From: an uncultured beta proteobacterium
GTDB lineage: Bacteria; Pseudomonadota; Gammaproteobacteria; Burkholderiales; SG8-41
Length of the DNA: 64,000 nt
Direction: 5' to 3'
Assembly (NCBI GenBank): GCA_963699525.1
Contig: CAVOUI010000012.1
Span: forward strand, 47,839 to 111,838
Translations under genes and position numbers: made by a program
The notes under the pieces: model-generated
Seen by the model: the letters and a program-made list of their open reading frames with translations, nothing else
What the model was told of the DNA's origin: nothing
Databases searched by the model: none
Shown: piece after piece, positions 1 to 64,000 of the stretch
How the letters are laid out: each line of letters begins with the position of its first letter
How positions within the stretch are numbered: position 1 is the first letter of the stretch

Positions 1-655
1 TTCAGCATGAACCCGAATAACCTGGGCCAGCCGTAGAGCCGCACCTTGCGGTCGCTGGTGAGCAGGGGATGGCGGTGAAGGATCACGATCGTCCGCCGCT
101 CGCGCCGTGCCATGCGCTTCAGGCGCCTGAAGAGGTCGAGCTCCTCGCTGGCGTAGAGCGCCTCGCTGAAGCCGCCCGCCGTGCGGAAGGCCGCCGCCTC
201 GCAAAATATGAAGGACCCCGCTGCCCACCGCATGATCCTGCTCAGCGCGTTCCAGCAGTCCAATCGCCAGCGCGACGCCGCGAGGCGGGTTCGCGTAGAC
301 AACGGTGCTGCCCCCGGCCAGACAGCGCCCGGCGGCAATGGCGTCGGCCGCTTCGGAAAAAAGCTCCACTGTCGGGTGGGAATCGGCGTCCACGAAGAAG
401 ATCCAGTCCCCGCCGGCCTCCGGCGGCGCCCGGATTGCGCGCGCGGCTGATCTGGTTCACCGGCTCGAAGACGACGCGCGCTCCCGCCGCCCGGGCGATC
501 GCCGCCGTCCCGTCGGTGGAATTGTTGTCGCAGACGATCAACTCGGACGCCCAGCCGCGCCGGTCGAACGCTTCCATGGCCGCGCGGATGCTGCGGAGCG
601 ACCCGGGCAGCAATCGCTCCTCGTTGAATGCGGGAACGACGACGGAGATCTTCAT
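1..655 (-). pseudogene. Glycosyltransferase family 2 (runs off the window start); the reading frame changes twice (~300 and ~430), so two frameshifts or indel errors
   Basis: N-terminus MKISVVVPAFNEERLL...CDNNSTDGT in the 242-655 frame; GDWIFFVDADSHPT in a second frame; FIFCEAAAFRTAGGFSEALYASEELDLFRRLKR in a third (hand translation of the reverse complement). Confidence 0.7.
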
Positions 656-670
656 CTGGCTGACCTGGAA

Positions 671-846
671 GGACGCGGCCGCAAGGTCAGACCCCCATTG
701 ATAAGGTAGTGGCAGCCCGCCGCGGACTCGAACCGCGAACCTTCCGCTTCAGAGGCGGACGCTCTACCAATTGCGCTAGCGGGCAGCAGATTTGCCGGAC
801 TGGGGTCCGATCTCATTCGACCGTGCGCCGTCGTGGGAAGTTCGAA
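671..846. repeat. Direct repeat copy 1 (~176 bp, ~90% identical to 10551-10725); contains tRNA-Gln plus its 5' leader and 3' trailer
   Basis: Aligned by eye: ggac(g/c)cggccgc..ggtcagaccccc...tRNA...gggcagcag(a/g)tttgccggac..gtcgtgggaagttcgaa. Confidence 0.8.
710..785 (-). tRNA. tRNA-Gln (anticodon CTG)
   Basis: Cloverleaf folded by hand: anticodon stem TCCGC/GCGGA, loop CTCTGAA, T-arm CGCGG-TTCGAGT-CCGCG, 3' CCA encoded; the 1:72 position is a T-T mismatch. Confidence 0.8.
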
Positions 847-876
847 ACCGCGACGGGCAGACCGTGGATCACTCGC

Positions 877-2256
877 TTACTCCAGAGGCTTGAGATCGGC
901 GAGCAGGGTGGGGATCAGCTCGGTGACGGTCGGATGTATGTGCACCGCGTTCTGGATGACCGTATAGGGAGCGCCCGCATACATCACGTCGAGAATCGAG
1001 TGAATGGCCTCATCGGCTTCGATGCCGAGAAGCGCCGCGCCCAGGATCAGCCGGGTCTGCGCGTCGACCACTATCTTCATGAAACCCTGAGTCTCTCCGC
1101 GCTCCCGCGCGCGGCCGACCCGGCTCATCATCATCTTGCCCACCAGCGCCTTGCGGCCCGAGGCCCTCACTTCGCGTTCCGTCATGCCGGCCCGGCCCAG
1201 CGGCGGGTCGATGTAGAGCGCGTAGGCGGGGATGCGGTCGGTCACGCGGCGATGGCCGCCATCGAGCAGGTTGGCGGCGACGATTTCGTAGTCGTTGTAC
1301 GAGGTGTGCGTGAAGGCCCCCCGGCCATTGGCATCCCCGAGCGCCCAGATTCCAGGCACGTTGGTGCGCAGCTCGTCGTCCACCACGATGTAGCCGCGCG
1401 CATCGGTCTTCACGCCGGCCTTCTCGAGCCCGAGGTCGTCGGTGTTCGGCACGCGGCCCACGGCCAGCAGCAGATGCGAGCCCGTGACCTGGGGCGGTCC
1501 GCCTTCGCAGCTCAGGCCCGCCGCGACGCCGTTTCCGCGCTTCGCCACCGTGATGCACTTTGCGTTGAGCCTGATCTCGACGCCTTCGCCCTCCAGGATC
1601 TTCTGGATCGCCGCCGAGACTTCCTCGTCTTCGCGCGCGATCAGCCGCGGTCCCATCTCCACGACCGTCACCCGGCTGCCGAAGCGGCGATACATCTGGG
1701 CGAATTCCAGCCCGATATAGCTGCCGCCGATGACGACGAGGTGCTCGGGCAGGAAATCGATCTCCATCATGCTGGAATTGGTCAGATAGCTGACTTCGGT
1801 GATTCCGGGCATGTCGGGCACGGACGCCCGCCCACCGACGTTGAGAAAGATCTCTGCTCGCCTCCAGCAGTCTCCCGTTGACGCGGACAGTGCGGGGGCC
1901 CTCGAGCCGCGCATGCCCTTCGAGCACCGCGAGGTTGGGCGTATTCCTGAGCCACTTGGTCACGCCCTCGTTGGATTGCCGCACGACGGCGTCCTTGCGG
2001 GCCTTCACGCGCGTCATGTCCACGCTAATGCGCCCGTCGATCGCGACCCCGTATTCGGCGCCGGGCGCGCCACGTGCGCCGCGCGGGCGCTCGCGATCAG
2101 GGTCTTGGTCGGGATGCAGCCGACGTTGACGCAGGTCCCGCCGAAGAGCTTGCGCTCGATGATGGCCGTTTTGCGGCCCGCATTCGCGAGCCGGACCGCG
2201 AGCGAGGGACCGGATTGGCCGGTGCCGATGACGATTGCGTCGTACTTTTCGGACAT
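877..2256 (-). pseudogene. FAD/NAD(P)-dependent pyridine nucleotide-disulfide oxidoreductase (mercuric reductase / dihydrolipoamide dehydrogenase-like), split over three frames
   Basis: N-terminus [11 protein letters not shown] and [13 protein letters not shown] (2014-2256); middle in the 1010-2023 frame; C-terminus VVIGGSYIGLEFA...HIHPTVTELIP in the 877-1914 frame. Confidence 0.7.
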
Positions 2257-2323
2257 GCCATGCCTCCCACCGCAGCGGGGAACCTTAGTGGTCTGGCCCC
2301 TTTAGCTTATCCTCACGCGCTCG

Positions 2324-2698
2324 TCATTTCCGAAACAGCAACTCGCGCGCTTTTTCGTAAATCGCATCGATCCCAAGCTTTTTTTCCGTCACGTCATCCG
2401 CTTCCCAGCGATCCGGGCTGATCCAATATTGGGATTTCAGCAGGCACCGGTTTGCCAGATCCCGGTCGAATCGGCGAACGGGCACGGCGGCCTTGCTCCA
2501 CAATCGGGCAAGTTCCTCCTCATGTTTGCGCTTTCGCCGTCCAGTCTTTTCGAGTCGTGCGAGGTAAATCTTGGTCTCATTGGCGGCCGCATAGATGGCC
2601 GCGAGCGCCGCATCCATCAGATCATCGCGACGGTGGCGCTCGCTCGAAAAGTAGTCGAGCAGTTTCCCCAGCCCGGGGATTGCCTCAAGCATTGTCAT
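2324..2698 (-). CDS. Hypothetical protein (124 aa)
   Basis: ORF with a protein-like composition; no family recognised. Confidence 0.4.
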   Translation of the reverse strand: MTMLEAIPGLGKLLDYFSSERHRRDDLMDAALAAIYAAANETKIYLARLEKTGRRKRKHEEELARLWSKAAVPVRRFDRDLANRCLLKSQYWISPDRWEADDVTEKKLGIDAIYEKARELLFRK

Positions 2699-2728
2699 CG
2701 CCGTTACCCATCGGACCGTTTCCGCGAA

Positions 2729-3211
2729 TCATGGATGAAGCTCGAACTCCCCGTTGATTTCGACCGCAATGCCGCGCGGCAAGGCGGCGTGTCCCACCGC
2801 CGAGCGGGCGTGCTTGCCGAACTCGGGACCCCAGAGTTCGAAAAAAAGATCCGAGGCGCCGTCGATAACTTGAGGCTGCTGGACGAAATCCGGCGCGCAG
2901 TTGCACATGCCGAACAGGCGCAGCACGCGCTTCACCCGGTCCAGGTCGCCACAATGCGCCTTGATCGTAGCCATCATGGTGAGGGCCACCGCGCGCGCGG
3001 TCGCGTAGCCTTCCTCCACCGTGATGTCCACGCCGAACTTGCCGGTCTGCCGGACACTGGGCAGCTTGGGCAGGTCCAGTCCGTGGCCCGACAGCAGGAG
3101 TAGCGTGCCGGACTGGGTGCACCCCGTGCGGTTGTTCTTCGGGAAGACGAACGGGGGCGGCAACTCGTAGCCCATTCGCTTCAGACGTGATTCGATGGTG
3201 CCCATGGTCAT
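2729..3211 (-). CDS. RidA/YjgF (Rid) family protein
   Basis: 160 aa; Rid-like motifs (ARAVALTMMATIKA, GIAVEINGEFEL). Confidence 0.7.
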   Translation of the reverse strand: MTMGTIESRLKRMGYELPPPFVFPKNNRTGCTQSGTLLLLSGHGLDLPKLPSVRQTGKFGVDITVEEGYATARAVALTMMATIKAHCGDLDRVKRVLRLFGMCNCAPDFVQQPQVIDGASDLFFELWGPEFGKHARSAVGHAALPRGIAVEINGEFELHP

Positions 3212-4230
3212 TGGGGCTTGATGCCGATGGCTTCGCCGAGCTTGCGTGTGCGGGCGATGTAGTCGCGCGCAAAGGCCTCGAATTTCGCCGGCGGGCTCGA
3301 CACCGGCTCCGCGCCGAGCACGAACAGGCGCTCGCCGACGTCGGGCAGCGCAAGAATGCGCGCCATTTCCTTTGACACGCGCTCCCGGATCGGCAGCGGG
3401 GTGCCGGCCGGCGCGAACACGCCGAACCAGTCGTCGCCCTCGTACCCGGGCAGCCCCGCTTGCGCGAGGCTCGGTATGCCCGGCAGGAAACGGGCGCCGG
3501 CGGGAGATGTCGTCGCCAGGATTTGCAGCTTGCCCGCCCGCGCGAGCGGGATCGCATTCGGGCCCGGCGCAAACGCGTAGAGGACCCGCCCGGTCATCGC
3601 CTCGTTGACCGCTTCCGGCGTGCCGCGCTGCGGCGCATGGTCGGCCTTGATGCCCGCGAGGTGGGCCACGGCGGCCGCGTGTAGATGGGCGGTGCTGCCG
3701 ACGCCGGCCGAAGTGTAGAAAATTCCGGCGGGCTGCTTCTTGGCGTACGCGATCATCTCCTTGAGCGAGCTGAAGCCGTGCGACGTCGATACGACCAGGA
3801 AGCTCGGCGAACGCGCCATCTGGCCGACGCCCGAGAAATCGCGCGTCGCGTCGTAGGGCAGGCTGCGATCGATCGCGGCGCGCACGGCGAACGCGCTCGC
3901 CACCGCGAGGAAGGTGCGGCCATCGGGCTTCTGTGTCGCGACGTACTGGGAACCGACCACGCCGCCGGCGCCCACCCGGTTATCCACCAGCGCGGTGATC
4001 TTCCAGTTGTCGGCAAGGTGCTTCGCGACGATGCGCATGATGACGTCCGTGCCGCCGCCCGCTGTGAAAGGGACCACGAAGCGGATTTGCTGCGGCGGAT
4101 AGCCTGCGGCGGGGTCGGGTGCCTGCGCCGGCGCCAACGCGGGCACCACCAGTGCGGCGACCGCCAGGACACGCAGCACCGGCAAGACGCCGCAGTGGCA
4201 ACGAACGGAAGTCAACGAGCTTGGTTTCAT
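3208..4230 (-). CDS. tctC: TctC (Bug-family) tripartite tricarboxylate transporter substrate-binding protein
   Basis: Signal peptide, FVVPFTAGGGTD, DNRVGAGG, conserved YTSAGVGST; AAAGGAAAA Shine-Dalgarno before the ATG at 4230. Confidence 0.85.
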   Translation of the reverse strand: MKPSSLTSVRCHCGVLPVLRVLAVAALVVPALAPAQAPDPAAGYPPQQIRFVVPFTAGGGTDVIMRIVAKHLADNWKITALVDNRVGAGGVVGSQYVATQKPDGRTFLAVASAFAVRAAIDRSLPYDATRDFSGVGQMARSPSFLVVSTSHGFSSLKEMIAYAKKQPAGIFYTSAGVGSTAHLHAAAVAHLAGIKADHAPQRGTPEAVNEAMTGRVLYAFAPGPNAIPLARAGKLQILATTSPAGARFLPGIPSLAQAGLPGYEGDDWFGVFAPAGTPLPIRERVSKEMARILALPDVGERLFVLGAEPVSSPPAKFEAFARDYIARTRKLGEAIGIKPQ

Positions 4231-4240
4231 GGTTTTCCTT

Positions 4241-5569
4241 TCAGGGAACATACACCCAGAGATCCAGCATCACGACCGCGCCCGGAACGCCGAGCGCGGG
4301 CACTTCGATCGCCGAGAACGGCAGGTGCCGGCCGGGCAGGTATTGCTGCCAGACCTGCCAGGCGCCGTTGAAGTCGCCAAGACTCGTATGGAACTGCTGC
4401 GCGCGCACCACGTTGGCGAGTGAAGTGCCGGCCTTGCGGCAGATGCGCTGCGCCTGCGCGAGCACGGTGTCCATCTGCAGTTGCACGGCGCTGCCAAAGT
4501 GCGGCTGGCGCGGATCGATGCGCGCTGACGGGGCGAGCGCTCCGCCCGCGTCCACCGCCATCAGCCCGGACAGAAACAGCAGGTCACCGGCGCGGATTGC
4601 CTGCACGTGGCCGGCGTAGGCCGTGGGCACGCCGGCATCGATCACCTGTTTGCGGGTGCGGCCGCCGCGGCGCAGGCTGAGGGTGTTGATCTCGATGCGG
4701 CCGGCCTCGCAGATGAAGCCGGGCGTGGCGGTGGTGATGAGGGTGGTGGCGGGCGGCGACTCCGGAAAGTGCTTCGCCCACACTTCGTTGAAGGCCGGGA
4801 TGTCATTGACGTCGCGCAGGTAGACCTGCGCCTTCACCACTTCGGCGAGCGTGTTGCCGACGCTCGCCAGCGCAGGCTTGAGCTTGCGCTCGATCACGAA
4901 CTCGGTCTCGAGCTTGATCGGCGTGCCCTTCCACAGGTGCCCGGCCGGCATCCGTGCCGCGGGATCGATCGGGCCTTCCTCGGTCTTGAGCGCTTCCGCG
5001 GTCTGGCCCGCCACGAACACGTAGTCGCCGCAGGTGAGCACCGGGCTGTAGGCGGAGGTCGCGTGCACCGGAAGATTCTTCGGGCGGTGCTGCACCACCT
5101 CGAAGCCCTTGGCGGGGACGACCGCCATCAGCTGCACTTCCATGTCCTGCCCCGCGAGCAGGAATTTCTGATGCAGGTTCGAGGTGCTGGGCGGCACGTG
5201 GCCCGCGAAGAAATCGCGCCGCACTTCGTGGTAGGCGGGAACGACCTGCCCGCCCGTGTAGTACTGGTCGACCCGCACGACATGCTTGCGGTCGGTGCCG
5301 CCGGCTTTCAGCACTTTCTCGAAATTGGCAAAGATGCGCTGCGCCTCTTTTTTGTGCTTCGGCAGACCGTGGCGCGGCGCGGACTCGTCGACCACCTCGG
5401 CCGCCATGCCGCTCACGAAATCGGCTGTGCCTTTGTGTCCGGTGGCAAACACCCAGCGGCCGGCGCGCACGCCGGGCGCGTAGCGAATGTCGCCGGGCTG
5501 GATGGTGACCGGAAGCAACGCGGTGACTGCGGATTCGGGCCGCGCGGACTTCTTGCTGGCAGGCATCAA
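4241..5569 (-). CDS. Multi-domain RidA/YjgF-like protein (three Rid-like modules, 442 aa)
   Basis: Repeated YjgF-like segments (VFVAGQTA, VYLRDVND; GHVQAIRAGDLLFLSG, DLWVYV). Confidence 0.65.
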   Translation of the reverse strand: MMPASKKSARPESAVTALLPVTIQPGDIRYAPGVRAGRWVFATGHKGTADFVSGMAAEVVDESAPRHGLPKHKKEAQRIFANFEKVLKAGGTDRKHVVRVDQYYTGGQVVPAYHEVRRDFFAGHVPPSTSNLHQKFLLAGQDMEVQLMAVVPAKGFEVVQHRPKNLPVHATSAYSPVLTCGDYVFVAGQTAEALKTEEGPIDPAARMPAGHLWKGTPIKLETEFVIERKLKPALASVGNTLAEVVKAQVYLRDVNDIPAFNEVWAKHFPESPPATTLITTATPGFICEAGRIEINTLSLRRGGRTRKQVIDAGVPTAYAGHVQAIRAGDLLFLSGLMAVDAGGALAPSARIDPRQPHFGSAVQLQMDTVLAQAQRICRKAGTSLANVVRAQQFHTSLGDFNGAWQVWQQYLPGRHLPFSAIEVPALGVPGAVVMLDLWVYVP

Positions 5570-5626
5570 TTCAGGCTCTGGCGAGGGTGGAGCAGGAACA
5601 TCAAAGATAGCTTTGCGGGATCCTGA

Positions 5627-7897
5627 TCACTCGAGAACACCGAGGGTGACGATGCTTTGCGGACTATTGCCCGCGGCGAACGGGCTATTCGCGATCGCCG
5701 TTAACGCACCGGTGGCCGGGTTGATCGCATAGGCGGAAATGCTGTTGTTGTTGATACCGGAATTCGCGGCATAGGCGAACCTACCGCTGAAGTCCACGGT
5801 TACCGATCGCGGTTCCAGGCCTGCGGCGAAGGGGCTAGGCAGCGTCAGCGCACCGGTGGCGGCGTTGATCCCGTAGGCGGAGATGCTGTTGGAGCCGTTG
5901 TTCGCCACGTAGACAAACCGTCCGGCCGGGTCGACCGTCACCGACCAGGGCGTCAAGCCCGCGGCGAATGGGCTTCCGGTAATCAGGGTCAGTGCACCCG
6001 TGACGGAGTCGATCGAATACGCCGATACGCCGGAGCCACCGCTGATGTGCGTCACGTAGACGAAGCGCCCGTTTGGGTCCACCGTCACCGACCGAGGGCC
6101 CTGGCCTGTCAGGATTGTGCCTATCGGCGTGAGAGTGCCCGGATTGAGGATCACACCCGTATCAATCCGGTAGGCCGAAACGCTGTTGCCCTGAAAATTC
6201 GCCACGTACACGAACCGCCCGCTCGGGTCCACCGTTACGGAAACGGGGTCGTTCCCAGCGGCATATGGGCTGGCCAGGCCGGCGAGGACCCCGTTATTCG
6301 GGTCGATCGAGTAGGCGGAGACGCTATCGGAGCCAAGATTCGCTACGTAGAGGAACCGCCCGCTCGGGTCGACGGCGACGGACTGGGGCCCGGACACAGC
6401 GGCAACCCCGCCGGAGAACGGGCTTCCCGGCACCGGCGTCAGGGCCCCTGTGCCGGGGTTGATCGCGTAGCCCGAGAGATTGTTGGAACCGGCGTTAGCG
6501 GCGTAGACAAATCTTCCCATCGGATCGGCGGCGACCGATAGCGGCGTGTCCTCCGTGAGGCTGTTGCCGGCCGGCGCCAGAGCGCCCGTGGACGCGTTGA
6601 TCGTATACGCGGAAACCGAGTTGCCCACGCTGTTCGCCGCATAGGCGAATCTGGGCCGGAAGACGAGCGGCGCCGTTCCCTTGCTCACGGCGACGGATCT
6701 CGGAGCCGACTGGGCACTGACGGTTGCGGAACTCGCGAGTGGCGTGAGCGCGCCGGTCGCGTTGTTCAGCCGATACATGGAGACGTCGTTCGAGGCGACA
6801 TTCGTCACGTATACAAACTGACTGCTCGGATCGACGGCAACTGAGCGGGGGCTGCTGCCCGCCGGGAACGGACTTCCACCGACCGGCATCAGCACCCCGC
6901 TGGCCGCGTCGATCGTGAAGGCGGAAACCGTTCCGGAGACCTCATTCGTCGCGTACACAAATTGCCCGCCCGCGTCCACGGCAACGCTGCTGACACCGCT
7001 GCCGGCAAGAAACGGGCTTCCGGCCACGGGCGTCAGCGCCCCGGTGGCCGCGTCGATCCGGTATACGGATACGTTGTTTGAGGCGCCATTTGCCGCCACG
7101 ACGAACCGCCCGCCCGGCTCGACCAGGACCGACTGGAGACCCGATTCAGCGGCAAACGGGCTGCCGGGCACCGGCGTCAGAGCACCGGTGCTGGTGTTGA
7201 TCGAATACGCCAAGATCTTTTTGTCGAGGAGATTGCTGGCCGCCACGTAGGCGAATCGGCCGCCCGGATCCACGGCCACGGAGAGGGGATTGGTGCCCGT
7301 CATGAACGGGCTCCCCGGCGCCGGAGTCAACGCGCCGGTGGCCGCGTTGATCGTGTAGCCGGAGATCGTGTCGGAAAGCTGGTTCACCGCATAAGCAACG
7401 CGCCCTGCCGCATCCACGGCCACGGATATCGGGCTATTGCCTGCAGCGAATGGGCTGCCCGCAACGGCAGTCAGCGCCCCGCTCGTGGGGTTGATCGTGT
7501 AGGCCGCGACGGCGCCCGCGTTGACATTGCTTGCCACAAAGACAAACCGGGCGTCGGCGTCCATCGCGACGGACGCGGCTCCCGGGATACCCGCGACGTA
7601 GCCGCGTGGCCGCAACTGGCCGGTGGCGGCGTCGACGGCGAAGATGGAGACTGAACTTTCCTGACCGTTGGCCACGTAGGCAAAGCGCGGCGCAGTTACC
7701 GTGGCTGGCGGCGGCATTCCACCGCCACCGCCACCGCCACCGCCTCCACCACCGCACGCAGCGAGGGCGATGGAAACCAGGAGCAGCGATGTCTTGAGAA
7801 ATCGGTGTTTCAATCCGTTCGCGATCCCGGATTGCCCCGGCGGATCGTCGAGGGCAGGGCAGTACGAAATCGCGGCTGAGTTTTTCGGTTCCATCAT
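5627..7897 (-). CDS. Lipoprotein with ~14 YVTN/lactonase-type beta-propeller repeats (two predicted 7-bladed propellers); the likely true start is TTG at 7813
   Basis: Repeats of the form YVAN..SN.VS.Y.ID..TGALTPV.GSPF.AG..P.SVAVDPSGRF.Y; lipobox LLLVSIALAAC followed by a G12 linker. Confidence 0.8.
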   Translation of the reverse strand: MMEPKNSAAISYCPALDDPPGQSGIANGLKHRFLKTSLLLVSIALAACGGGGGGGGGGGGMPPPATVTAPRFAYVANGQESSVSIFAVDAATGQLRPRGYVAGIPGAASVAMDADARFVFVASNVNAGAVAAYTINPTSGALTAVAGSPFAAGNSPISVAVDAAGRVAYAVNQLSDTISGYTINAATGALTPAPGSPFMTGTNPLSVAVDPGGRFAYVAASNLLDKKILAYSINTSTGALTPVPGSPFAAESGLQSVLVEPGGRFVVAANGASNNVSVYRIDAATGALTPVAGSPFLAGSGVSSVAVDAGGQFVYATNEVSGTVSAFTIDAASGVLMPVGGSPFPAGSSPRSVAVDPSSQFVYVTNVASNDVSMYRLNNATGALTPLASSATVSAQSAPRSVAVSKGTAPLVFRPRFAYAANSVGNSVSAYTINASTGALAPAGNSLTEDTPLSVAADPMGRFVYAANAGSNNLSGYAINPGTGALTPVPGSPFSGGVAAVSGPQSVAVDPSGRFLYVANLGSDSVSAYSIDPNNGVLAGLASPYAAGNDPVSVTVDPSGRFVYVANFQGNSVSAYRIDTGVILNPGTLTPIGTILTGQGPRSVTVDPNGRFVYVTHISGGSGVSAYSIDSVTGALTLITGSPFAAGLTPWSVTVDPAGRFVYVANNGSNSISAYGINAATGALTLPSPFAAGLEPRSVTVDFSGRFAYAANSGINNNSISAYAINPATGALTAIANSPFAAGNSPQSIVTLGVLE
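7705..7757. repeat. (CCACCG)n/(GGN)n hexanucleotide simple-sequence repeat encoding the poly-Gly linker of the propeller lipoprotein
   Basis: ccaccgccaccgccaccgccaccgcctccaccaccg. Confidence 0.8.
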
Positions 7898-8255
7898 GCC
7901 TCCTCGATCGTCCTCGCTGCGGGTCGCGCGATGCGAGCGGACCTGGAGGGGGTGTTGTTCGATTTCCGGACCATTGTATGCCCCTTGGCGTTGCCTTGGC
8001 GCCCTTGGGCTTCGTAGAGCAAGCCGGAAGGATGAACATCGAAGGAACCGGGCCCGATTTTTTGTCGATTGACTGAGCCTGGCCCCTTCATCTCATTGAT
8101 TAGCGCATCAGGGCGATGCGCTCCGGATCCGGTGTCAGGATTATTGCCACAGGTGGAAGGGGTGGGGACCGCCTTTGCTTGGGCAGAATCGCGCCAAACC
8201 CCGGCGACGACAAATGGGCAAGCCCATTTTCCGATCCCGCCGTTATCATTCCTGT

Positions 8256-9350
8256 ATGCGGGTGGTCGTACTAGGCGGCTACGGAAACTTCGGGGCTCGA
8301 ATCTGCCGGGAGCTCGCCGGAGATTCAGGGATCGAGGTCATTTCGGCTGGCCGCAACCCACTTGCGATCCCTTCCGGAGCAAACATCCGGACTGCGCGGC
8401 TCGATCTCGCGTCTAGTGATTTTCCCGCAGCGCTTCGATCGCTGTATCCGGACCTGGTCATGCATTGCGCCGGCCCGTTTCAGGGCCAGGATTATCGAGT
8501 AGCCGCGGCGGCGCTCGCGGCGGGCGCGCACTACATTGATCTCGCGGACGGCCGCGCCTTCGTTGCCGCGTTTGCAGGGCAGCTGGATGCTGTCGCACGG
8601 GCGGCAGGGCGATTGGCGATCACCGGGGCGAGCACCTTGCCCGGGCTCTCGTCCGCGGTTGTGGACCACCTTGCGCAGCGCTTCCAGAAAATAGACGAAA
8701 TCCAGATCTCGATTGCGCCTGGCCAGAAGGCGCCGCGCGGGACCGCCACGATCGCGGGAGTTCTGAGCTACGCCGGCAAGCCGTTCAAGCGACTGCGCCT
8801 CGGACGCTGGTCGGATGCGTGGGGCTGGCAGGGGCTGAAGCGCATCCGGTTCGCCGGCGTGGGGATGCGTCTTGCAGCCGCGTGCGACGTGCCCGACCTT
8901 GAGCTCTTTCCGCGGCGCTATCCGGGCGTGCGCACGGTCGAGTTTCGCGCGGCGCTGGAACTCAGCGTCCAGACGATGGGTATCGCGCTGATGGCTTCGC
9001 TGCGGCGAGCGGGATTGCCGTTGCCGCTCGAGCGATGGGCCGGCTTTGTGAACCGCGCGGCTTCGCTTCTTGACCGGTTTGGCACGGACCGTGGCGGAAT
9101 GCTTGTGTCCGTGAGCGGTATGCGCCTCGACGGACGCCGGGGAAGCGCCGAATGGCACATTACTGCCGGGAACAATCACGGCCCGGAGATACCGTGCATG
9201 GCGGCGATCCTCATGGCGCGTAAACTCGCGAGCGGGGAGATCACCATGAGCGGCGCGCATCCCTGCATGGGGTTCCTCGGCCTCGCCGACTTCGAGCCCG
9301 AGTTTGCGCGCTGGGGCATGACGACCGTCATCGAGGAGCATCCGGCTTGA
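8256..9350 (+). CDS. Saccharopine dehydrogenase-like NAD(P)-binding protein
   Basis: Rossmann MRVVVLGGYGNFG; ATG at 8256 inside the longer ORF 8175-9350. Confidence 0.8.
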   Translation: MRVVVLGGYGNFGARICRELAGDSGIEVISAGRNPLAIPSGANIRTARLDLASSDFPAALRSLYPDLVMHCAGPFQGQDYRVAAAALAAGAHYIDLADGRAFVAAFAGQLDAVARAAGRLAITGASTLPGLSSAVVDHLAQRFQKIDEIQISIAPGQKAPRGTATIAGVLSYAGKPFKRLRLGRWSDAWGWQGLKRIRFAGVGMRLAAACDVPDLELFPRRYPGVRTVEFRAALELSVQTMGIALMASLRRAGLPLPLERWAGFVNRAASLLDRFGTDRGGMLVSVSGMRLDGRRGSAEWHITAGNNHGPEIPCMAAILMARKLASGEITMSGAHPCMGFLGLADFEPEFARWGMTTVIEEHPA

Positions 9351-9456
9351 GCGGCGTCTTGCGTTCTGGAAGACGGCGCATGTCCTGAGCGCGGCGATCC
9401 TGTTCGGCACCGGGATCGGCATCGCATTCTTCTGCTGGTTCGGGTTCCGGCGCGCG

Positions 9457-9840
9457 TTGCGGACCGGCGACATCGCGGGGCTGCGCCTCATGCTGCGGCT
9501 GACCGTGCTGGCTGACGCCTGGTTTACTGCGCCAGCCGTCGTCTTTCAGGCGGCCAGCGGTCTGGTCCTAATGATTCTCCTCGGCTGGCCGCTGGCGAGC
9601 CCATGGTCCATCGCTGTTTGGTCGTTGTTCATATTCACGGGCGCCTGCTGGTTACCGGTGATCGTCATGCAGGTCTGGCTGAGCCGCGAGGCCGACCGTG
9701 CGCCCTCCATCGAAGCACTGCCTGCGCGATTTCACCAGTGGTTTCGCCTGTGGTTTGTGCTGGGGATTCCGGCGTTCACGGCGGTGGTGCTGCTTTTCTA
9801 TTTGATGATCGCGAAGCCGTTTGCCATAACGCTTGCGTGA
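9457..9840 (+). CDS. DUF2269-family membrane protein; homology and the open frame extend upstream to ~9352 with no start codon
   Basis: TM helices; the upstream in-frame KTAHVLSAAILFGTGIGIAFF matches the family N-terminus but no ATG/GTG/TTG is present. Confidence 0.55.
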   Translation: MRTGDIAGLRLMLRLTVLADAWFTAPAVVFQAASGLVLMILLGWPLASPWSIAVWSLFIFTGACWLPVIVMQVWLSREADRAPSIEALPARFHQWFRLWFVLGIPAFTAVVLLFYLMIAKPFAITLA

Positions 9841-9842
9841 CC

Positions 9843-10307
9843 ATGGCCCACGGTAGGCTCGTCTTTGTCATGCCTGCGGGTAGCCCGGACGCGTTCGAAG
9901 CTTTCTTCAATCACAGCGTCAGGCTCCGCTGGGACACGCTGTTGAGCGTCAACTACGTGGAAAGCGGCGGAACGCATCCTTACGTCGGCGCCGTCTCGAC
10001 GAACCGCGGGCGCGGATGGAAAACGGGCATGACGATGCGCACGCGCTTCCTGTCCTACGATCCGCCGCGCCAGGCGTCCGCGGAACTGGTCGAACCCACG
10101 GGCCCATTCGCACTCTGGGCCGCATCGATGCGATTCAAGGACCGCGATGACGGAGGATCGGATCTGATCTACACGTATGCGATCCGGCTGCGACCCCGCT
10201 GGGTCGGTGTATTGTTAGATTGGCTTGCCGGTATCCTGTTCGCGTGGGAAACGCGGCGGCGATTTGCGGCGATGGCGGACTATTTGCGCGCGGTTCGAGA
10301 GAAGTAG
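9843..10307 (+). CDS. SRPBCC (polyketide cyclase/dehydrase-like) family protein
   Basis: ~155 aa from the ATG at 9843 inside ORF 9603-10307. Confidence 0.65.
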   Translation: MAHGRLVFVMPAGSPDAFEAFFNHSVRLRWDTLLSVNYVESGGTHPYVGAVSTNRGRGWKTGMTMRTRFLSYDPPRQASAELVEPTGPFALWAASMRFKDRDDGGSDLIYTYAIRLRPRWVGVLLDWLAGILFAWETRRRFAAMADYLRAVREK

Positions 10308-10360
10308 GGTCAATCAGGCTTTTCAATTATCAGTTCCCGCAATAGACACCGGAGACGAAG

Positions 10361-10549
10361 ATGGCAAACAACGTTCAGGAAATCGTGGTGACCGATATCA
10401 GGATCCCGTTCGTGTCGATGGTCGTGCTGATGGTGAAGTGGGCGCTCGCGGCGATCCCGGCATTCATCATTCTGATTAGTATCGGGGTGGCGGTCTCGAT
10501 CCTGCTCACCGCGCTGTTCGGCCCCATGGACTGGCATGGGAGGATGTAG
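10361..10549 (+). CDS. Small hydrophobic protein (62 aa), hypothetical
   Basis: GGAG Shine-Dalgarno 7 nt upstream; two predicted TM segments. Confidence 0.35.
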   Translation: MANNVQEIVVTDIRIPFVSMVVLMVKWALAAIPAFIILISIGVAVSILLTALFGPMDWHGRM

Positions 10550-10550
10550 A

Positions 10551-10725
10551 GGACCCGGCCGCGGGGTCAGACCCCCTTGATGCGGTAGTGGCAGCCCGCC
10601 GCGGACTCGAACCGCGAACCTTCCGCTTCAGAGGCGGACGCTCTACCAATTGCGCTAGCGGGCAGCAGGTTTGCCGGACCGGGGTCCGGTCTCGTTCGAC
10701 CGTGCGCTGTCGTGGGAAGTTCGAA
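10551..10725. repeat. Direct repeat copy 2 (tRNA-Gln plus leader and trailer)
   Basis: ~90% identical to 671-846. Confidence 0.8.
10589..10664 (-). tRNA. tRNA-Gln (anticodon CTG), second copy
   Basis: Identical to the 710-785 gene. Confidence 0.8.
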
Positions 10726-10733
10726 TCGAGCCG

Positions 10734-10795
10734 GCAAAAAAAAATTAAAATGGAAAAGAACGTGAAAACAAAACGACGTAGGTCGAAAGCATGAC
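10734..10795. other. AT-rich ~60-bp filler joining repeat copy 2 to the truncated TctC gene
   Basis: gccggcaaaaaaaaattaaaatggaaaagaacgtgaaaacaaaacgacg sits in a 68% GC background. Confidence 0.6.
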
Positions 10796-11389
10796 CTGGA
10801 GATCGCCCGATACCAGGTCGATGAGCGCCGGGCCGCCGCCCTTGTAGGGCACGTGCGTCATGCGAATGCCGGCGAGCCGCTGGAAGTTCACCCCCGCGAG
10901 GTGATCGAGCTGGCCGGGCCCGGAGCTGCCGAAGCGCGTCTCATCCGTGCGCTTCTTCGCCCACTCGATGAATTGCCTCGGGTCGCGCACACCGATCGCA
11001 GGATTGACCACCATCACGTTGATGATCTCCGCCGCGCGCGTGATCGGCAGGAAATCGCGCTCCGCGTCGTACGGGAGCTTCTTGTAGAGCCACTGGCTGA
11101 TCGCGAGCGGGCCCACGCCGCCCACCAGCAGCGTGTAGCCGTCGGGCTCGGCCTTGGCGAGGAGATCCGTCGCCAGGCGCCCGGCGGCGCCCGGGCGGTT
11201 GTCGATGACGATCGTCTGGTGGAGCTGCGCGGCGAGCGGCTCGGCGACGGTGCGCCCGATGGTGTCGGCGGCCCCGGCCGCCGGGAACGGAATGAGGATG
11301 CGGATCGGGCGCACCGGGTAGCTCTGCTGCGCCCATGCCGGTGCCATCGCGATGGACAGCAGGACAGCGGTCCATGTTGCTTTCTTCAT
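10745..11389 (-). pseudogene. tctC: TctC-family substrate-binding protein, 3'-truncated at ~residue 200; the reading runs into the AT-rich filler
   Basis: Normal N-terminal ~200 aa; the C-terminus LSTYVVLFSRSFPF is read-through of the filler, and ~120 aa are missing. Confidence 0.7.
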
Positions 11390-11404
11390 CGTGGTCTCCT
11401 CCCG

Positions 11405-12448
11405 TTAGCCCCGGGTGTCGGCCCAGGGGTGAAGCACGATCTTGTGCGCTTCGACGTTGCGCGCTTCGAGCAGCTTCAGGGCGTCTTCGGCCCGCTCGAG
11501 CGGAAAGCGGTGGCTGATGTAGCGGTCGGGATCCACGCGGCCGCTCGCGATCAGCTCGAGGCACGCCGGGAATGCCCGGAAATTGCCGCGCGAGAAGTTG
11601 AGGTCGATCTCGCGATCCTTGAGGTACGCGATCGGGATCGTCGCCCGGTTCTCCGGAAACGTTCCCACCACGGTGATCTGCCCGCCGCGCTTCACGATGG
11701 CGGCGGCGTCCGCGACGGTGCGCTCCTGGAATCCTCCGACGCATTCGACCACCTTGTCGAATCCGCGCCCGCCGGTTGCGGCGAGCGCGCGGGCGCGCAG
11801 GTCGCCGGCGTCCGGATTCATCGTGTGCGGGATGCCGAGGCTGCGCGCCAGCGCCAGGCGGTAGTCGAGAAGGTCGAGTATCGTGACCTCGGCGCGCAAC
11901 GACCGCGCGATGAGCGCGGCACCGAGCCCGATCGGCCCGGCCCCGATGACCGCGACCCGCTCCCCCGGGGCCGGCTTCACCCGGTCGGCGACGGCGTGGT
12001 AGCTGATGCCGAGCACCTGCACGGCGGAGGCCTGGTCGTAGCTCACGTTCTCCGGAAGCGGATGCAGGTTGAAATCCGGCACCGCCGCGTACTCGGCGTA
12101 GGCGCCATCGCGGTCGAAGCCCATCGTCCGCAGCCGCTCGCAGATGTTGCCGCGGCCCTCGCGGCAGGGCCCGCACTGCCCGCACGGGAAATCGATGTCG
12201 CAGCAGACGCGCTGCCCGACGCGGAACCCCTTCACCGCGCCCCCGAGCGCAACGATCTCGCCGGCGAACTCGTGGCCCAGCACGCGGGGAAAGGTGAGCC
12301 GCGGGTGCTTGCCATGGTAGGCATGCAGGTCGGAGCCGCAGATCGAGCACGCGCGGACCTGGACCACCGCCTCGTTGGGCGCCGGCGCGGGATCGGGAAC
12401 GGTCTCGCGGCGCAGGTCTCCGCCGCCGTGCAGCACCATCGCCTTCAT
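11405..12448 (-). CDS. Zn-dependent alcohol dehydrogenase (MDR family)
   Basis: CSICGSDLH, GHEFAG, Rossmann GAGPIGL. Confidence 0.85.
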   Translation of the reverse strand: MKAMVLHGGGDLRRETVPDPAPAPNEAVVQVRACSICGSDLHAYHGKHPRLTFPRVLGHEFAGEIVALGGAVKGFRVGQRVCCDIDFPCGQCGPCREGRGNICERLRTMGFDRDGAYAEYAAVPDFNLHPLPENVSYDQASAVQVLGISYHAVADRVKPAPGERVAVIGAGPIGLGAALIARSLRAEVTILDLLDYRLALARSLGIPHTMNPDAGDLRARALAATGGRGFDKVVECVGGFQERTVADAAAIVKRGGQITVVGTFPENRATIPIAYLKDREIDLNFSRGNFRAFPACLELIASGRVDPDRYISHRFPLERAEDALKLLEARNVEAHKIVLHPWADTRG

Positions 12449-12668
12449 AGGAAAAGTGGGGTCAGACTCGACTTTCCGGGAATGTATCACGCCAAACATC
12501 GGCCAGCGCCACCGGGGACACGCCCCTCGTGGCGGGTGAATGATGAAATGTGCATCTGACGCAAAATTCCTGCGTCAGGCGACGGCGAGGAAGGACGATC
12601 CCGCGACTAAAGTGTGGTCCACATCGGGCAGGCGATTTCCGCAGGCCCGAATACCAGAGGAGACCATC

Positions 12669-12911
12669 ATGATCGACCGTAACAAGCATGGCCGTGAGTC
12701 GGGAATGTCGTACCCGTGGGCGCTTGCCGTTGCCGGAATCGCGATCTTCGCAGTCGTGGTGACCGGGTCGTTCACCATGCGGATGCAGGCCATTGCGGCG
12801 CCCAGCGCCTCGACCGAGTCCGCCGCGACTGTGGACAGCCCGACCGTCTATTTCCCGGCGCAGTACGTCAACCAGGCGACCGAGATCGAGCCGCTGCCGC
12901 CGACGTTCTGA
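12669..12911 (+). CDS. Small membrane-anchored hypothetical protein (80 aa)
   Basis: GAGGAGA Shine-Dalgarno before the ATG; one TM helix. Confidence 0.4.
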   Translation: MIDRNKHGRESGMSYPWALAVAGIAIFAVVVTGSFTMRMQAIAAPSASTESAATVDSPTVYFPAQYVNQATEIEPLPPTF

Positions 12912-13083
12912 GCTCTAAGGAACACGCTTTTTTGCGCGCGGAGCCGTCGTCGCGTCCCCCGGCGCGGCGGCGGCCTCTGCCCGGAAACGCCGGTCTCGCC
13001 CAAGACGCTGTCCGCCGAGGCGAAGACGGAGCGCTGGAAGAAGATCTGGTTCTCCGACGTGACGCTGCGCGTAGCCTAGGGCG

Positions 13084-14058
13084 TCATTGCTGAAGCCCTG
13101 CAGCTTCAGCCACCCGTACCCACTTCGCGATCTCGCCGCGGATGAACGCGCCGAAGTCGGCCGGGCTCTGCGTCATGGGGCGCGAGCCGTCCGCCGCCAT
13201 ATGGTTCACGACGTCGGGCATTGCGGCGGCCTTGACGAGCTCGCCGTGCAGGCGTTCCACGATCGCGGGCGGCGTGCCCGTCCTGACGGATATGCCGTTC
13301 CAGATGAGGTGCTCGAAGCCCTTCACGCCGGATTCGGCGATCGTCGGATATTCCGGCAGCAGCGGCCAGCGCTCGGCGCTGCCCATGCCGAGGTTGCGGA
13401 TGCGGCCGGCCTTCACGTGCGGCAGCGATGAGATCGGGTTGGTGAACGCGCAGGTGACCTCGCCGGAGAGGAGGGCGGTCGTGACGAGCGCGCTGCCCTT
13501 GTAGGGAACGTGCAGGAGGTCGACGCGGGCCTCGATCCGGAACAGCTCCCCGCCGAAGTGGGAGCCGCTGCCGATGCCCGCGGAGCCGAAGGTGATTTCT
13601 TTCGGCCGGGCCCGCGCCAGGGCGATGAACTCCTTGACGGAGCGCACCGGCAGCGACGCATGCACGATCAATGCGCCCGGCACCACCGCGAGGCGCGTCA
13701 CCGGCGCGAAATCATTGACCGGATCGAACGGCAGCTTGCGGACGAGCGCAGGCGCCGACGTGAAGGACGTGCTGACGAGATACAGCGTGTAGCCGTCCGC
13801 CGGCGCCTTGGCGACAGTTTCAGAGGCGATGACGCCGGCCGCTCCCGGACGGTTCTCCACGATCACCGGCTGGCCCAGGCTCGCCGTGAGCCGTGTGCCG
13901 ATCAGGCGCGCGGTCGTGTCGTTGCCGCCACCGGGGGCGAGCGGAACGATGATCCGCAGCGGCTTGGCGGGGTAGCCCTGCGCGTGCGCTACCCCGAGGC
14001 AGAAGGCAGAAGTCAGAAGGCAGAAAGCAACGAAGCGCCTCACGATCTTCTCCTTCAT
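13084..14058 (-). CDS. tctC: TctC-family substrate-binding protein
   Basis: Signal peptide, IIVPLAPGGGND, ENRPGAAG. Confidence 0.85.
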   Translation of the reverse strand: MKEKIVRRFVAFCLLTSAFCLGVAHAQGYPAKPLRIIVPLAPGGGNDTTARLIGTRLTASLGQPVIVENRPGAAGVIASETVAKAPADGYTLYLVSTSFTSAPALVRKLPFDPVNDFAPVTRLAVVPGALIVHASLPVRSVKEFIALARARPKEITFGSAGIGSGSHFGGELFRIEARVDLLHVPYKGSALVTTALLSGEVTCAFTNPISSLPHVKAGRIRNLGMGSAERWPLLPEYPTIAESGVKGFEHLIWNGISVRTGTPPAIVERLHGELVKAAAMPDVVNHMAADGSRPMTQSPADFGAFIRGEIAKWVRVAEAAGLQQ

Positions 14059-14087
14059 CCCTCATCCTCGCCCTCATCCCTGTCTTG

Positions 14088-14879
14088 TCAGATGCCTCGC
14101 GTCCTGCCGCCGTCCACGTTGATCGCGGTGCCGCTGATCAGCGACGCGCGCGCGGAGGCGAGAAACACGGCGAGGTCGGCGATCGCCTCGGGGGTGATCA
14201 CCTTGCCGAGCGGCACCTCGCGCAGGAGGTATTTCTCGGCGTCCGCGGCCGAGGTGCCGCGCTCGCGCGCGGTGATCCCGACGAGCTCGGTCCAGCGCCG
14301 CGTGGCGGTCGAGCCGGGGGCGATGGCGTTGACGGTGATGCCGAAGGGGCCGAACTCGTTCGCCATGGCCTTGGTGAGGCTCAGCGTCCCGAGATTGATC
14401 GGGCCGGACATCATCGAGTGCGCCTCGGGCTCGCGCCCGCGCGTGCCGGAGAGATTGATGATGCGGCCCTGGTCCGATTGCTTGAGATAGGGCAGCGTCT
14501 CGCGCGTCATCCGGATCAATCCCAGCGGCTTGACCCGGAAGTAGCGCTCCCATTCGTCGTCGGGGATCTCGTTGAGCCGCCCGCGGTAGGCGCCGCCGGC
14601 ACAGTTGACCAGGATATCCACTCCGCCGAGCTCGGCCGCCGCCTTCTCCACCGCGGGCTTGAGCGACTCGGGCTTATGGAAGTCGTGCCAGACGGCGAAC
14701 GCCTTCTGGCCGGGGTGCTTCGCGCGCAGCTCTGATGCGAGCGCCTCGCAGCGCTCCCGGTCGCGCCCGAACAGCGCGAGGTGCACGCCCTCGGCCGCGA
14801 AGGCCTTCGCGATGACGAGCCCGATGCCGCGGCTCGTGCCGGTGATGAAGGCCTTGCGGTTTTTCAGCCCGAGGTCCAT
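14088..14879 (-). CDS. SDR-family oxidoreductase
   Basis: TGTSRGIG plus a YxxxK-type core. Confidence 0.85.
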   Translation of the reverse strand: MDLGLKNRKAFITGTSRGIGLVIAKAFAAEGVHLALFGRDRERCEALASELRAKHPGQKAFAVWHDFHKPESLKPAVEKAAAELGGVDILVNCAGGAYRGRLNEIPDDEWERYFRVKPLGLIRMTRETLPYLKQSDQGRIINLSGTRGREPEAHSMMSGPINLGTLSLTKAMANEFGPFGITVNAIAPGSTATRRWTELVGITARERGTSAADAEKYLLREVPLGKVITPEAIADLAVFLASARASLISGTAINVDGGRTRGI

Positions 14880-15032
14880 ATCATGGCACCTGCTCTCGAC
14901 AAAGTGAGGAGTGGTGAGGGACGGGTAATGGTAACCCGAGGCATGGGAGAGGAGGACCCAAACCGTCACTCGTCGCGCGGTCGCTGTGCTAACCTCAGCC
15001 GGTTTCGTCCATCGGCGCGGAGAAGAAAATTC

Positions 15033-16031
15033 ATGAAAACGATAGATATCCACGCTCACATCGTCCCGGGGTCACTGTGGAACGCGATCGAGGCGAAGAA
15101 GGAATGGCACACCTTCCGCTACGAGCCGGGCGAGGGCATGGGCTCGATGCTGGGCGGCGGCATGCGCACGGCCTTCACCTCCCCCAAGCTGCGCTACACC
15201 GTGGAGGAGCGCTTGAAGGACATGGACGCGCAGAAGGTGGACGTGCAGGTGCTCTCGATCCACACGCCGTTCGTGGGCTATCACCTTCAAGCGGGGGAGG
15301 GGCTCGCGCTCGCGCGCGAATTCAACGACGAGCTGGGGACGATGGTGCGCCAGAATTCCGGGCGCCTCGCCGGGCTCGCGACGCTGCCGGTGCAGGACGT
15401 CAAGTCCGCGATCGGCGAGCTCGAGCGCGCGGTGACGAAGCTGGGGCTGAAGGGCGCGTCGCTCGACACGCAGGTGAACGGCAAGCAGTGGGACGAGCCC
15501 GAGTTCCTCCCGTTCTTCAAGGCCGCCGAGCAGATGGGGGCGGTCCTCTTCTACCATCCGCAGCCGCAGAACAACTTCCTCATGCAGCGGATCAAGCGCT
15601 ACGGGCTTTCCAACAGCCTGGGCGTGATCCTCGACGACGCGATCGTGGTGGGCGTGCTGATCTGCGGCGGCGTGCTGGAGAAATGCCCGGATCTCAAGGT
15701 CTGCATCGCTCACGGCGGCGGGCCCGCGTGCTACGCGATGGGGCGGATCGACCGCAACTGGCACGACCGGCCGGCGACGCGCAACACGCCGCAGCCGCCG
15801 GGCGCGTACCAGAAGAAGCTCTACTACGATACCGTCGTCGCCGGCGAGGAAGCGCTGCGCTTCCTGATCGACCGGGTGGGCGCCGACCGGGTGGTGCTCG
15901 GCAGCGACTGGCCGTTCGTGCTGTGGCACCCGTCGCCGGTCGCGTGGGTGCAGGGCCTGAAGTCGCTCACGGCGGAGGAGAAGGAGAAGATCCTTTGGAA
16001 AAATCTGTCGACGCTGCTCGGCATTCGATAA
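15033..16031 (+). CDS. Amidohydrolase-2 family protein (ACMSD-like metal-dependent hydrolase/decarboxylase)
   Basis: IDIHAHIVP, CIAHGGG, DWPF. Confidence 0.8.
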   Translation: MKTIDIHAHIVPGSLWNAIEAKKEWHTFRYEPGEGMGSMLGGGMRTAFTSPKLRYTVEERLKDMDAQKVDVQVLSIHTPFVGYHLQAGEGLALAREFNDELGTMVRQNSGRLAGLATLPVQDVKSAIGELERAVTKLGLKGASLDTQVNGKQWDEPEFLPFFKAAEQMGAVLFYHPQPQNNFLMQRIKRYGLSNSLGVILDDAIVVGVLICGGVLEKCPDLKVCIAHGGGPACYAMGRIDRNWHDRPATRNTPQPPGAYQKKLYYDTVVAGEEALRFLIDRVGADRVVLGSDWPFVLWHPSPVAWVQGLKSLTAEEKEKILWKNLSTLLGIR

Positions 16032-16060
16032 CGGCGGCACTTATTGAAAAGGGGATCAAG

Positions 16061-17026
16061 ATGAAGTTTGCATTGCGCATGGCGGCATCCATCCTGGCGC
16101 TTGGCGTCGCACCCGCGGCGTTGGGGCAGAGCTTTCCCAGCAAGCCGATACGGATGATCATGCCGTGGAACCCGGGCGGGACGACGGACACGACCGCGCG
16201 GATACTCGGGCAGAAGATGACCGAGACGTGGGGCCAGCCCGTCGTGATCGACACGCGCCCCGGGGCGAGCGGGATCATCGGCACCGAGATCGCCATGCGG
16301 TCGCCTGCCGACGGCTATACGCTGCTGCACGCGAACATGAGCCAGTGGGCGACGGCCCCGAGTCTGTTCAAGGTCGCCTATGACCCGGTGCGCGATTTCG
16401 TGGCGGTGAGCCTGGTCGCCACCGCGCCGCAGCTGCTGGTGGTTTCGTTGAACATCAAGGTAACGTCCGTCGGGGAGTTGGTTCAGCTCGCGAAGGCCCA
16501 GCCCGGGAAGCTCAACTACGGCTCGGGCGGAGCGGCGACGCTCGCGTACCTGGGGGGCGAGCTCTTCAAGAAGCTCGCGGGAGTGAATATCGTGCACGTT
16601 CCGTACCGCGGGACGATCTTCGCGGTCACCGACACGATGGGCGGCCGGCTGCAGATCGTTTTTTCCGATATGCCGATCGCGCTGCCGCATGCCCGGGCCG
16701 GCAAGATCCGCGCGCTCGCGGTCACCGGCGCCAAGCGCACGCCGCTCGTGCCCGACATGCCGACCGTGGCGGAAGCCGGCGTTCGGGGATACGAGCTCGA
16801 GAATTCCTGGGGCGTAATGGCGCCCAAAGGGGTGCCGGCTCCCATTCTCGCGAAGCTCAACGCGGAGATCGTCCGGGTGCACAACCTGCCGGACGTGAAG
16901 GAGCGTTACGCGACGCTCGGGCTGGAATCCGTCAGCAGCACGCCCGAAAAGTTCGCCGAGTTGATCCGGGCCGATGTCGCCAAGTTCTCGGCCCTCATCA
17001 AGGAGACGGGCGCGAAGGTGGACTGA
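16061..17026 (+). CDS. tctC: TctC-family substrate-binding protein
   Basis: Signal peptide, RMIMPWNPGGTTD. Confidence 0.85.
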   Translation: MKFALRMAASILALGVAPAALGQSFPSKPIRMIMPWNPGGTTDTTARILGQKMTETWGQPVVIDTRPGASGIIGTEIAMRSPADGYTLLHANMSQWATAPSLFKVAYDPVRDFVAVSLVATAPQLLVVSLNIKVTSVGELVQLAKAQPGKLNYGSGGAATLAYLGGELFKKLAGVNIVHVPYRGTIFAVTDTMGGRLQIVFSDMPIALPHARAGKIRALAVTGAKRTPLVPDMPTVAEAGVRGYELENSWGVMAPKGVPAPILAKLNAEIVRVHNLPDVKERYATLGLESVSSTPEKFAELIRADVAKFSALIKETGAKVD

Positions 17027-17057
17027 TACGAGGGATGAGGATAGGTGACCCGGGCGC

Positions 17058-17789
17058 ATGAAGATGCTCGAGGGGAAGACGGTTGCGATGACGGGCGGCG
17101 GCGGCGCACTCGGGCGCTGCTACGGCCTCGCCATGGCAAAAGCCGGCGCGGCCATCGCGGTATCGGACGTCAAACTCGCCGCTGCGCAGGCGACGGCGGA
17201 CGCCATCGTTAAGGCCGGTGGCCGCGCGATCGCGGTCCAGACGGACGTGACCCGGGCGGCGGCGTTCGAGCAGCTCCTCGATCGCGCCGAGGCCGCGTTC
17301 GGTCCGCTCGACGTGCTGCTCAACATTGCCGGCATCTTTCCGCGGCGGGCGCTCGTGGATTTGCCGGAGGAGGAGTGGGACGCGGTAATCACGACCAATC
17401 TGAAAAGCGTCTACCTCGGCGCCCGCGCCGCGATCCGCCGCATGCTGCCGCGCAAGCGCGGAGTGGTCCTCAGCACGGCCTCCGGAACCGGAATCCGGGG
17501 GCAGCCCAATTCATCGGCCTATTCCGCCTCCAAGGCGGGGATCATCGGCTTCACCCGCGCGGTTTCGCTCGAGCTCAAAGACTCGGGCGTGCGCATCAAC
17601 TGCTTCGGCCCCGGCGCGACGGACACTCCGCTCTGGCGCGTCGGCAAAAGCGAGCAGGACATCAAGCGCCTGCTGGCCGCGGGCTACGTCTATCAGCCGG
17701 ACGATTTCTCGAACGTCGTCGTGTTCCTCGCGAGCGACCTGTCCGCGCCGTTGAACGGCGAGTTCATCAGCCGCGACTTGCACCGCTAG
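17058..17789 (+). CDS. SDR-family oxidoreductase
   Basis: MTGGGGALG, NIAG, YSASKAG. Confidence 0.85.
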   Translation: MKMLEGKTVAMTGGGGALGRCYGLAMAKAGAAIAVSDVKLAAAQATADAIVKAGGRAIAVQTDVTRAAAFEQLLDRAEAAFGPLDVLLNIAGIFPRRALVDLPEEEWDAVITTNLKSVYLGARAAIRRMLPRKRGVVLSTASGTGIRGQPNSSAYSASKAGIIGFTRAVSLELKDSGVRINCFGPGATDTPLWRVGKSEQDIKRLLAAGYVYQPDDFSNVVVFLASDLSAPLNGEFISRDLHR

Positions 17790-18313
17790 CGCGAGCCCGC
17801 CGGCGCGACGAGCTGGCGGGCGACCTCATCCACGTGGCGCAGCGTGAGCGCCCGGACTTCCTCCGGCTTGAGGTTGCTGATCGGGTGCGGCAGCGCGACG
17901 AACGGGTGCCCGGCCATGCCCCGGCCGCGGAACTGGAACTCGGCCGCCTTGAGGAAGGCGGTCGTGATGACGACGGTGGCGGGAATGCCGCGTTTCTCGA
18001 ACTCGATGGTGTCGTGCACACTGCACAACGTGCACGAGCCTCACCCGCCGAGCGCCGCGACGGCGACTTGCGCCTCCTTTGCCATTTCATCGATCAGGGC
18101 ATCCGGTGCGGGCTTCGAGTAGTGGTCCTTCCGCCGCAGGATGACGCGCGCAGCGCCGTAGCGCTCGCGCAGCGCGGCGCCGATCGTCTCGAGAATGATG
18201 TCGCCCTGCTCCTTGGTGTTGTCGAGCAGCGCCACGACCTTGCCCGCGAGGCTGGCGGGGCGCGGCGCGGCTGCGATTGCGCGGACGCCGCTGCCGGCGC
18301 TGGGGTCGATCAA
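17786..18313 (-). CDS. Candidate UGSC-family selenoprotein with an in-frame TGA (Sec) at 18041-18043 and a SECIS-like hairpin
   Basis: ORF 18041-18313 ends ...AVAALGG-TGA and continues in the same frame as GSCTLCSVHDTIEF (ORF 17786-18028), giving GG-U-GSC; an 8-bp hairpin UCGUGCAC-N10-GUGCACGA begins 5 nt after the UGA. Confidence 0.6.
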
Positions 18314-18371
18314 ATCCGGATCCTTCGCTCATGGTGTGTCCTTTCGTGTGGAGATCGGGTTCAATGGAATG

Positions 18372-19410
18372 TCACGTCGAATACGCGCGGCTCACCGCGC
18401 GGCTCGCGACCGTGATGCCGTGCATTACCAGGCTGCTCGGCGATCCGGAGCCGCCGGCGACGATCAGGTGCAGGTCGCCGGCATCGCCGACCGCGGGAAC
18501 GAACGCGCCGTCGTCGTTGAGGTTGACCTCGAAGGGCCAGCGCTTTGCGCCGGAAGCGCCGCGCCAGATGCCGCCGCGCCGGATTTCGCCCAGGCGCCGG
18601 CCGGCGCGCTCGATCAGCAGCTTGTGGACGGCGTCGCGCGACAGCCCGGCATCGGCGAATACCTGTGCATGCTGCGGGCTCAGCACCACCGCCATGTCCG
18701 CCTGGCGGTAGATGTTGCCGCCGCCGAGGGCGGACATCATGTCGGCGATCGCGACGACCAGGCGCTCCGGCTGTCTCGCTGGCGTCGTCCCATACCAGAA
18801 CCGGGCCCTCGAGCGGAATCGCGGTCACGACGTTTTCCCCGGGCCCGAACCCGTGCGCGCTCGCGTACGACGGCCACGGGCTCTCGGCTTCGTTCTCGGC
18901 GACGCAGTAGGTATAGCGCCACGGCCCGCCGAATCCGCTCAACGCCGTGATCCCGGGAATGCCGCCGCCGAGATTCATCATCATGAGGCGCAGCGCGCGG
19001 CCGATGGTTGCGTTTGCCCGGAAGCCGGGCCCGAAGCAGCCGACGCCGCCATGCAGCCCGATTTCCGCGGCGTACGGCCCGTTGACGAGGACGAAAGGCG
19101 CGCCCGCGCTCGTCGTCGCCTGCAGCAGGAGCAGATTGAAGCGTTCCTCGAGCACGCATTCCATGGCGCCGATCACCACCGGCAGGTAGGCGGGCATGCA
19201 GCCCGCCATCACGGCGTGCAGCGCGATCGCGCGCACCGTGGCCGGCGCCATGAGCGGCGGCACGTCGCCGATCGATTCGTCGGGATCGCGCGACGTCGCG
19301 GCCAGCATGGCGGCGAGCCGCTCTTCGGTGGGCGGGACGACCGGCAGGCCGTCCGACCATTCCTTGTCGAAGAAATTCTCGATGGCTTTTTCGGTTTCGT
19401 TCATCGCCAT
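18372..19410 (-). pseudogene. Conserved hypothetical protein (~345 aa) with a frameshift near 18750
   Basis: The N-terminal 200 aa are protein-like in the 18361-19410 frame; the C-terminal 120 aa continue in the 18372-18740 frame. Confidence 0.5.
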
Positions 19411-19442
19411 CGCTTTCGAGGCGCGATCCCGCGCGCGGGACG

Positions 19443-20198
19443 CTAATGCACGATGTATCCGCCGTCCATGACCAGCGCGTGGCCGATCACGTAGGCGGCA
19501 TCCTTCGACACCAGGAATGAAACCACCCCCGCGACCTCCTCGACGGTGCCGAAGCGGCCGATCGGGACGTCGCGCGCGCGCTGCTCGAGCTCGCCCGGGT
19601 TGCGGCCCGCGAGGAAGCCCTCGGTGGACACGGGGCCGGGGCAGACGGCGTTGACGCGGATGCCGTCCGCGGAGAGCTCGAGCGCCATCGAGCGCGTGAG
19701 CTGGATCAGTCCCGCCTTGGTGAGGTTGTAGACCGCTCCGTAGCGTGAGGCGACGAGCCCGAGCTGGCTCGCCATGTGGATCACGTGGCCGCCGCCCTGC
19801 GCGCGCATGATCGGCACCACCGCCTGGCTGGCAAAGAATGGAGCGCGCAGGTTGACCGCCACCAGCCGGTCGAAATCCTCGTGTGAAAATTCCCCGAAGG
19901 CCTTGCGCGCGCGAATGCCCGCGTTGTTCACCAGGATGTCGATGCGGCCCATGCGCTTGTGGGCCGCGGCGACCATGGATTCCGCCTCTCCCGTGCGCGC
20001 GAGGTCGTGCACGCCCCAGGCGGCATCCGGGGCGCCGGCCTTGCGGCAGGCCGCGGCGGTGTCCTCGAGTTCCCCTTCGGTACCGTCCGCCGCGAGGTAG
20101 ATTGCGGCGCCGTCCTGGGCCAGGCGCAGCGCGACCGCCCGGCCGATTCCGCGCGACGCGCCCGTGACGAGCGCGACCTTGCCCTTCAGCGCGCCCAC
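19443..20198 (-). CDS. SDR-family oxidoreductase
   Basis: TGASRGIG, NNAG, YNLTKAG. Confidence 0.85.
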   Translation of the reverse strand: MGALKGKVALVTGASRGIGRAVALRLAQDGAAIYLAADGTEGELEDTAAACRKAGAPDAAWGVHDLARTGEAESMVAAAHKRMGRIDILVNNAGIRARKAFGEFSHEDFDRLVAVNLRAPFFASQAVVPIMRAQGGGHVIHMASQLGLVASRYGAVYNLTKAGLIQLTRSMALELSADGIRVNAVCPGPVSTEGFLAGRNPGELEQRARDVPIGRFGTVEEVAGVVSFLVSKDAAYVIGHALVMDGGYIVH

Positions 20199-20220
20199 TG
20201 TCTTCGCCGCAGGTCGGCGC

Positions 20221-21189
20221 TCAGTCGACCTTGAGCCCCGCAGCGCGCACCACTTCGCCCCAGGCGCGCATTTCGGCCGCCACGTACTCCTTGAACTGGG
20301 CCCGCGTGAACGGCGCCGGTTCGGCCGAGTTCGCGGTGAGCATCTCCTTGACCTTCGGCTGCGTCACCGCCTTCATCACTTCCGCGTACATCCGGTCGAG
20401 GATTTTCGGGGGCACGCCGGCGGGCGCGAAGAACCCGGTGTTGCATCCCATCACGAATCCGGGAAGGGATTCTGCGAGGGTCGGGGTGTCCGGATAGAGC
20501 GGCGAACGCTTCGGCAAGGTGATTCCGAGAAGCGTCAGCCTTCCCGACTTGATGTGGGGAATGGCGGCGGAAATGCACGAGAAGTACATGCCGGCTTCTC
20601 CGCCGACGAGGGCAGCCGTGGCCGGGCCGCCCCCCTTGTAGGGCACGTGCAGCGGCTTGATCCCGGTCAGGCGGTTGAACCGCTCGCCGGTCAGGTGCGT
20701 GATCGAGCCCGGCCCGGAAGAGGCGAAGGAGAACTCGGGGTGCGACTTCGCGTACTCGATCAGTTGCGCGGTCGTCCTGATGCCGTACTTGGGATTGACG
20801 ACCAGCACCAGCGGCGATTGCGACGGCAGCGCGATCGGCTCGATGTCCTTCCGGGGGTCAAAGGTCAGCTTCGTGTAGAGCGTCGCGCTGATGGCGTGGC
20901 TCGGCACGTCGGTCATCAGCATCGTGTAGCCGTCCGCGTTCGCCTTGGCCGCGATGGAGACACCCAGCGTGCCGGCCGCGCCCGGACGGTTGTCGGGGAT
21001 CACCTGCTGCCCGAGGGATTCGGTCAGCGCGATGCTGAGGCCGCGGGCTATCACGTCGGTGACGCCGCCGGGAGGCCACGGGATGATGAGGCGGATCGGG
21101 CGCGACGGATACTGCTGAGCCTGCGCCCAGGGGGCCATCAACAGAAGCAGGGCTGGGAACAGGAATCCTGCGGCTTTTCTTGCGTTCAT
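20221..21189 (-). CDS. tctC: TctC-family substrate-binding protein
   Basis: Signal peptide, LIIPWPPGGVTD. Confidence 0.85.
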   Translation of the reverse strand: MNARKAAGFLFPALLLLMAPWAQAQQYPSRPIRLIIPWPPGGVTDVIARGLSIALTESLGQQVIPDNRPGAAGTLGVSIAAKANADGYTMLMTDVPSHAISATLYTKLTFDPRKDIEPIALPSQSPLVLVVNPKYGIRTTAQLIEYAKSHPEFSFASSGPGSITHLTGERFNRLTGIKPLHVPYKGGGPATAALVGGEAGMYFSCISAAIPHIKSGRLTLLGITLPKRSPLYPDTPTLAESLPGFVMGCNTGFFAPAGVPPKILDRMYAEVMKAVTQPKVKEMLTANSAEPAPFTRAQFKEYVAAEMRAWGEVVRAAGLKVD

Positions 21190-21218
21190 CGTCGTTCCTC
21201 CTGGTTATTTGTGCCAGC

Positions 21219-22013
21219 CTACCACAGCGACTTCAGCCTGCCGCCATCCAGGTTGAGCGAGACGCCCGTGATGTAGCTCGCGCGCTCCGAGCAGAGGAAC
21301 ACGATCGCGTTCGCGAGCTCTTCGGGCCGGCCGAAGCGGTTCAGCGAGTTCTTCCGCGCCGCGCGCCGCCGCGCTTCCTCCTCGCTCTGCGCGCCGAGCT
21401 CCGCGGCAAGCCCCTGGGCATTGCGCTGCCACAGGTTGGTATCGACCCAGCCGGGGCAGATCGCGTTGACCAGCACGTTGTGCTCGCCGAACTCGGTCGA
21501 TAGCGACTTGGTGATGTTGAGGAGCCCGCTGTTGGTGATCCCGCTGCCGAACATGTAGGGATCCGGTTCCTTGCCCGCGCCGCCGATCACGTTGATGATG
21601 CGCCCCCAGCGCTGCGCCTTCATCTTCGGATAGACCAGCCGGATCGCGCGCAGGAACCCGAACAGCTTGGTCTCGAGCTGCTCCTTCAGGCCCGCGTCGG
21701 TCATCACGTCGAAGCGGCCCGAGTACATCTGGCCGGCGTTGTTCACCAGGATGTCCACGTGCCCGAGTTTCTCCTGCGCGGTCGCGACCAGGCGTTCGAC
21801 GTCGCCGGGCTTGCTCATGTCGGCCACGACCGCATGAATTTCGCCGCCGGTTGCCTGCGCGAGTTCTGAGCGCGTGCGCTCCAGCGTGTCTGCTTTGCGG
21901 CCGCAGATCAGCACCCGCACCCCCTCTTCGAGAAACTGCCGGGCCGTCTCGCGTCCGATGCCGCGGCTGCCGCCGGTCACGATCGCCGACCGTCCCCTGA
22001 TGCCCAGATCCAC
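21219..22013 (-). CDS. SDR-family oxidoreductase
   Basis: TGGSRGIG, NNAG. Confidence 0.85.
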   Translation of the reverse strand: MDLGIRGRSAIVTGGSRGIGRETARQFLEEGVRVLICGRKADTLERTRSELAQATGGEIHAVVADMSKPGDVERLVATAQEKLGHVDILVNNAGQMYSGRFDVMTDAGLKEQLETKLFGFLRAIRLVYPKMKAQRWGRIINVIGGAGKEPDPYMFGSGITNSGLLNITKSLSTEFGEHNVLVNAICPGWVDTNLWQRNAQGLAAELGAQSEEEARRRAARKNSLNRFGRPEELANAIVFLCSERASYITGVSLNLDGGRLKSLW

Positions 22014-22040
22014 CCGGTTCTCCGTGTTCTTCGGCAGGGA

Positions 22041-24223
22041 CTAGAGGCGGATCGGCAGCGAGCGCACCCGCTTGCCGGTGGCGGCGAAGACTGCGTTCGC
22101 GACCGCGGGCGCGATGACCGGCGTCGCGGGCTCGCCCACGCCGCTCGGCTTCTCGCTCGAGGCCACGATGTGCACGTCGACCCGCGGCATCTCGTTCATG
22201 CGCAGCGGCGCGTAATCGTGAAAGTTCGACTGCTCGACTACGCCGTCCTTGAGCGTGATCGCGCCGTGCAGCGCCGCCGTCAGCCCGTAGGCAATGCCGC
22301 TTTCCATCTGGGCGCGGATCACCGAGGGATTCACCGCCACGCCGCAGTCGACGGCGCACACCACGCGGTTAACCTGGAGCGCCCCGTCGCGCACCGTCAC
22401 CTCGGCGACCTGCGCAACGAATGTGTTGAACGATTCGTGAACGGCGATGCCCCGGCCCCGCTGCGCGCCCGCTGCCTGCGCGAGCGGCTTGCCCCAACCG
22501 GCCCTCTGCGCGGCGAGCTCCAGCACGCCCTTGTGGCGCGAGGTGCTTGGCGAGCAGCGTGCGGCGCAGCTCGTAGGGGTCCTTGCCGGTGGCCGCGGCG
22601 ATCTCGTCCAGGAATGTTTCGGTCGAGAACGCGGTGTGGGTCGAGCCCACCGAGCGCCACCACTGGACCGGGACGCCCATTTTCGGCGAATGCAGCTCGA
22701 CGCTCAGATTGGGAATGCCGTAGGGGAGGGTGCTCGCGCCTTCGACCGAAGTGGCGTCGATGCCGTTCTTGACCATCGCGCTCTCGAACGCGGTGCCGGC
22801 GAGGATGGATTGCCCGACGATGCGGTGATGCCAGGCGATGATCCGGCCCTGCGCGTCGAGCCCCGCCTTGAGCACGTGGTAATTCAGAGGGCGGTAGTAG
22901 CCCGCCTGCATGTCGTCCTCGCGCGTCCACACCAGCTTCACCGGCGCGCGGCCGTTGATCGCCTTCGCGATCGCCGCGGCCTCGACGAGGTAATCCGAGC
23001 GCGGATTGGCCCGGCGGCCGAAGCTGCCGCCCGCGTAGAGCATGTTCAGGCTCACCTGCTCGGGCTTCAGCCCCACCACGCTCGCGACTGCTACCTGATC
23101 CCCGGTCTGCATTTGCTCGCCGTTCCAGACTTCGCACGCGTTCGCGCCGAGCTTCACCACGCAGTTCATCGGCTCCATCGCCGCATGCGCGAGGTAGGGG
23201 AATTCGTAGGCCGCCTCCAGAGTCTTCGCCGCGCCGGCGAGCGCGCGATTGACGTCGCCATCCCTGCGCGCGGAGAGCCCCAGTGTTGCCGCGCGCTTGC
23301 GGTACTCGGCCAGGATCTCGGCCGAGCCGAGCTTGAACGCGCCCGTCTCGTCCCATCGCGATCAGTAGCGCGTCGCGGCCGGACTTGGCCGTCCAGAAGT
23401 CTCCCGCCAGCACCGCCACCCCCTGAGGGATTGCCACCACGTCGGTCACGCCCTTGACCGCCTTTGCCTTCGCGGCGTCGAAGGACTTCACCCGCGCGCC
23501 GAAGCGCGGCGGATGCGCGACGACCGCGGTCAGCATCCCGGGAAGCTTCACGTCCTGCGTGAAGATCGCGGTGCCGGTGGACTTCGCGCGGCTGTCCGGG
23601 CGCGGCACCCGCTTGCCGATATAGACGAAGCTCTTCGGGTCCTTCAGCTTCACCTCGGCCGGCACCAGCTGCTTCGCGGCGTCCGCGGCGAGCTGCCCGA
23701 AGCTCGCCTTGCGCCCGGAGGCCTTGTGCAGCACCGTGCCGCGGCTCACCGTGATCGAGCCGGGCTCGACCCTCCAGCGCTGCGCGGCGGCGGCAACCAG
23801 CATCGCGCGCGCGGTGGCGCCCGCCTTGCGCAGCTGCTCCCAGGAATTCGCGATCGCGGTGCTGCCGCCCGTGCCCTGCGCCGGTCCCCAGAACAGGTTG
23901 TTGTAGCGGCTCGCGTCGGCCGGCGCCGGCTGGACGATGACCTGGCCCCAGTCGGCATCGAGCTCCTCGGCGACGAGCGTGGGCAGCCCGGTGTAGGTGC
24001 CCTGGCCCATCTCCAGGTGCTTGACCACGACGGTCACCCGGCTGTCCGTTCCGATGCGGACGAAGGCGTTTGGTTCGAACGCGCCGGCGGCGACAGCCTT
24101 GCCGCCCGCCCGGCCGGGTCCCGCCTGGGCAAATACCGACGGTGCCGCGAGGCCGAGCGTGAGGCCGGCGCCGGCCTTGAGGAAATCGCGCCGGCTCAGG
24201 TTGACGATGCCGAGAGTGTCCAT
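22041..24223 (-). pseudogene. Molybdopterin-binding subunit of an IorB/aldehyde-oxidase-type xanthine dehydrogenase family enzyme with a Tat signal; broken into at least three frames
   Basis: Start MDTLGIVNLSRRDFLKAGAGL at 24223 with an AGGAGGA Shine-Dalgarno; pieces in ORFs 22397-24625, 22369-23178 and 22041-22526. Confidence 0.7.
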
Positions 24224-24231
24224 GTGTCCTC

Positions 24232-24693
24232 CTACGCCAGCGCCTTGGCCGCGCGCTTGATGGCGGCCCGGATGGCGTTGTAGGTGCCGCAGCGGCAGAC
24301 GACGCCGGTCATCGCTGCATCGATGTCGGCATCGTTCGGGTTCTTGTTGGCGGCGAGCAGCGCCACCGCGGACATGATCTGGCCCGACTGGCAGTAGCCG
24401 CACTGCGGCACGTCGAGCGCGATCCAGGCGTCCTGCACTGCTTTGCCGACGTTGTCCGAACCGAGGCCCTCGATCGTCGTAATCAACTTGCCGGCCGTAT
24501 CGGTCACGCGCGTGCTGCAGGAGCGCGTGGGCGCGCCGTCGATGTGGACGGTACAGGCGCCGCACAGCGCCATGCCGCAACCGTACTTGGTGCCGGTCAG
24601 GTTGAGATGGTCGCGCAGCACCCACAGGAGGGGCGTGTTGGGATCGGCGTCCACCTGCGCCTGCTGGCCGTTCACCTGGAGGGGAATGATCAC
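24232..24693 (-). CDS. (2Fe-2S)-binding subunit of the molybdenum hydroxylase (IorA-like)
   Basis: [10 protein letters not shown]...[15 protein letters not shown]; GTG start at 24693 with an AAAGGAA Shine-Dalgarno; its stop overlaps the next start by 12 nt. Confidence 0.8.
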
Positions 24694-24806
24694 GGCGTTC
24701 CTTTCGGGAAATCGGGGCAAGAATAATACTGCATCGAAGTATCGCGCCAAAGCCCGCCCAATGCCACTCGTGTTAACTTTCCGCTTTTCCAGAAAAGGGA
24801 ATGACC

Positions 24807-25431
24807 ATGAGCAGCCCAGCGAGCAAGGCAGTCGCGGATAAGCGGCGGTTCAAGCTGATCCCGGTCGAGGAGCTGACGCCGGAGCAGAAGAAGGTGGCGG
24901 ACGCGATCCGGTCGGGGCCGCGCGCCGCCGTGAAGAACTCGTCTGCCGCCAAGCCGGGGCCGCTCGGCGGACCGTTCAACGTCTGGCTGCGCAGCCCGGG
25001 GATCGGCAACCTCATTCAGAGCCTGGGCGCGGAAATCCGCTTCCGCAGCTCCCTGCCTTCGAAGCTCAATGAGCTGGCGATCATCGTGACGGCGCGTCAC
25101 TGGACGTGCCAGTACGAGTGGTTCGCGCATCACCGCCTTGCGCTGGAGGCGGGGCTCAACCCCGCCATCGGCGAGGACATCGCGCAGGGACGGCGGCCGG
25201 CGAAAATGGATGCCGACGAGACGATCGTCTACAACTTCTCCCGCGAGCTGCACGAGAACGCATGGGGTGAGCGAAGCCACGTTCAAGGCCGCGCGCGAGC
25301 GCTTCGGCGAGCGCGGCGTCGTGGATCTGATCGCGGTGAACGGGTTCTACGGGCTGGTATCGATGGCGCTGAACGTGGACCACACTCCGTTGCCGGAGGG
25401 CGAGAAGCTACCGCTGCCGCCGCTCGATTGA
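24807..25431 (+). pseudogene. Carboxymuconolactone decarboxylase (AhpD-like) family protein, frameshift at ~25262
   Basis: The frame changes between ...HENAWG and VSEATFKAARERFG; consistent with a 2-nt loss in a gtgtg run. Confidence 0.65.
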
Positions 25432-25454
25432 AGCGCGAACAGCGCAGGCTCAGC

Positions 25455-25727
25455 TCACGCGGACTGGGGGAAGAAGCCCGAGAGCCAGTTGTAGAGCCAC
25501 GCGAATATCGCGCCGCCGATCGCGCCATCCACCAGGCCGTAGAGCGCGCCGATGACGACCTGCCCGAACGTCGCGCTCGCCTTGTAGCCGGGGTAGATCG
25601 AGGCGACGAGCTGAAGAAACGCGCTCCCGTAGCCGGGCCACATCAGGTTCGAGACGCCCACGAGGAGAATCGCCCCGCCAAAGAACAAGCCGACCGCCAG
25701 GCCCAATCCGCCGATGTTGAACTTCAT
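25455..25727 (-). CDS. Small glycine-zipper membrane protein (91 aa), hypothetical
   Basis: AGGAGGAA Shine-Dalgarno; GxxxG-rich TM helices. Confidence 0.5.
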   Translation of the reverse strand: MKFNIGGLGLAVGLFFGGAILLVGVSNLMWPGYGSAFLQLVASIYPGYKASATFGQVVIGALYGLVDGAIGGAIFAWLYNWLSGFFPQSA

Positions 25728-25813
25728 CATTCCTCCTGTCAGAGACGGTTGCACGACAGACATGCCGCAATGAGAATCACCGAGAGTATCGCGCCAAACT
25801 CCCGCGACGACAA

Positions 25814-26683
25814 ATGAGCCAGTTGCCCTCCGCCGTACGCGGCGCCCTGTGGATGGGCGGTGCTCTGCTGTCGTTCTCTCTCATGGCGGTTGCCGTGCGC
25901 GAGCTGCTCGGGACGCTGGGCAGCTTCGAGATACTTTTTCTGCGCAGCCTCGTCTCGCTCGTCGTGATGCTCGCGCTCCTGCCCTGGTCGGGCATGCGGG
26001 CGCTGCGCACGCGCTTGATCGGCGTGCACGTCATCCGCAACGTGTTCCACTTCGGCGGGCAGTACGCGTGGGTGTACGCGATCGGGATGCTGCCGCTCGC
26101 GACCGTCTTCGCGATCGAGTTCACCATGCCGGTGTGGACCGCCGTGCTCGCGGTGCTGATGCTCGGCGAGCGCCTGGACCGCGGCCGCATGGTCATGCTC
26201 GCGCTGGGATTGGCCGGCATACTCATCATCCTGAAGCCCGGCTTCGCGCAGGTGTCGCCGGCGGCGGTGGTGATGCTCGCCGGCTCCTTCGCCTACGCCG
26301 CGACCATGATCGCCACCAAGCGCCTCGCCGGTCACGATACGGCGTTCGCGGTGCTGTTCTATATGTCGGCGATCCAGGTGCCGCTCGGCCTGCTCCCGGC
26401 GCTTCCGGGCTGGGTCGATCCGGGGCTCGCCGAGCTGCCGTGGATCGTCGCCGTCGGCGGAAGCGGGCTCACCGCGCATTTCTGCCTGACGCGGGCTCTC
26501 CACGCCGCCGACGCGACGCTCGTCGTTCCGTTCGATTTCCTGCGGCTGCCGCTGATCGCCGTGATCGGCATGGCGATCTATGACGAGCCGCTCGAGGTCA
26601 CGACGCTCCTCGGGGCGGCGGTGATCTTTTCCGGCACCTACTACAGCATCCGGCGCGCGAGCCGCGCCCCGAAGGAGCCGTGA
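25814..26683 (+). CDS. DMT (EamA-like) family transporter
   Basis: Ten TM helices, duplicated EamA architecture. Confidence 0.8.
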   Translation: MSQLPSAVRGALWMGGALLSFSLMAVAVRELLGTLGSFEILFLRSLVSLVVMLALLPWSGMRALRTRLIGVHVIRNVFHFGGQYAWVYAIGMLPLATVFAIEFTMPVWTAVLAVLMLGERLDRGRMVMLALGLAGILIILKPGFAQVSPAAVVMLAGSFAYAATMIATKRLAGHDTAFAVLFYMSAIQVPLGLLPALPGWVDPGLAELPWIVAVGGSGLTAHFCLTRALHAADATLVVPFDFLRLPLIAVIGMAIYDEPLEVTTLLGAAVIFSGTYYSIRRASRAPKEP

Positions 26684-26698
26684 GCACGATCCCGAAGG

Positions 26699-27511
26699 AT
26701 GCGCAGGCGCCGCTTCCGGATTGCGTTGGTCCGGCCGCTTTCGAACGCGGTGCGGCGGGCGCTCACGGAGTTGTGGGCCGCGCCGCGACCGGTCCGGCTG
26801 TTCGGGGCGACAGCCGTCCTCCTGGTGCTCCTCCTGGCGCTGAACTGGGTATACCAGGTGATCCGCAAGCCCGCCGAAATGTTCTTTCCGGTGAGCGGCA
26901 CGCTGCACAAGACGCCCTCCGAGACCTGGCGGCAGTACGCGCCGCTCTTCCGCAGTCATTCCACCGCCGTGATGACCCCCGAGATGCTGGCCGCGCTCGC
27001 GCAGGTCGAAGGCTCGGGCAACCCGGTGGTGCGGACCTACTGGCGGTGGCAGCTCTCGTGGAATCCCTTCGAGATCTACCAGCCCGCCTCGAGCGCGGTC
27101 GGCATGTACCAGATCACGAACGCGGCGTTCCAGGACGCGAGGCGCTACTGCATCCACAACCACGTCGTGGCGGAGGACGGTCCCTGGAACGACTGGGGAT
27201 CGTGCTGGTTCAACAGCCTCTACACCCGCGTCATCCCGAGCCACGCCATCGAGATGACCTCCGCGTTCCTCGACCGCAGCGTCGCGCGCACGCTGGCGCG
27301 CCAGCGGATCGCCGCCGCTACGCTCCAGCAGAAGCAGGACCTGGCGGCCGTCATCCATCTGTGCGGACCCGGCGCGGGCGACGCCTACGCGCGGCGCGGC
27401 TTCCAGTTGAATGCCGGGGCAAGCTGCGGCGATCACGAGGCCCGGACCTACCTCGCGAGAGTCAACGCGATGAAGCGCTACTTTTCTGTCGCCGGCGGAC
27501 GACAGGATTGA
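26699..27511 (+). CDS. Transglycosylase SLT-domain protein (lytic transglycosylase-like)
   Basis: AQVEGSGNP, YQITNAAF. Confidence 0.7.
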   Translation: MRRRRFRIALVRPLSNAVRRALTELWAAPRPVRLFGATAVLLVLLLALNWVYQVIRKPAEMFFPVSGTLHKTPSETWRQYAPLFRSHSTAVMTPEMLAALAQVEGSGNPVVRTYWRWQLSWNPFEIYQPASSAVGMYQITNAAFQDARRYCIHNHVVAEDGPWNDWGSCWFNSLYTRVIPSHAIEMTSAFLDRSVARTLARQRIAAATLQQKQDLAAVIHLCGPGAGDAYARRGFQLNAGASCGDHEARTYLARVNAMKRYFSVAGGRQD

Positions 27512-27576
27512 TCCGTTGATCGCTTGCGCGGCGGCAAACGTCCGCCGGGGTAACGCGTCCAAGTAGAATTCACGCG

Positions 27577-29907
27577 ATGTCCCGTTTCAGGAATCTCTGG
27601 CGCCGTTTGTCCCGCTACGGGACATTCTGGCGCTATCTGCGCTACGCCGCGCTTGCGGTCGCCCTGCTCGCTGCGGGCTTTACCCTGTACCTCGACTTCC
27701 GCGTGCGCAGCGAGTTCGAGGGCCGGCGCTTCGCGCTGCCGGCGCGCATCTACGCCCGCCCGCTCGAGCTGCACGCCGGGCTGCGCATCTCGCCGGCGAG
27801 CATCGTGGATGAGCTGCGCCAGGCCGGCTACCGCGAGGTGCCGCGCGAGGACGAGCCGGGCTGGTTCGCGCGCCGCGGCGACTCGATCGAGATCGCGCTG
27901 CGGCCGTTCGTGTTCTGGGACGGGCCGCAGCCCGCGCAGCGCGTGCACGTGGATTTCGAGAACGGCGCGGCAGCGTCGGTGCGCGACGCGCAGGGCCGGG
28001 ACCTGCCGCTGGTGCGCCTGGAGCCCGTGCCGATCGGCGGCATCTATCCCGCGAATAACGAAGACCGCGTGCTCGTGCGGCTGAACCAGGTGCCGAACCA
28101 CCTGGTGCAGGCGCTGCTCGCGATGGAGGACCGCAACTTCCACTCGCACCATGGCTTCGATCTGCGCGGCATGGCGCGTGCGGTCGTGAACTTCGTGCGG
28201 GGCAGGGGGCTTCAGGGCGGCAGCACGCTGACGCAGCAGCTGGTGAAGAACTTCTTCCTCACGCCCGAGCGCACCGTGCAGCGCAAGGTCACCGAGTTCA
28301 TCATGGCGGTCCTGCTCGAGCTGCACTACGACAAGAGCGAGATCCTCGAGACCTATCTCAACGAGATCTATCTCGGCCAGGACCGCGACCGCGCGATCCA
28401 CGGCATCGGGCTCGCGTCGCTGCATTACTTCGGCAAGACCGTGGAGCACCTGACGCTCGCGGAGAGCGCGTTGCTGGTCGGCATGGTGAAGGGCCCGGCA
28501 ATCTACGACCCGTATCGCCATCCGCAGCGCGCGCTCGAGCGGCGCAACACGGTCCTGCGGGAGACCCGGGACCAGGGCCACGCGACGATGAATGACTATG
28601 CGGCCGCGCGGGCCGCGGGCCTCGGGCTGAAGCCGATGGCCTCGATGGGCACCTCGCCGCACCCGGCTTTCCTCGATCTCGTGCACCGGCAATTGCGCCG
28701 GGACTACGACGAGGCCGACCTGCGCTCGGAAGGGTTGCGCGTCTTCACCACGCTCGACCCGCGCGTGCAGGCCGCGGCGGAGCGCGTGCTCGAGCGCAAG
28801 CTCGCGCAGTACGACCGGGAGAAACGCTTCGGCCCCGCGGGGCTGGAAGGCGCGATCATCGTCACCGACAGCCAGACTGGCGAGGTTCAGGCTCTGGTCG
28901 GCGGCCGCGACGCTCGCTACCGCGGCTTCAACCGCGCGCTCGACGCGGCGCGGCCCGTGGGCTCGCTGCTGAAGCCCGTGATCTACCTGACGGCGCTCGC
29001 CGAGCCGTCGCGCTACACCCTCGTCACGCCGATCGACGACGGGCCCTTCGTCTGGAAGAGCCGCGGCGCACCGGACTGGGAACCGCAGAATTACGACAAG
29101 GTCTTCCACGGCACGGTGCAGCTGCGCACGGCGCTCGCGCAGTCCTACAATGCCGCGACTGCGCGGCTCGGCACCGAGATCGGCGTCGAGCGCGTGCTCG
29201 CCACCGTGAAGCGGCTCGGCATCGAGCGCCGGCTGAAGCCGTTCGCGGCGACGCTGCTCGGCGCGGTGGAGCTTTCGCCGCTCGAGGTGGCGCAGATGTA
29301 CCAGACCATCGCGAGCTCGGGATTCCGCGTGCCGCTGCGCGCGATCCGCGAGGTGACCACGCAGGACGGCCGGCCGCTCAAGCCCTATTCCCTGGAAGTG
29401 GAGCAGGTGTTCCCGGCCGCGCCGACTTACCTCCTCACCGCCGCCATGCAGGGAATCGTGCGCGAGGGCACGGCCCAGTCACTTGCCAACTGGCTGCCGC
29501 CGGAGAGCGCGGTCGCGGGCAAGACCGGCACGACGGACGAGCAGCGCGACGCCTGGTTCGCGGGGTTCACCGGCGACCGGCTCGCGGTCGTGTGGCTCGG
29601 CTACGACGACAACCGCGCGGCAAAGCTTTCGGGCGCCGCCGCCGCGCTGCCGATCTGGGGCGAGCTGATGGCGGGGCTCGGCCCCGAGCCGCTGGCGCCG
29701 CCCAGGCCGGATGGCATCGAAAGCGTGCTGATCGATCCGCAGAGCGGCCTGCGCGCCGATGGGCTCTGCCCCGGCGCGCTGGAGTTGCCGTTCGCGCAAG
29801 GCTCAGCCCCGGTGGACCGTGCGCCCTGCGCTTCGGCGGTCGGCGTCGCGGTCGAAGAGGTGAAACAGCAGGCGACGAGCTGGTTCAAGCGCCTGTTCGG
29901 GCGATGA
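27577..29907 (+). CDS. mrcB: Penicillin-binding protein 1B (bifunctional glycosyltransferase/transpeptidase)
   Basis: N-terminal TM helix, UB2H region, glycosyltransferase motifs (EDRNFHSHHGFD, GGSTLTQQL), transpeptidase SxxK (SLLKP), KTGT. Confidence 0.85.
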   Translation: MSRFRNLWRRLSRYGTFWRYLRYAALAVALLAAGFTLYLDFRVRSEFEGRRFALPARIYARPLELHAGLRISPASIVDELRQAGYREVPREDEPGWFARRGDSIEIALRPFVFWDGPQPAQRVHVDFENGAAASVRDAQGRDLPLVRLEPVPIGGIYPANNEDRVLVRLNQVPNHLVQALLAMEDRNFHSHHGFDLRGMARAVVNFVRGRGLQGGSTLTQQLVKNFFLTPERTVQRKVTEFIMAVLLELHYDKSEILETYLNEIYLGQDRDRAIHGIGLASLHYFGKTVEHLTLAESALLVGMVKGPAIYDPYRHPQRALERRNTVLRETRDQGHATMNDYAAARAAGLGLKPMASMGTSPHPAFLDLVHRQLRRDYDEADLRSEGLRVFTTLDPRVQAAAERVLERKLAQYDREKRFGPAGLEGAIIVTDSQTGEVQALVGGRDARYRGFNRALDAARPVGSLLKPVIYLTALAEPSRYTLVTPIDDGPFVWKSRGAPDWEPQNYDKVFHGTVQLRTALAQSYNAATARLGTEIGVERVLATVKRLGIERRLKPFAATLLGAVELSPLEVAQMYQTIASSGFRVPLRAIREVTTQDGRPLKPYSLEVEQVFPAAPTYLLTAAMQGIVREGTAQSLANWLPPESAVAGKTGTTDEQRDAWFAGFTGDRLAVVWLGYDDNRAAKLSGAAAALPIWGELMAGLGPEPLAPPRPDGIESVLIDPQSGLRADGLCPGALELPFAQGSAPVDRAPCASAVGVAVEEVKQQATSWFKRLFGR

Positions 29908-29922
29908 GATGCGGTTAGTAAC

Positions 29923-30363
29923 GTGATCAAGCGCTTGATTGCTGTCGCAGCGATCCTCGGCGGCTGCGCGGGGGTGCAATCTCCGGCGCCCGTCTCGGAA
30001 CCTGTTCCGGCGCCCGTTCCCGCGCCGCCGGCGCCCTTCGAGAACGCCGCCGTCGCGAGCCTGGTGGACGGCGCGCGCGCTGATGTCGCGGCCGGCCGGC
30101 TGGTGAATGCCGCGGCGTCGCTCGAGCGCGCGCTTCGGATCGAGCCGCGCAATCCGCGACTGTGGCAGGAGCTCGCCCGGGTGCGCCTGAGGCAGGGCGA
30201 CTATGCGCAGGCGGAGAGCGTCGCCGCGCGCTCCAACTCTTGGGCGGGCAACGACAGCCGGCTGCGCGCGGAGAACTGGCGTCTCATCGCGCAGGCGCGC
30301 GAGGCGCGTGGCGACGCCGCGGGCGCCCGGGCGGCGCTCGAAGCGGCCGACCGGCAGCGCTAG
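29923..30363 (+). CDS. TPR-repeat lipoprotein
   Basis: GTG start; lipobox ILGGC; TPR-like helices. Confidence 0.6.
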   Translation: MIKRLIAVAAILGGCAGVQSPAPVSEPVPAPVPAPPAPFENAAVASLVDGARADVAAGRLVNAAASLERALRIEPRNPRLWQELARVRLRQGDYAQAESVAARSNSWAGNDSRLRAENWRLIAQAREARGDAAGARAALEAADRQR

Positions 30364-30441
30364 GCCGGGCGCGCTTTGCGGACGGCCGCGGAGCGTGTCA
30401 GACTGTTGCCCCGGATTAGCTGCTGAGCCGTAACCCGACCC

Positions 30442-31083
30442 ATGCCGCGCGGTAACGGTCCGTTCACTCACCTGGACGAGGCGGCGCTGCGCGCGCTTGC
30501 GCCGCACGGCGTCGCGCGGGCGTTTCCGAAGAACGCGGTCGTCGTGAACGAGGGCGACGACTCCGACTCTCTTTACGTTCTGCTTGCGGGCCGCGTCAAG
30601 GTATTCATCACCGGGGACGACGGCCGGGAGGTCGTGGTCAACGTCATCGAAACGGGCGACTATTTCGGCGAGATGTCGATCGACGGTGGGTCACGCTCCG
30701 CGTCGGTGATGACGCTCGAGCCTTGCCGTTTCTTCATCATCCCCCAGGGCGACGTAAAAGGGCTGCTCACGGCGAACCCGCAGTTTGCACGCGACCTGAT
30801 CGAGAAGCTGATCGGAAAGGTGCGGTCGCTCACCGGCAAGGTGCGTGACCTGGCGCTGAAGGACGTCTATGGGCGGTTCGTGCGGTTCACGGAGGAGAAC
30901 GCCGTCGAGCGCGACGGGGGGCGGGTGATTCCCGAGCGCCTGACCCAGCACGAGATCGCCGCCCGCATCGGCGGCTCGCGGGAGATGGTGAGCCGCATCC
31001 TCCGGGACCTCACCGCCGGGGGGTATCTTGCGGTGGACGGCAAGCACCTCCGCATCCTCAAGAAGCTGCCCGAGCACTGGTAG
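30442..31083 (+). CDS. Crp/Fnr-family transcriptional regulator
   Basis: cNMP-binding fold (GDYFGEMS) and a C-terminal HTH (RIGGSREMVSRIL). Confidence 0.85.
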   Translation: MPRGNGPFTHLDEAALRALAPHGVARAFPKNAVVVNEGDDSDSLYVLLAGRVKVFITGDDGREVVVNVIETGDYFGEMSIDGGSRSASVMTLEPCRFFIIPQGDVKGLLTANPQFARDLIEKLIGKVRSLTGKVRDLALKDVYGRFVRFTEENAVERDGGRVIPERLTQHEIAARIGGSREMVSRILRDLTAGGYLAVDGKHLRILKKLPEHW

Positions 31084-31213
31084 GCCCCCAAAATGTGCAT
31101 ATGACACATTTTCCCCGCGTCAGGTGACGCCGCTTCGCCGCGCGGGTTCCGCCAATATGGCCTCCATCGGGAAGGCGAAACCCGCCTCCCGGTCAACCAA
31201 CTGGAGGGGGCAC

Positions 31214-31378
31214 ATGGACTACACGATTCTGGTTAACCTGCTGTGGGACCTGGCGACTGGCGTTTCCGTAGGGCTCCTGGTGTACGGCGGCTGGCTGTGC
31301 GTGCAATACCGGTTCGGCGTTGACGAGGGCGAAGAGCGCAAGGCCGACGCCGCTCTGACGCACGTTATCCTTCTCTGA
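31214..31378 (+). CDS. Small membrane protein (54 aa), hypothetical
   Basis: GGAGGGGG Shine-Dalgarno 4 nt upstream of the ATG. Confidence 0.35.
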   Translation: MDYTILVNLLWDLATGVSVGLLVYGGWLCVQYRFGVDEGEERKADAALTHVILL

Positions 31379-31410
31379 AAAAAAATGGCCGAGGGGTTAG
31401 CCTCGGCCAT
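31378..31410 (-). terminator. Rho-independent terminator for the SPFH gene
   Basis: GGCCGAGG-GGTTAG-CCTCGGCC hairpin followed by an 8-T run on the minus strand. Confidence 0.75.
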
Positions 31411-31427
31411 TCAGGGCGCAGTAGGGC

Positions 31428-32573
31428 TCATCGGATCTTCACCAGATCCTTGAGCACCGCGTCGAGGCCGCCGAATACCGAGATCTTGTCGATCTTCTCG
31501 GTGACCTTCTCCAGCGTCTCCAGCTCCTTCAGCCGCAGCGCGGTCGGGTTGTCTTCCATCACTCGCGCGGTGTTCAGCAGCGAGCGGGTCGCAGCGGTTT
31601 CTTCGCGACGGCGAATGACGTTCGCCAGCGCGATCTTCTCCGCCTCCACCACCTTCGCCAGGATCACCTTCATTTCACCCGGCAGGATGATGTCCTTTAC
31701 GCCGACCGAGTCGACTTCCAGGCCGAAGCCTTCGACACGGCGCTTGATGTGCTCTGCCACGACCTGGTCGACCTGGACCTTGTTCTCCAGCAGCTCGTCC
31801 AGGGTGCGGGTGCCGATCGCAGCGCGCAGGCCGAACTGGAGCTCCTTGTACAGGTAGTCCACCGGCTTGGCCTGCTTGGCGAAGGCCTCACGCACGTCGG
31901 TCACGCGGTAGCCTGCGTTCAGGTTCACGCGCAGCGGCACCTTGTCCTTGGTCAGGATCTCCTGGCCCGCCACTTCGATTACCTGGAGGCGCAGATCGAC
32001 GAACTCGACGCGCACGTCGCGGCCGAAGCGGAAGTACGCCCGCAGGCCGGCATCCAGCACGTCGACCAGCTTGCCGTCGACGTAGAGGACGCCCGCGTGG
32101 AACTGCGGCACCTGCACGCCGTACACGCCCTCGGCGCCCTTCACCAGCGCCTTGAAGCCGGTGCCGGTGAACGCGACGAGCTGCGGGACGAGCTTGGCGC
32201 CGACCTCGAAGTCCTTCTCGATGTCGATGCGCTCGAAGCGCAGGTCGATGTAGCCCTTGAAGTACAGGCGGCGGGTGTTCGGCGCCAGCACTTCGGCGAG
32301 CACGCCGTTCTCGAAGCGCAGGCCGACTTCCGCCGGGCCCAGCGCCACGACGTGGAACTCGCGCTCCACGATCGCCGGCTCGGCCTTCACCAGGTACTCC
32401 GCCAGGCGGTGCTCGAAACGCGGCTCGGCGAGCGCGAACTTCTCCGCGGTCAGCCGCTGCAGCGGGTCGAAGCGCAGGTGCTCGCCCGGGCCCAGGATCT
32501 CGACGAAGTCGCCGTGGTCGAACAGGAGCGCGCGTTCGTCCTTCTTCACATGAAACTTCTGAAACAGCATCAT
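31428..32573 (-). CDS. SPFH/band-7 domain protein (slipin-like)
   Basis: 381 aa, SPFH core, C-terminal coiled coil. Confidence 0.8.
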   Translation of the reverse strand: MMLFQKFHVKKDERALLFDHGDFVEILGPGEHLRFDPLQRLTAEKFALAEPRFEHRLAEYLVKAEPAIVEREFHVVALGPAEVGLRFENGVLAEVLAPNTRRLYFKGYIDLRFERIDIEKDFEVGAKLVPQLVAFTGTGFKALVKGAEGVYGVQVPQFHAGVLYVDGKLVDVLDAGLRAYFRFGRDVRVEFVDLRLQVIEVAGQEILTKDKVPLRVNLNAGYRVTDVREAFAKQAKPVDYLYKELQFGLRAAIGTRTLDELLENKVQVDQVVAEHIKRRVEGFGLEVDSVGVKDIILPGEMKVILAKVVEAEKIALANVIRRREETAATRSLLNTARVMEDNPTALRLKELETLEKVTEKIDKISVFGGLDAVLKDLVKIR

Positions 32574-32982
32574 TTTCGTTCTCCTTTCCTTGTCTAAAAC
32601 ACATCGTTGCGATCAAGCGCAGCACGTCGGCTTCGCGCTCGGTCAGGCGTACGGTCTGGTCCACGACATCCTCCTTCACCACTACCGCTGTTCACTCCGC
32701 TTTTCCTTTCGCCCACCGCCTCGTCAACAAAAACGGGAATCCGGCCTCCCGAACGCCCGGCGGGCTCCGCCGCGCGCGCGAGGGAAGACAGCCGCGCCTT
32801 GCGCCCCGCTCATCCCGCCCGTTGCTCCGGACGGGGTGCGCCGGCTCGCTCGGCTGTTGCCGCTTCGCCCGCGAGCGCCGCACGGCGCTCTCGGTCTGGC
32901 GCCCGGTGCCTGCACGGCGGTGCTCTGCCGCGCATGCTGAAGCCGGCCCCGGTACTACGGTTAAAGGCACTTGCGATGCCCT

Positions 32983-33052
32983 TAGTTGGAGCGGGAGTCG
33001 AACCCGCGACTCGTCGATTACAAGTCGACTGCTCTACCTACTGAGCTATCCA
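32983..33052 (-). tRNA. tRNA-Thr(TGT)-like remnant: the D, anticodon and T arms are intact but the 5' acceptor strand is missing or unpaired (pseudo-tRNA)
   Basis: Anticodon arm GTCGA-CTTGTAA-TCGAC, T arm GCGGG-TTCGACT-CCCGC; it starts directly after the CCA of the next tRNA; acceptor pairing is only 4 of 7. Confidence 0.4.
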
Positions 33053-33125
33053 TGGCGACGGATATGGGAGTCGAACCCATGACCTCGGTCGTCCGGACCG
33101 CGCTCTACCGCTGAGCTAATCCGTC
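33053..33125 (-). tRNA. tRNA-like gene with a 5-nt anticodon loop (CGGAC); identity undetermined
   Basis: Perfect acceptor GACGGAT/ATCCGTC, D arm GCTC/GAGC, T arm ATGGG-TTCGACT-CCCAT, G73 and CCA; the anticodon stem CGGTC/GACCG closes a 5-nt loop. Confidence 0.5.
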
Positions 33126-33256
33126 CAACATCCGCCGCTCCCGCGCCGCGGTACACGCCAAGCCGATGTTTCAGGCCGAGCGCGCCAGGGAGGACTCACG
33201 AGCCTCGCCCGCTGCGATGTTTCGCGTTCACGACGAATTCTGTGCAGGGATGTGGC

Positions 33257-33323
33257 TGGGGTGATCCGCCGGATTCGCACCGGCACTCCCGGAGTCACGG
33301 TCCGGTGTGCTGCTGTTACACCA
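33257..33323 (-). tRNA. Degenerate tRNA-His-like remnant
   Basis: Anticodon arm CCGGA-CCGTGAC-TCCGG (GTG), T arm GCCGG-TGCGAAT-CCGGC, 3' GGATCAC-C-CCA; the D arm and 5' acceptor are degraded. Confidence 0.35.
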
Positions 33324-33337
33324 GGATCTCCGTTGTC

Positions 33338-33413
33338 TGGCTGTCCAGGCAGGCTTCGAACCTGCACGCCTCGCGTTAACAGCGCGCCGCTCTACCGGTT
33401 GAGCTACTGGACA
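33338..33413 (-). tRNA. tRNA-Asn (GTT)
   Basis: Canonical cloverleaf, loop CTGTTAA, CCA encoded. Confidence 0.85.
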
Positions 33414-33418
33414 AAAGC

Positions 33419-33493
33419 TGGTACCGGCCCACGGAATTGAACCGCGCGTCGCCCGCTTATCGGGCGGGTGCTCTGCCGTTGAGCTAGACCGGC
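33419..33493 (-). tRNA. tRNA-Ile (GAT) with C33 in place of the universal U33
   Basis: Anticodon loop CCGATAA; acceptor has two G-U pairs; T loop TTCAATT. Confidence 0.7.
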
Positions 33494-33498
33494 GAAAC

Positions 33499-33573
33499 GG
33501 GCGAGGGCGCCTGGATTCGAACCAGGGACATCCGGCTTCAGAGGCCGGCGTTCTACCGCTGAACTACGCCCCG
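33499..33573 (-). tRNA. tRNA-Gln (CTG), distinct in sequence from the 710 and 10589 copies; no CCA encoded (CCC follows)
   Basis: Anticodon arm CCGGC-CTCTGAA-GCCGG; T arm CCTGG-TTCGAAT-CCAGG; 1:72 is a C-C mismatch. Confidence 0.7.
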
Positions 33574-33577
33574 ATAC

Positions 33578-33653
33578 TGGCGCTTCCCCTCCGTTACGAT
33601 CGGAGCTCTCCGGCTCTTCAGGCCGGCGCTGTCACCAGATCAGCTAGAGAAGC
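33578..33653 (-). tRNA. tRNA-Phe (GAA) with a T-loop ATCGTAA (A54/T58 swapped relative to the canonical T54/A58)
   Basis: 76 nt; loop CTGAAGA; otherwise a regular cloverleaf with CCA. Confidence 0.7.
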
Positions 33654-33659
33654 CTGTGT

Positions 33660-33738
33660 TGGTGCCCCGGGCGTCGATTCGAACGCGCGTCCTCCTGCGT
33701 ACTAGGCAGGCGCTCTTCCGGCTGAGCTACGCGGGGCG
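33660..33738 (-). tRNA. Defective tRNA-like gene with anticodon AGT (Thr-like): one extra nucleotide before the D stem and an unpaired T stem
   Basis: Anticodon arm CCTGC-CTAGTAC-GCAGG; the T-loop TTCGAAT has non-complementary flanks GCGCG/CGACG. Confidence 0.4.
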
Positions 33739-33815
33739 TGGTGGTTCCGCTTCGATTCGAACGAAGGATTCCCGGGTTATGAGCCCGGTGCTTTGAGCCG
33801 CTAAGCTACGGAACC
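33739..33815 (-). tRNA. tRNA-Met (CAT), elongator type (G1-C72 paired)
   Basis: Perfect cloverleaf GGTTCCG...CGGAACC-A-CCA. Confidence 0.9.
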
Positions 33816-33822
33816 TCGTGTC

Positions 33823-33898
33823 TGGTACTCGGTGATGGTCTCGAACCATCGACCTCCTGTTTGTAAGACAGGCGCTCTGCCTTCTGAGCTAACCGAGC
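33823..33898 (-). tRNA. tRNA-Val (TAC)
   Basis: Loop CTTACAA; canonical arms; CCA. Confidence 0.9.
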
Positions 33899-33899
33899 A

Positions 33900-34121
33900 T
33901 GGTCGGCGCGGCAGGAGTTGAACCTGGCCCGCGGAGGGCGGAGCAGTGCCTGCGCCCCTTGGCGTAGGTGCGACCCCGTAGCGGGCCGAGCGCGCCGGTT
34001 TCATTCCGCGGGCCTATGCACGCCTTTGCGGTCGCATCCCCATGAATGGGGCCCCTGCTCCACGCTCCGGCGCGCCTTTCTGATTAAGAGTCAGCTACTC
34101 TGCCTGTTGAGTTACGCGCCG
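33900..34121 (-). tRNA. Split or interrupted tRNA-Lys (CTT): the 5' part (34075-34121: acceptor, D arm, anticodon arm) and the 3' part (33900-33927: T arm, acceptor, ACCA) are separated by ~147 bp of non-tRNA sequence
   Basis: 5' acceptor CGGCGCG pairs 7 of 7 with 3' CGCGCCG; anticodon arm GCTGA-CTCTTAA-TCAGA; T arm CCAGG-TTCAACT-CCTGC; the insert starts CGCGCCGG (a copy of the 3' acceptor) and contains the hairpin CCCCATTCATGGGG. Confidence 0.5.
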
Positions 34122-34129
34122 TGAAATCG

Positions 34130-34205
34130 TGGCGACGCTGGCGGGAGTCGAACCCGCGGCTTCTCGCTCGACAGGCGAGCACTCTGGCCGCTGAGTTACA
34201 GCGTC
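34130..34205 (-). tRNA. tRNA-Asp (GTC)
   Basis: Loop CTGTCGA, G73, CCA. Confidence 0.9.
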
Positions 34206-34214
34206 GTTCGAAAA

Positions 34215-34293
34215 TGGCGCCCCCGGAAGGATTTGAACCCTCGACCTCGCGGGCCGTGACCGCGCGCTCTGCGATTCCCTGAGCTACGGGGGC
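34215..34293 (-). tRNA. tRNA-Arg (ACG) with an 11-nt D loop and an atypical anticodon loop TCACGGC (C33)
   Basis: Perfect acceptor GCCCCCG/CGGGGGC; anticodon stem CGCGG/CCGCG. Confidence 0.65.
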
Positions 34294-34299
34294 AATTGT

Positions 34300-34376
34300 T
34301 GGTCTCGCCGGCAGGATTCGAACCTGCGGCCTCCCCGTCCCGAACGGGGCGCGCTGACCTGCTGCGCTACAGCGAG
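34300..34376 (-). tRNA. tRNA-Pro (CGG)
   Basis: Loop TTCGGGA, A73, CCA. Confidence 0.85.
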
Positions 34377-34379
34377 AAA

Positions 34380-34451
34380 TGTTCCCGGCCGGAATTGAAC
34401 CGGCATCTGCGGCTTGAAAGGCCGCCGTCCTCACCATTAGACGAAGGGAAC
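34380..34451 (-). tRNA. tRNA-Glu (TTC), no CCA encoded
   Basis: Glu-type 3-bp D stem GTC/GAC, loop CTTTCAA, T arm GCCGG-TTCAATT-CCGGC. Confidence 0.8.
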
Positions 34452-34455
34452 CCTT

Positions 34456-34529
34456 TGGGGCGGGCAGCGAGGATCGAACTCGCATCTCGACGCTGGCAAC
34501 GTCGCGCTCTACCGTTGAGCCATGTCCGC
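34456..34529 (-). tRNA. tRNA-Gly (GCC)
   Basis: Loop TTGCCAG, T arm GCGAG-TTCGATC-CTCGC, CCA; one A-C mismatch in the acceptor. Confidence 0.8.
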
Positions 34530-34625
34530 CCGGTATTGGCCACATCCCAAGTTGTAAAAGAACATTCCGCTTCATCCGGTCGCTATGCCGGAGCGGGACG
34601 GAAGCGCTTTGCTCCCGTCGAAATC

Positions 34626-34702
34626 TGGTGCCCCACCCGGGATTCGAACCCGGAGATCCATGTTTCTGAAACATGCGCGTATGCCGATTCCGCCAGCGGG
34701 GC
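34626..34702 (-). tRNA. tRNA-Leu (CAG)-like gene with a 5-nt variable loop (no long variable arm) but a Leu-type D arm
   Basis: TG-GCG-GAATCGGCATA-CGC D arm as in bacterial tRNA-Leu; anticodon arm CATGT-TTCAGAA-ACATG; variable GATCT; A73; CCA. Confidence 0.55.
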
Positions 34703-34704
34703 TT

Positions 34705-34749
34705 AAAAAACAAAAAGCCCGGGGACCTTTCGGTGCAACCCGGGCTTTT
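34705..34749 (-). terminator. GC hairpin plus a T-run (bidirectional A/T flanks) lying immediately 5' of the tRNA array
   Basis: AGCCCGGG-N15-CCCGGGCT with TTTTTGTTTTTT on the minus strand. Confidence 0.6.
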
Positions 34750-34993
34750 GGAAGAAGCGGACGTGGTACGCGTCACGCGTCTCCGGCAGCACGGGTCGTA
34801 CGGGCGCCTTCCTGCCGCGATTGCGCAAGCAACCGTGGGTCGTCGGACGCCTGGGGGTGCACAGGCACATGCCCCAGCGAGGCCCTTTGGGTAAGGCAAT
34901 CTGTCAATCCTGCAAGTCGCATTTCAATCCCATCCGTGTTGAAGTTCGTTCGTGCCCGTGTAACGCACTGCTACCAAACGCGTTGACACCCTG

Positions 34994-35030
34994 AAAACAA
35001 AAAGCCCGGAGCGCTTGCGCGGTCCGGGCC
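34994..35030 (-). terminator. Rho-independent terminator downstream of the TctC gene 35241-36227
   Basis: GCCCGGA-N12-TCCGGGC with TTTTTGTTTTC on the minus strand. Confidence 0.65.
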
Positions 35031-35240
35031 TTCGGAAAGCGGGTCTTCCGACCTCAATAGTCTCCCGAAGGCACGCGCGCGGGCCCCTCGCCGTTCTCAA
35101 GGCGATCGAGCGCCGGCTGAAAGGCGCTCGCTAGCAGGCCTGGCTGCCGTATTCCGCAAATGTTCGCTCGTAATCTCATGTTTCGCTCGATTGCAAGGGC
35201 GCGCATTCTGGACCGCTGCGTGCTTGAAGTCAAGACTTTT

Positions 35241-36227
35241 CTATTCGGCTTTCACGCCGGCGGCCTTCCAGACCTTCGTGCGCGTCGCGATCTCCTCGTG
35301 CACGAGCTTGTCGAACGCTTCCGGGGTGCTGCGCTTCACCGCCGCACCCAGGCCGGCGATGCGTTCGCGCGGTTCCGGCAGGTCGAGAACGCGGCCGGCT
35401 TCCGCGTTGAGCAGGTTGACGATCGGACGCGGTGTCCGGCCCGGCGCGAGCATTCCGTACCATCCTTGATACTCGAAGTTGGGCAGGCCGGCTTCCGCGA
35501 TGGTCGGCACGTCGGGCAGCGCCGGCGCGCGCTCGACGGTGGTCACGCCGAGCGCGAGCACCCGGCCGCTCCGGATGAGCGGCGACGCCGCGAGGACCGG
35601 CGAGAGCACGAACTGCACGCGGCCCGACATGACGTCGGTCAGCGTTTCCGGTGAGCCCCGGTAGGGCACGTGCACCGCGCCGATGCCGGCGGCGAGCTTG
35701 AACAGCTCTGCGCCGTAGTGCGGTCCGCTGCCGATCCCGGTGGAGGCGAAATTGAGCTGGCCCTTCTTCTCGCGCGCGAGCGCGATCAGCTCCTTGACCG
35801 ACTTCACTCCGAGAGAGGGCCCGACCACCAGCACGAGCGGCGTCGTCGCGAACTGCGTGATGCCGGAGAAGTCCTTGATCGCGTCGAAAGGGAGCTTTCC
35901 CGCGAAGAGCGCGACGCTGCCGGCAAAGTTGGAGCCGGTCACGAGGAGCGTGTGGCCGTCGGGGGCGGCCTCGGCGACGATGCTGAAGGCGATGATCCCG
36001 CCCGCGCTCGGGCGGTTGTCGATCACCACCGGGCGGCCCCAGCGCTCCGAGAGCTTGGGGCCGACGATGCGCGCGATGATGTCGGTCGCGCTGCCGGCAG
36101 TGAACGGCACCACGATTCGAACCGGCCGGGTCGGGTAGCTAGCATCCTTGGGAGTCGCCTGAGCACCCGCTACCGCGGAAATGCCCGCGGCGGCGAGTGC
36201 CAGCAGGACATGCAGGGCCTTGCGCAT
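35241..36227 (-). CDS. tctC: TctC-family substrate-binding protein
   Basis: Signal peptide, IVVPFTAGSATD. Confidence 0.85.
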   Translation of the reverse strand: MRKALHVLLALAAAGISAVAGAQATPKDASYPTRPVRIVVPFTAGSATDIIARIVGPKLSERWGRPVVIDNRPSAGGIIAFSIVAEAAPDGHTLLVTGSNFAGSVALFAGKLPFDAIKDFSGITQFATTPLVLVVGPSLGVKSVKELIALAREKKGQLNFASTGIGSGPHYGAELFKLAAGIGAVHVPYRGSPETLTDVMSGRVQFVLSPVLAASPLIRSGRVLALGVTTVERAPALPDVPTIAEAGLPNFEYQGWYGMLAPGRTPRPIVNLLNAEAGRVLDLPEPRERIAGLGAAVKRSTPEAFDKLVHEEIATRTKVWKAAGVKAE

Positions 36228-36247
36228 GCGCTCCTCCTGTTGCGAAG

Positions 36248-36541
36248 TTACTCCACTCCGGGAACGATGCGCAGGTCACGCACCGCGCCGTCACCGAGCG
36301 CCTTCAGGGCCGCCTGGTAGCCAGGGCTGTCGTGCACGGCCATCGCCTTCTCGACGCTCTCGAACTCGATGACGACGACGCGCTCCATGGCACCGTGCTC
36401 GTACACCTTCGTCGGATTGCCGCGCACCAGGAATTTCGCGCCGGATTTCTCCATCACCGGTGCCGCCAGCTTGCGGTAGGCATCGACTTTTGCCGGGTCC
36501 TTGATGGAGCGGAACATGTTGATCCAGTAGCCCTTGGCCAT
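36248..36541 (-). CDS. DUF1330-domain protein
   Basis: 97 aa; matches the family pattern. Confidence 0.65.
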   Translation of the reverse strand: MAKGYWINMFRSIKDPAKVDAYRKLAAPVMEKSGAKFLVRGNPTKVYEHGAMERVVVIEFESVEKAMAVHDSPGYQAALKALGDGAVRDLRIVPGVE

Positions 36542-36562
36542 GGCGATTCTCCCTGTCGTGTC

Positions 36563-37216
36563 TTACTTCGGCTGCGCCACCACGCGCAGGTAGGGCTTCA
36601 GCGTCTTGAAGCCCTGCGGATACTTCTTCTTCGCGTCCTCGTCGGAAACCGAGGTCGGGATGATGACGTCGTCGCCCGGCTTCCAGTTGACCGGCGTCGC
36701 GACCGTGTGCTTTGCGTTGATCTGCAGCGCGTCGAGCAGCCGCAGCACCTCGTCGAAGTTGCGGCCCGCGGACATGGGATAGACCAGCATCGCCTTGACC
36801 TTCTTGTCGGGCCCGATGATGAACACCGAGCGGATCGTCGCGTTGTCCACCGCCGTACGCTTCCCGCCGCTCGCGTTGGGATGGATCATGTCGTAGAGCT
36901 TGGCCACGTGCAGGTCGGCGTCGCCGATCATCGGGTAGTTGACCGCGTGCCCCTGGGTTTCCTTGATGTCGTTGACCCAGGCCTTGTGGTCGCTCACGGG
37001 ATCCACGCTCAACCCGATGATCCTGGTGTTGCGCTTGTCGAACTGCGGCTTCAAGCCGGCCATGTAGCCCAACTCGGTGGTGCAGACGGGCGTGAAATCC
37101 TTCGGATGCGAGAACAGGATTGCCCATTTGTCCCCGATCCACTTGTGGAATTGAATCGGCCCCTCGGTGGTTTCGGCAGTGAAATCCGGTGCTTCGTCAC
37201 CAATGCGTATCGCCAT
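36563..37216 (-). CDS. 1-Cys peroxiredoxin (Prx6-type)
   Basis: PKDFTPVCTTE. Confidence 0.85.
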   Translation of the reverse strand: MAIRIGDEAPDFTAETTEGPIQFHKWIGDKWAILFSHPKDFTPVCTTELGYMAGLKPQFDKRNTRIIGLSVDPVSDHKAWVNDIKETQGHAVNYPMIGDADLHVAKLYDMIHPNASGGKRTAVDNATIRSVFIIGPDKKVKAMLVYPMSAGRNFDEVLRLLDALQINAKHTVATPVNWKPGDDVIIPTSVSDEDAKKKYPQGFKTLKPYLRVVAQPK

Positions 37217-37475
37217 GTTCGATCTCCATAAGGTGAGTGAGGAAATTCGGCGGCATGCGACGCATGCGGCCTCTGCGTCTCCGGGTATCCGGCAGGGGGT
37301 TCGATACCGTCCTCGGCGCGGCGTTCAGTCCAGAATGGAAGGGCGATATTACTCCAGGATAAAAGCGGAGGGAGCGGGACGGAATGGGACCCCTGCAACT
37401 CGCGCCCCCGCGGGCGGCCGGAATGGTAATCTGTCTCCCCGCTCACGCGGTTTGCCGTCCTCAAGGAGGATTCTC

Positions 37476-37835
37476 ATGACGCTGAAGCTCAATCATCTGC
37501 ATCTGAAGACCAAGGATCCGGACAAGACGGCGAAGTTCTACGTCGACACGTTCGGCGCGAAGATCCTGAACAAGAATCCGCGGGGCGGCTACCGCCTCGA
37601 TCTGCTCGGGCTGCACCTCAACGTCACGGACTTTCTCGAGGACCAGACGCGCGAGCAGAAGTACGGCATGGAGCACATCGCCATCGACACCGACGAGCTC
37701 GACGCGTTGGTGGAGACGCTCAAGGCCCAGGGCATCCCCATTCTCGAGCAGACCGTCGTTTCGGGCGGGCGGCGGGTGTGCTTCTTCCAGGGGCCGGATG
37801 GGGTGCAGCTCGAGTTCATCGAAATCAAAAAGTGA
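37476..37835 (+). CDS. VOC (glyoxalase/bleomycin-resistance) family protein
   Basis: AAGGAGGA Shine-Dalgarno; 119 aa. Confidence 0.75.
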   Translation: MTLKLNHLHLKTKDPDKTAKFYVDTFGAKILNKNPRGGYRLDLLGLHLNVTDFLEDQTREQKYGMEHIAIDTDELDALVETLKAQGIPILEQTVVSGGRRVCFFQGPDGVQLEFIEIKK

Positions 37836-37847
37836 TGGGAGAAAAGC

Positions 37848-38955
37848 ATGGCATCAACGGATCGTTTGCGCGTGGGGTTGATCGGGGCGGGCGGACGCTG
37901 GGGCCCGTGGGCGCACGTTCCGGCGCTGACGCAGCTGCCGGAGACCGAGCTTTTTGCCGTGTGCACCGCGCACGCGGACACCGCGCAGGCGGCGGCCGAC
38001 AAGTATGGCGTGAAGCGCGCCTATAGCGACGTCAGCAAGATGAGCGCCGACCCGCAGGTGGAGGCTGCGCTCGTCGCCGTGCGCGTGCCGGCGCACCTCG
38101 CTCTCACGAAGGCCGCTCTCGACGCGGGCAAGCATGTCTACTGCGAGTGGCCGCTCGGCGCGAACACGAAGGAGGCCGAGGACATGGCGGCGCTCGCGCG
38201 CCGGAAGAACCTGCGCACGATGGTCGGCCTGCAGCGGCGCGCATCGCCCGCGTACCTCTACATGCGCGAGCTCATCAAGGACGGATACGTCGGCGAGATG
38301 CTGTCGGTCAACATGACGATGATGAACAGCGGTGTGCTGACGCGCACCTCGGACCGCACGTGGCAGCGCGACGCAAAGCTCGGCGCAAATCCCCTGACCA
38401 TCACGTTCGGGCACGCGATCGACGCCGTGTGCATGGTCGCGGGGGAGCTCACGGAAGTCTCGGCCGTCGTCAGCACCCAGGCCAAGCAGTGGTTCGAGAC
38501 CGACACGAAGAAATACCGTCGACACCACCGCGCCCGACAACATCCTGATCCAGGGCCGGCTCGAAAACGGGGCCGTCATCAGCGCGAACGTGGGCGTCCA
38601 GCCCTATCACGGCAGCGGCTACCGGTTCGAGATCTACGGGAAAACGGGCACGCTCATGATGATCGGCGGCGGGGAAGCCGGGCAGGAGGCGAACCGCAGG
38701 ATCGTCGGCGGCCACAAGGACGACAAGGAGCTGAAGGAGCTGCCGGTGCCGGACCGGCTCAAGTGGGTGCCGGAAGCGGTGCGGAAGGAGGGCCGTGCCT
38801 ACGACGTCGGCCAGATGTGGGTCAATTTTTCAAAAGCGATCCGCACCGGCAAGGGCGTCGAACCCGACTTCGACCACGCGGTGCGCCGCCACCGGATGCT
38901 CGATGCTATCGTGCGCGCGTCCGAGACGGGGCAGCGGCAGAAGGTCGTGCTCTAG
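37848..38955 (+). pseudogene. Gfo/Idh/MocA-family oxidoreductase, frameshift at ~38515
   Basis: N-terminus VGLIGAGGRWG...EWPL; the C-terminus continues in the 38590-38955 frame; consistent with a 2-nt loss in aagaag. Confidence 0.65.
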
Positions 38956-38961
38956 AGGACG

Positions 38962-39414
38962 TCAGCGCGGAAGCTTAAGGCGCCACGCTGCAGCGTCCAG
39001 TGCCCGCGCCGCGTCGCGCAGCGAGTCGGCGAGCCCGCGGCACGCGCGTGCCAACACGCGTTGGAGGCGTCCGCGTGCAGTCACGACGGAATCGAGCAGC
39101 CGCTCGAATTGTTCCGCGGCCTCGAACAACCTCGCGTAGCGCCACTGGACCTGCGGCGGAAGGGAAGCGGCTGCAGTCTTCCAGAACGATTGGGCCATGG
39201 GACGCTCCTCTGCTGGTGATACCTTGGACGCCGTCGCGCGCGGACGAGCACGAGCACTGGTTTCCAGCGGCAAGCCTCGCGCAATCAACTCGGCAAGCCC
39301 CCGGACGGCGTCATGGAACAGGCGAGCAATGGCCTCCGCGCGGTCGCGGCGCGCGGCGCGCACGAGAGCATCGATCTCCTCGCGCGTCGGATAGCGGTAA
39401 TGTTCGATAGTCAT
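38962..39414 (-). CDS. Hypothetical protein (150 aa)
   Basis: ATG at 39414; helical and Arg-rich. Confidence 0.4.
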   Translation of the reverse strand: MTIEHYRYPTREEIDALVRAARRDRAEAIARLFHDAVRGLAELIARGLPLETSARARPRATASKVSPAEERPMAQSFWKTAAASLPPQVQWRYARLFEAAEQFERLLDSVVTARGRLQRVLARACRGLADSLRDAARALDAAAWRLKLPR

Positions 39415-39642
39415 GAATTCAGATTTCCTTCGCTGATTGTCTGACGGAATGATAAGCCGCGAGTTCCGCATTCACACGCGACAATATGTATCGCCACGCG
39501 CGAGCAGGATTCACGCGTCGCCGCCGGGCGACGCACCGGCCCGGCGCGGCGATTGCACCAGCGGTGCACCGGGCGCACCAACACGGATCCGCGTCGCGCG
39601 CTTTTAACGCTTCTTTCATCAATGTGAAATAATCCGGCGGAC

Positions 39643-40746
39643 ATGACACTGAAGCGTCCCAAGGGCCCCGCAGGCACGCTGATCGTGCTCGAGCACGAGT
39701 CGAAAGTTCTCAAGGGCAATCCGCTCGGCGATCCCCACGTGCGCAAGCTCGCGGTGTGGCTGCCGCCGCAATACGACGGCGCGCGCGGGCGCCGCTTCCC
39801 GGCGCTGTACGATCTCGTCGGCTTCACGGGCTCGGGCCTCTCGCACGTGAACTGGAAGCCATTCGGCGACAACGTCCCGGAGCGCGCGGCGCGGTTGATC
39901 CGCGAGGGAAAGATGGGTCCGGCCATCATCGTCTTTCCCGATTGCTTCACCGCGCTCGGCGGCAACCAGTACGTGAACTCGTCCGCGATCGGCGACTATG
40001 CCGACTACCTCACGCGCGAGATCATCCCCTGCGTGGACCGCGAGTTCCGCACGCTCGCGCACCGCGATCACCGCGGCTGCTTCGGAAAATCCTCCGGCGG
40101 CTACGGCGCGATCCTCCATGGCATGAAGTACGCGCAATACTGGGGCGCCATCGCGGATCACTCGGGCGATGCCTATTTCGATTTCGTCTACTGGACCGAC
40201 TGGCCGAACACGCTGAACGAGCTCGCCAAGCACCGCTCGCCGAAGCGGAGGGCCGGCCGCTACGACGCGCGCCGGGAGGCGGGGCGCCGGGGCCTCGCGC
40301 AGGGACGGGATGACGGGCGCATCCGCCGCTTCCTCGAGCACGTGTGGAAGAAGGAGAAGCTCTCGACCGCGGAGGGCCACTGCATCATGAATCTCTGCAT
40401 GGCGGCAACCTACGACCCGGACCCGCGGGCGCCGCTCGGCTTCCGCGTGCCGGTGAACCTCGAGACCGGCGAGGCGATCTGGGAGCGCTGGAAGCAATGG
40501 CACCGCCACGACCCGATCCACCTCGTCGCGAAGCACCGCGCGAGCCTCAAGTCATTGCGCGGCATCTACATCGACTGCGGCTGGCGCGACCAGTACCACA
40601 TCCACTTCGGCTCGCGCATCCTGTCGCAGCGCCTCGCGGAAGCCGGCATCCGCCACACCTACGAGGAGTTCGACGACAACCACTCCGACATCGACTACCG
40701 GATGGACGTGAGCCTGCCGTTCCTCTACCGAGCCTTGCGACCCTGA
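39643..40746 (+). CDS. Esterase-family alpha/beta hydrolase
   Basis: GKSSGG nucleophile elbow; 367 aa. Confidence 0.7.
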   Translation: MTLKRPKGPAGTLIVLEHESKVLKGNPLGDPHVRKLAVWLPPQYDGARGRRFPALYDLVGFTGSGLSHVNWKPFGDNVPERAARLIREGKMGPAIIVFPDCFTALGGNQYVNSSAIGDYADYLTREIIPCVDREFRTLAHRDHRGCFGKSSGGYGAILHGMKYAQYWGAIADHSGDAYFDFVYWTDWPNTLNELAKHRSPKRRAGRYDARREAGRRGLAQGRDDGRIRRFLEHVWKKEKLSTAEGHCIMNLCMAATYDPDPRAPLGFRVPVNLETGEAIWERWKQWHRHDPIHLVAKHRASLKSLRGIYIDCGWRDQYHIHFGSRILSQRLAEAGIRHTYEEFDDNHSDIDYRMDVSLPFLYRALRP

Positions 40747-40760
40747 AAGGGAGTGCCATC

Positions 40761-41726
40761 GTGAAAAACAACGCGCGAATCATCCTGTTTGGAGCTTGCT
40801 TCCTGTGCGCCGCGCCGGGCTGGGCGCAGAGCTACCCGGCGAAGCCGGTGCGCATCATCGTGGGATTCTCCGCCGGCAGCACCACCGATCTCATCGGGCG
40901 CGTGCTGGCGGCGAAGCTGGGCGACAGCCTCGGGCAGCCGGCGGTGGTGGACAACCGCCCCGGCGCGGGCGCGAACATTGCGGCGGAGCTGGTCTCGAAA
41001 GCGCCTCCCGACGGCTACACCGTGCTGCTCGCGAATGCCGGCATTGCGACCGGCGCGACGGCCTACGTCAAGCTCAACTTCAACGCGCTGCGCGATTTCG
41101 CGCCGGTCACGCAGGTGAGCGCGACCCCGCACATCCTGGTGACGCATCCCTCGCTGCCGCCCAGGACGGTGAAGGAACTGATCGTGTTCACGCGGGCGCG
41201 CCCGGGAGAGCTGAACTTCGCCTCCACCGGCCACGGCAATTCCGACCATCTCGCGGCGGAGCTGTTCTCGTACATGACCACGCTCAAGATGGTGCACATC
41301 ACCTACAAGGGCGGGCCGCTGGCGATCAACGATTTGCTCACCGGCCAGATCGCACTGTATTTCGCCGGCGTGCCGGTGGCGCTGCCGTTCGTCCAGTCCG
41401 GCCGCCTCCGGGCGCTGGGGGTGACGGGCGCGAAGCGCGCGAGCGTGCTGCCCGACGTGCCCACGATCGCGGAGGCCGGCGTTCCCGGCTACGAGCACAT
41501 CCTGTGGGGCATGCTGCTCGTCCCCGCCGCCACGCCGAAGGAGGTCGTCTCCCGGCTGAACGGCGCGGCCGTCAAGTCGCTCGAAGCCGCCGATGTTCGC
41601 GAGCGCTACGCTGGGATGGGGGTCGAGCCGGCCCCGTCCACGCCGGAGCGGGCGGCGGCGTATCTCAAGAGCGAGACGGACAAGTACGCCAAGGTGGTGA
41701 AGGCGATCGGGCTCAGAATCGAGTAG
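40761..41726 (+). CDS. tctC: TctC-family substrate-binding protein
   Basis: GTG start, signal peptide, IIVGFSAGSTTD. Confidence 0.85.
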   Translation: MKNNARIILFGACFLCAAPGWAQSYPAKPVRIIVGFSAGSTTDLIGRVLAAKLGDSLGQPAVVDNRPGAGANIAAELVSKAPPDGYTVLLANAGIATGATAYVKLNFNALRDFAPVTQVSATPHILVTHPSLPPRTVKELIVFTRARPGELNFASTGHGNSDHLAAELFSYMTTLKMVHITYKGGPLAINDLLTGQIALYFAGVPVALPFVQSGRLRALGVTGAKRASVLPDVPTIAEAGVPGYEHILWGMLLVPAATPKEVVSRLNGAAVKSLEAADVRERYAGMGVEPAPSTPERAAAYLKSETDKYAKVVKAIGLRIE

Positions 41727-41758
41727 GGGTGGCCTTGGGACAGACCAGTAAGGATGTG

Positions 41759-42589
41759 ATGGTGCAGCCGGACTGGCTGTGGCCCGGCAAGAAGCGCATC
41801 GCTGTCGTCTTCAATGTCTGCCTGGAAGCGTGGTCGGACGGGAAGGCGCCGGGCATCAGCCCCATGGGCAATCCACTGCCGCCCGGCGTCCTCGACAATA
41901 TGGCGATCTCGTGGGCGGCCTACGGCGCGAAGCGCGGCATCTATCGCCTGCTCGAAGCGTTCGCGCGCCACCGTGCGAAGGCGAGCGTGATGGTGAGCGC
42001 GATACTCGCCGAGCGCGCGCCGGAAGCCGTCAGGGCCGTGGGCGACGCGGGGCACGAGGTGCTGTCGCACTCCTATGCCATGGACGTCATTCCGGCACTG
42101 ATGACGGAGGACGAGGAGCGCAGGAACCTCCAGCGCTGCACGTCGCTGCTGGAGAAGGCCTCGGGCAAGCGCGTCCGGGGCTGGATCAGCCCGCGCGCGA
42201 CTCCGAGCGCCCATACGCCGCGGCTGCTCGCGGAGGCCGGCTACGCGTGGTACGGCGACGTGCTGGACGACGATCTGCCCTACGTCCAGACTTTCGGCGG
42301 GCGGCGAATCGTGGCGATCCCGCTTTCGACCGACGTCAACGACATGCCGTCGATGAAGTACGGGAACCCGCCGCGCATGATGCTCGAGTCGTTCGAGGAG
42401 CAGCTCGCGAGAATCAAGGCGCGCCGCGAGGGCCCGGTCGTCATCGACGTGACCTCGCACGCGCACATCTTCGGCCGCCCGCACGGCGCGCATTACTACG
42501 AGAAGATCATCCAGAAGGCGGTGAGGAATCGCGACATCTGGGTCGCGACGCGGCTCGATATCGCGGAGTTCGTTCTCGCGCGCCAGTAG
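41759..42589 (+). CDS. Polysaccharide deacetylase-family protein
   Basis: 276 aa; NodB-like core. Confidence 0.65.
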   Translation: MVQPDWLWPGKKRIAVVFNVCLEAWSDGKAPGISPMGNPLPPGVLDNMAISWAAYGAKRGIYRLLEAFARHRAKASVMVSAILAERAPEAVRAVGDAGHEVLSHSYAMDVIPALMTEDEERRNLQRCTSLLEKASGKRVRGWISPRATPSAHTPRLLAEAGYAWYGDVLDDDLPYVQTFGGRRIVAIPLSTDVNDMPSMKYGNPPRMMLESFEEQLARIKARREGPVVIDVTSHAHIFGRPHGAHYYEKIIQKAVRNRDIWVATRLDIAEFVLARQ

Positions 42590-42605
42590 CCCAAGGGAGG
42601 AGCAC

Positions 42606-43592
42606 ATGGACCAGCCAGGCAGGATCGAGTACCGGGTCGTCGAGGGGTGGGAGCAGTTGCCCAAGGGCTACGCGCATCGCGACGTGGCGGGGGTCGCGGT
42701 GGATGGGGAGGACCGCGTCTACCTGATCTGCCGCGGCGACCATCCCGTCATCGTCTACGATCGCAAAGGGAAATTCCTCCGTTCGTGGGGCGAGGGCGAT
42801 TTCAGCTACCGCACGCACGGCATCTATGTCGCGCCCAACGGCACGCTGTTCTGCACCGACGACGGCCAGCACACCGTTCGCCAGTTCACGCCCGAGGGAA
42901 GGTTGCTGATGACGCTCGGCACGAAGAACACGCCGTCCGACACCGGCTACAACGGCAAGGACCTCGGCACGATCAAGCGCGGCGCCGGGCCCTTCAACCG
43001 GCCGACCAACGTCGCGATCGGTCCCAAGGGCGACATCTATATTTCCGACGGATATGGCAACGCCCGCGTCCACGTGTTCTCGCCCACCGGCCAGTTGAAG
43101 CGCTCGTGGGGCGAGCCCGGCGGCGGCCCCGGCCAGTTTCACTTGCCGCACGGCATCGCGTGCTCGGCCGACGGGCGCGTGTGGGTCTGCGACCGGGAAG
43201 CCGACCGCATCCAGATTTTCAGCCCGGATGGCGAGTACCTGAGCGAGTGGAAGGACACGCAGCGCCCGACGCACCTCACCTTTGACTTGCAGGGGCGCGT
43301 CTACGTGACCGAACTCGCGTGGCACGAGGGCGACCATTCGTACAGCCTTGGCGACATCAAGAAGTTCCGTCAGGCCCGGATGAGCGTCTTCGACAAGACC
43401 GGGAAAGTCCTCGCCCGCTGGGGCACGCCCCAGGTCACGGCTCCCGGAAGCTTCGCGGCGCCGCACGGGCTCGCGCTCGACTCGCGGGGGGACCTCTACG
43501 TGAGCGAAGTGACGTGGACTTTCGCGGTCAGCCGCGGCCGCGCGCCCGCGGATTGCCACACGTTCCAGAAGTTCTCGCTCAAGGCCGCGTGA
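42606..43592 (+). CDS. NHL-repeat beta-propeller protein
   Basis: Six NHL-like blades. Confidence 0.75.
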   Translation: MDQPGRIEYRVVEGWEQLPKGYAHRDVAGVAVDGEDRVYLICRGDHPVIVYDRKGKFLRSWGEGDFSYRTHGIYVAPNGTLFCTDDGQHTVRQFTPEGRLLMTLGTKNTPSDTGYNGKDLGTIKRGAGPFNRPTNVAIGPKGDIYISDGYGNARVHVFSPTGQLKRSWGEPGGGPGQFHLPHGIACSADGRVWVCDREADRIQIFSPDGEYLSEWKDTQRPTHLTFDLQGRVYVTELAWHEGDHSYSLGDIKKFRQARMSVFDKTGKVLARWGTPQVTAPGSFAAPHGLALDSRGDLYVSEVTWTFAVSRGRAPADCHTFQKFSLKAA

Positions 43593-43621
43593 GCGGCCCG
43601 GACCGATCGGGGGAACGCATC

Positions 43622-44584
43622 ATGAGACGGGAAATTGGAACGCTGCTCGTCGCGCTTGCCTGCGCCATTCCCGCGTGCCGCGCTTTGGCCGAGTATCCGG
43701 AGCGGCCGATCCGGTTTCTCGTCGGTGTCGTTCCGGGTGGGGCGACGGATATCCTGGCCCGTACGCTTGGTCCGAGGCTTTCCGAGCGGCTGCGCCAGCA
43801 GGTCGTCGTGGACAATCGCCCCGGCGCCAATCAGACCCTCGCGGCGGAGATGACCGCGCGCGCGGCGCCCGACGGGCACACCATCATCATCGTCCCCTCG
43901 GGATACGCGATCAACCCATCCATCTACCGGCTGCGCTTCGACCCGCTCAAGGACCTGTCCGCCATCGGGCTGGTGGCGATGGTGCCGAACGTGCTGGTCG
44001 TCCATCCCTCGGTGCCGGCGCGATCGGTCAAGGATTTCGTCGCGCTCGCCCGCGCCAAGCCCGGCGAGTTCAATTTCGGCTCCTCTGGCGTGGGCTCTCC
44101 CAGCCACCTGGCCGGTGAGCTGTTCCAGATGCAAACCCAGGTCAAGCTCACTCACGTTCCGTACAAGGGGCAGGGCCAGGCGATGATCGACCTGCTGGGC
44201 GGGCACCTGAAGCTTGCCTTTCCCTCGATCCCGGCTTCGATCGCCCACATCAAGGCCGGCAGGATGATCGCATTGGGGGTCACGCCGCAGCAGCGCTCGT
44301 CCGCGCTGCCCGACGTGCCGACGCTCGATCAGGCCGGGGTTCCCGGTTACGAGGTGAGCGGCTGGTATGGCGTGCTCGGGCCGGCCCGGATGCCGAAGCC
44401 CGTCGTCGCCCGATTGAACGGCGAGTTCAGGACGATGCTGGCCGATCCGGTGATGCGCGAGATGCTGTCGCGTGAAGGAGCCGATCCGCTGTCGAGCTCG
44501 CCGGAGGAATTCGCCAAAGTCATCGCCATCGACATCGTCAAGTGGGCTAAGGTAGTCAAGGCGATCGGCGTCAAGCTCGAGTGA
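43622..44584 (+). CDS. tctC: TctC-family substrate-binding protein
   Basis: Signal peptide, FLVGVVPGGATD. Confidence 0.85.
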   Translation: MRREIGTLLVALACAIPACRALAEYPERPIRFLVGVVPGGATDILARTLGPRLSERLRQQVVVDNRPGANQTLAAEMTARAAPDGHTIIIVPSGYAINPSIYRLRFDPLKDLSAIGLVAMVPNVLVVHPSVPARSVKDFVALARAKPGEFNFGSSGVGSPSHLAGELFQMQTQVKLTHVPYKGQGQAMIDLLGGHLKLAFPSIPASIAHIKAGRMIALGVTPQQRSSALPDVPTLDQAGVPGYEVSGWYGVLGPARMPKPVVARLNGEFRTMLADPVMREMLSREGADPLSSSPEEFAKVIAIDIVKWAKVVKAIGVKLE

Positions 44585-45488
44585 CGACGGACTGCGCCCG
44601 GGGATGCGGCGGCCGGGAGAGCGCATCGGGCGCCTCGAACGGCCGGTGCCCTTCCACCTGCGCCGCGTAGAGGACGCGCCGGCTGCCCGGGTCGAAAGGT
44701 TCGCGCCGGTGCAGCGTCGCGCGATTGTCCCAGACCACCACGTCGCCTGGCACCCAGCGGTGCTCGTACCAGAAGCGCGGCTGCGTGCAGTGCGCCCACA
44801 GCTCGTTCAGCAGCGCCTCGGATTCCTCGAGCGGCAAGCCGTTGACGTACGAGCCGTGACGCCGGCCGAGGAAGATCATGTTGTGGCCGGTCTCGGGATG
44901 CGTGGAGATGATCGGATGGCTCGGTCCGGGCACGGAGCGGATGTCCATGTCGGGCGACATGCCCGGGCGGATCTTCATCGCCGTGTCCACGATATCGGCC
45001 TGCTTGATGGTCAGGCCCGATACGCGCCGCTTCATGGCCTCCGGGAGCGCGTCGTAGGCGGCGTAGCAGTTGAGGAAGAAGGTGTTGCCGCCCAGCTCCC
45101 GCGGCGGCAGCTCCATGGCGACCAGCATGCGCGCCGCGGTCGGCCGCTCCTTGAACGAGAAGTCGGAGTGCCACACGACCTCGCCGTCGCCGAGTATGCC
45201 GACGGGCTTCCCGTCCTGCTTCACGTTGGAGACGACCGTGACCTCGGGCGGGAGGTTGAGCAGCAGGGTGCCGGCGCGCTCGTCGAGGCTGCGCTGGTGC
45301 AGTTTCCCTGACGTGACCGGCGTGCCGAAATGGCGCACCAGCCGCACGAGATCCTCCGCCGCCAGCGACTGGCCTCGGAACACCAGCAGGACGTTCTCGA
45401 GCCAGGCCGCGTGAAGCCGCTTGAACGTCGGCTCGTCCAGCTCGCGCAGGTCGAGGCCATAGACCTCCGCGCCGAGCGCGGCCTTCAT
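44571..45488 (-). CDS. TauD/TfdA-family Fe(II)/2-oxoglutarate dioxygenase
   Basis: HSD...H facial triad context. Confidence 0.8.
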   Translation of the reverse strand: MKAALGAEVYGLDLRELDEPTFKRLHAAWLENVLLVFRGQSLAAEDLVRLVRHFGTPVTSGKLHQRSLDERAGTLLLNLPPEVTVVSNVKQDGKPVGILGDGEVVWHSDFSFKERPTAARMLVAMELPPRELGGNTFFLNCYAAYDALPEAMKRRVSGLTIKQADIVDTAMKIRPGMSPDMDIRSVPGPSHPIISTHPETGHNMIFLGRRHGSYVNGLPLEESEALLNELWAHCTQPRFWYEHRWVPGDVVVWDNRATLHRREPFDPGSRRVLYAAQVEGHRPFEAPDALSRPPHPRAQSVVTRA

Positions 45489-45543
45489 CGGTATGACTCG
45501 AAATCCCGTCCGTGCTGTGTGGGTCGCCGTCACTGGAGCGCTC

Positions 45544-46434
45544 TTACCGGTCAAGGTTGCGGGTGACGTCGTCGAAGAGTTCATCCACCTTGAAGCGTCT
45601 CGGAATGAGGCGCTGCTGGTGGACGTAGTCGATCGCGACTTCGAGGTTGCGCCGGTTCGCTTCCAGGCCGAAGGGCGTCATGTCGAGCTCGCCCGGGGCG
45701 GGCGCCGGCGCGCGGCGCTTGGCTTCGCGCAGCAGCCGGTAGACTTCGCGCACGGCGTCCGGGTCGGATTGCGACAGCGTTTGCCGGACGACCACCATGT
45801 GGTTGATCTGGATCGCGCGGTTCTTCACGTGCCACTCGTGCGCCGCCTTGTCCGGATCGGGAATGAGCCGCTTCAGACGCGGATCCTCGAGCTTGGTGTC
45901 CCGCATCACCGCGGCATCCACTTCGCCGTCGAGCAGCATCTTGAGGAGCTCTTTACCCTCAGACGCGCGCTCGACCGTCGGCGGGTCCTTGAATTCCGCC
46001 ACGTGCGGCTCCTCGAACGTCACCCAGCGCACGGAGTCGATGTTCACTCCGAAATCGTTGGCGAGGATGCCGCGCAGCCACATGCTGGTCGTAACCGAGT
46101 AGGAGCGGATTCCGACGCGCCGCCCGTTCAGGTCCCGCGGTCGCAGCTCGCCGCGTGCCGAGTTGTAGACGAGGAACGGGTGCTGGAACCGGCCGAGCAC
46201 CACTGCCGGCAGCAGCACGTACGGCTTCCCGTGCGCCTTCGCCATCAGGTAGGTGACAATCGCAAGCTCCGAGACGTCGAACTCGAGATTGCGGACGGTG
46301 CGCTTGAACGCGCTCGCGACCTGCGGGACGTCGGCGAAATCGAAGGCGACGCGAGCCAAGGTCAGCTCGCCCCGCCGCAGCGCGCGCGTGGTGGGGTAAT
46401 CCCCCAGCAGTGTTTTCAGTAGTCTCAAGCCCAT
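45544..46434 (-). CDS. NMT1/THI5-like (SsuA/TauA-fold) protein without a signal peptide
   Basis: 296 aa; periplasmic-binding-protein type II fold signature. Confidence 0.55.
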   Translation of the reverse strand: MGLRLLKTLLGDYPTTRALRRGELTLARVAFDFADVPQVASAFKRTVRNLEFDVSELAIVTYLMAKAHGKPYVLLPAVVLGRFQHPFLVYNSARGELRPRDLNGRRVGIRSYSVTTSMWLRGILANDFGVNIDSVRWVTFEEPHVAEFKDPPTVERASEGKELLKMLLDGEVDAAVMRDTKLEDPRLKRLIPDPDKAAHEWHVKNRAIQINHMVVVRQTLSQSDPDAVREVYRLLREAKRRAPAPAPGELDMTPFGLEANRRNLEVAIDYVHQQRLIPRRFKVDELFDDVTRNLDR

Positions 46435-46443
46435 CGGCTCTAG

Positions 46444-47407
46444 TCACTGGGGCGGGATGCCCGCCGTCTTGATCACCTTCGCCCACTTGGCGATTTCTGC
46501 TTCGAGATAACCGGCGAACTCGTCCGCGCCGCCTTGCGCGGGCTCGATCCCCAGGGCGAGCAGCCGCTCCTTCAGGTCCGGGGCCGCCAGCGCCTTCACG
46601 CTCTCGTCGCTCAATCGGATGATAACCGGCCGCGGCGCCGCCGCCGGCGCGAGCATCCCGTACCACGAGGTCGCATCGTAGCCGGGGAGCCCGGCTTCGG
46701 CCAGCGTCGGCACCTCGGGGAGGACCGCGCTGCGGCGCGTTCCCGAGACGGCGATCGCGCGCAAATCGTCCCTGCTGGAGCTGGGCCATCACGGCGGCAG
46801 GCGAACTGAACATCAGCGGCGCTTCGCCAGTCATGACCCCGATCAAGGCCTGGGAGCTGCCCTTGTACGGCACGTGGACCAGGTCCACTTTCGTCATCGA
46901 GACGAACAGCGCCATCCCGAGGTGCGTCATGCTGCCGACTCCCGCGCTGCCGTAGTTGAGCATTCCCGGGTTGCGCCGGGCGAGCGCGATCAGCTCCCTG
47001 GCCGATTTCATCGGCAGGGAAGGATGAGCGACCATGACCAGCGGGCCGTATCCCACCAGCGTTACGGCCGCGAGGTCCTTGCGCACGTCGAAACCGAGCT
47101 TGGCGAAGAGGGACGGCATCGCGACGGTCGCGTTTGCGAAGAGCAGCGTGTAGCCGTCGGGCGCGCTGCGGGCGACGGACTCGGAGGCCAGCGTGCTCGC
47201 CGCGCCGGGCCGGTTTTCGACGACGACCTGCTGCCCGAGCGGCCCCGAGAGCTTCTGCGCGAGCGCCCGGGCGGAGATGTCGGTCGCCCCGCCGGCGGTG
47301 AAGCCGACCACGAGGCGGACGGTGCGTGCCGGGTACGGCTGCGCGGCGCTCCCGCCGGAAAGGAGCAGGCTTCCCGCAAACGCGAGAGGTACCGCGACCG
47401 GCTTCAT
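46444..47407 (-). pseudogene. tctC: TctC-family substrate-binding protein, frameshift at ~46770
   Basis: N-terminal 210 aa in ORF 45959-47776; the C-terminus in ORF 46444-46764. Confidence 0.7.
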
Positions 47408-47505
47408 GTCCGCACCCGCCATAGGGAAGTACCCGCCTTGTAGGACGGGGATATTACCGGAACGGGCGCAGGTGACGAACCCGCGGATTCTGAAGGCGGA
47501 GTGAT

Positions 47506-48210
47506 TTACTTCGTCGTGCTGCGGCGTCCGGGCACCGGGAGCTTGCGCGGCTGCGCCGGCTTGAGGGGCCCCCAGACGCGGCTGTAGTAGGTGTCGGCGA
47601 GCTGCAGCGCGGCCACCGGGTTGTGGCCGAGCACGCGGTCCTTCGCGACCAGCACCGTCGTCAGCCCTTTCGCGTGCCGGAAGAACAGGCTGTCGTGGCC
47701 GATGCACAATCCCAGTACGACATTGAGTTCGCACCCGTGCTGGTTGAGCAGCTCGGCCTGGCACACCGGGTTGCACAGCGCCTCGAATTGCCCGGGACGG
47801 ACCTTTTCATGATCCGCAATGCCGAGATCCTCCTTCGGGATGCTGCCGGTCTTGCAGGCGGCCGACACCACCTCGAAGCCGTGGCTTTCCAGGATGCCGC
47901 TCAGCACGTAGGCGTGGTCGACGAAGCTGATGCAGTTGGCGATGCCGATCCTGCGGTAGCCCATGCGCTTCGCGAACTGGACGATTTCCTCGACCCGGGT
48001 CCACTTGCAGTAGCCCTCGGATTCCACGAGCGCGGATTCCCGCGAGATCTTGCGGATTTCCGGGTCGTCGTAGAGCGCAGCCGCGGCGGATTGGGTTTCG
48101 GGGTCGACCTTGGTCGGGCAGAACCCGGGTCCGCGCTCGGCATCCTCTCCCTGGCGGCAGGCCCGGACGGTCGGGGGACAGTACGCGCAAGCGGGGTCTT
48201 CGTATTTCAT
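47506..48210 (-). CDS. DUF1847 Cys-rich metal-binding protein
   Basis: GAGGAG Shine-Dalgarno; CAYCPP...C motifs. Confidence 0.7.
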   Translation of the reverse strand: MKYEDPACAYCPPTVRACRQGEDAERGPGFCPTKVDPETQSAAAALYDDPEIRKISRESALVESEGYCKWTRVEEIVQFAKRMGYRRIGIANCISFVDHAYVLSGILESHGFEVVSAACKTGSIPKEDLGIADHEKVRPGQFEALCNPVCQAELLNQHGCELNVVLGLCIGHDSLFFRHAKGLTTVLVAKDRVLGHNPVAALQLADTYYSRVWGPLKPAQPRKLPVPGRRSTTK

Positions 48211-48291
48211 GGTGGCTCCTCGCACTGCTGGTGCTGGGGCGAGAAACCACTATAAAGGCAACCCGGCGGCCGACGTTTGTCCTGGATCAAG

Positions 48292-49526
48292 TCATTTGAC
48301 CTCGACCATCCCCACGAAGTTGACCGTGCTGTTGACCATTACGGGGTTACCGTCGGGGGTGACGTCCATCTTGCGCACGATGTAGCCGCCGGAGGGGATC
48401 AGCCACGACTGGAACTGCTCGGACTTCGGGTCGAAGCGCACGATCGTGTTCGGTTTGGCGCCGGATTCGTTGTACCAGACCGCGCCCTTCGTGAAGACGA
48501 TGCCGTAGGGCGCGGACCGCGGCCCGCTCGGTGACGGCCATTCGCTTCACTGCGCCGGTCGCGGGATCGAGCCGGCCGAGGTAGCCGCGCGCGAAGTCCG
48601 CGTACCAGACGATGTCGTCGCCGTCGATGGCGATGCGCCGCGGGCGCGCCTTCGCGTCCGGCAGCGCGTACTCGCGCACCGCGAGCGTCGAGGGATCGAT
48701 GGCCGCGATCTTGTTCGTGCCGAACAGCGCCACGAACGGAATGCCCTTCGAATTGACGATAATGCCGTAGGGGCGGGAGCGCGGCGTCGGCGACGGGATG
48801 AGCTTGATCTCGCCATTGCGCGGGTCGAGCCGCGCCATCAGGTTCGACTGCTGCAGCGTGAACCACAGGATGCCGCTCCGATCGAAATGCAGCGAATGTG
48901 GATCCTTCGCGCTCGGATCGGGCATGGGGTACTCGGTGACCTCGCCGGTCTTCGGATCGAGCTTGCCGATGACCGAGCTGTGATTGCCCGTGAACCAGAT
49001 GTTGCCGTCCCGATCCTCGACCAGGCCGTGCGGCGCGGTCTGCGGCTTGACCGGGTATTCGCGGATCTGCCCGGTCTTCGGGTCCAGGTGCCCGAGCTTA
49101 TTGGAGAGCTGCCCGGTGTACCAGATGGAGCCGTCGCGCGCGGCGAGGGGGTCGTGCGGGCGTGAGCCGGGCGTCGGCACCTGCCATTCGCGGATGTTGA
49201 CCTGCACCGGGCCGGGGATGATTTTCGCCACCGGCATCGGCCGCTCGGGGAAGTTCTTCGACAGGTAGTCGATCATCGGTATGACTTGGTCCGCCGGGAA
49301 TTGGCACACCGAAGTTCATCATCATTCGAACGGTGGTGTGCCAGTACGCCTGCGGGTAGCCGGACGCGGCGACGCGGGCGAGACCGTGACAGCCGCTGCA
49401 GTAGGTCTCGACGGTCTCCTTGCCCGGGCCTTCAGGCAGCTTCACCGGTTTTTGCTGGCCGTGCGCGGGCAAAACCGGCCAAAGCAGAATCGCGGTCAAT
49501 ACGGGAAGAAGCGTCTTGGCAGGCAT
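48292..49526 (-). pseudogene. Periplasmic cytochrome c domain fused to a Vgb-like (virginiamycin B lyase-type) beta-propeller, with frameshifts at ~49300 and ~48540
   Basis: Signal peptide, heme motif CSGCH; blades DGSIWYTG, DGNIWFTG, SGILWFTL; the C-terminus is in a third frame ending at 48292. Confidence 0.6.
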
Positions 49527-49600
49527 AGAAACCTCCATTTCGGCGCGAGTATAGCCGCAATGCGCTGCTGATGATGCGCCGCCGCGGGGCTCGCCGCTGC

Positions 49601-50449
49601 CTACGCCGCCCGGAGCTCGCCCGGCGCGGCGCCACTCAGCAGCCGCACTTCGCGCCGCGGCGGGGGGATGACGATGCCGCGCGCGCGGAACGTCTCGACG
49701 ATGGATTTGCTGATCTCGCCGCCGACCGCGCCGTAGTCGGAGATGCTCGCCCACGGGTAGACGCCGACATTCACGGATGAGTCGGCCAGGAGGGCCACCT
49801 GCGTCACGGGCGCGGGGTCCTTCAGCACCCGGGAATTCGCCTTCAGCACCTCGCGGATCGCCGCAAGAACCCCATTGAGATCGGTGTCGTAGGCCACGCG
49901 GACCTCGACCTGCGCCTGCCGGATCTGCCCGTAGTTGTGCAGGATCTCGCCCACGACCTTGCGGTTGGGAATGACCACCCGCGAGCGGTCCGGGTGCGTC
50001 AACGTCGTGCTGGCGAGGCTGATTTCCGCAACCTGGCCTTCCTCCTTGACGATGGAAATGTACTCGCCGACGCGGAACGGCCGGGTCAGGATGATGGTCA
50101 GGCCGGCGACCAGGTTGGAGAGCACGCCTTGCATGGCGAGGGCGACGCCCGCGCCCGCCACGCCCAGGCCCGCGATGAGCGGGAGCAGTTCCACTCCCAG
50201 GTTCTGCAGCGCCATGATCGCGAACACGAGCAGCACCAGCACCCGCACGATGTTCAGCATGAGCTGACGCACCGGCGGCTCGAACTCGAACGGCCGCATC
50301 GCGCGCCCGGTCACCCCGGCTATCCAGCGCGCGACGTAGAAGCCGGCCACCATGATGATGATCGCGACCAGCAGTTTCGGGCCGAACCTCATTCCGAGGT
50401 CGATGGCCATGCTCTTCACCTGATCCAGTGCTGCGAGATTGGGGTCCAT
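49601..50449 (-). CDS. Mechanosensitive ion channel (MscS family)
   Basis: TM3 GLGVAGAGVALA plus a beta domain. Confidence 0.8.
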   Translation of the reverse strand: MDPNLAALDQVKSMAIDLGMRFGPKLLVAIIIMVAGFYVARWIAGVTGRAMRPFEFEPPVRQLMLNIVRVLVLLVFAIMALQNLGVELLPLIAGLGVAGAGVALAMQGVLSNLVAGLTIILTRPFRVGEYISIVKEEGQVAEISLASTTLTHPDRSRVVIPNRKVVGEILHNYGQIRQAQVEVRVAYDTDLNGVLAAIREVLKANSRVLKDPAPVTQVALLADSSVNVGVYPWASISDYGAVGGEISKSIVETFRARGIVIPPPRREVRLLSGAAPGELRAA

Positions 50450-50886
50450 GGGAGATCCTTTCCGGTTAGGTCCAACGGCGTGCATTCTATCCGCACCGCC
50501 GGGGCGCGCTGCGGCCCGCCCATGGAACGCTTGAGCCAGATCAAGACCGGATCCACGGGACGTGGGCGCTCGAGGCGGTGTCGAGCGCGTCGCCGGCCAG
50601 CGCGCCAATGGAACCTGGGACACGGTGAAATGGCTGGTCGAGAAGACCCACGCGCACGTTCACGGTGAAATACTGGTTGCGGACAGCGCGGAAGCGCGCA
50701 AACTTCTGCGCAGCCTCGGGTCCGCGCCGGTGCGTGTCAGGGGCGACCGGTTCCGGGCTGCGCCGCGCGTCAACATTCCCGAAAGCGAGAAGCCGACGCC
50801 GAGGCAGCGACGCGCGTGGCGGCGCAGGCGGAGGGAATGAAACGCGCGTTGCCCGTGCAGACCCGGAACGAAAACCAGGCGAGGAC

Positions 50887-51243
50887 TCAGTGCTTGGGCT
50901 TGATACAGCCGGCGAATGATTGGACCGCAATCCTCCCATCGCGCACGACGAACGTGTCCGTGACGAGTTCGTACACGTTGTCGGCGGTCTCTGCCGACCA
51001 CAGGATGTATCCATGGTCGCCCTCGACCGACAGGTGTTTCAGGTTGAACGCTGCACCCGGCTTTCCAAATTCCGCGAGCATCGCCTGGAACAACGGTCGG
51101 ATTGCGCCGACGCCCCTCAAGGGACCCTCCGGCGTGAACAGTACGGCGTCCGGCGCATAATCAGACAGGATGCCTCCGAGGTCACGCGCGCCAAAGCATT
51201 TCAGGTGGTTGTCGATCACGTCCCGGGTTGAGCGCTTTGTCAT
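50887..51243 (-). CDS. SnoaL-like (NTF2 superfamily) protein
   Basis: 118 aa. Confidence 0.6.
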   Translation of the reverse strand: MTKRSTRDVIDNHLKCFGARDLGGILSDYAPDAVLFTPEGPLRGVGAIRPLFQAMLAEFGKPGAAFNLKHLSVEGDHGYILWSAETADNVYELVTDTFVVRDGRIAVQSFAGCIKPKH

Positions 51244-51251
51244 GACGAGCC

Positions 51252-52121
51252 TCAACGCTTGGTAATGACGACTTCCAGATACTCGCCCGGAACGACCAGC
51301 GACGCGGATCCCGCCGTGTTGAGCCGGTTGAGCAGCGCCGCAATGTCCTGAGCGAGCGCCGCTTGCCGTGCGGGGTCGAGCGCCGCGAACGCCTTGTGCG
51401 TCGGCCCGTAGTAGTCGCGGAAGATCTGCAGCCAGTGCGCCACCGAGTGATAGCGGAAGTTGAAGTTCCTGCGCTCGGCGCGGATGTCCGTGGCCTGGGC
51501 GCCGAACAGGTCGGCGATGTGCGCCTCGGTGCCCCACAGCGCGGGCGATTTCAGGCCCTCGGGCGCCGGCAGGTAGGCGCCAATGACCTTGAACAACTGC
51601 CCGATGAAGCCTTCCGGGGTCCAGTTGGCGAGCCCGATGCGGCCGCCGGCGCGCACCACGCGCAGCATCTCGCGCGCGGGCCGCGTGTGGTCGGGAGTGA
51701 ACATCGCGCCGAACGTGGAGAGCACCACGTCGTAGGTTCCGTCAGCGAATGGCAGGTCTTCCGCGTCCGCCACCTGGAATTGGACGTCCAGTCCCTCGGC
51801 CTTCGCCCGCGCTGCCCCTTTGTCGAGCAGGTGCGGCACGTAATCGGTGGAGGTCACCCGCGCGAAGCGGCGGGCGGCCGCCAGGGTGGCGTTGCCGTTG
51901 CCGGCTGCGACGTCCAGCACGCGCTCGCCGGCGCGCACGTCGGCCGCCTCCGCCAGCGACTCGCCGACGATCTGCAGCGTCGTGCCGATGACCGCGAAGT
52001 CGCCGCTCGCCCAGGTGGCCTGCTGGCGTTGCTTGATCGCGTTGAAATCAACCCCGGGTTTCATGACAGTCGGCGCCTTCGCCGGGGCGGCTGGTGCGCG
52101 AACTTCCAGTTCAAGACTCAT
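51252..52121 (-). CDS. Class I SAM-dependent methyltransferase
   Basis: VLDVAAGNGN motif I; AGGAG Shine-Dalgarno. Confidence 0.8.
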   Translation of the reverse strand: MSLELEVRAPAAPAKAPTVMKPGVDFNAIKQRQQATWASGDFAVIGTTLQIVGESLAEAADVRAGERVLDVAAGNGNATLAAARRFARVTSTDYVPHLLDKGAARAKAEGLDVQFQVADAEDLPFADGTYDVVLSTFGAMFTPDHTRPAREMLRVVRAGGRIGLANWTPEGFIGQLFKVIGAYLPAPEGLKSPALWGTEAHIADLFGAQATDIRAERRNFNFRYHSVAHWLQIFRDYYGPTHKAFAALDPARQAALAQDIAALLNRLNTAGSASLVVPGEYLEVVITKR

Positions 52122-52200
52122 GTGCGTGCTCCTGGTTATGGTTGCCCGGGGCTTCCGGCCCCGGAACGGTGGATCCGCAAACGCGGTTTCCATGCGCTCG

Positions 52201-52295
52201 TTTCGTGAGCGGCAGTATCGCGGGAGACGGCCGGCGGGTGTTGATCGTGCGTCCGGCATTTTTGCGCGGGACTCCGGACTTCCGGATCGCGCGGC
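52201..52295. promoter_or_regulatory. Repeated intergenic element, copy A (TCCGG inverted repeats), upstream of the methyltransferase
   Basis: ~85% identical to 54785-54872; GTCCGGC-N15-ACTCCGGACTTCCGGAT. Confidence 0.5.
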
Positions 52296-52310
52296 CGGAT
52301 CGCAGGAGGG

Positions 52311-52880
52311 CTACAGATTCCAGCGGTACGGGTAGTCCATCTGGGTCGCAATTCGGTCACGCGCATCCGAACCCGCCAGTCTCTGCACCAGGTGCAGGCC
52401 CATATCGATGGCAGATGAAACGCCGCGTGCGGTAACGATGTCCCCTTCGTCGACTACCCGTTCGCGCACGACCACGCGACAATAGGGCTCGAGCTCCTCA
52501 TAGGCGCTGGGATGTGTTGTCGCACGCCGGCCTTGAAGAAACCCTGCGGCTCCCAGCAGCAGAGCGCCGGTGCAGACCGAAACCTTCAGTGGCACTGACC
52601 GGGCCGCTTTGAGCCAGTCGATGAACGCACGGTCATGCTGCAGGTCCCGGGTGCCGAAGCCGCCGGGCACAAAAAGCATGTCGTAGGAATCGAGGCGCTC
52701 GTTTACCGCGTCCGCTTCGATACGCAGGCCCCGATCATCGACGACGCGCCGCGTCGGTGCGCAGATGCGCCATTCGAAATCGTCGATGATCTTCATGGAT
52801 TTCAGGCGCGTCATGGGGTCGTAGAATCCGATGAAATCCAGAGACGTCATGCGGTCGAATACGACGAAAGCGGCTTTCAT
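52311..52880 (-). CDS. DJ-1/PfpI-family protein
   Basis: Nucleophile elbow VCTGALLLG. Confidence 0.8.
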   Translation of the reverse strand: MKAAFVVFDRMTSLDFIGFYDPMTRLKSMKIIDDFEWRICAPTRRVVDDRGLRIEADAVNERLDSYDMLFVPGGFGTRDLQHDRAFIDWLKAARSVPLKVSVCTGALLLGAAGFLQGRRATTHPSAYEELEPYCRVVVRERVVDEGDIVTARGVSSAIDMGLHLVQRLAGSDARDRIATQMDYPYRWNL

Positions 52881-52954
52881 ACATTGGCCCTCTCTACCTG
52901 GAGTGCGCCCCAACGTGAGCCGTGTTGGTGGCGTTGTGAGCCGTCACTCGCGCG

Positions 52955-53263
52955 CTACCGTTTCTCGGGCGGTATGGTTCTGATCGAAGCTGAGAACGCC
53001 GCGTGAGCTGCCGGCTCGACCGGTCTATGCCTGACCCGGGTGCTCGCTGGATCCTTGCCGAGGAAGTTGTCGCCTTTCCAGTTCCTCGACGGCCTGATCG
53101 GCCTGGGAACAAAACCACCGCCGCAGTTCGGGCAGACGTTTCCCAGGACATTCTCGACACACGTCGCGCAAAACGTGCACTCGTAGCTGCAGATGCGCGC
53201 TTCGAGCGAGTCGGGTGGCAGAGCCTTGTTGCAATGCTCGCACGTGGGCCTGAGCTCCAGCAT
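52955..53263 (-). CDS. DUF1272 zinc-ribbon protein
   Basis: CEHC...C..C...CPNC. Confidence 0.6.
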   Translation of the reverse strand: MLELRPTCEHCNKALPPDSLEARICSYECTFCATCVENVLGNVCPNCGGGFVPRPIRPSRNWKGDNFLGKDPASTRVRHRPVEPAAHAAFSASIRTIPPEKR

Positions 53264-53291
53264 GGTGCGCTCCTCGCCGCGTCACGGTCTC

Positions 53292-54704
53292 TCAGGCCGG
53301 GATGATATTCTGGTTCACGCTGAACAGGTTGGCCGGGTCGTAGGTGCGCTTCACCTGGGCGAGGCGATCGTAGTTCGGACCATAGGCGCTGCGCACGCGC
53401 TCACCCTCATCGGCAGTGAGAAAATTGACGTAGACGCCGCCGCTGGCGTACGGCGCCGAGGCCTTGAAGAAATCGCGCGCCCAGCCGATGCCGCGCTCGT
53501 CGTCAGAGGGGTCATCCCAGCGGCCGTGGACGTTCATGACGAAACGGGTGTCGCGGTGGGCGTACGCCGCGGCGCCGGGCGCCGGCCGGGTGGTGGCGCC
53601 GCCGAGGGCAGCCAGGAAGATCTCGCACTGGGCCGACGGCAGCTTCCCGGCGTACTCGATGACGGCTTCGAACAGCCTGTCGTCGAGCACCGAGAAATTG
53701 TGGGACTTCCAGTAGTTGCGTGCCCCGGCCGTTAGGAGCGGGTCGAAGGCCTGCTGCCAAGCCGCGTAGGGCTGCACGCCCACGTGCTCGCCGACAACGG
53801 TGCCGAACTTGCGCAGCGGTGCGATGAGCGGCTCGCCCTGAACCGGATCTCCCGCGTAAAAAACCGCGAGCGCGATGATCTCCTTGCCGTGCATCTTCTC
53901 CGGGAGAAACGGCAGGGGAGGGGCCCGGCGCACGACGGCCCACACGGTGAGCTCGTCCGGCGCCGTCGCCATGAATTCGCGATACCGCCGCAACACCAGC
54001 TTCGCCTGAGAAAGCGGGTAGACGATGAGCCCGCTCAGCACATTCGGGCCGACGGCGTGGAGCCTGAATTCGAAGCGGGTGATGACGCCGAAATTGCCGC
54101 CGCCACCCCGGATGGCCCAGAAGAGGTCGGGATGCTCCGTCGCACTGACGCGCACCACCTCGCCGGCTGCGGTCACGACCTCGGCGGATTCGAGGTTATC
54201 GATGGTCATGCCGTACTTGCGGCTGAGCCAGCCGAACCCGCCGCCGAGCGTCAGGCCGGCAATGCCGGTGGTGGAGTTGATGCCTACCGGCGTGGCGAGG
54301 CCGTGGGCCTGCGTGGCAGCGTCGAGGTCTGCGAGCGTGGCGCCGGCCTCGATGGTGACGCGGCGCGAGCCCGGGTCGACGTCGGCGGCCTTCATCTGCG
54401 ACAGGTCGATCACGATACCGTCGTCGCACACGGCATTGCCGGCGATGTTGTGCCCGCCACCGCGCACGGCGAGCGGGAGTCCATTGTCCCGAGCGAAGTT
54501 GACCGCGCGGACGACGTCCGACGTGGAGGCACAGCGGACGATGAGCGCGGGGTGCTTGTCGATCATTGCATTCCAAATCTTGCGCGCGGCTTCATAGGCA
54601 CCGTCGTGCGGAAGAACAACGTGCCCGTTGAGGGCCCGTTTCAACTCTTCAATTCTGGCGGCGAGTTGCCGCGGCGGCGCGGCCTTGACAGCAGTAATCG
54701 ACAT
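53292..54704 (-). CDS. FAD-binding (BBE/PCMH-type) oxidoreductase
   Basis: FAD_binding_4 core (AVRGGGHN) plus a BBE-like C-terminus; GAGGAA Shine-Dalgarno. Confidence 0.8.
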   Translation of the reverse strand: MSITAVKAAPPRQLAARIEELKRALNGHVVLPHDGAYEAARKIWNAMIDKHPALIVRCASTSDVVRAVNFARDNGLPLAVRGGGHNIAGNAVCDDGIVIDLSQMKAADVDPGSRRVTIEAGATLADLDAATQAHGLATPVGINSTTGIAGLTLGGGFGWLSRKYGMTIDNLESAEVVTAAGEVVRVSATEHPDLFWAIRGGGGNFGVITRFEFRLHAVGPNVLSGLIVYPLSQAKLVLRRYREFMATAPDELTVWAVVRRAPPLPFLPEKMHGKEIIALAVFYAGDPVQGEPLIAPLRKFGTVVGEHVGVQPYAAWQQAFDPLLTAGARNYWKSHNFSVLDDRLFEAVIEYAGKLPSAQCEIFLAALGGATTRPAPGAAAYAHRDTRFVMNVHGRWDDPSDDERGIGWARDFFKASAPYASGGVYVNFLTADEGERVRSAYGPNYDRLAQVKRTYDPANLFSVNQNIIPA

Positions 54705-54784
54705 GTTTGTTCCTCTATATGTGGTGGTTGTCCGGAGCCCCGGCCCGAACCGGCGCCATCGCGAGCGACGTGTCCGCGTGCCTG

Positions 54785-54872
54785 TTTTCGGGAACGGCAG
54801 TATTGCGGAGTCCGGGTGACGCGAGTTGATCGAGCGTCCGGCGTTTTTGCGCGTGACCCCGGACTTCCGGAT
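54785..54872. promoter_or_regulatory. Repeated intergenic element, copy B, in the divergent FAD-oxidase/AraC intergenic region
   Basis: See copy A. Confidence 0.5.
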
Positions 54873-54882
54873 AATTCGCGGT

Positions 54883-55869
54883 ATGGACGCCCTTTCCGAT
54901 GCACTCCGAGTGCTGCGGCTGACCGGCGCGGTGTTCCTCGACGCGGAATTCACCGCGCCCTGGTGCGTCGTCTCCCAGTCCGGCCATTCGACTTCGCCGG
55001 TCTTGTCCGGCGGGGCCAACATCGTGTTCTTTCACGTGCTCACCGAGGGGCGCTGCAAGGCGCGGCTCGTGACCGGCGGGGAGACGCTGGAATTCGCGGC
55101 GGGTGACCTGGTCATGCTGCCGCGCGACGACACGCATCTTCTCGGCAGCGATCTGCACCTGGCGCCGACGCTGGCCGATACCCTGGTGCAACCTGCGGCG
55201 GACGGCGAGTTGATGCGCATCGAGCACGGCGGCGGCGGCGAGAGGACCCGCTTCGTCTGCGGTTTTCTCCGCTGCGACCAGCGCCTGTGCGGGCCGATGC
55301 TGGAGACGCTGCCGCGGCTCCTGCGCGTGCCGCTGGGCGACGGCCCCGCCACCGCCTGGCTGACGAGCTTGCTCCACGCGGGAACACGGGAAACCTCCGC
55401 ACCCCGGCCCGGCGGGGAGACCGTGCTCGCGAAGCTCTCGGAGCTGCTCTTCGTCGAGGCGTTGCGCCGCTACATCGAGTTACTGCCTGATCAGCAGACC
55501 GGATGGCTCGCCGGCTTGCGCGACCGTTTCGTGGGCCGCGCGCTCGCGCTGATGCACGAGCGCCCCGAGCGCGACTGGACGGTGGAGGAGCTTGCCGCGG
55601 CCGTCGGCCTGTCGCGCTCAGCGCTCGCTCAGCGGTTCACCGATTTCATCGGGCAGCCGCCGATGCAGTACTTGACGCGCTGGCGGCTCACCATCGCCGC
55701 GCAGAGGCTGCGCAGCGAGAAGGCGAGCCTCGCGCGCATCGCGGAGGACAGCGGCTACGATTCGGAAGCGGCGTTCAACCGCGCCTTCAAACGCGCGCTC
55801 GGCACCACGCCGGCGGCGTGGCGCAGGGGCGGCCGCGCGGGACACGCGTCACGCGTCGCCCATCACTAA
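54883..55869 (+). CDS. AraC-family transcriptional regulator (cupin N-terminus plus HTH)
   Basis: C-terminal AraC HTH (GYDSEAAFNRAFKRALGTTP). Confidence 0.85.
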   Translation: MDALSDALRVLRLTGAVFLDAEFTAPWCVVSQSGHSTSPVLSGGANIVFFHVLTEGRCKARLVTGGETLEFAAGDLVMLPRDDTHLLGSDLHLAPTLADTLVQPAADGELMRIEHGGGGERTRFVCGFLRCDQRLCGPMLETLPRLLRVPLGDGPATAWLTSLLHAGTRETSAPRPGGETVLAKLSELLFVEALRRYIELLPDQQTGWLAGLRDRFVGRALALMHERPERDWTVEELAAAVGLSRSALAQRFTDFIGQPPMQYLTRWRLTIAAQRLRSEKASLARIAEDSGYDSEAAFNRAFKRALGTTPAAWRRGGRAGHASRVAHH

Positions 55870-55872
55870 TCG

Positions 55873-56776
55873 CTACTTTCGTAACCGATACCACGGATGC
55901 GGCTGCCCCGGCAGCTTGACTCGCAGGGTGTAGACCGAGGTATACGCGCAGCAGAAGAGCGTCCGCAGGTCCGGGCCGCCGAACGCAAAGTTCACCGCCT
56001 GCTCGGGGAAGCGGATGATCCCGATGCGCTTTCCGCCGGGGGTGAAGACCCAGATGCCGCCCGGCCCGGTGCAGTAGACGCGCCCCTGCGAGTCGACCTT
56101 CAGCCCGTCGGGGATGCCGCGCTCCGTGCCCTCGTTCATGTCGGCGAAGATGCGCCGGCCCGTCATGGTTGCCCGCGGCGTCGAGCTCGATTGCGTGGAT
56201 GTATTTCGAGGAGCGGGTATTGGCGACGTAGAGCGTGCGCTCGTCCGGCGAGAACGCGAGGCCGTTCGGATACTCGCAGTGCGCCGCGACACTCACGGCG
56301 CCATCGGGCGCGACGCGATAGACGCAGGCGCCGTCCCAGAGATTGTCGATGCCGGCCGGGCCGGGTATTTCCCGCTCGGCGTAGGGCACGCGCTTGTCCG
56401 GGTCGGTGAAATAGAGGCTGCCGTCGGAGCGGCACACCACGTCGTTCGGGCGGTTGAAGCGCCCGCCCTGGTAGCGATCGGCCACGATGACGACCTTGCC
56501 GTCGGGTCCGGTGCGCGTGACCTTGCGGCCGTCGCCCTCGCACACGATGAGGTTGCCCTTCAGGTCGAACGTGGTGCCGTTGCCCCCCTCCGTTTTGCGG
56601 ACGAGGTCGGGTGCTTGCCCGGGGCGGATCCGGTGCAGGTGATTGCGCCGGAGATCCACGAAGTACCAGTAGCCGTCCGGGTGCCACAGCGGCCCTTCCG
56701 TGAAAATGAACCCCGTCGCGAGGCGCTCGGCTTCGACGGTCTCCAGGACATCGGGAAGATAGTTCGCGGCAGACAT
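55873..56776 (-). pseudogene. SMP-30/gluconolactonase/LRE-family protein, frameshift at ~56160
   Basis: N-terminal 200 aa in ORF 55787-56776; the C-terminus is in the 55873-56292 frame. Confidence 0.65.
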
Positions 56777-56917
56777 GCGGATTCCTTTCTCGGGAGAGGG
56801 GAGTTTATCGGTTCGCCCGATTTCTCGCTGGCCCCGTCCGGCGGATCGAGGTAGATTCTGGGGCCGTGAAGCGCGTGGCCGCTGGAAACACTTGATCGGT
56901 CACCGCGGGCGGACCGG

Positions 56918-58165
56918 ATGAGCGAAGCGGAAGCGGGACAGGTGCGCGAGACGGTGGCCGCCGTCTACCGGTCGGAGTCGCGTCGCGTCTTCGCCACTCT
57001 CATCCGCCTGCTCGGCGACTTCGATCTCGCGGAGGAGGCGCTGCACGAGGCCTTCCGGGCGGCGCTCGAGCAGTGGCCGCGCGAGGGCATCCCCGCGAAT
57101 CCCCGCGCGTGGCTCGTGTCGGCCGGCCGCTTCAAGGCGATCGACGGAATCCGCCGCAACGCGCGGTTCGATCCGCTCGACGAGGACGCCGAGAACATTG
57201 CGGGGAATGACGATCCGGAGTCGTGGGCGGCTGACGAAATCGAGGACGACCGGCTGCGGCTGATCTTCACCTGCTGCCACCCGGCCCTCCCGCCGGACGC
57301 CCAGGTGGCGCTGACGCTGCGCGAGGTGTGCGGCCTAACGACCGAGGAGATCGCGCACGCCTTTCTCACTGCCGCGCCGACCCTTGCACAGCGCATCGTG
57401 CGCGCGAAGGGAAAGATCCGCGACGCGAAGATTCCCTACCAGGTCCCGGCGCAGGCGGACCTGCCGGAGCGGCTGGACAGCGTGCTGCGCGTGATCTACC
57501 TGGTGTTCAATGAGGGCTATTCCGCATCGTCGGGAGCGACGCTCACGCGGCACGACCTGTCGGGCGAGGCGATTCGCCTTGCGCGGCTGCTGGTCGAGCT
57601 GCTGCCGGAGCCCGAGGCAATCGGGCTGCTCGCGCTGATGCTGCTCCACGAATCGCGCCGTGCCGCGCGCGCCTCAGCGACGGGCGACCTGATCCTGCTG
57701 GAGGAGCAGAACCGCACGCTTTGGGACCGGGACATGATTGCCGAAGGCACGGCGCTGGTGGAAAGGGCGCTTGCAACACGCCGCATGGGTCCGTATACGC
57801 TGCAGGCGGCGATCTCCGCGGTGCACGCCGGGGCGACTCGGGCGGACGCGACGGATTGGGCGCAGATCGTGGGCCTGTACGACGTGCTGGCGCGAGTCGA
57901 GCCCTCGCCGGTCGTCGAACTCAATCGCGCGGTGGCGGTCGCAATGCGCGACGGTCCCGAGCCCGGCCTCGCGCTGATCGACGCGATCCTCACGCGCGGG
58001 GAGCTCGCGGACTATCGCCTCGCGCACGCGGCGCGGGCGGATCTGTGCCGACGGCTCGGGAGGACGGCCGAGGCCAGGGCTTCCTACGAACGCGCGCTCG
58101 CGTTGACGCACGGCGAGCCGGAACGGCGCTTCCTCCAGGGCCGGTTGGTTGAACTTAAGAAATAA
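56918..58165 (+). CDS. ECF-type sigma-70 family factor with a long C-terminal extension (415 aa)
   Basis: Sigma-2 and sigma-4 regions plus a ~230-aa C-terminal domain. Confidence 0.8.
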   Translation: MSEAEAGQVRETVAAVYRSESRRVFATLIRLLGDFDLAEEALHEAFRAALEQWPREGIPANPRAWLVSAGRFKAIDGIRRNARFDPLDEDAENIAGNDDPESWAADEIEDDRLRLIFTCCHPALPPDAQVALTLREVCGLTTEEIAHAFLTAAPTLAQRIVRAKGKIRDAKIPYQVPAQADLPERLDSVLRVIYLVFNEGYSASSGATLTRHDLSGEAIRLARLLVELLPEPEAIGLLALMLLHESRRAARASATGDLILLEEQNRTLWDRDMIAEGTALVERALATRRMGPYTLQAAISAVHAGATRADATDWAQIVGLYDVLARVEPSPVVELNRAVAVAMRDGPEPGLALIDAILTRGELADYRLAHAARADLCRRLGRTAEARASYERALALTHGEPERRFLQGRLVELKK

Positions 58166-58241
58166 TTCGGCAGTCTGTCGAATCTGCCGGCCCCTCAACG
58201 ACTAGGGAGCAGGAGCAAACCTAAGCTGAGGAGAAAAACGT

Positions 58242-58676
58242 ATGCGATTCATGATCTTGGTGAAAGCGACGCGGGACACAGAGGCGGGCCGGTTCCCGCG
58301 GGACAAGGAGCAGCTGTTCGCCGACATGGCTGCGTACCATGAGGAGCTGCAGAAAGCCGGTGCGCTGCTCGACGGGTCGGGGCTGCAGCCAAGCGCCAAG
58401 GGCTGGCGGGTGAAATACTCGGGCGAGAAGCGTACTTTCGTGGACGGACCCTTCGCGGAGACCAAGGAGCTTGTCGCGGGCTACACGCTGATTCAGGTGA
58501 AGTCGCTGCAGGAAGCGATCGAGTGGACCAAGCGCTTTCCCAACCCCGCCGGACGGAACGGCAAAGCCGAGATCGAGGCGCGCCAGCTTTACGAGCTGGA
58601 GGATTTCGAGCCCGTGCTCGGCAAGGACTCGGATGCGATTGAACGCTTCCGCGAGATGGGCATCGGGACGAAGTAA
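58242..58676 (+). CDS. YciI-like (YCII-related, DGPF) domain protein
   Basis: [14 protein letters not shown]. Confidence 0.75.
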
Positions 58677-58704
58677 TAGGGATCGGTACGGGGAGCACGA
58701 CGCC

Positions 58705-58815
58705 ATGCAGAAAATCACGCCTTTCCTGTGGTTCGACAGCCAGGCGGAAGAGGCCGTGAACTTCTATGTCTCGATCTTCAAGAATTCGAAGATTGCTGCA
58801 AATGTCCAGGATTGA
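58705..58815 (+). pseudogene. N-terminal 36-aa fragment of a PhnB/VOC-like protein (truncated)
   Basis: [21 protein letters not shown] followed by an early stop. Confidence 0.4.
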
Positions 58816-58872
58816 CATTGGTGCCCTGCAGCGGGCGCTCGCCGGCAATTGAATCAGAAAAAGAGAGGGCCC

Positions 58873-59412
58873 ATGCTCAAGATTCTCGGTATCGCCGTCG
58901 CCATCGCCGTTGCCATCGCCGTTGCCAGCGTGCTCCTGTACGCCGCAAACAAGCCCGATGCCTTCCGTGTCGAGCGCGAGACGAGCATCCAGGCGCCGCC
59001 GGAAAGGGTCTTTCCGCTCATCAATGACCTGCGCGCATTCAACGCGTGGAATCCCTTCGAGAAGAAGGATCCGAACCTCAAGGGGCATTACAGCGGCCCC
59101 TCAAGCGGTCGCGGCGCGGCGTATGCTTTCGATGGAAACAAGGACGTGGGCAAGGGCAGCATCGAGATCCTGGAGTCTTCGCCTCCATCGAAGGTCACGA
59201 TGAGGCTCGCCATGGTCGAGCCGTTCAAGGTCCGGAATACGGTCGAATTCACGCTCGTTCCCGCCGGCGGCGCGACCCACGTGACTTGGGCCATGCAGGG
59301 ACCGGCGCCGTTCATCGCGAAAGTCATCCACATGTTCATCGACATGGACCGGATGATCGGCAAGGACTTCGAAGCCGGCCTCGCCAGCCTCAAGGCGATG
59401 GCCGAGAAGTAG
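58873..59412 (+). CDS. SRPBCC-family protein with an N-terminal TM anchor
   Basis: AGAGAGGG Shine-Dalgarno before the ATG at 58873. Confidence 0.65.
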   Translation: MLKILGIAVAIAVAIAVASVLLYAANKPDAFRVERETSIQAPPERVFPLINDLRAFNAWNPFEKKDPNLKGHYSGPSSGRGAAYAFDGNKDVGKGSIEILESSPPSKVTMRLAMVEPFKVRNTVEFTLVPAGGATHVTWAMQGPAPFIAKVIHMFIDMDRMIGKDFEAGLASLKAMAEK

Positions 59413-59443
59413 TTGTCCCGAATTTCACGTCAGGAGAGCGCAG

Positions 59444-59905
59444 ATGTCCAAGGTCAATCCGGTCCCCGACGGGATGCACACCGTCACGCCGCACCTGGTT
59501 TGCGCCGGCGCGGCCGACGCGATCGAGTTCTACAAGAAAGCGTTCAACGCCGTGGAGGAAGGACGATTGCCCGGTCCGCAGGGGCGGATCATGCACGCGA
59601 TGATCCGCATCGAGGGCTCGGCCGTGATGCTGGTCGACGAAATGCCCGAGTGGGGCGCGCTCGGCCCGAAGTCCCTCAAGGGCTCGCCGGTCACGATCCA
59701 CCTCTACGTCGAGGATGTGGACGCGTTCGTCAAGCGCGCGGTCGCCGCGGGGGCGAAGGTCACGATGCCGGTGGCGGACCAGTTCTGGGGCGACCGTTAC
59801 GGGAAGCTCGAGGACCCGTTCGGCCACCACTGGTCCGTCGCTACTCACCTGCGCGACGTGACCGAGCAAGAGATGCAGCAGGCCATGAAGAAGATGGGCG
59901 GCTGA
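59444..59905 (+). CDS. VOC family (PhnB-like) protein
   Basis: 153 aa. Confidence 0.75.
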   Translation: MSKVNPVPDGMHTVTPHLVCAGAADAIEFYKKAFNAVEEGRLPGPQGRIMHAMIRIEGSAVMLVDEMPEWGALGPKSLKGSPVTIHLYVEDVDAFVKRAVAAGAKVTMPVADQFWGDRYGKLEDPFGHHWSVATHLRDVTEQEMQQAMKKMGG

Positions 59906-59922
59906 ACGGACGGGAGAACGGA

Positions 59923-60346
59923 ATGAAGTACTTGTGCCTGATTTGCGCCGAGAAGGTGATGGAGCAGATGACCGAAGCCGACGCCGAGCGGCATTTCGAG
60001 GAGTATCGGACCTTTCATCGCGGACATCCGGGCGAGCGGCCACTACCTCGGGTGCAACCGGCTGCTGCCGCCCGACAGCGCGACCACGATTCGCGTGCGC
60101 CAGGGCAAGGTTGCGATCACCGACGGACCCTGGGTCGAGACCAAGGAGCAGCTCGGCGGCTATTTCCTGATCGAGGCGCGGGATCTCGACGAGGCGATTA
60201 AAGTAGCGGCGCGGATACCGGGCGCCTGGATCGGCTGCGTGGAGGTGCGACCGGTTGCGGAGGATGCACGGACGCTCGAAGTCCTCGGGCTTCCCGGCGG
60301 AAGCGCGGCGGCGCGCGCTGGGATAGCTGCGGAGAAACGCAGGTAA
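59923..60346 (+). pseudogene. YciI-like protein with a +1 frameshift at 60016
   Basis: Removing c at 60016 restores ...EEYRTFIADIRASGHYLGCNRLL...[14 protein letters not shown]. Confidence 0.65.
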
Positions 60347-60370
60347 ACGGGAATCTGAAAGGAACGAACG

Positions 60371-61543
60371 ATGGCACGCAAATCGAGAAAGTCAGCAGCC
60401 CGCAGGCCGGGCGCAGGCCGCACCCTCCTCATGGTGGCGACGCGCAAGGGCGCGTGGCTGTATCACGGCGACGCGGCGCGGAAGACCTGGCGGGCGGACG
60501 GACCGCATTTCCTCGGCCACAACGTGAGCCACCTCGTGCTCGATCCGCGCGACGGGAAGACGTTGCTCGCCGCGGCGAAGACCGGTCATCTCGGGCCGAC
60601 GATCTTCCGCTCCACCGACCTCGGGAAGAGCTGGAAGGAAGCCGCCCGGCCGCCGGCATTCGCCAAGGCCGCCGACGGCAAGGAAGGCCGCTCGGTGGAT
60701 CACACCTTCTGGCTTGCGCCGGGCCGCGCGCAGGACCGCGACGTGTGGTACGCGGGCACCTCGCCGCAGGGCCTGTTCCGCTCGGCGGACGGCGGCGTCA
60801 CATGGGAGCCGTTCTCGATCATCAACGACGACCCGCAGTTCCGTGAATGGATGGGCACCCAGCAGGACGGCACGCCGGACGGGCCGAAGCTGCACTCGAT
60901 CATCGTGGACCCGCGCGACGGCCGGCACCTCTACATCGCGATGTCGGGCGGCGGCGTGCACGAGTCCACTGACGGCGGCCGCACCTGGAAGACGCTCATC
61001 AAGGGAATGGATGTCGTCGAGGGCTTCGGCTTCGACCCGGCCAAGCCCACTTTCCACGACCCGCACTGCGTGCGGCTCTGTCCCACCAACCCGGACCGCC
61101 TCTACCAGCAGAATCACTGCGGCATCTACCGGCTCGACCGTCCCTCCGACACCTGGGTGCGCATCGGCAAGAGCATGCCGAAGCAGGTCGGCGACATCGG
61201 CTTCCCGATGGTCGTGCACCCGCGCGACCCGGACACCGCGTGGGTATTCCCGATGGATGGCACGCAGGTTTGGCCGCGCACGAGCCCCGGCGGCAAGCCC
61301 GCGGCTTACGTCACGCGCAACGGTGGCACGACCTGGCAGCGGCTCGACGCCGGGCTGCCCAGGAGCCAGGCGTGGTGGACCGTAAAGCGCCAGTGCATGG
61401 CGGCGGATGCGTGCGATTCCGTCGCACTCTACGTCGGCAACAGTGGCGGGGAACTGTGGATGGGGCGCGACGAGGGCAAGCGCTGGTCCTGCATCGCGCA
61501 GCACCTGCCGGAGATCTACGCGGTCGAGACTGCGCAGCTGTAG
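60371..61543 (+). CDS. BNR/sialidase-like (Sortilin-Vps10 type) beta-propeller protein
   Basis: Repeated S-x-D-x-G-x-T-W motifs. Confidence 0.7.
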   Translation: MARKSRKSAARRPGAGRTLLMVATRKGAWLYHGDAARKTWRADGPHFLGHNVSHLVLDPRDGKTLLAAAKTGHLGPTIFRSTDLGKSWKEAARPPAFAKAADGKEGRSVDHTFWLAPGRAQDRDVWYAGTSPQGLFRSADGGVTWEPFSIINDDPQFREWMGTQQDGTPDGPKLHSIIVDPRDGRHLYIAMSGGGVHESTDGGRTWKTLIKGMDVVEGFGFDPAKPTFHDPHCVRLCPTNPDRLYQQNHCGIYRLDRPSDTWVRIGKSMPKQVGDIGFPMVVHPRDPDTAWVFPMDGTQVWPRTSPGGKPAAYVTRNGGTTWQRLDAGLPRSQAWWTVKRQCMAADACDSVALYVGNSGGELWMGRDEGKRWSCIAQHLPEIYAVETAQL

Positions 61544-61559
61544 CTATAAGTGCTGCACG

Positions 61560-61817
61560 ATGAAAGTCCTGATTCCCAGCGCGCTGCGCTCCTACACCGA
61601 GCGCGGAGAAACCGAAGCGAGCGGCGCGACGCTCGCCGCGGTGCTGGTGGACCTGGAGCGCCACTACCCCGGGATCCGCTTCCGCATGATCGACGAGCAG
61701 GACCGGATCCGGCGCCACATCCGAATTTTCGTCAACGGCGAGCAGGCGCGCGACCTGACGCAGCCGCTCGACGCGAAAGACGAAGTCATCATCGTCCAGG
61801 CGCTCTCCGGCGGCTGA
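61560..61817 (+). CDS. MoaD/ThiS-family sulfur-carrier-like protein ending in GG
   Basis: 85 aa; C-terminal ...ALSGG. Confidence 0.7.
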
Positions 61818-61836
61818 GACGGCAAGGAGGTTGCTC

Positions 61837-62583
61837 ATGAAATATTTGCTGCTGTGCTGCTTCAATGAGAAGGGGTGGAATGCGATTCCGGAGCCGCAGC
61901 GCGACGCGATCATGCGGGATTACGGCGCGCTGATTGAGAGCCTCCACAAGAGCGGTCACCACCTGACCACCGGCAAGCTGCAGCCAACGGCGGCTGCCGC
62001 CACCGTTCGCAGCAGGAACGGCAAGCCGGTCGTGAGCGACGGGCCTTTCGCCGAAACCAAGGAACATCTCGGCGGCTACCACCTGATCGAATGCCGGGAC
62101 CTGGACGAAGCGATCGCGATCGCGCAGCGCATCCCGACGCTTCCTTACGGCGGCGCAGTCGAAGTGCGCGCGCTCGAATACCTGAGAGGATTCACTATGA
62201 AATACGTATGCCTCGGATACATCGAGCCGGGCAAGTTCGAGAACATGTCCGAAAGCGAGCGTAATGCTTTCGTGGACGGATGCTTCACCTACGACGACGT
62301 GCTGCGCAAGAACGGGCATTTCACGGGCGGCGAGGCGCTCCAGCCCGCCAGCAGTGCCGTGACGCTGCGCCACCAGGGCGGCAAGGTAATCGTCACCGAC
62401 GGCCCCTATGCCGAGACCAAGGAGCAGCTCGGCGGCATCCTCATCCTGGAGGCGAACGACCTCAATCACGCCATCCAGCTCATGTCGAAGCACCCGGGCG
62501 TGCGCGCGGGTCCCTTCGAGATCCGCCCCGCTGCGGACCTGGCCGGCATGATCCGCGACAGCGAACAGCGTCGCGCGAAGTAA
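61837..62583 (+). CDS. Tandem YciI-like fusion (two DGPF domains in one frame; the second begins at an internal Shine-Dalgarno plus ATG at 62197)
   Basis: [14 protein letters not shown] and [14 protein letters not shown]; no stop between the domains. Confidence 0.65.
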
Positions 62584-62588
62584 AGGCC

Positions 62589-63511
<923 letters not shown>

Positions 63512-63515
<4 letters not shown>

Positions 63516-64000
63516 GCACCGCGACGCGGGTCCCCGCATTCAACCGCCACGGAGTGCTCGCCATCTACCGGTTCGAGATGGCACGGTTCAGGCGCACGCT
63601 GTGGCAGAGCCTGGCGACACCGGTCATCATTACCTCGCTTTACTTCGTGGTGTTCGGGGCCGCAATCGGCTCGCGCATGGGCGAGGTGGACGCGGTGCCG
63701 TACGGCGCCTTCATCGTGCCCGGGCTGGTCATGCTGTCGATCTTCACCGAAAGCCTCAACAACGCGTCGTTCGGCATCTATCTTCCGCGCTTCACCGGCA
63801 CCATTTACGAGGTGCTTTCCGCGCCGGTGTCGCCGGTCGAGATGGTCCTGGGATACGTCGGGGCGGCGGCGACCAAGTCGGTGCTGCTCGGCCTGGTCAT
63901 CCTTGCAACTGCGAACGTGTTCGTGCCGCTGCAGATTGCGCACCCGGGATGGATGATCGCGTTCCTGGTCCTCACCGCGACCACATTCTGCCTGTTCGGC
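63512..64000 (+). CDS. ABC-2 family transporter permease (partial; runs off the window end)
   Basis: ATGA start/stop overlap; TM-rich open frame to the edge. Confidence 0.7.

Follow-up and report, generated by a model that had tools for sequence, protein, structure and literature searches.

Does a bacterial tRNA-Lys(CTT) gene whose two parts stand apart on the chromosome carry a novel type of intron, or has the gene been broken by something that moved into it? The question is raised by one locus in the 64-kb stretch of DNA analyzed here, which we call the window. On the minus strand, from 34121 downward, the locus contains a CGGCGCG acceptor strand, a D arm and a CTT anticodon arm, and a T arm, the complementary CGCGCCG and ACCA end it at 33900, as a first-pass annotation had described. 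That annotation had left a choice between an interrupted gene, a rearrangement junction, and a permuted or armless arrangement. Since relatives carry the empty site, the first of these is right; since the flanks together make up a single gene, the second is not. The tRNA-Lys gene was most likely broken by a mobile repeat, rather than split by a novel type of tRNA intron.

The interrupted tRNA-Lys gene and its empty-site alleles

Using ARAGORN and Rfam, we found that the locus fills the single large gap (33899-34129) of a minus-strand tRNA array (Table 1). One further array tRNA, at 32987-33052, was recognized by Rfam and not by ARAGORN. Other odd members of the array are a 73-nt tRNA-Ser(GGA) that lacks the long variable arm usual for this tRNA in bacteria, a tRNA-Thr(AGT) and a 79-nt tRNA-Arg(ACG). 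The chromosomal neighbours of the array are PBP1B, a Crp-type regulator, an SPFH protein and several TctC/Bug receptors, and the G+C content is about 66%. An exact-sequence lookup of PBP1B returned no recorded protein.

The nearest homologs of the SPFH protein belong to uncultured Burkholderiales MAGs, and the comparison loci (L002 to L006) were fetched through the SPFH orthologs that they encode. The amino acid identity of the SPFH protein to that of the window is 95% in L002 and 85% in L003 and L004. In these three loci, a syntenic but variable array lies upstream of the SPFH gene, and an intact tRNA-Lys(CTT) directly follows tRNA-Asp, which is the slot of the interrupted gene in the window. 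The array has about 17 genes in the window, 8 in L002 and 13 in L003 and L004, and is absent from L005 and L006. Both halves of the interrupted gene match the intact tRNA-Lys of the relatives in the same array slot almost base for base, far beyond chance. The insert-deleted alleles that the first-pass annotation had proposed to look for in relatives are therefore present.

Alignment with the intact alleles showed that the window allele is an intact allele plus a clean 146 nt in the 5' strand of the T stem. The insertion point is nt 49/50 or 50/51, between GC and AGG, and a 1-nt ambiguity (a C) allows the insert to be read as 34071-33926 or equally as 34072-33927. The first-pass annotation had placed about 147 bp between the anticodon arm and the T arm. 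The insertion and the interruption stand, but the length is 146 nt, both by alignment with the uninterrupted alleles and by in-silico deletion, and the position is inside the T-stem 5' strand, not in the variable region. When the insert (34071-33926) was deleted in silico, a canonical 76-nt tRNA-Lys(CTT) was obtained and accepted by ARAGORN; its acceptor stem has 7 bp, its T stem is GCAGG/CCUGC, and its CCA is encoded. In the interrupted sequence, ARAGORN called no tRNA.

Near the insertion, the window and the intact alleles differ in the variable loop (AAGGC versus AGGTT) and in the T loop (TTCAACT versus TTCAATT). A scan of viral contigs with the tRNA exons found an intact phage tRNA-Lys (L001, the numbering reference), and since its variable region is AAAGGC, the AAGGC loop is a normal variant. 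A metagenome scan with a degenerate 5'-exon pattern returned at least 126 ordinary tRNA-Lys genes, and no interrupted tRNA-Lys was present among the at least 126 matches listed.

The T-stem pairs 49-65 and 50-64 are contacts of EF-Tu. Since a 146-nt domain would emerge from these very pairs, the interrupted gene is predicted from its sequence to give no working tRNA, and its product is probably non-functional. The exons show no decay relative to L002, so the insertion may be recent.

L-arrays are horizontally acquired tRNA arrays that vary between relatives and include pseudogenes (PMC8421152). The host array resembles L-arrays in being dense and co-oriented, in its number of tRNA genes, in its variable content and in being missing from some relatives. 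A term search of the same paper found no array member interrupted by a REPIN-like repeat. In a horizontally acquired, redundant array of this type, the loss of tRNA-Lys would be tolerated because the array tRNAs would be supernumerary.

Table 1. Positions of the tRNA-Lys(CTT) locus, its insert and related features (window coordinates unless a comparison locus is named)
Feature	Position	Strand	Content	Basis
Host tRNA array (L-array type)	32987..34702	-	Leu, Gly, Glu, Pro, Arg, Asp, Lys (interrupted), Val, Met, Thr, Phe, Gln, Ile, Asn, His, Ser	ARAGORN and Rfam
tRNA-Lys(CTT) 5' part, nt 1-50	34072..34121	-	Acceptor 5' strand, D arm, anticodon arm, variable loop AAGGC, T-stem G49 C50	Sequence; alignment to intact alleles; ARAGORN on repaired gene
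Net 146-nt insertion versus empty-site alleles	33926..34071	-		Alignment; in-silico deletion
tRNA-Lys(CTT) 3' part, nt 51-76	33900..33925	-	T-stem AGG, T loop TTCAACT, CCTGC, acceptor CGCGCCG, discriminator A, encoded CCA	Sequence; alignment; ARAGORN on repaired gene
Repeat module 1, 59 nt	34017..34075	-	Nested hairpin	R1, 85.1 bits, E ~1e-18; covariation
Variable spacer between modules	33989..34016	-		Poorly conserved columns 59-95 of full-length alignment
Repeat module 2	33926..33988	+	Diverged inverted partner of module 1	R1, 39.3 bits, E 2.5e-07, filters off
Intact tRNA-Lys alleles aligned	L002:5096-5170; L003:4862-4938			
Singleton modules at gene junctions	L131:5212-5270, L155:319-377 (murC-ddl); L132:4875-4933; L138:4050-4108; L152:3380-3438; L146:2024-2193			

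A dispersed repeat made of two inverted modules

The internal CGCGCCGG and the palindrome CCCCATTCATGGGG that had been noted in the insert are both present on the minus strand. The insert had been thought to begin with a second copy of the 3' acceptor strand. This stretch is instead the 5'-terminal consensus (GYGYGCCGRA) of a dispersed repeat that is found outside tRNAs.

The distribution of the repeat was analyzed by scanning the insert 21-mer GCAGGGGCCCCATTCATGGGG against one genome per GTDB species. The 21-mer occurred at 28 other loci in 23 proteobacterial MAGs, several of which gave 2-3 loci. The titles of the carrier MAGs name Burkholderiales, Betaproteobacteria, Gammaproteobacteria, Steroidobacteraceae and one "uncultured Bordetella," and the setting is that of soil and groundwater Burkholderiales. 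Among the carrier records are CP070643.1 (4.24 Mb), CATOSA010000008.1 and DASZQJ010000160.1. None of the 28 other loci is in or beside a tRNA gene. Including that of the window, there are 12 full-length copies of 147-153 nt, which can be aligned end to end with 75-93% identity; between the window copy and any of the other 11, the identity is 77-82%.

Within the 64-kb window and the 1.7 Mb of fetched loci, blastn-short and nhmmer found no second copy of the insert, and the possibilities that the insert is a local repeat, a MITE or a scrambled tRNA were rejected on this basis. When the locus and the insert were compared by blastn with phage and plasmid collections, nothing or only chance 28-40-nt matches (E ≥0.1) were found, and scans of viral contigs with four insert 18-22-mers gave no homolog. 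The match in L127 was discarded as a viral homolog, being a chance 18-mer (20 nt by blastn) within a coding region.

We then used R1, a covariance model built from the 59-nt 5' module. In each of the 12 full-length copies, that of the window included, R1 also matches the 3' domain, on the strand opposite to the 5' module. The element, about 150 nt long, is therefore built of two oppositely oriented copies of one palindromic module with a variable spacer between them. The model gave 61 matches in 0.33 Mb of family loci and none in 0.6 Mb of unrelated metagenome contigs. In the 64-kb window it found one doublet only, and in L002 to L006 none. It also found further doublets (L129), singletons and alternating clusters (L145, in the order + - + -; L134; L149), with several modules per 8-kb locus in L134, L145 and L149.

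Covariation supports this structure. Among 22 copies of the module, 97.6% of the cells were paired, and 9 of the 18 pairs had compensatory changes. Double changes were seen in 7/7 outer pairs (for example, GGCCTGC/GCAGGCC, GATCGGC/GCCGATC and GCGCGCT/AGCGCGC), and the 33 compensatory cells observed compare with 7.9 in shuffles, none of the 500 shuffles being as high. Module 1 holds the invariant 32-nt core GGAGCAGGGGCCCCATTCATGGGGATGCGACC, the invariance of which is partly imposed by the search word. Module 2 is backed not only by its R1 match but also by CG/GC covariation in helices 5-6 of the full-length alignment. Under the two-hairpin model, the full-length copies were 96-100% paired, with CG/UA, GC/AU and CG/GC exchanges. 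In contrast, the single long closing helix with a multi-branch junction that is the minimum free energy (MFE) fold of the single sequence showed no covariation beyond shuffles and was rejected. The first 4 nt of module 1, GCGC (34075-34072), are also tRNA nt 47-50, and because of this coincidence the exact junction and the mechanism at the tRNA site are ambiguous.

Variant modules at L145:7487-7543 and L151:261-328 keep the GCA…TGCGACC frame around other apical hairpins (GGGGCCCGCTTGCGGG and GGGGCCCCGAACGTTTTTTGTTCGGGG, respectively), which indicates that the family is broader than the 21-mer used to find it. The family appears to be undescribed, with no match in Rfam and with a core sequence that was not found in a literature search. 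On the other hand, the kind of element, REP/REPIN-type miniature mobile DNA, and the outcome, a gene interrupted by a repeat, are already known.

Other repeats were observed in the window. Direct repeats of 154 nt, 95% identical and 9.9 kb apart (693-846 and 10572-10725), each contain a tRNA-Gln(CTG), at 710-785 and 10589-10664. Diverged tandem repeats at 5674-7575, with a period of about 144-150 nt (about 48-50 codons), probably mark the gene of a repeat-domain protein. At 58425-62474, a 95-nt coding-like block is present four times within 4 kb, in diverged form (63-73% identical), which suggests a cluster of small paralogous genes.

Insertions in TctC/Bug genes and at other sites

Seven of the 12 full-length doublets are inside genes (the tRNA-Lys gene, five TctC genes and one helicase gene), and the others are intergenic. 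The five complete copies in TctC/Bug genes are those of L144, L147, L148, L150 and L153, and a sixth TctC gene has a truncated copy (L143). All six are antisense and enter at the same codon, just before the conserved PDGYT motif. The halves of the five TctC genes with complete copies are otherwise intact. In four of these genes the two halves are in different frames, and in the fifth they are separated by an in-frame stop, so that translation of the insert in frame with TctC is ruled out.

Exact removal of the doublet as delimited by the model (153, 154, 154, 152 and 152 nt) restored 5/5 TctC open reading frames. The restored junctions read VAK/APDGYT, AAK/APDGYT, VSK/EPDGYT, VAR/PADGYT and VAR/QSDGYT (the slash marks the junction), summarized as VA(K/R)x(P/A/S)DGYT. 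Since exact deletion of the doublet restores the reading frames, the insertions were precise and occurred without target duplication; none was seen at the tRNA site or at the five TctC sites. The TctC-borne elements are 86-93% identical, compared with 62-72% for the host flanks. Being far more alike than their flanks, the elements indicate that the same site of different paralogs was targeted repeatedly.

The window itself has five TctC/Bug paralogs, at about 10839-11224, 13496-13878, 20633-21015, 35656-36041 and 46860-47239, which share conserved DNA blocks. All five are uninterrupted at the PDGYT-coding site that is targeted in other genomes.

The helicase copy, at L149:2029-2177, is a full doublet in the sense orientation and in frame within the UvrD_C region of an intact 1198-aa UvrD/PD-(D/E)XK helicase-nuclease open reading frame (L149:1052-4648, minus strand). 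This doublet carries the flanking repeat sequence CCCCCTCTCCC…GGGGTGAGGGG and resembles the tolerated coding insertions of Rickettsia palindromic elements (RPE). Four copies lie within CCCTCTCCC…GGGAGAGG-type repeats. By inspection, 8/12 full-length copies have a flank ending in A(A/G)GG beside the module end, among them the tRNA site (AAAGG) and three TctC sites (CAAGG), and these flanks hint at a short target motif.

Singleton modules were observed exactly at the junctions of translationally coupled genes (Table 1). On their flanks, the beginning of the downstream gene (ribosome-binding site, start codon, first codons) is duplicated in diverged form over about 20 to 60 nt. A short open reading frame begins in the upstream duplicate, runs through the module in a frame that varies, and ends with a stop codon that overlaps the true start codon (for example, ATGA at ddl). 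Such long flanking duplications are predicted by neither the REPIN model nor the MITE model.

Proposed mobility, alternative explanations and known systems

The strand on which each module folds was analyzed from its wobble pairs. The non-Watson-Crick cells of module 1 were 10 G·T and 1 A·C. Those of module 2 were 3 A·C and no G·T on the plus strand of the element, which are G·T on the module's own strand. With G·T wobbles confined to the strand to which a module belongs, the two modules fold, and are selected, on opposite strands, and a single RNA transcript cannot satisfy both. The asymmetry argues for recognition of single-stranded DNA hairpins, as in Y1/HUH systems, the small counts being support and not proof.

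IS200/IS605 elements and miniature PATEs move by Y1/HUH single-strand transposition, and the cognate RAYT of a REP family is a single-copy Y1 transposase (PF01797) that is usually REP-flanked. Neither a RAYT nor another transposase was found among 19 neighbouring open reading frames (3-8 kb per locus), all of which are ordinary housekeeping genes. This is expected if a single-copy RAYT sits elsewhere in the genome.

We consider it likely that a REP/REPIN-type non-autonomous mobile DNA repeat inserted into the T stem of the array tRNA-Lys(CTT) gene. In the proposed sequence of events, the repeat of about 150 nt, with its two inverted 59-nt modules and spacer, would have entered after tRNA nt 49/50. 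The element would move as single-stranded DNA and would be mobilized in trans by a putative Y1/HUH-type transposase (a RAYT or an IS200/IS605-like enzyme) that recognizes the hairpin which a module forms on its own strand.

The mobile repeat might have moved in another way, either as a MITE of a DDE transposase or by recombination or gene conversion between short homologies. Such a route would account for element ends that are inverted repeats (86% complementary) and for their resemblance to the targets (GCGC at the tRNA; ACC-GCGGACGG versus ACGCCCGACGG in TctC). It would also be consistent with the lack of a Y1 transposase near the copies. The long duplications of the downstream gene start around the gene-start singletons are predicted by neither model. 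However, insertion is specific for site and orientation, the wobble pairing of the hairpins is strand-asymmetric, and inverted doublets and alternating clusters are typical of REP/BIME families. The lack of target-site duplication at the tRNA site and the five TctC sites also speaks against this route, in particular against a DDE-type MITE, for which terminal inverted repeats and a short target-site duplication would be expected; no duplication was seen at these 6 sites, and the complementary ends show no covariation. We therefore regard these other routes as unlikely, and single-stranded transposition of a REPIN-type element remains the preferred reading.

It was also considered that the 146 nt could be an intron removed at the RNA level, by self-splicing or by RNase III or another endonuclease together with RtcB, so that a functional tRNA-Lys is kept. 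This idea draws on the perfect tRNA left by exact removal, on the undecayed exons, on an MFE prediction in which the insert folds as a closed compact domain and leaves the cloverleaf intact, and on a variable loop beside the insert that differs from that of the relatives so as to extend pairing with the insert. On the other hand, copies of the family are antisense in TctC genes, sense in the helicase open reading frame and intergenic, with none in other tRNAs, and the two modules are selected on different strands. The end-to-end helix that would present the splice sites shows no covariation, and even at E ≤10 the Rfam search suggested by the first-pass annotation returned only partial tRNA-derived matches, with no intron or ribozyme family at the locus. 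Removal of the insert as an intron is thus very improbable.

Two specific kinds of intron could be ruled out. Group I tRNA introns are found in the anticodon loop and have a U before the 5' splice site, a terminal G, a P1-P9 core and a length of about 200 nt or more. Here, the last base of the 5' exon is G or C instead of U, that of the insert is C instead of G, 146 nt is too short, and the T-stem position, the Rfam result and the context of the other copies agree with the earlier judgment that this is not a group I intron. An intron of the bulge-helix-bulge type was excluded by context and by inspection of the predicted folds, in which the junctions do not allow a 3-4-3 bulge-helix-bulge.

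We give slightly less credence still to a REPIN-derived insert that is nevertheless removed, with host nucleases cutting the hairpins and an RtcB-type ligase rejoining the tRNA halves. If it were true that the insert is removed from the pre-tRNA, it would be the first protein-dependent (non-group-I) bacterial tRNA intron, born from a transposable repeat. A milder speculation is that the freely covarying outer helix of the module, whose first bases match the host flank at the tRNA site, could act as a target-site guide.

Expression of the chimeric gene without splicing, either as a tRNA with a giant domain or as tRNA-like fragments cut by RNase P/Z, is hardly plausible. A sensitive Rfam search of the locus gave a T-armless tRNA-like match at 34067-34121 (33.4 bits) and a weak mascRNA-like match at 33905-33956 (25.2 bits, against a gathering score of 42.5), and the acceptor, D and anticodon arms are kept in the MFE fold of the interrupted gene. 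However, both Rfam matches reflect chance complementarity of the repeat consensus ends to GC-rich acceptor strands. The T-armless match arises because the first bases of the insert, CGCGCCG, happen to pair with the acceptor strand, and with it the permuted or armless option falls away. In addition, no other member of the family is in a tRNA, the relatives keep a plain tRNA, and the fold z-score is just -2.3. Finally, an assembly artefact, in which a repeat was collapsed or chimerically joined within the array, would fit a multi-copy insert from what is probably a metagenome-type assembly, but it is next to negligible given that the flanks are exactly the two complementary halves of a single tRNA gene, that their junction is precise to the base and that the same kind of precise insertion is found independently in other assemblies.

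If a mobile REP/REPIN-type repeat did enter the gene, the apparently exotic split tRNA is an ordinary event in a dispensable tRNA gene, and this explanation guards against its annotation as a new intron or a permuted tRNA. If the transposase can be identified, the family would offer natural before-and-after sites for target choice by REP-type elements, and, in uncultured Burkholderiales, a marker for Bug paralogs and L-array tRNAs that have become pseudogenes.

Several known systems can be compared with this family. Insertions of RPE are characteristically in frame and tolerated. These elements were reportedly described by Ogata et al. in 2000 as selfish repeats in protein and RNA genes. The family resembles RPE as a palindromic repeat of about 100-150 bp that is found in coding genes and in an RNA gene, with the L149 copy read through in frame; unlike RPE, its five TctC insertions break the frame or add a stop.

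Among the tRNA introns that have been described are group I introns in Bacteria and non-canonical introns in Archaea and red algae (PMC4033280, PMC4090602). The insert resembles tRNA introns as an intervening sequence in a tRNA gene whose exact removal restores the tRNA, and it resembles some archaeal tRNA introns in lying outside position 37/38. It differs from them in having no bulge-helix-bulge, group I core, U(-1) or terminal G, in its bacterial host, and in not being tRNA specific, since the element is also found antisense in other genes.

With IS200/IS605 elements the family shares the absence of target duplication, the fixed site and orientation, and hairpins on one strand, to which the G·T asymmetry corresponds. 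However, the hairpins here are inverted copies of one module and not distinct left and right ends on one strand, and the target tetranucleotide of IS200/IS605 has only a suggested counterpart in the A(A/G)GG flanks (8/12, by inspection).

A REPIN is defined by a pair of palindromic modules in inverted orientation with a spacer between them (PMC3337134); REPs are about 20 nt long, and the REPIN of P. fluorescens is 89 nt (PMC3337134, PMC3116915). The modules here are 59 nt, compared with about 20-40 nt for classical REPs, and no GTAG-type conserved 5' tetranucleotide was noticed. In addition, many copies are intragenic (TctC, helicase and tRNA), unlike extragenic REPs, and no cognate RAYT was found in the 3-8 kb around the copies, unlike REPINs with a RAYT. 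The likeness to REPIN/REP-BIME elements is in the inverted pair of modules with a variable spacer, the singletons and alternating clusters, and a dispersed, multi-copy, non-coding repeat that keeps its structure despite sequence change and has no internal transposase. Among such elements, the family stands out by its long modules, its invariant 32-nt core, and its repeated, precise and duplication-free targeting of one TctC/Bug codon.

Follow-up and report, generated by a model that had tools for sequence, protein, structure and literature searches.

The stretch of DNA that was analysed here (64,000 nucleotides, referred to as the window) carries on its minus strand a dense array of tRNA genes, and the first gene of this array is a tRNA-Leu with the anticodon CAG (Table 1). 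ARAGORN reports it as a 77-nt tRNA-Leu(cag) and it scores 55.5 bits against the Rfam model RF00005 (gathering score 29, E = 1.4e-10); together with a direct reading of the sequence, these calls bear out the initial annotation, which had proposed a tRNA-Leu(CAG)-like gene at this position. The gene is followed by Gly(GCC), Glu(TTC), Pro(CGG), Arg(ACG), Asp(GTC), an interrupted Lys(CTT), Val(TAC), Met(CAT), Thr(AGT), Phe(GAA), Gln(CTG), Ile(GAT), Asn(GTT) and His(GTG), and the array ends with an aberrant 'Ser(gga)' tRNA-like element and then a terminal Thr(TGT)-like element. Altogether, 16 ARAGORN calls and two Rfam-only elements are found on a single strand within ~1.7 kb. It had also been remarked that all other class II tRNAs are missing from the array, and this is essentially right: the 15 further ARAGORN calls are all 72-79 nt long. 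The element that ARAGORN labels tRNA-Ser(gga) (33053-33125, 73 nt) is not a true tRNA-Ser but an aberrant element of class I length with a shortened anticodon loop. The flanks of the array contain ordinary chromosomal genes of a bacterium with 66% GC (PBP1, Crp, a TctC/Bug receptor, DUF1330 and a 1-Cys peroxiredoxin), whilst leuS and the host's own tRNA-Leu genes are absent from the 64-kb window.

Table 1. Features at the tRNA-Leu locus, with their positions in the window and the evidence for each.
Feature	Position	Strand	Evidence
SPFH/Band 7 protein gene	31428..32573	-	Pfam PF01145; array-linked in all related loci
Rest of the tRNA array	32987..34625	-	ARAGORN, Rfam; gene order common to L158, L147, L137 and L135
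Insertion of ~146 nt in tRNA-Lys(CTT), at the variable-loop/T-stem junction	33927..34072	-	Alignment, blastn break points
Spacer between tRNA-Leu and tRNA-Gly, with two hairpins and the conserved motif GTTCTTTTACAACTTGGGATGTGGCC	34530..34625	-	Alignment, clade flanks
Type I (short variable loop) tRNA-Leu, CAG, A73, CCA encoded	34626..34702	-	ARAGORN, Rfam, sequence, leuV alignment, family covariation, clade comparison
GC-rich hairpin GCCCGGG...CCCGGGC, then a T run	34705..34745	-	Terminator-like scan, conservation
49-codon ORF (MRLAGLTD...AAGDA, stop), candidate leader peptide	34773..34922	-	Translation; inferred
Second upstream copy of small ORF, hairpin and T run	34994..35179	-	Translation, sequence

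Cloverleaf and variable loop of the tRNA-Leu gene

Read as DNA, the gene is GCCCCGC TG GCG GAATCGGCATA CGC G CATGT TTCAGAA ACATG GATCT CCGGG TTCGAAT CCCGG GTGGGGC A CCA, and the corresponding RNA cloverleaf is GCCCCGC / UG / GCG-GAAUCGGCAUA-CGC / G / CAUGU-UUCAGAA-ACAUG / GAUCU / CCGGG-UUCGAAU-CCCGG / GUGGGGC / A / CCA. All four stems are paired, with one G-U. The D stem has 3 bp and the D loop 11 nt, the anticodon lies within a 7-nt loop that has U33, the T loop is canonical (U54 U55 C56 A58), and the acceptor stem, in which C2-G71 is present, is followed by the discriminator A73 and an encoded CCA. The core contains U8-A14, the A15-U48 Levitt pair, G18G19 and A20a, and these tertiary-core columns, as well as those of the T loop, are invariant in the family and leuV alignments. 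The MFE structure of this sequence on its own is no cloverleaf (z = -2.0) and was not counted as evidence; such a failure is common among tRNAs with a 3-bp D stem.

The initial annotation had described the variable region as only GATCT and the architecture as class I, and indeed the variable loop has 5 nt and the long variable arm that characterizes class II tRNAs is missing, although the body and anticodon are those of a tRNA-Leu. For the alignment we fetched the sequence of E. coli leuV directly, which is an 87-nt class II tRNA-Leu(CAG); an earlier blastn search with the 77-nt gene against E. coli genomes and phages (E <= 1e-3) was too insensitive and was replaced. In the D arm, from U8 to G26, 18 of 20 positions are identical to leuV, and the two genes differ in length solely by a clean gap of 10 nt where leuV has its variable hairpin. 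When the same D arm was compared with 1231 ARAGORN tRNAs from the fetched loci, long-arm tRNA-Leu was the nearest isotype (median 10 of 20 positions, maximum 16), with a median of at most 6 of 20 for each other isotype. The D arm is thus leucine-specific in this set, and the claim of a leucine-typical D arm with A73 is confirmed. Because of the leuV alignment and the D-arm comparison, we describe the body as leucine-type and the architecture as class I. The anticodon loop differs from that of leuV at positions 37-38, and position 37 is A in the window gene and G in leuV. In CUN-reading bacterial tRNA-Leu, G37 (m1G) is the norm, and A37 is a point that counts against the full account of the gene given below.

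One explanation for such a gene would be an artefact of assembly or sequencing that collapsed ~10 nt of an ordinary variable arm. All that speaks for it is the prior expectation that a bacterial tRNA-Leu is class II. Metagenomes were scanned with a pattern that fixed the acceptor, D and T arms and allowed 18-46 nt between them (0-28 extra bases in the variable region), and all 27 contigs that were found have exactly 23 nt there, which equals a 5-nt variable loop. A second scan, of species-representative genomes with the acceptor and D arm of the window gene, gave eight loci in MAGs of Burkholderiales, 'Enterobacteriaceae' and Bryobacterales; all eight are 77-nt tRNA-Leu genes within tRNA arrays, and five genome contigs share the 5-nt loop of the window gene. 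The loop is therefore the same in 32 of 32 independently assembled contigs, despite the up to 28 extra bases that were allowed, and more than 50 distinct viral sequences as well as finished phage genomes have the same architecture. The collapsed arm that had been raised as a concern is excluded by these assemblies, and we give the artefact practically no chance.

A gap-free family alignment was made from 41 distinct members. In this alignment 99.6% of the cells in the cloverleaf stems are paired. This percentage is inflated, because the search pattern prescribed the D arm and only cloverleaf-forming sequences were retained, but the variety of compensated pairs is unaffected by this. Changes on both sides are seen at 16 of the 20 pairs, the covariation score is 0.873 (0.207 ± 0.015 for shuffles and at most 0.20 for slid registers), and U48 is invariant across the members. 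A closer view is given by the clade of the window gene and 32 contigs (n = 33), for which the search left the anticodon arm and the variable loop free. Six versions of the anticodon stem exist in this clade (CGCGU/ACGCG, CGUGU/ACACG, CAUGU/ACAUG, CAUGC/GCAUG, CUGGU/ACCAG and CCCGC/GCGGG), each of them perfectly paired. The anticodon loop is CUCAGAA in 32 of the 33 members and UUCAGAA in the window alone, i.e., U32 is found only in the window copy and C32 in its 32 relatives. The variable loop appears in 12 different sequences, yet each is 5 nt long and each ends in U. A loop with free sequence and fixed length beside a conserved anticodon loop is characteristic of a working tRNA. At the level of sequence, these comparisons demonstrate selection on the stems, on the anticodon loop and on the 5-nt loop length of the lineage.

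Short-armed tRNA-Leu genes of phages and mobile arrays

Viral contigs were scanned for the leucine D-arm motif at the class I distance from the T loop, and at least 120 contigs matched. Among the 127 D-arm matches listed, 71 (51 unique) fit a near-perfect cloverleaf in which the variable loop has 5-6 nt. Leucine anticodons are found in 68 of these 71 cloverleaves, again among the matches listed, with all six anticodons and both codon boxes represented (TAG 43, CAA 12, GAG 5, CAG 3, AAG 3, TAA 2), and 69 of the 71 have A73. Forty-eight viral matches with the same D-arm motif have no cloverleaf; they are a different element and were left out of the family. Overall, more than 50 distinct viral-contig sequences share a similar short-loop architecture. 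That the anticodons of the family are nearly all leucine, from both boxes, is what is expected if the body and not the anticodon specifies leucine, as for an anticodon-blind LeuRS.

We delimited the lineage by the motif UGGCGGAAU.GG.A.ACGC, a 5-6 nt loop that ends with U48, A73, a leucine anticodon and a location in a tRNA cluster. The window gene has every one of these features of the phage and mobile-array type I tRNA-Leu lineage, and its acceptor stem is identical to those of the viral contigs L003, L042 and L110. It belongs to a widespread tRNA-Leu lineage of phages and transferred tRNA arrays in which the 10-nt variable hairpin was lost, and we are nearly certain that it is a genuine type I member of it. 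Members in phages were sought with a family consensus query. Among cultured phages, Salmonella phage S124 (T5-like) and Escherichia phage 4MG have such genes, annotated as tRNA-Leu, whose sequences we checked; many finished phage genomes annotate short-loop genes simply as tRNA-Leu. The S124 and 4MG genes resemble the window gene in their architecture, in the D-arm motif (GGAATTGG.ATAC), in A73, in a 5-nt loop that ends in U and in their placement in tRNA clusters, where they lie beside long-arm tRNA-Ser. They differ from it in their anticodon (TAG), in an AT-richer body and in being located in lytic phage genomes and not in a chromosome.

The loss of the arm is confined to leucine. In the viral loci that contain a short tRNA-Leu, tRNA-Ser has at least 83 nt in 74 of 76 cases and tRNA-Tyr nearly always at least 80 nt, while tRNA-Leu is short in 86 cases and long in 28; outside the search pattern, the tRNA-Leu of these loci are 14 short and 26 long. 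For example, L003, L042 and L110 have the order Tyr(87 nt)-Leu(77)-Leu(77)-Ser(92)-Ser(90), and in L133, which is a fuller version of the window array, an 87-nt tRNA-Tyr lies beside the 77-nt tRNA-Leu. The long arm is used by SerRS and by bacterial TyrRS. For leucine, it was shown in E. coli that identity depends on A73, A15-U48, G18G19, A20a and the D/T tertiary interactions, that it is independent of both the anticodon and the long arm so that armless variants are still charged, and that C2-G71 is an antideterminant against SerRS (PMC9976931). Each of these leucine determinants is present in the window tRNA, as is C2-G71. The engineered minimal E. coli tRNA-Leu, in which A73 and the D/T core are enough for leucylation without the arm, is the closest parallel in mechanism, and arm-independent leucylation of this kind would be the basis for charging of the window tRNA; yet, the minimal tRNAs are laboratory constructs and not natural genes, and some of them also lack the anticodon arm (PMC9976931). 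Animal mitochondrial tRNA-Leu also resembles the window gene in its class I length and in its A73 and A14 determinants, but it is organellar, its structure is relaxed, it is served by a mitochondrial LeuRS of its own, and it does not have the bacterial leucine-type D arm.

Natural bacterial precedents exist as well. In S. coelicolor, a type I tRNA-Leu(CAA) is charged by LeuRS, its gene could not be deleted by the authors and appears indispensable, and the length of its 5-nt loop matters while the sequence does not (Fan et al., 2019; PMC6614811). This gene is bacterial and cytoplasmic and has a 5-nt loop, and its length-not-sequence rule matches what is seen in the window clade. It differs in being chromosomal and the organism's only reader of UUG, whereas the window gene lies in a transferred array and would read CUG redundantly; the two are likened by their architecture and not by sequence relatedness. 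The S. coelicolor enzyme is indifferent to A73 and depends on a special leucine-specific domain (PMC6614811). Since E. coli LeuRS failed to charge the S. coelicolor tRNA in vitro (PMC6614811), it should not be assumed that a proteobacterial LeuRS accepts a type I substrate. A second precedent is the short-variable-loop tRNA-Leu(TAG) in tRNA clusters of Mycobacterium mucogenicum/phocaicum, which was noted in passing (PMC6582537). Like the window gene, it lies in a horizontally acquired tRNA cluster, and a normal long-arm chromosomal isoacceptor exists alongside it; unlike the window gene, it has an actinobacterial host and the anticodon TAG, and the paper contains no analysis of identity elements or distribution. 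A 2023 review describes the long arm of tRNA-Leu as universal outside animal mitochondria (PMC9976931), and targeted full-text literature searches found no paper that describes the phage-wide short-arm pattern. The unusual status that the initial annotation implied for the window gene therefore holds in part: class I is unusual for leucine, but the architecture is common in phages and mobile arrays and type I tRNA-Leu has already been documented, in S. coelicolor and in the mycobacterial cluster. The lineage may be broader than is generally appreciated.

One hypothesis that follows from the non-canonical architecture is that the tRNA is charged by an enzyme other than LeuRS, or has a role outside translation, such as that of a decoy, of a regulator or of a target for integration. 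The failure of E. coli LeuRS on the S. coelicolor tRNA, although this is a different type I tRNA-Leu, fits such a role, and the position of the gene at the edge of a conserved module could suggest an attachment role. However, the proportions of leucine anticodons and of A73 among the viral matches listed are difficult to account for if leucine is not specified by the body, and to our knowledge CAG is not the identity anticodon of any other E. coli-type synthetase. The tRNA-Leu gene as an integration site was ruled out, as the conservation reaches ~300 nt further upstream and no integrase is nearby. We consider this whole hypothesis very unlikely.

The array and its upstream region

The closest relatives of the window array are L135, L137, L147 and L158 from soil metagenomes, in which the order is Leu-Gly-Glu-Ala-Pro-Arg-Asp-Lys-Val-Met-Thr-Phe-Gln-Ile-Asn-His followed by the odd element. 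By blastn, the nucleotide homology to the relatives extends over 31424-34763 and over a 50-nt block at 34980-35029, with 86-88% identity, and this homologous span includes the SPFH gene, a LuxR/GerE remnant, the array and the upstream leader region. Outside the span the neighbours differ between the loci, with upstream genes such as TctC, DUF4864, CreD, a histidine kinase and DAO. The SPFH protein is 84% identical in amino-acid sequence to the product of the array-linked gene in L125, and its gene is part of the transferred module. The array tRNA-Gln(CTG) is strongly unlike the two identical chromosomal tRNA-Gln(CTG) copies in the window. The array is found in Burkholderiales MAGs, and related forms exist in Bryobacterales and on viral contigs. 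Judged by sequence comparison, these data show that the array is of foreign origin and was spread horizontally; it was inserted into a high-GC chromosome, which is probably that of a member of the Burkholderiales as judged from the relatives. When the whole array was compared by blastn with phage and plasmid collections, matches were seen at the level of single tRNAs only. PADLOC gave no meaningful defence-system assignment for the linked SPFH, AAA and LuxR-like proteins, with matches only at the P-loop/HTH level, and the reading of the locus as a defence island was dropped.

By its content and organization, the window array can be regarded as an 'L-array' as this term is used in PMC8421152, and as one that was spread horizontally. 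It resembles the described L-arrays and tRNA array units in being dense, on the same strand, supernumerary, horizontally spread and redundant with the housekeeping set (PMC8421152, PMC4758250, PMC5966550). With ~17-18 genes (17-19 in the relatives) it is below the 20-gene L-array cut-off of Tran et al. (2016), and its linked elements are an SPFH gene and units of a small ORF and a terminator, whereas the Anabaena arrays are linked to TrcR repeats or a homing endonuclease. In the window, leucine is most often encoded by CUG (46% of its codons), and the anticodons of the array correspond to the top codon of each amino acid. Thus, the array adds redundancy and not capacity for rare codons.

Upstream of tRNA-Leu, the GC-rich hairpin (~-18.6 kcal/mol) and its T run end 2 nt before the gene and are kept in most relatives; this element looks like a terminator or an attenuator, and with such a strong hairpin directly before tRNA-Leu the basal expression may be low. 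The 49-codon ORF stops 27 nt before the hairpin. The second copy of the unit further upstream consists of a 41-codon ORF (35179-35054, MRLRAN...SGDY and stop) followed by a hairpin (35029-35004), which is conserved at 92% in the relatives, and a T run. Small ORFs with good ribosome-binding sites are found at the same position in nearly all relatives. According to RNAfold, the 5' arm of the terminator can pair instead with the 3' end of the ORF, a prediction from folding alone for a GC-rich RNA, which always finds partners. As a hypothesis, the small ORF/terminator units may act by leader-peptide attenuation. Such a control would fit the report of an L-array that is silent until translation is impaired (PMC8421152). 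On the other side of the gene, the conserved motif in the spacer to tRNA-Gly includes a -35-like TTTACA, which is TTGACA in some relatives. On inspection, the motif has this sigma-70 -35-like hexamer and no convincing -10, and a sigma-54 promoter was ruled out since the GG/GC spacing is off.

Several features of the window array look like decay. tRNA-Ala(TGC), which is present in the closest relatives, is lost, the LuxR-like gene is a truncated ORF, and tRNA-Lys(CTT) is interrupted by an insertion that is absent from all relatives and folds as a closed multibranch domain (z = -2.9). These signs count against a full account in which the array works, and one explanation of them is that the gene is a relic, left over from a transferred array and decaying without function, with little or no transcription and no use in translation. 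The aberrant terminal tRNA-like genes, the terminator-like hairpin directly upstream of tRNA-Leu, the U32 that is unique to the window copy and the report that L-arrays are mostly silent (PMC8421152) all fit this explanation. However, the tRNA-Leu gene itself shows no damage: all of its stems pair and its tertiary positions are retained. The U32 is compatible with function, and in the 33-member clade the stems show covariation and the loop keeps a fixed length although its sequence drifts, which indicates purifying selection at the level of the lineage. We therefore hold a relic to be quite unlikely.

Charging, use and the loss of the arm

The account that we prefer, and which we consider probable, is that the gene encodes a functional type I tRNA-Leu(CAG) that would be charged by the host LeuRS and would decode CUG. 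Transcription of the array would include tRNA-Leu, possibly under the control of the upstream small ORFs and terminators, and the transcript would be matured by RNase P and by 3' trimming. The host LeuRS would then charge the tRNA, as the long arm is not needed for charging by the E. coli enzyme (PMC9976931), and the tRNA would decode the most used leucine codon of this genome. By this, it would serve as a redundant or back-up supply and not as a new decoding capacity.

Another question that is raised by the distribution of these genes is whether the loss of the arm was adaptive. It can be hypothesized that the tRNA-Leu is functional and that the lost arm, together with the A37 A38 loop, allows escape from tRNA nucleases or toxins of the host or of competitors, with the array as a nuclease-resistant back-up. 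The concentration of the short-arm architecture in phages and mobile arrays, its restriction to tRNA-Leu where Ser and Tyr retain the arm, and an anticodon loop unlike that of E. coli leuV at positions 37-38 are in line with this idea. In the literature, the same host-to-phage change was tabulated for tRNA-Leu(TAG) of Shigella phage Sf14 (PMC12482277), loop changes were proposed to let phage tRNAs evade anticodon nucleases (PMC10264068), and tRNA arrays were discussed as anti-defence elements (PMC12803027); eukaryotic Schlafen nucleases are reported to select type II tRNAs. Yet, the bacterial Schlafen that was studied cuts the anticodon arm and no type II specificity was reported for it (PMC13056530), and PADLOC detected no defence genes beside the array. 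A simpler reason is also sufficient, namely that LeuRS has no need of the arm and its loss is tolerated. Moreover, we know of no bacterial nuclease that requires the long arm of tRNA-Leu. On balance, escape from nucleases appears unlikely to us. A more extended version would be that the arm loss is a lineage-wide adaptation that gives immunity to nucleases or toxins attacking the class II tRNA-Leu of the host, and that the array is silenced by two tandem leader-peptide attenuators and turned on when translation falters, with the short-armed tRNA-Leu as its first product. This version would be rather improbable.

The window gene is an additional and somewhat decayed member of the phage and mobile-array tRNA-Leu lineage, unusual by the textbook but not unique. 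Short-armed tRNA-Leu is routine in phage clusters and transferred arrays, in Proteobacteria, Acidobacteria, Actinobacteria and cyanophages, and the short arm can be used as a simple sequence marker for foreign tRNA-Leu genes. The loss of the arm in leucine alone, beside long-arm Ser and Tyr, is a natural experiment on arm-independent recognition by bacterial LeuRS, and it raises the question of whether this loss may help in evading tRNA-targeting immunity.

Insertions within the tRNA array

One gene of the array, tRNA-Lys(CTT), is interrupted by ~146 nt (window 33927-34072, minus strand), inserted where the variable loop meets the T stem, and in all of the related arrays this gene is found as an uninterrupted 76-nt tRNA-Lys(CTT). 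Prediction of the insert's secondary structure shows a closed multibranch fold with an MFE of -86 kcal/mol (z = -2.9). The insert sequence occurs only once within the window, and a comparison with Rfam gave no match. The insert may be a structured element, either intron-like or mobile; alternatively, it may be a mere disruption of the gene. The tRNA-Pro(CGG) gene of a related array (L127, 3340-3435) carries an insertion of ~20 nt located 3' of the anticodon loop, which again points to a tolerance of insertions among the genes of these arrays.

Features of the array and its surroundings in the window
Feature	Position	Strand	Remark
tRNA-Lys(CTT), interrupted	33903-34121	minus	insertion ~33927-34072
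Three tRNA-Gln(CTG) genes	710-785, 10589-10664, 33499-33574	minus
tRNA-Thr(AGT)	33660-33737	minus	array gene
'tRNA-Ser(gga)' of ARAGORN	33053-33125	minus	73-nt tRNA-like gene
Terminal tRNA-like element	32987-33052	minus	Rfam 56 bits; without ARAGORN call
Motif GTTCTTTTACAACTTGGGATGTGGCC	34536-34562	minus	spacer between tRNA-Leu and next tRNA; also in relatives
Two tandem small-ORF/hairpin/T-run units	34705-35179	minus	directly upstream of array
SPFH/Band 7 protein gene	31428-32573	minus	linked to array
HTH gene remnant, LTEREADVLRLIA	~32600-32682	minus

Divergent and aberrant array members

The two chromosomal tRNA-Gln(CTG) copies are identical to each other, and the array copy is highly divergent from them and has no encoded CCA. 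Anticodons with A34 are unusual in bacteria except in tRNA-Arg(ACG); the tRNA-Thr(AGT) of the array is conserved among related arrays (L158, L133).

At the array end, the element called 'tRNA-Ser(gga)' has an anticodon arm with a shortened loop (CGGUC-CGGAC-GACCG). This odd form is kept in three related arrays (L158, L147, and L133), and in two others (L121 and L125) an ordinary tRNA-Met(CAT) occupies its position. In the terminal element that follows, the 5' end and the CCA of the gene before it overlap, the acceptor stem pairs poorly and the anticodon varies between loci (TGT in the window; GAT in L121, L125, and L156; ATG in L158).

Leader, spacer and linked protein genes

In each of the tandem units upstream of the array, a small ORF precedes a GC hairpin, after which comes a T run. 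The ORFs, of 41 and 49 codons, share an MRL start and a GD-x-stop end, and small ORFs with ribosome-binding sites are found at the equivalent position in relatives. Together with a predicted alternative pairing between the ORF 3' end and the terminator 5' arm, the units make a candidate leader-peptide attenuator of the tRNA array. In the spacer 3' of tRNA-Leu, the motif GTTCTTTTACAACTTGGGATGTGGCC is conserved throughout the clade (as a TTGACA version in L133 and L156) and is flanked by hairpins; it may act as an internal promoter or as a signal for processing.

The array is accompanied by the SPFH/Band 7 gene in the window and in relatives, where the linked genes also include an AAA ATPase and a small gene of the LuxR/GerE HTH type (L121, 679-3224; L125, 2248-4760). 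Of the HTH gene, only the remnant LTEREADVLRLIA is left in the window, and the AAA ATPase is absent. A conserved palindrome, TCAACGC...GCGTTA, lies upstream of the leader ORF and could be an operator for the LuxR/GerE HTH protein.

Leucine-type elements on viral contigs

Among the matches listed, an element with a tRNA-Leu-like D arm and T arm (TGGCGGAATGGGTAAACGC TAATAGCAGATAG ... GGTTCGAATCC), but with no acceptor stem and no anticodon stem, recurs in L002, L007, L014 and ~45 other viral loci, many of which stem from sample 3300045988. Another viral contig (L035, IMGVR_UViG_3300047496_000204) carries the anticodon TCA, in the loop CATCAAG, on a leucine-type tRNA body with the D arm of the type I tRNA-Leu family, A73 and a variable loop of 5 nt. 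Possibly, this tRNA has leucine identity and acts as an opal suppressor or in recoding.

Follow-up and report, generated by a model that had tools for sequence, protein, structure and literature searches.

A probable bidirectional control region shared by an AraC-family regulator gene and its divergent targets, present in two copies around a three-gene block

An intergenic element of 87 nt is found twice in the 64-kb stretch of DNA analysed here (the window), once upstream of a methyltransferase operon and once between a flavoprotein oxidase operon and the divergently transcribed gene for an AraC-family regulator. We consider it likely that this element is the bidirectional control region of the regulator gene and its divergent targets, and that it was duplicated around a three-gene insertion. 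Below, we lay out the comparative evidence for this proposal, together with several alternative readings of the same DNA.

The two copies, A (52201-52287) and B (54786-54872), lie on the same strand with a start-to-start distance of 2585 nt, and align without gaps at 71 of 87 positions (82% identity). A repeat search of the window returned one family with two copies and nothing else similar in the 64 kb, and a 29-nt core, GTTGATCGNGCGTCCGGCNTTTTTGCGCG, has exactly two occurrences in the window and none in 100 dinucleotide shuffles. When the window was scanned with an HMM built solely from orthologous elements of other organisms, the two copies were recovered at E = 5e-18 and 1e-16, with the next match at E > 0.2. 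The repeat is real, far beyond chance; an earlier, sequence-only reading of this DNA had described it as an element of about 95 bp present twice, which these searches bear out with an aligned length of 87 nt. That reading carried copy A from 52201 to 52295; its start stands, while the homology stops at 52287, and the right flanks of the two copies show no similarity to each other. On the left, weak homology runs on through the 5' UTRs of the methyltransferase gene (52122-52200, minus strand) and of the FAD-oxidase gene (54705-54785, minus strand; z = 3.9), and the duplicated unit therefore measures about 165 nt. The methyltransferase 5' UTR holds a GC hairpin, CCGGGGC-TTCCG-GCCCCGG, at 52146-52164.

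Copy A follows the stop of a DJ-1/PfpI gene (52311) at a distance of 23 nt, and lies 79 nt upstream of the start of a SAM-methyltransferase gene (52121, minus strand). The operon that it presumably controls (50887-52121, minus strand) consists, according to Pfam, of the methyltransferase (51252-52121) and a SnoaL_2 protein (50887-51243). Copy B separates two divergent genes, one for the FAD oxidase (start 54704, minus strand) and the other for AraC (start 54883, plus strand), and the two copies are separated by a three-gene block (52311-54704, minus strand) in which Pfam identifies a FAD_binding_4/BBE oxidase (53292-54704), a DUF1272 protein (52955-53263) and the DJ-1/PfpI protein (52311-52880). 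Pfam annotation thus agrees with the placements first proposed for both copies, upstream of a minus-strand SAM-methyltransferase gene and between divergent FAD-binding oxidase and AraC genes.

The gene adjacent to copy B (54883-55869, plus strand) encodes an AraC/XylS-family protein with a double helix-turn-helix DNA-binding domain, matching Pfam Cupin_6 (1.5e-45), HTH_18 (4e-22) and HTH_AraC (9e-16), and we take it as the presumed cognate regulator of the element. Its best NCBIfam match is RclR (NF040475 equivalog), at 124.7 bits against a curated cutoff of 400 and with the model aligned to residues 118-316 only, so that the protein is distantly RclR-like and falls short of full RclR membership. 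Homologs of the subfamily number in the thousands among soil Burkholderiales. A PDB search returned relatives for the DNA-binding domain only, and a literature search found neither a published study on this large AraC subfamily nor a usable operator for RclR or Cupin_6 regulators or leaderless AraC genes.

About 100 related loci were compared. In 80 metagenome and 4 genome loci with AraC relatives, each ortholog of at least about 66% identity has the element immediately before its start, once per locus. In uncultured Burkholderiales it constitutes the intergenic region between the RclR-like AraC gene and a divergent methyltransferase or FAD-oxidase gene. The commonest arrangement has the methyltransferase gene (minus) divergent from the AraC gene (plus), with the FAD-oxidase gene (minus) in its place at some loci, and the linkage of methyltransferase and AraC genes is kept in more than 25 loci. 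In most relatives the three-gene block is missing at this position, and the two genes directly adjoin in divergent orientation. Two copies flanking an inserted block are found only in the window and its closest relative (L001), which has an identical gene order, and a related clade (L029-L034) carries the same module duplicated in tandem. Homologs at 54-57% protein identity still have TTGCGCGgGACGCCGGAAtt upstream, and the motif therefore tracks the regulator family. The sequence-only reading had named a lack of conservation in related genomes among the things that would count against it, and conservation is what the regions upstream of AraC orthologs display.

This distribution bears on the proposal of a dispersed repeat (REP or MITE-like), or else of a vestige of coding sequence, for instance from an N-terminally extended AraC protein. 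Gene callers do often give versions of the homologs of 347-350 aa that start inside the element, and RPAFLR.TPDFRI can be translated from both copies in one frame. The distance from GATAAT to ATG is 6, 7 or 8 nt among orthologs, however, which breaks any reading frame; all protein homology begins at MDALS, and AraC coding sequence is wholly absent from copy A. As for a dispersed repeat, a 20-nt pattern run against 185,579 species genomes gave only 22 matches, one per genome, and the 4 of these that are true elements all adjoin an AraC ortholog. The genome-collection and HMM scans agree on one copy per genome with true matches always beside the AraC gene, only two copies occur in the 64 kb, and the repeat search reported no inverted repeat at the element ends. 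The dispersed-repeat class was rejected on these scans of species genomes, the window and all loci, and we regard the repeat-or-remnant explanation as a whole as extremely improbable.

The layout of the element among orthologs is AGTATC -N21- TTGATCG..CGTCCGGCGTTTTTGCGCG.GAC.CCGGA.TTGCCGATAAT -N7- ATG of the regulator, and conservation falls in discrete blocks, namely AGTATC, TTGATCG and CGTCCGGCGTTTTTGCGCG.GAC.CCGGA.TTGCCGATAAT. The spacer between AGTATC and TTGATCG is fixed in length (20-21 nt) and free in sequence, as expected for promoter plus operator DNA. The AGTATC block is (nearly) invariant in 27 orthologous elements, and on the minus strand of copy A it reads GATACT (52214-52219). 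We predict this hexamer to be the -10 of a leftward promoter for the methyltransferase, with transcription starting near 52207 and about 86 nt of 5' UTR. In copy B the hexamer in the same column reads AATACT (54799-54804, minus strand), the predicted -10 of the leftward FAD-oxidase operon promoter, with a start site predicted near 54792. A conserved -35 at normal spacing is absent from the leftward promoter, which is therefore probably activator-dependent.

In the other direction, the predicted promoter of the AraC gene (54847-54875, plus strand) consists of TTGCGC (54847-54852), a 17-nt spacer and GATAAT (54870-54875). The proposed -35 matches the consensus at just 3 of 6 positions, and the -10-like hexamer is conserved in orthologs. 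Considering that only 7 nt separate GATAAT from the ATG (54883) and that there is no Shine-Dalgarno sequence, the regulator mRNA is probably leaderless. Indeed, among 29 distinct upstream regions from orthologs of at least 66% identity, 28 have GATAAT, CATAAT or TACCAT 6-8 nt before the start codon and no Shine-Dalgarno sequence. The counterpart of this promoter in copy A (52262-52290, plus strand) keeps TTGCGC (52262-52267), but the homology ends after GAT and the -10 reads GATCGC (52285-52290), so the rightward promoter of copy A is presumably disabled. A strict sigma-70 consensus scan of 51900-55100, the kind of promoter prediction that the sequence-only reading had proposed, called no promoters. 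Readings as sigma-54 or ECF-type promoters were rejected, since spacing and conservation, as judged by eye, do not fit. The scan also called a plus-strand terminator-like hairpin within copy A (52235-52255); as a terminator it was rejected, being unconserved in orthologs and downstream of no plus-strand gene.

Within the element, conservation and self-similarity point to a candidate regulator-binding region with two CCGG cores 21 bp apart. In copy A (52241-52281) it can be read as two direct-repeat units of 20 nt each, 52241-52260 and 52262-52281 (TTGnnCGnGnnnCCGGnGTT), and it can also be read as the inverted repeat GTCCGG-N17-CCGGAC (52251-52279). Counted from the leftward start predicted above, this region extends from about -34 to -74. 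Should GATACT indeed be the -10, unit 1 would cover about -34 to -53 and abut the leftward -35 position. In copy B (54826-54866) the units are 54826-54845 and 54847-54866, with CCGG cores at 54838-54841 and 54859-54862, and the region runs over the -35 and spacer of the promoter predicted for the regulator gene itself. The core resembles itself best at a shift of 21 nt (0.46), a periodicity that is not significant alone (shuffle p = 0.09), and the consensus contains a perfect 8-bp inverted repeat, TCCGGCGT-N11-ACGCCGGA (shuffle p = 0.0055). Covariation tables drawn up for the direct- and inverted-repeat models showed clear covariation in neither and did not tell the two apart. The inverted repeat GTCCGG-N17-CCGGAC had already been picked out from the letters and is indeed present in both copies (in B at 54836-54864). 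The palindrome CCGGACTTCCGG, stressed at the same time, holds as CCGG-N4-CCGG and fails as a full palindrome, because its centre, ACTT, is not self-complementary. The third CCGG in it is derived (at the two changed positions, 25 and 22 of the 27 orthologous elements have TTGCCGAT), and the palindrome is partly lineage-specific.

Which protein would occupy these boxes? Our reading, drawn from the sequence, is that the two CCGG-containing boxes are the binding site of the regulator. Perhaps they are bound instead by another protein, for example one of LysR type (consensus with a T-N11-A inverted repeat), and the perfect 8-bp inverted repeat, with its 11-nt spacing, points more to symmetric dimers than to the direct repeats of classical AraC sites. 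Inverted half-sites are nevertheless used by AraC-family proteins such as RhaS and RhaR. Moreover, the motif occurs solely beside orthologs of this AraC gene and persists to 54-57% protein identity, and a LysR-type gene is absent among the neighbour genes of the element. A different binder seems to us quite improbable.

The element could also act as RNA, either as a 5' leader or as an intercistronic element within a read-through transcript of FAD-oxidase, DUF1272, DJ-1 and methyltransferase genes. Copy A lies between same-strand genes, lacks an obvious minus-strand terminator and may be transcribed; the minus-strand fold of 52201-52310 gives z = -1.95; and the weak homology reaches into both 5' UTRs. 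Yet Rfam returned zero matches over 51000-56000 even at E <= 1, RNAalifold on 18 orthologs gave -5.8 kcal/mol on either strand with 0 compensatory pairs, and the remaining single-sequence folds have z between -1.0 and +0.5. It is the primary sequence that is conserved, with the spacer sequence free. The RNA-structure prediction that had been suggested for this element thus uncovered no conserved fold by Rfam, RNAalifold or fold z-scores, the class of cis-regulatory structured RNAs was rejected on these grounds, and we hold the RNA explanation to be very unlikely. The related suggestion of a duplicated 5' leader survives only weakly: a low-identity extension does run into the two 5' UTRs, but the 87-nt core precedes the leftward start as predicted here and has no RNA-structure signal.

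Returning to the control-region proposal, the two predicted promoters and the two boxes suggest the following arrangement. A leftward promoter with the -10 GATACT (minus strand), probably dependent on an activator, would be served by a regulator-binding region of about 40 bp, with its two CCGG boxes 21 bp apart, at about -34 to -74 from the leftward start. The rightward regulator promoter, TTGCGC-N17-GATAAT, would overlap the second box and fire 7 nt before the ATG, yielding a leaderless mRNA, and the overlap of this promoter with the second box would probably result in autoregulation. In most relatives, one control region would serve both the methyltransferase operon and the regulator gene. 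In the lineage of the window, the FAD oxidase-DUF1272-DJ-1 block would have come to lie between them with the control region in two copies, such that copy B would drive the FAD-oxidase operon and the regulator gene, and copy A, cut off in the -10 of the regulator promoter, would keep the methyltransferase-SnoaL operon under the same control. The two operons probably answer to one regulator. The original suggestion of a shared operator or promoter module of an AraC regulon is supported comparatively by the fixed position, by conserved blocks that read as two divergent promoters with a two-box site, and by the retention of these blocks in both copies.

The conservation of each copy was assessed over 47 columns conserved at >=85% across the 27 other elements. 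Copy A keeps 42 of the 47 and copy B 45, with 32 and 26, respectively, of 43 variable columns. Three of the five misses in copy A are the final 3 nt of GATAAT, past the end of homology. Over the part that it retains, copy A matches at 42 of 44 conserved columns, among them those of both CCGG cores, TTGATCG and TTTTTGCGCG; its spacer has diverged to about 69%. Considering that nearly all conserved positions are kept, both copies are probably functional. For copy B this conservation is partly trivial, because the regulator's own promoter falls inside it.

An alternative is that copy A is an inherited methyltransferase promoter only, its operator part a decaying relic, so that only copy B would be regulator-active and the operons would not be co-regulated. 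Several observations fit such decay: copies A and B are no closer to each other than copy B is to the elements of other organisms, copy A matches the consensus better at conserved than at variable columns without reaching significance (Fisher p = 0.097), a G->A change (CCGGCA, not CCGGCG) alters a base that 25 of the 27 elements share, and the rightward promoter -10 is lost. Set against these are the 42 of 44 conserved columns kept next to a spacer diverged to about 69%, and the ancestral single-copy layout, which puts the same boxes upstream of the methyltransferase promoter; because the boxes precede that promoter in the ancestral layout, the methyltransferase gene would already have been served by them. 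We judge a relic copy A to be unlikely, and favor two working copies of the control region.

How did the copies come to resemble each other? Copy A is 100% identical to copy A of L001, which is of little weight because the two genomes are 95-100% identical across the region anyway, and it is 87% identical to the methyltransferase-AraC intergenic element of another relative (L010). Copy B is as close to the elements of other organisms as to copy A, and the likeness of A and B therefore reflects shared constraint more than recent copying. Two derived bases are common to copies A and B (TTCCGGAT). Recent gene conversion as the source of the A/B similarity is only weakly supported; it would account for these shared derived bases, but copy B is equally near to foreign elements. 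Between the window and L001, copy B is the single sharply diverged segment (63-72% identity) within 51.2-56.4 kb, which is otherwise 95-100% identical. No mobile-element hallmarks were seen at the rearrangement. A bolder reading, which we offer as speculative and rather doubtful, is that the promoter-operator unit of about 165 nt is a portable cassette of the RclR-like subfamily, with recurrent and ongoing rewiring of a small detoxification regulon through operator duplication and turnover and a conserved leaderless, autoregulated regulator gene. On this reading the unit would have been duplicated independently at least twice, once in dispersed form (window and L001) and once in tandem (L029-L034), and the divergence of copy B would be part of the same turnover.

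The control-region proposal offers a model of operator and promoters that can be put to the test in a large AraC subfamily of soil Burkholderiales, and ties a set of recurring genes (methyltransferase, SnoaL, FAD/BBE oxidase, DUF1272 and DJ-1) into one probable regulon. It also suggests a simple way for an operon to be recruited into a regulon, through a control region duplicated upon gene insertion. For annotation, the many gene models that give these regulators 347-350 aa probably set the start codon too far upstream, within the operator. Conceptually, little here is new and the regulation is ordinary for bacteria, because divergent AraC-type control regions are textbook material.

The closest textbook parallel is araC-araBAD of E. 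coli, in which the AraC-family gene is likewise divergent from its target operon. At P_BAD, AraC occupies araI1-I2, at about -34 to -74 from the start (I2/I1 layout), and the candidate site described here would likewise comprise two units of about 20 bp, 21 bp apart, at about -34 to -74 and abutting the predicted -35 position. The region also extends over the predicted promoter of the regulator gene, a hint of autoregulation like that of P_C. The systems differ in that the regulator here carries a Cupin_6 sensor domain rather than an arabinose-binding domain, no distal O2-type looping site is evident, the site is equally readable as an inverted repeat, the regulator mRNA is apparently leaderless, and the module is present in two copies.

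A second parallel is with RclR, the nearest named NCBIfam family. In E. coli (RclR-rclABC) and P. aeruginosa (RclR-rclX), RclR is an activator of the AraC family whose sensor domain is a non-sugar one, and it controls neighbouring stress or detoxification genes (PMC7464077), and the putative targets here (flavoprotein oxidase, DJ-1 and methyltransferase) also look like detoxification enzymes. The target genes themselves are different, however, and the N-terminal part of RclR, which holds the redox-sensing Cys-21 and Cys-89 (PMC7464077), is unmatched in the regulator described here. Finally, the presence of one control region at two operons after the insertion of a gene block resembles regulon growth by promoter-operator duplication.

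That the element occurs twice, as the sequence-only reading claimed, is borne out by three approaches. A repeat search of the window recovered a two-copy family at 52201-52287 (copy A) and 54786-54872 (copy B), which aligns over 87 nt without gaps, at 82% identity and on the same strand. In addition, a 29-nt core pattern has exactly two matches in the window versus none in 100 shuffles, and an HMM trained only on orthologous elements from other organisms recovered copies A and B at E = 5e-18 and 1e-16, with no third match in the 64 kb below E = 0.2. Copy A had been placed at 52201-52295; the start stands, but homology stops at 52287. The right flanks of the two copies are unrelated. On the left each copy adjoins a 5' UTR, and these two UTRs show weak homology (z = 3.9), which brings the duplicated unit to about 165 nt.

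By ORF and Pfam analysis, copy A lies between a SAM methyltransferase gene (MT, 51252-52121), followed by a SnoaL_2 gene (50887-51243), and a block comprising DJ-1/PfpI (52311-52880), DUF1272 (52955-53263) and a FAD_binding_4/BBE oxidase (FADox, 53292-54704), all on the minus strand. Copy B separates FADox from the plus-strand gene for an AraC-family regulator with Cupin_6 and HTH_18 domains (54883-55869). A minus-strand start codon lies about 80 nt downstream of the left end of each copy, and the right end of copy B is 10 nt from the regulator ATG. Beyond the regulator, an SMP-30/gluconolactonase (SGL) gene (55873-56776, minus strand) occupies two reading frames with a break near 56160-56290, its N-terminal half in ORF 55787-56776 and its C-terminal half in ORF 55873-56292; the counterpart in the near-identical locus L001 is a single intact 300-aa ORF (6348-7250), and the split reflects either a frameshift that has made the gene a pseudogene or an error of sequencing or assembly. 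An ECF sigma factor of SigJ-like architecture, combining a DUF6596 domain with TPR repeats, is encoded roughly 1 kb past the regulator gene, at 56918-58165; its position is kept in L001 and L099.

When the window proteins were mapped onto 80 retrieved metagenome loci, the usual arrangement proved to be MT (minus) and AraC (plus) genes divergent and directly adjacent, separated by 145-290 nt. FADox (minus) adjoins AraC (plus) in a few loci, and in L013 and L021 MT lies immediately downstream of FADox. The gene order of the window was found only in L001, which shares 95-100% nucleotide identity with it over most of 51.2-56.4 kb (94.6% in the main 7.6-kb alignment). The sequence-only reading had made its case depend in part on further conservation in related genomes, and such conservation is found: BLAST and HMM searches placed a single element immediately upstream of the AraC start in all orthologs down to about 66% identity, and two copies in the window and L001 only. 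A scan of CCGGCRTTTTTGCGCGNGAC against 185,579 species genomes gave 22 matches, never more than one in a genome. Four of these are true elements, all adjoining an AraC ortholog in Burkholderiales or Gammaproteobacteria MAGs, and the remaining 18 have unrelated surroundings (rough chance expectation from genome size, about 9 or more). This result argues for a locus-specific control region and, with the locus searches, leads us to reject a dispersed repeat. DJ-1 and DUF1272 genes occur near this regulator at other loci too, a recurrence that speaks for a functional connection among the genes. TTGCGCGgGACGCCGGAAtt is still found upstream of the regulator in homologs at only 54-57% identity, tying the motif to the regulator family; we consider it improbable that the conserved boxes are bound by a protein other than the adjacent AraC-family regulator.

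Phylogenetic footprinting gives the consensus order GGCAGTATC, a spacer of 20-21 nt that is fixed in length and free in sequence, GTTGATCGagCgTCCGGCGTTTTTGCGCGaGACgCCGGAgTTGCCGATAAT, 6-8 nt and ATG. The predicted leftward -10 (copy A, 52214-52219; copy B, 54799-54804) is GATACT, the minus strand of AGTATC, and has the important A2 and T6. Transcripts would start near 52207 and 54792, with 5' UTRs of about 86-88 nt ending in good Shine-Dalgarno sequences. The footprinting alignment contains no conserved sequence at the -35 spacing (17±1 nt further upstream), and the lack of a conserved -35 suggests that the leftward promoter relies on an activator. The regulator's own, rightward promoter is predicted to be TTGCGC-N17-GATAAT (54847-54875), ending 7 nt ahead of the ATG; its proposed -35 fits consensus at only 3 of 6 positions, and a strict consensus scan of the region around both copies called no promoter.

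Of 29 distinct upstream regions (orthologs at >= 66% identity), 28 have a -10-like hexamer 6-8 nt ahead of the start codon and lack a Shine-Dalgarno sequence, from which we infer that the regulator mRNA is leaderless. Since the distance from -10 to ATG varies among 6, 7 and 8 nt, the stretch is apparently not translated. A coding remnant was rejected, as this spacing is out of frame among orthologs and protein homology begins at MDALS in all loci. Conservation and variable spacing together indicate that the ATG at 54883 (MDALS...) is the true start. Database models of these regulators (P0001, P0003, P0017 and others) are often 347-350 aa long, with a TTG or GTG start within the candidate operator, such as the TTG at 54826 (region 54826-54882); their N-terminal extensions are probably annotation errors.

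A structured RNA was also rejected: there is no Rfam match at E <= 1, 18 orthologs folded together in RNAalifold reach about -5.8 kcal/mol for both strands and show 0 compensatory pairs, and single-sequence fold z-scores run from -1.95 to +0.5. The MT 5' UTR contains a GC-rich hairpin, CCGGGGC-loop-GCCCCGG (52146-52164, minus-strand mRNA sense), with a counterpart at about 54731-54760 in the FADox 5' UTR. This module, including related CCGGG...CCCGG forms, also occurs in L010, L007, L013 and L014 and is absent from L005, L012, L099 and L101; whole-UTR fold z-scores for the hairpin-bearing 5' UTRs are not significant.

A CCGG core is conserved at two places spaced by 21 bp, between and overlapping the predicted promoters (copy A, 52253-52256 and 52274-52277; copy B, 54838-54841 and 54859-54862). 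The candidate site can be read as two 20-nt direct repeats, TTGnnCGnGnnnCCGGnGTT, with self-similarity highest at a shift of 21 (0.46 vs <= 0.37 at other shifts; shuffle p = 0.09). It can equally be read as an inverted repeat, TCCGGCGT-N11-ACGCCGGA, which in the consensus is perfect over 8 bp (shuffle p = 0.0055); covariation tables favour neither reading. Counted from the predicted start of leftward transcription, the first unit covers about -34 to -53 and the second about -55 to -74, an arrangement that araI2 and araI1 also have at P_BAD. Because the second unit begins with the predicted -35 of the regulator's promoter, occupancy should also alter the regulator's own transcription. The comparative evidence supports the shared operator or promoter module proposed earlier; the palindrome emphasised there is partly lineage-specific.

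Are both copies intact? Among 27 other elements, 47 columns are conserved at >= 85%; 45 of these are kept in copy B and 42 in copy A, and three of the five copy A misses are the final 3 nt of GATAAT, exactly at the end of homology. Copy A has GATCGC there and so lacks the rightward -10, as fits its position with no regulator gene on its right. Consensus is matched at only 26 of 43 variable columns in copy B and 32 of 43 in copy A. Identity between the copies is 92% across the conserved right half and falls to 69% across the left half, where the predicted leftward -10 and the spacer of free sequence lie. Elements of other organisms resemble copy B as closely as copy A does (that of L012, for example, at 92% over the right half), so the A/B similarity reflects shared constraint more than recent copying.

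The nearest matches to copy A with its left flank are the intergenic regions between MT and AraC in L010 (87%) and L012 (85%), and copy B is of the same type (80% and 82%, respectively). The simplest account is that an ancestral MT-AraC control region was duplicated as the FADox-DUF1272-DJ1 block came between MT and AraC, with a breakpoint that would lie inside the -10 of the regulator promoter. A 9-nt direct repeat, CCGGATCGC (52282-52290 and 52295-52303), coincides with the right-hand junction of copy A, a few nucleotides short of the stop codon of DJ-1 (52311-52313), and may be a microhomology trace of that rearrangement. Compared with L001, the window is 100% identical in copy A and, within 51.2-56.4 kb, most strongly diverged in the copy B region (63-72% identity; lowest elsewhere, 74%). 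The diverged stretch, 54720-54840 (copy B and the FADox leader) versus about 5195-5320 of L001, could reflect local recombination or replacement, or fast turnover of this control region. A separate tandem duplication of the right-hand module, independent of that in the window and L001, is found in the clade L029-L034 (about 66% regulator identity), at 4835-4945 in L029, 5889-5990 in L034 and also in L030-L032. Its modules, TTTGCGCGAGCCGCCGGTTTTGCCG and TTTGCTCAATCCGCCGGTTTTGTCG, are 61 nt apart, so each divergent promoter may own one copy.

How does this system compare with known ones? Regulator homologs number thousands, the closest in uncultured soil Burkholderiales, and PDB relatives cover the DNA-binding domain only. 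The best named NCBIfam relative is RclR, an AraC-family activator of neighbouring stress genes (PMC7464077). The match (124.7 bits against an equivalog cutoff of 400, over residues 118-316 only) makes the regulator a distant relative and not RclR itself, and a literature search found no published operator for this subfamily. Comparative sequence evidence supports the element as a predicted promoter-operator region of the AraC-family type, whose duplication would place two operons under shared control. It is a known kind of system, resembling the classical divergent control region of araC-araBAD.
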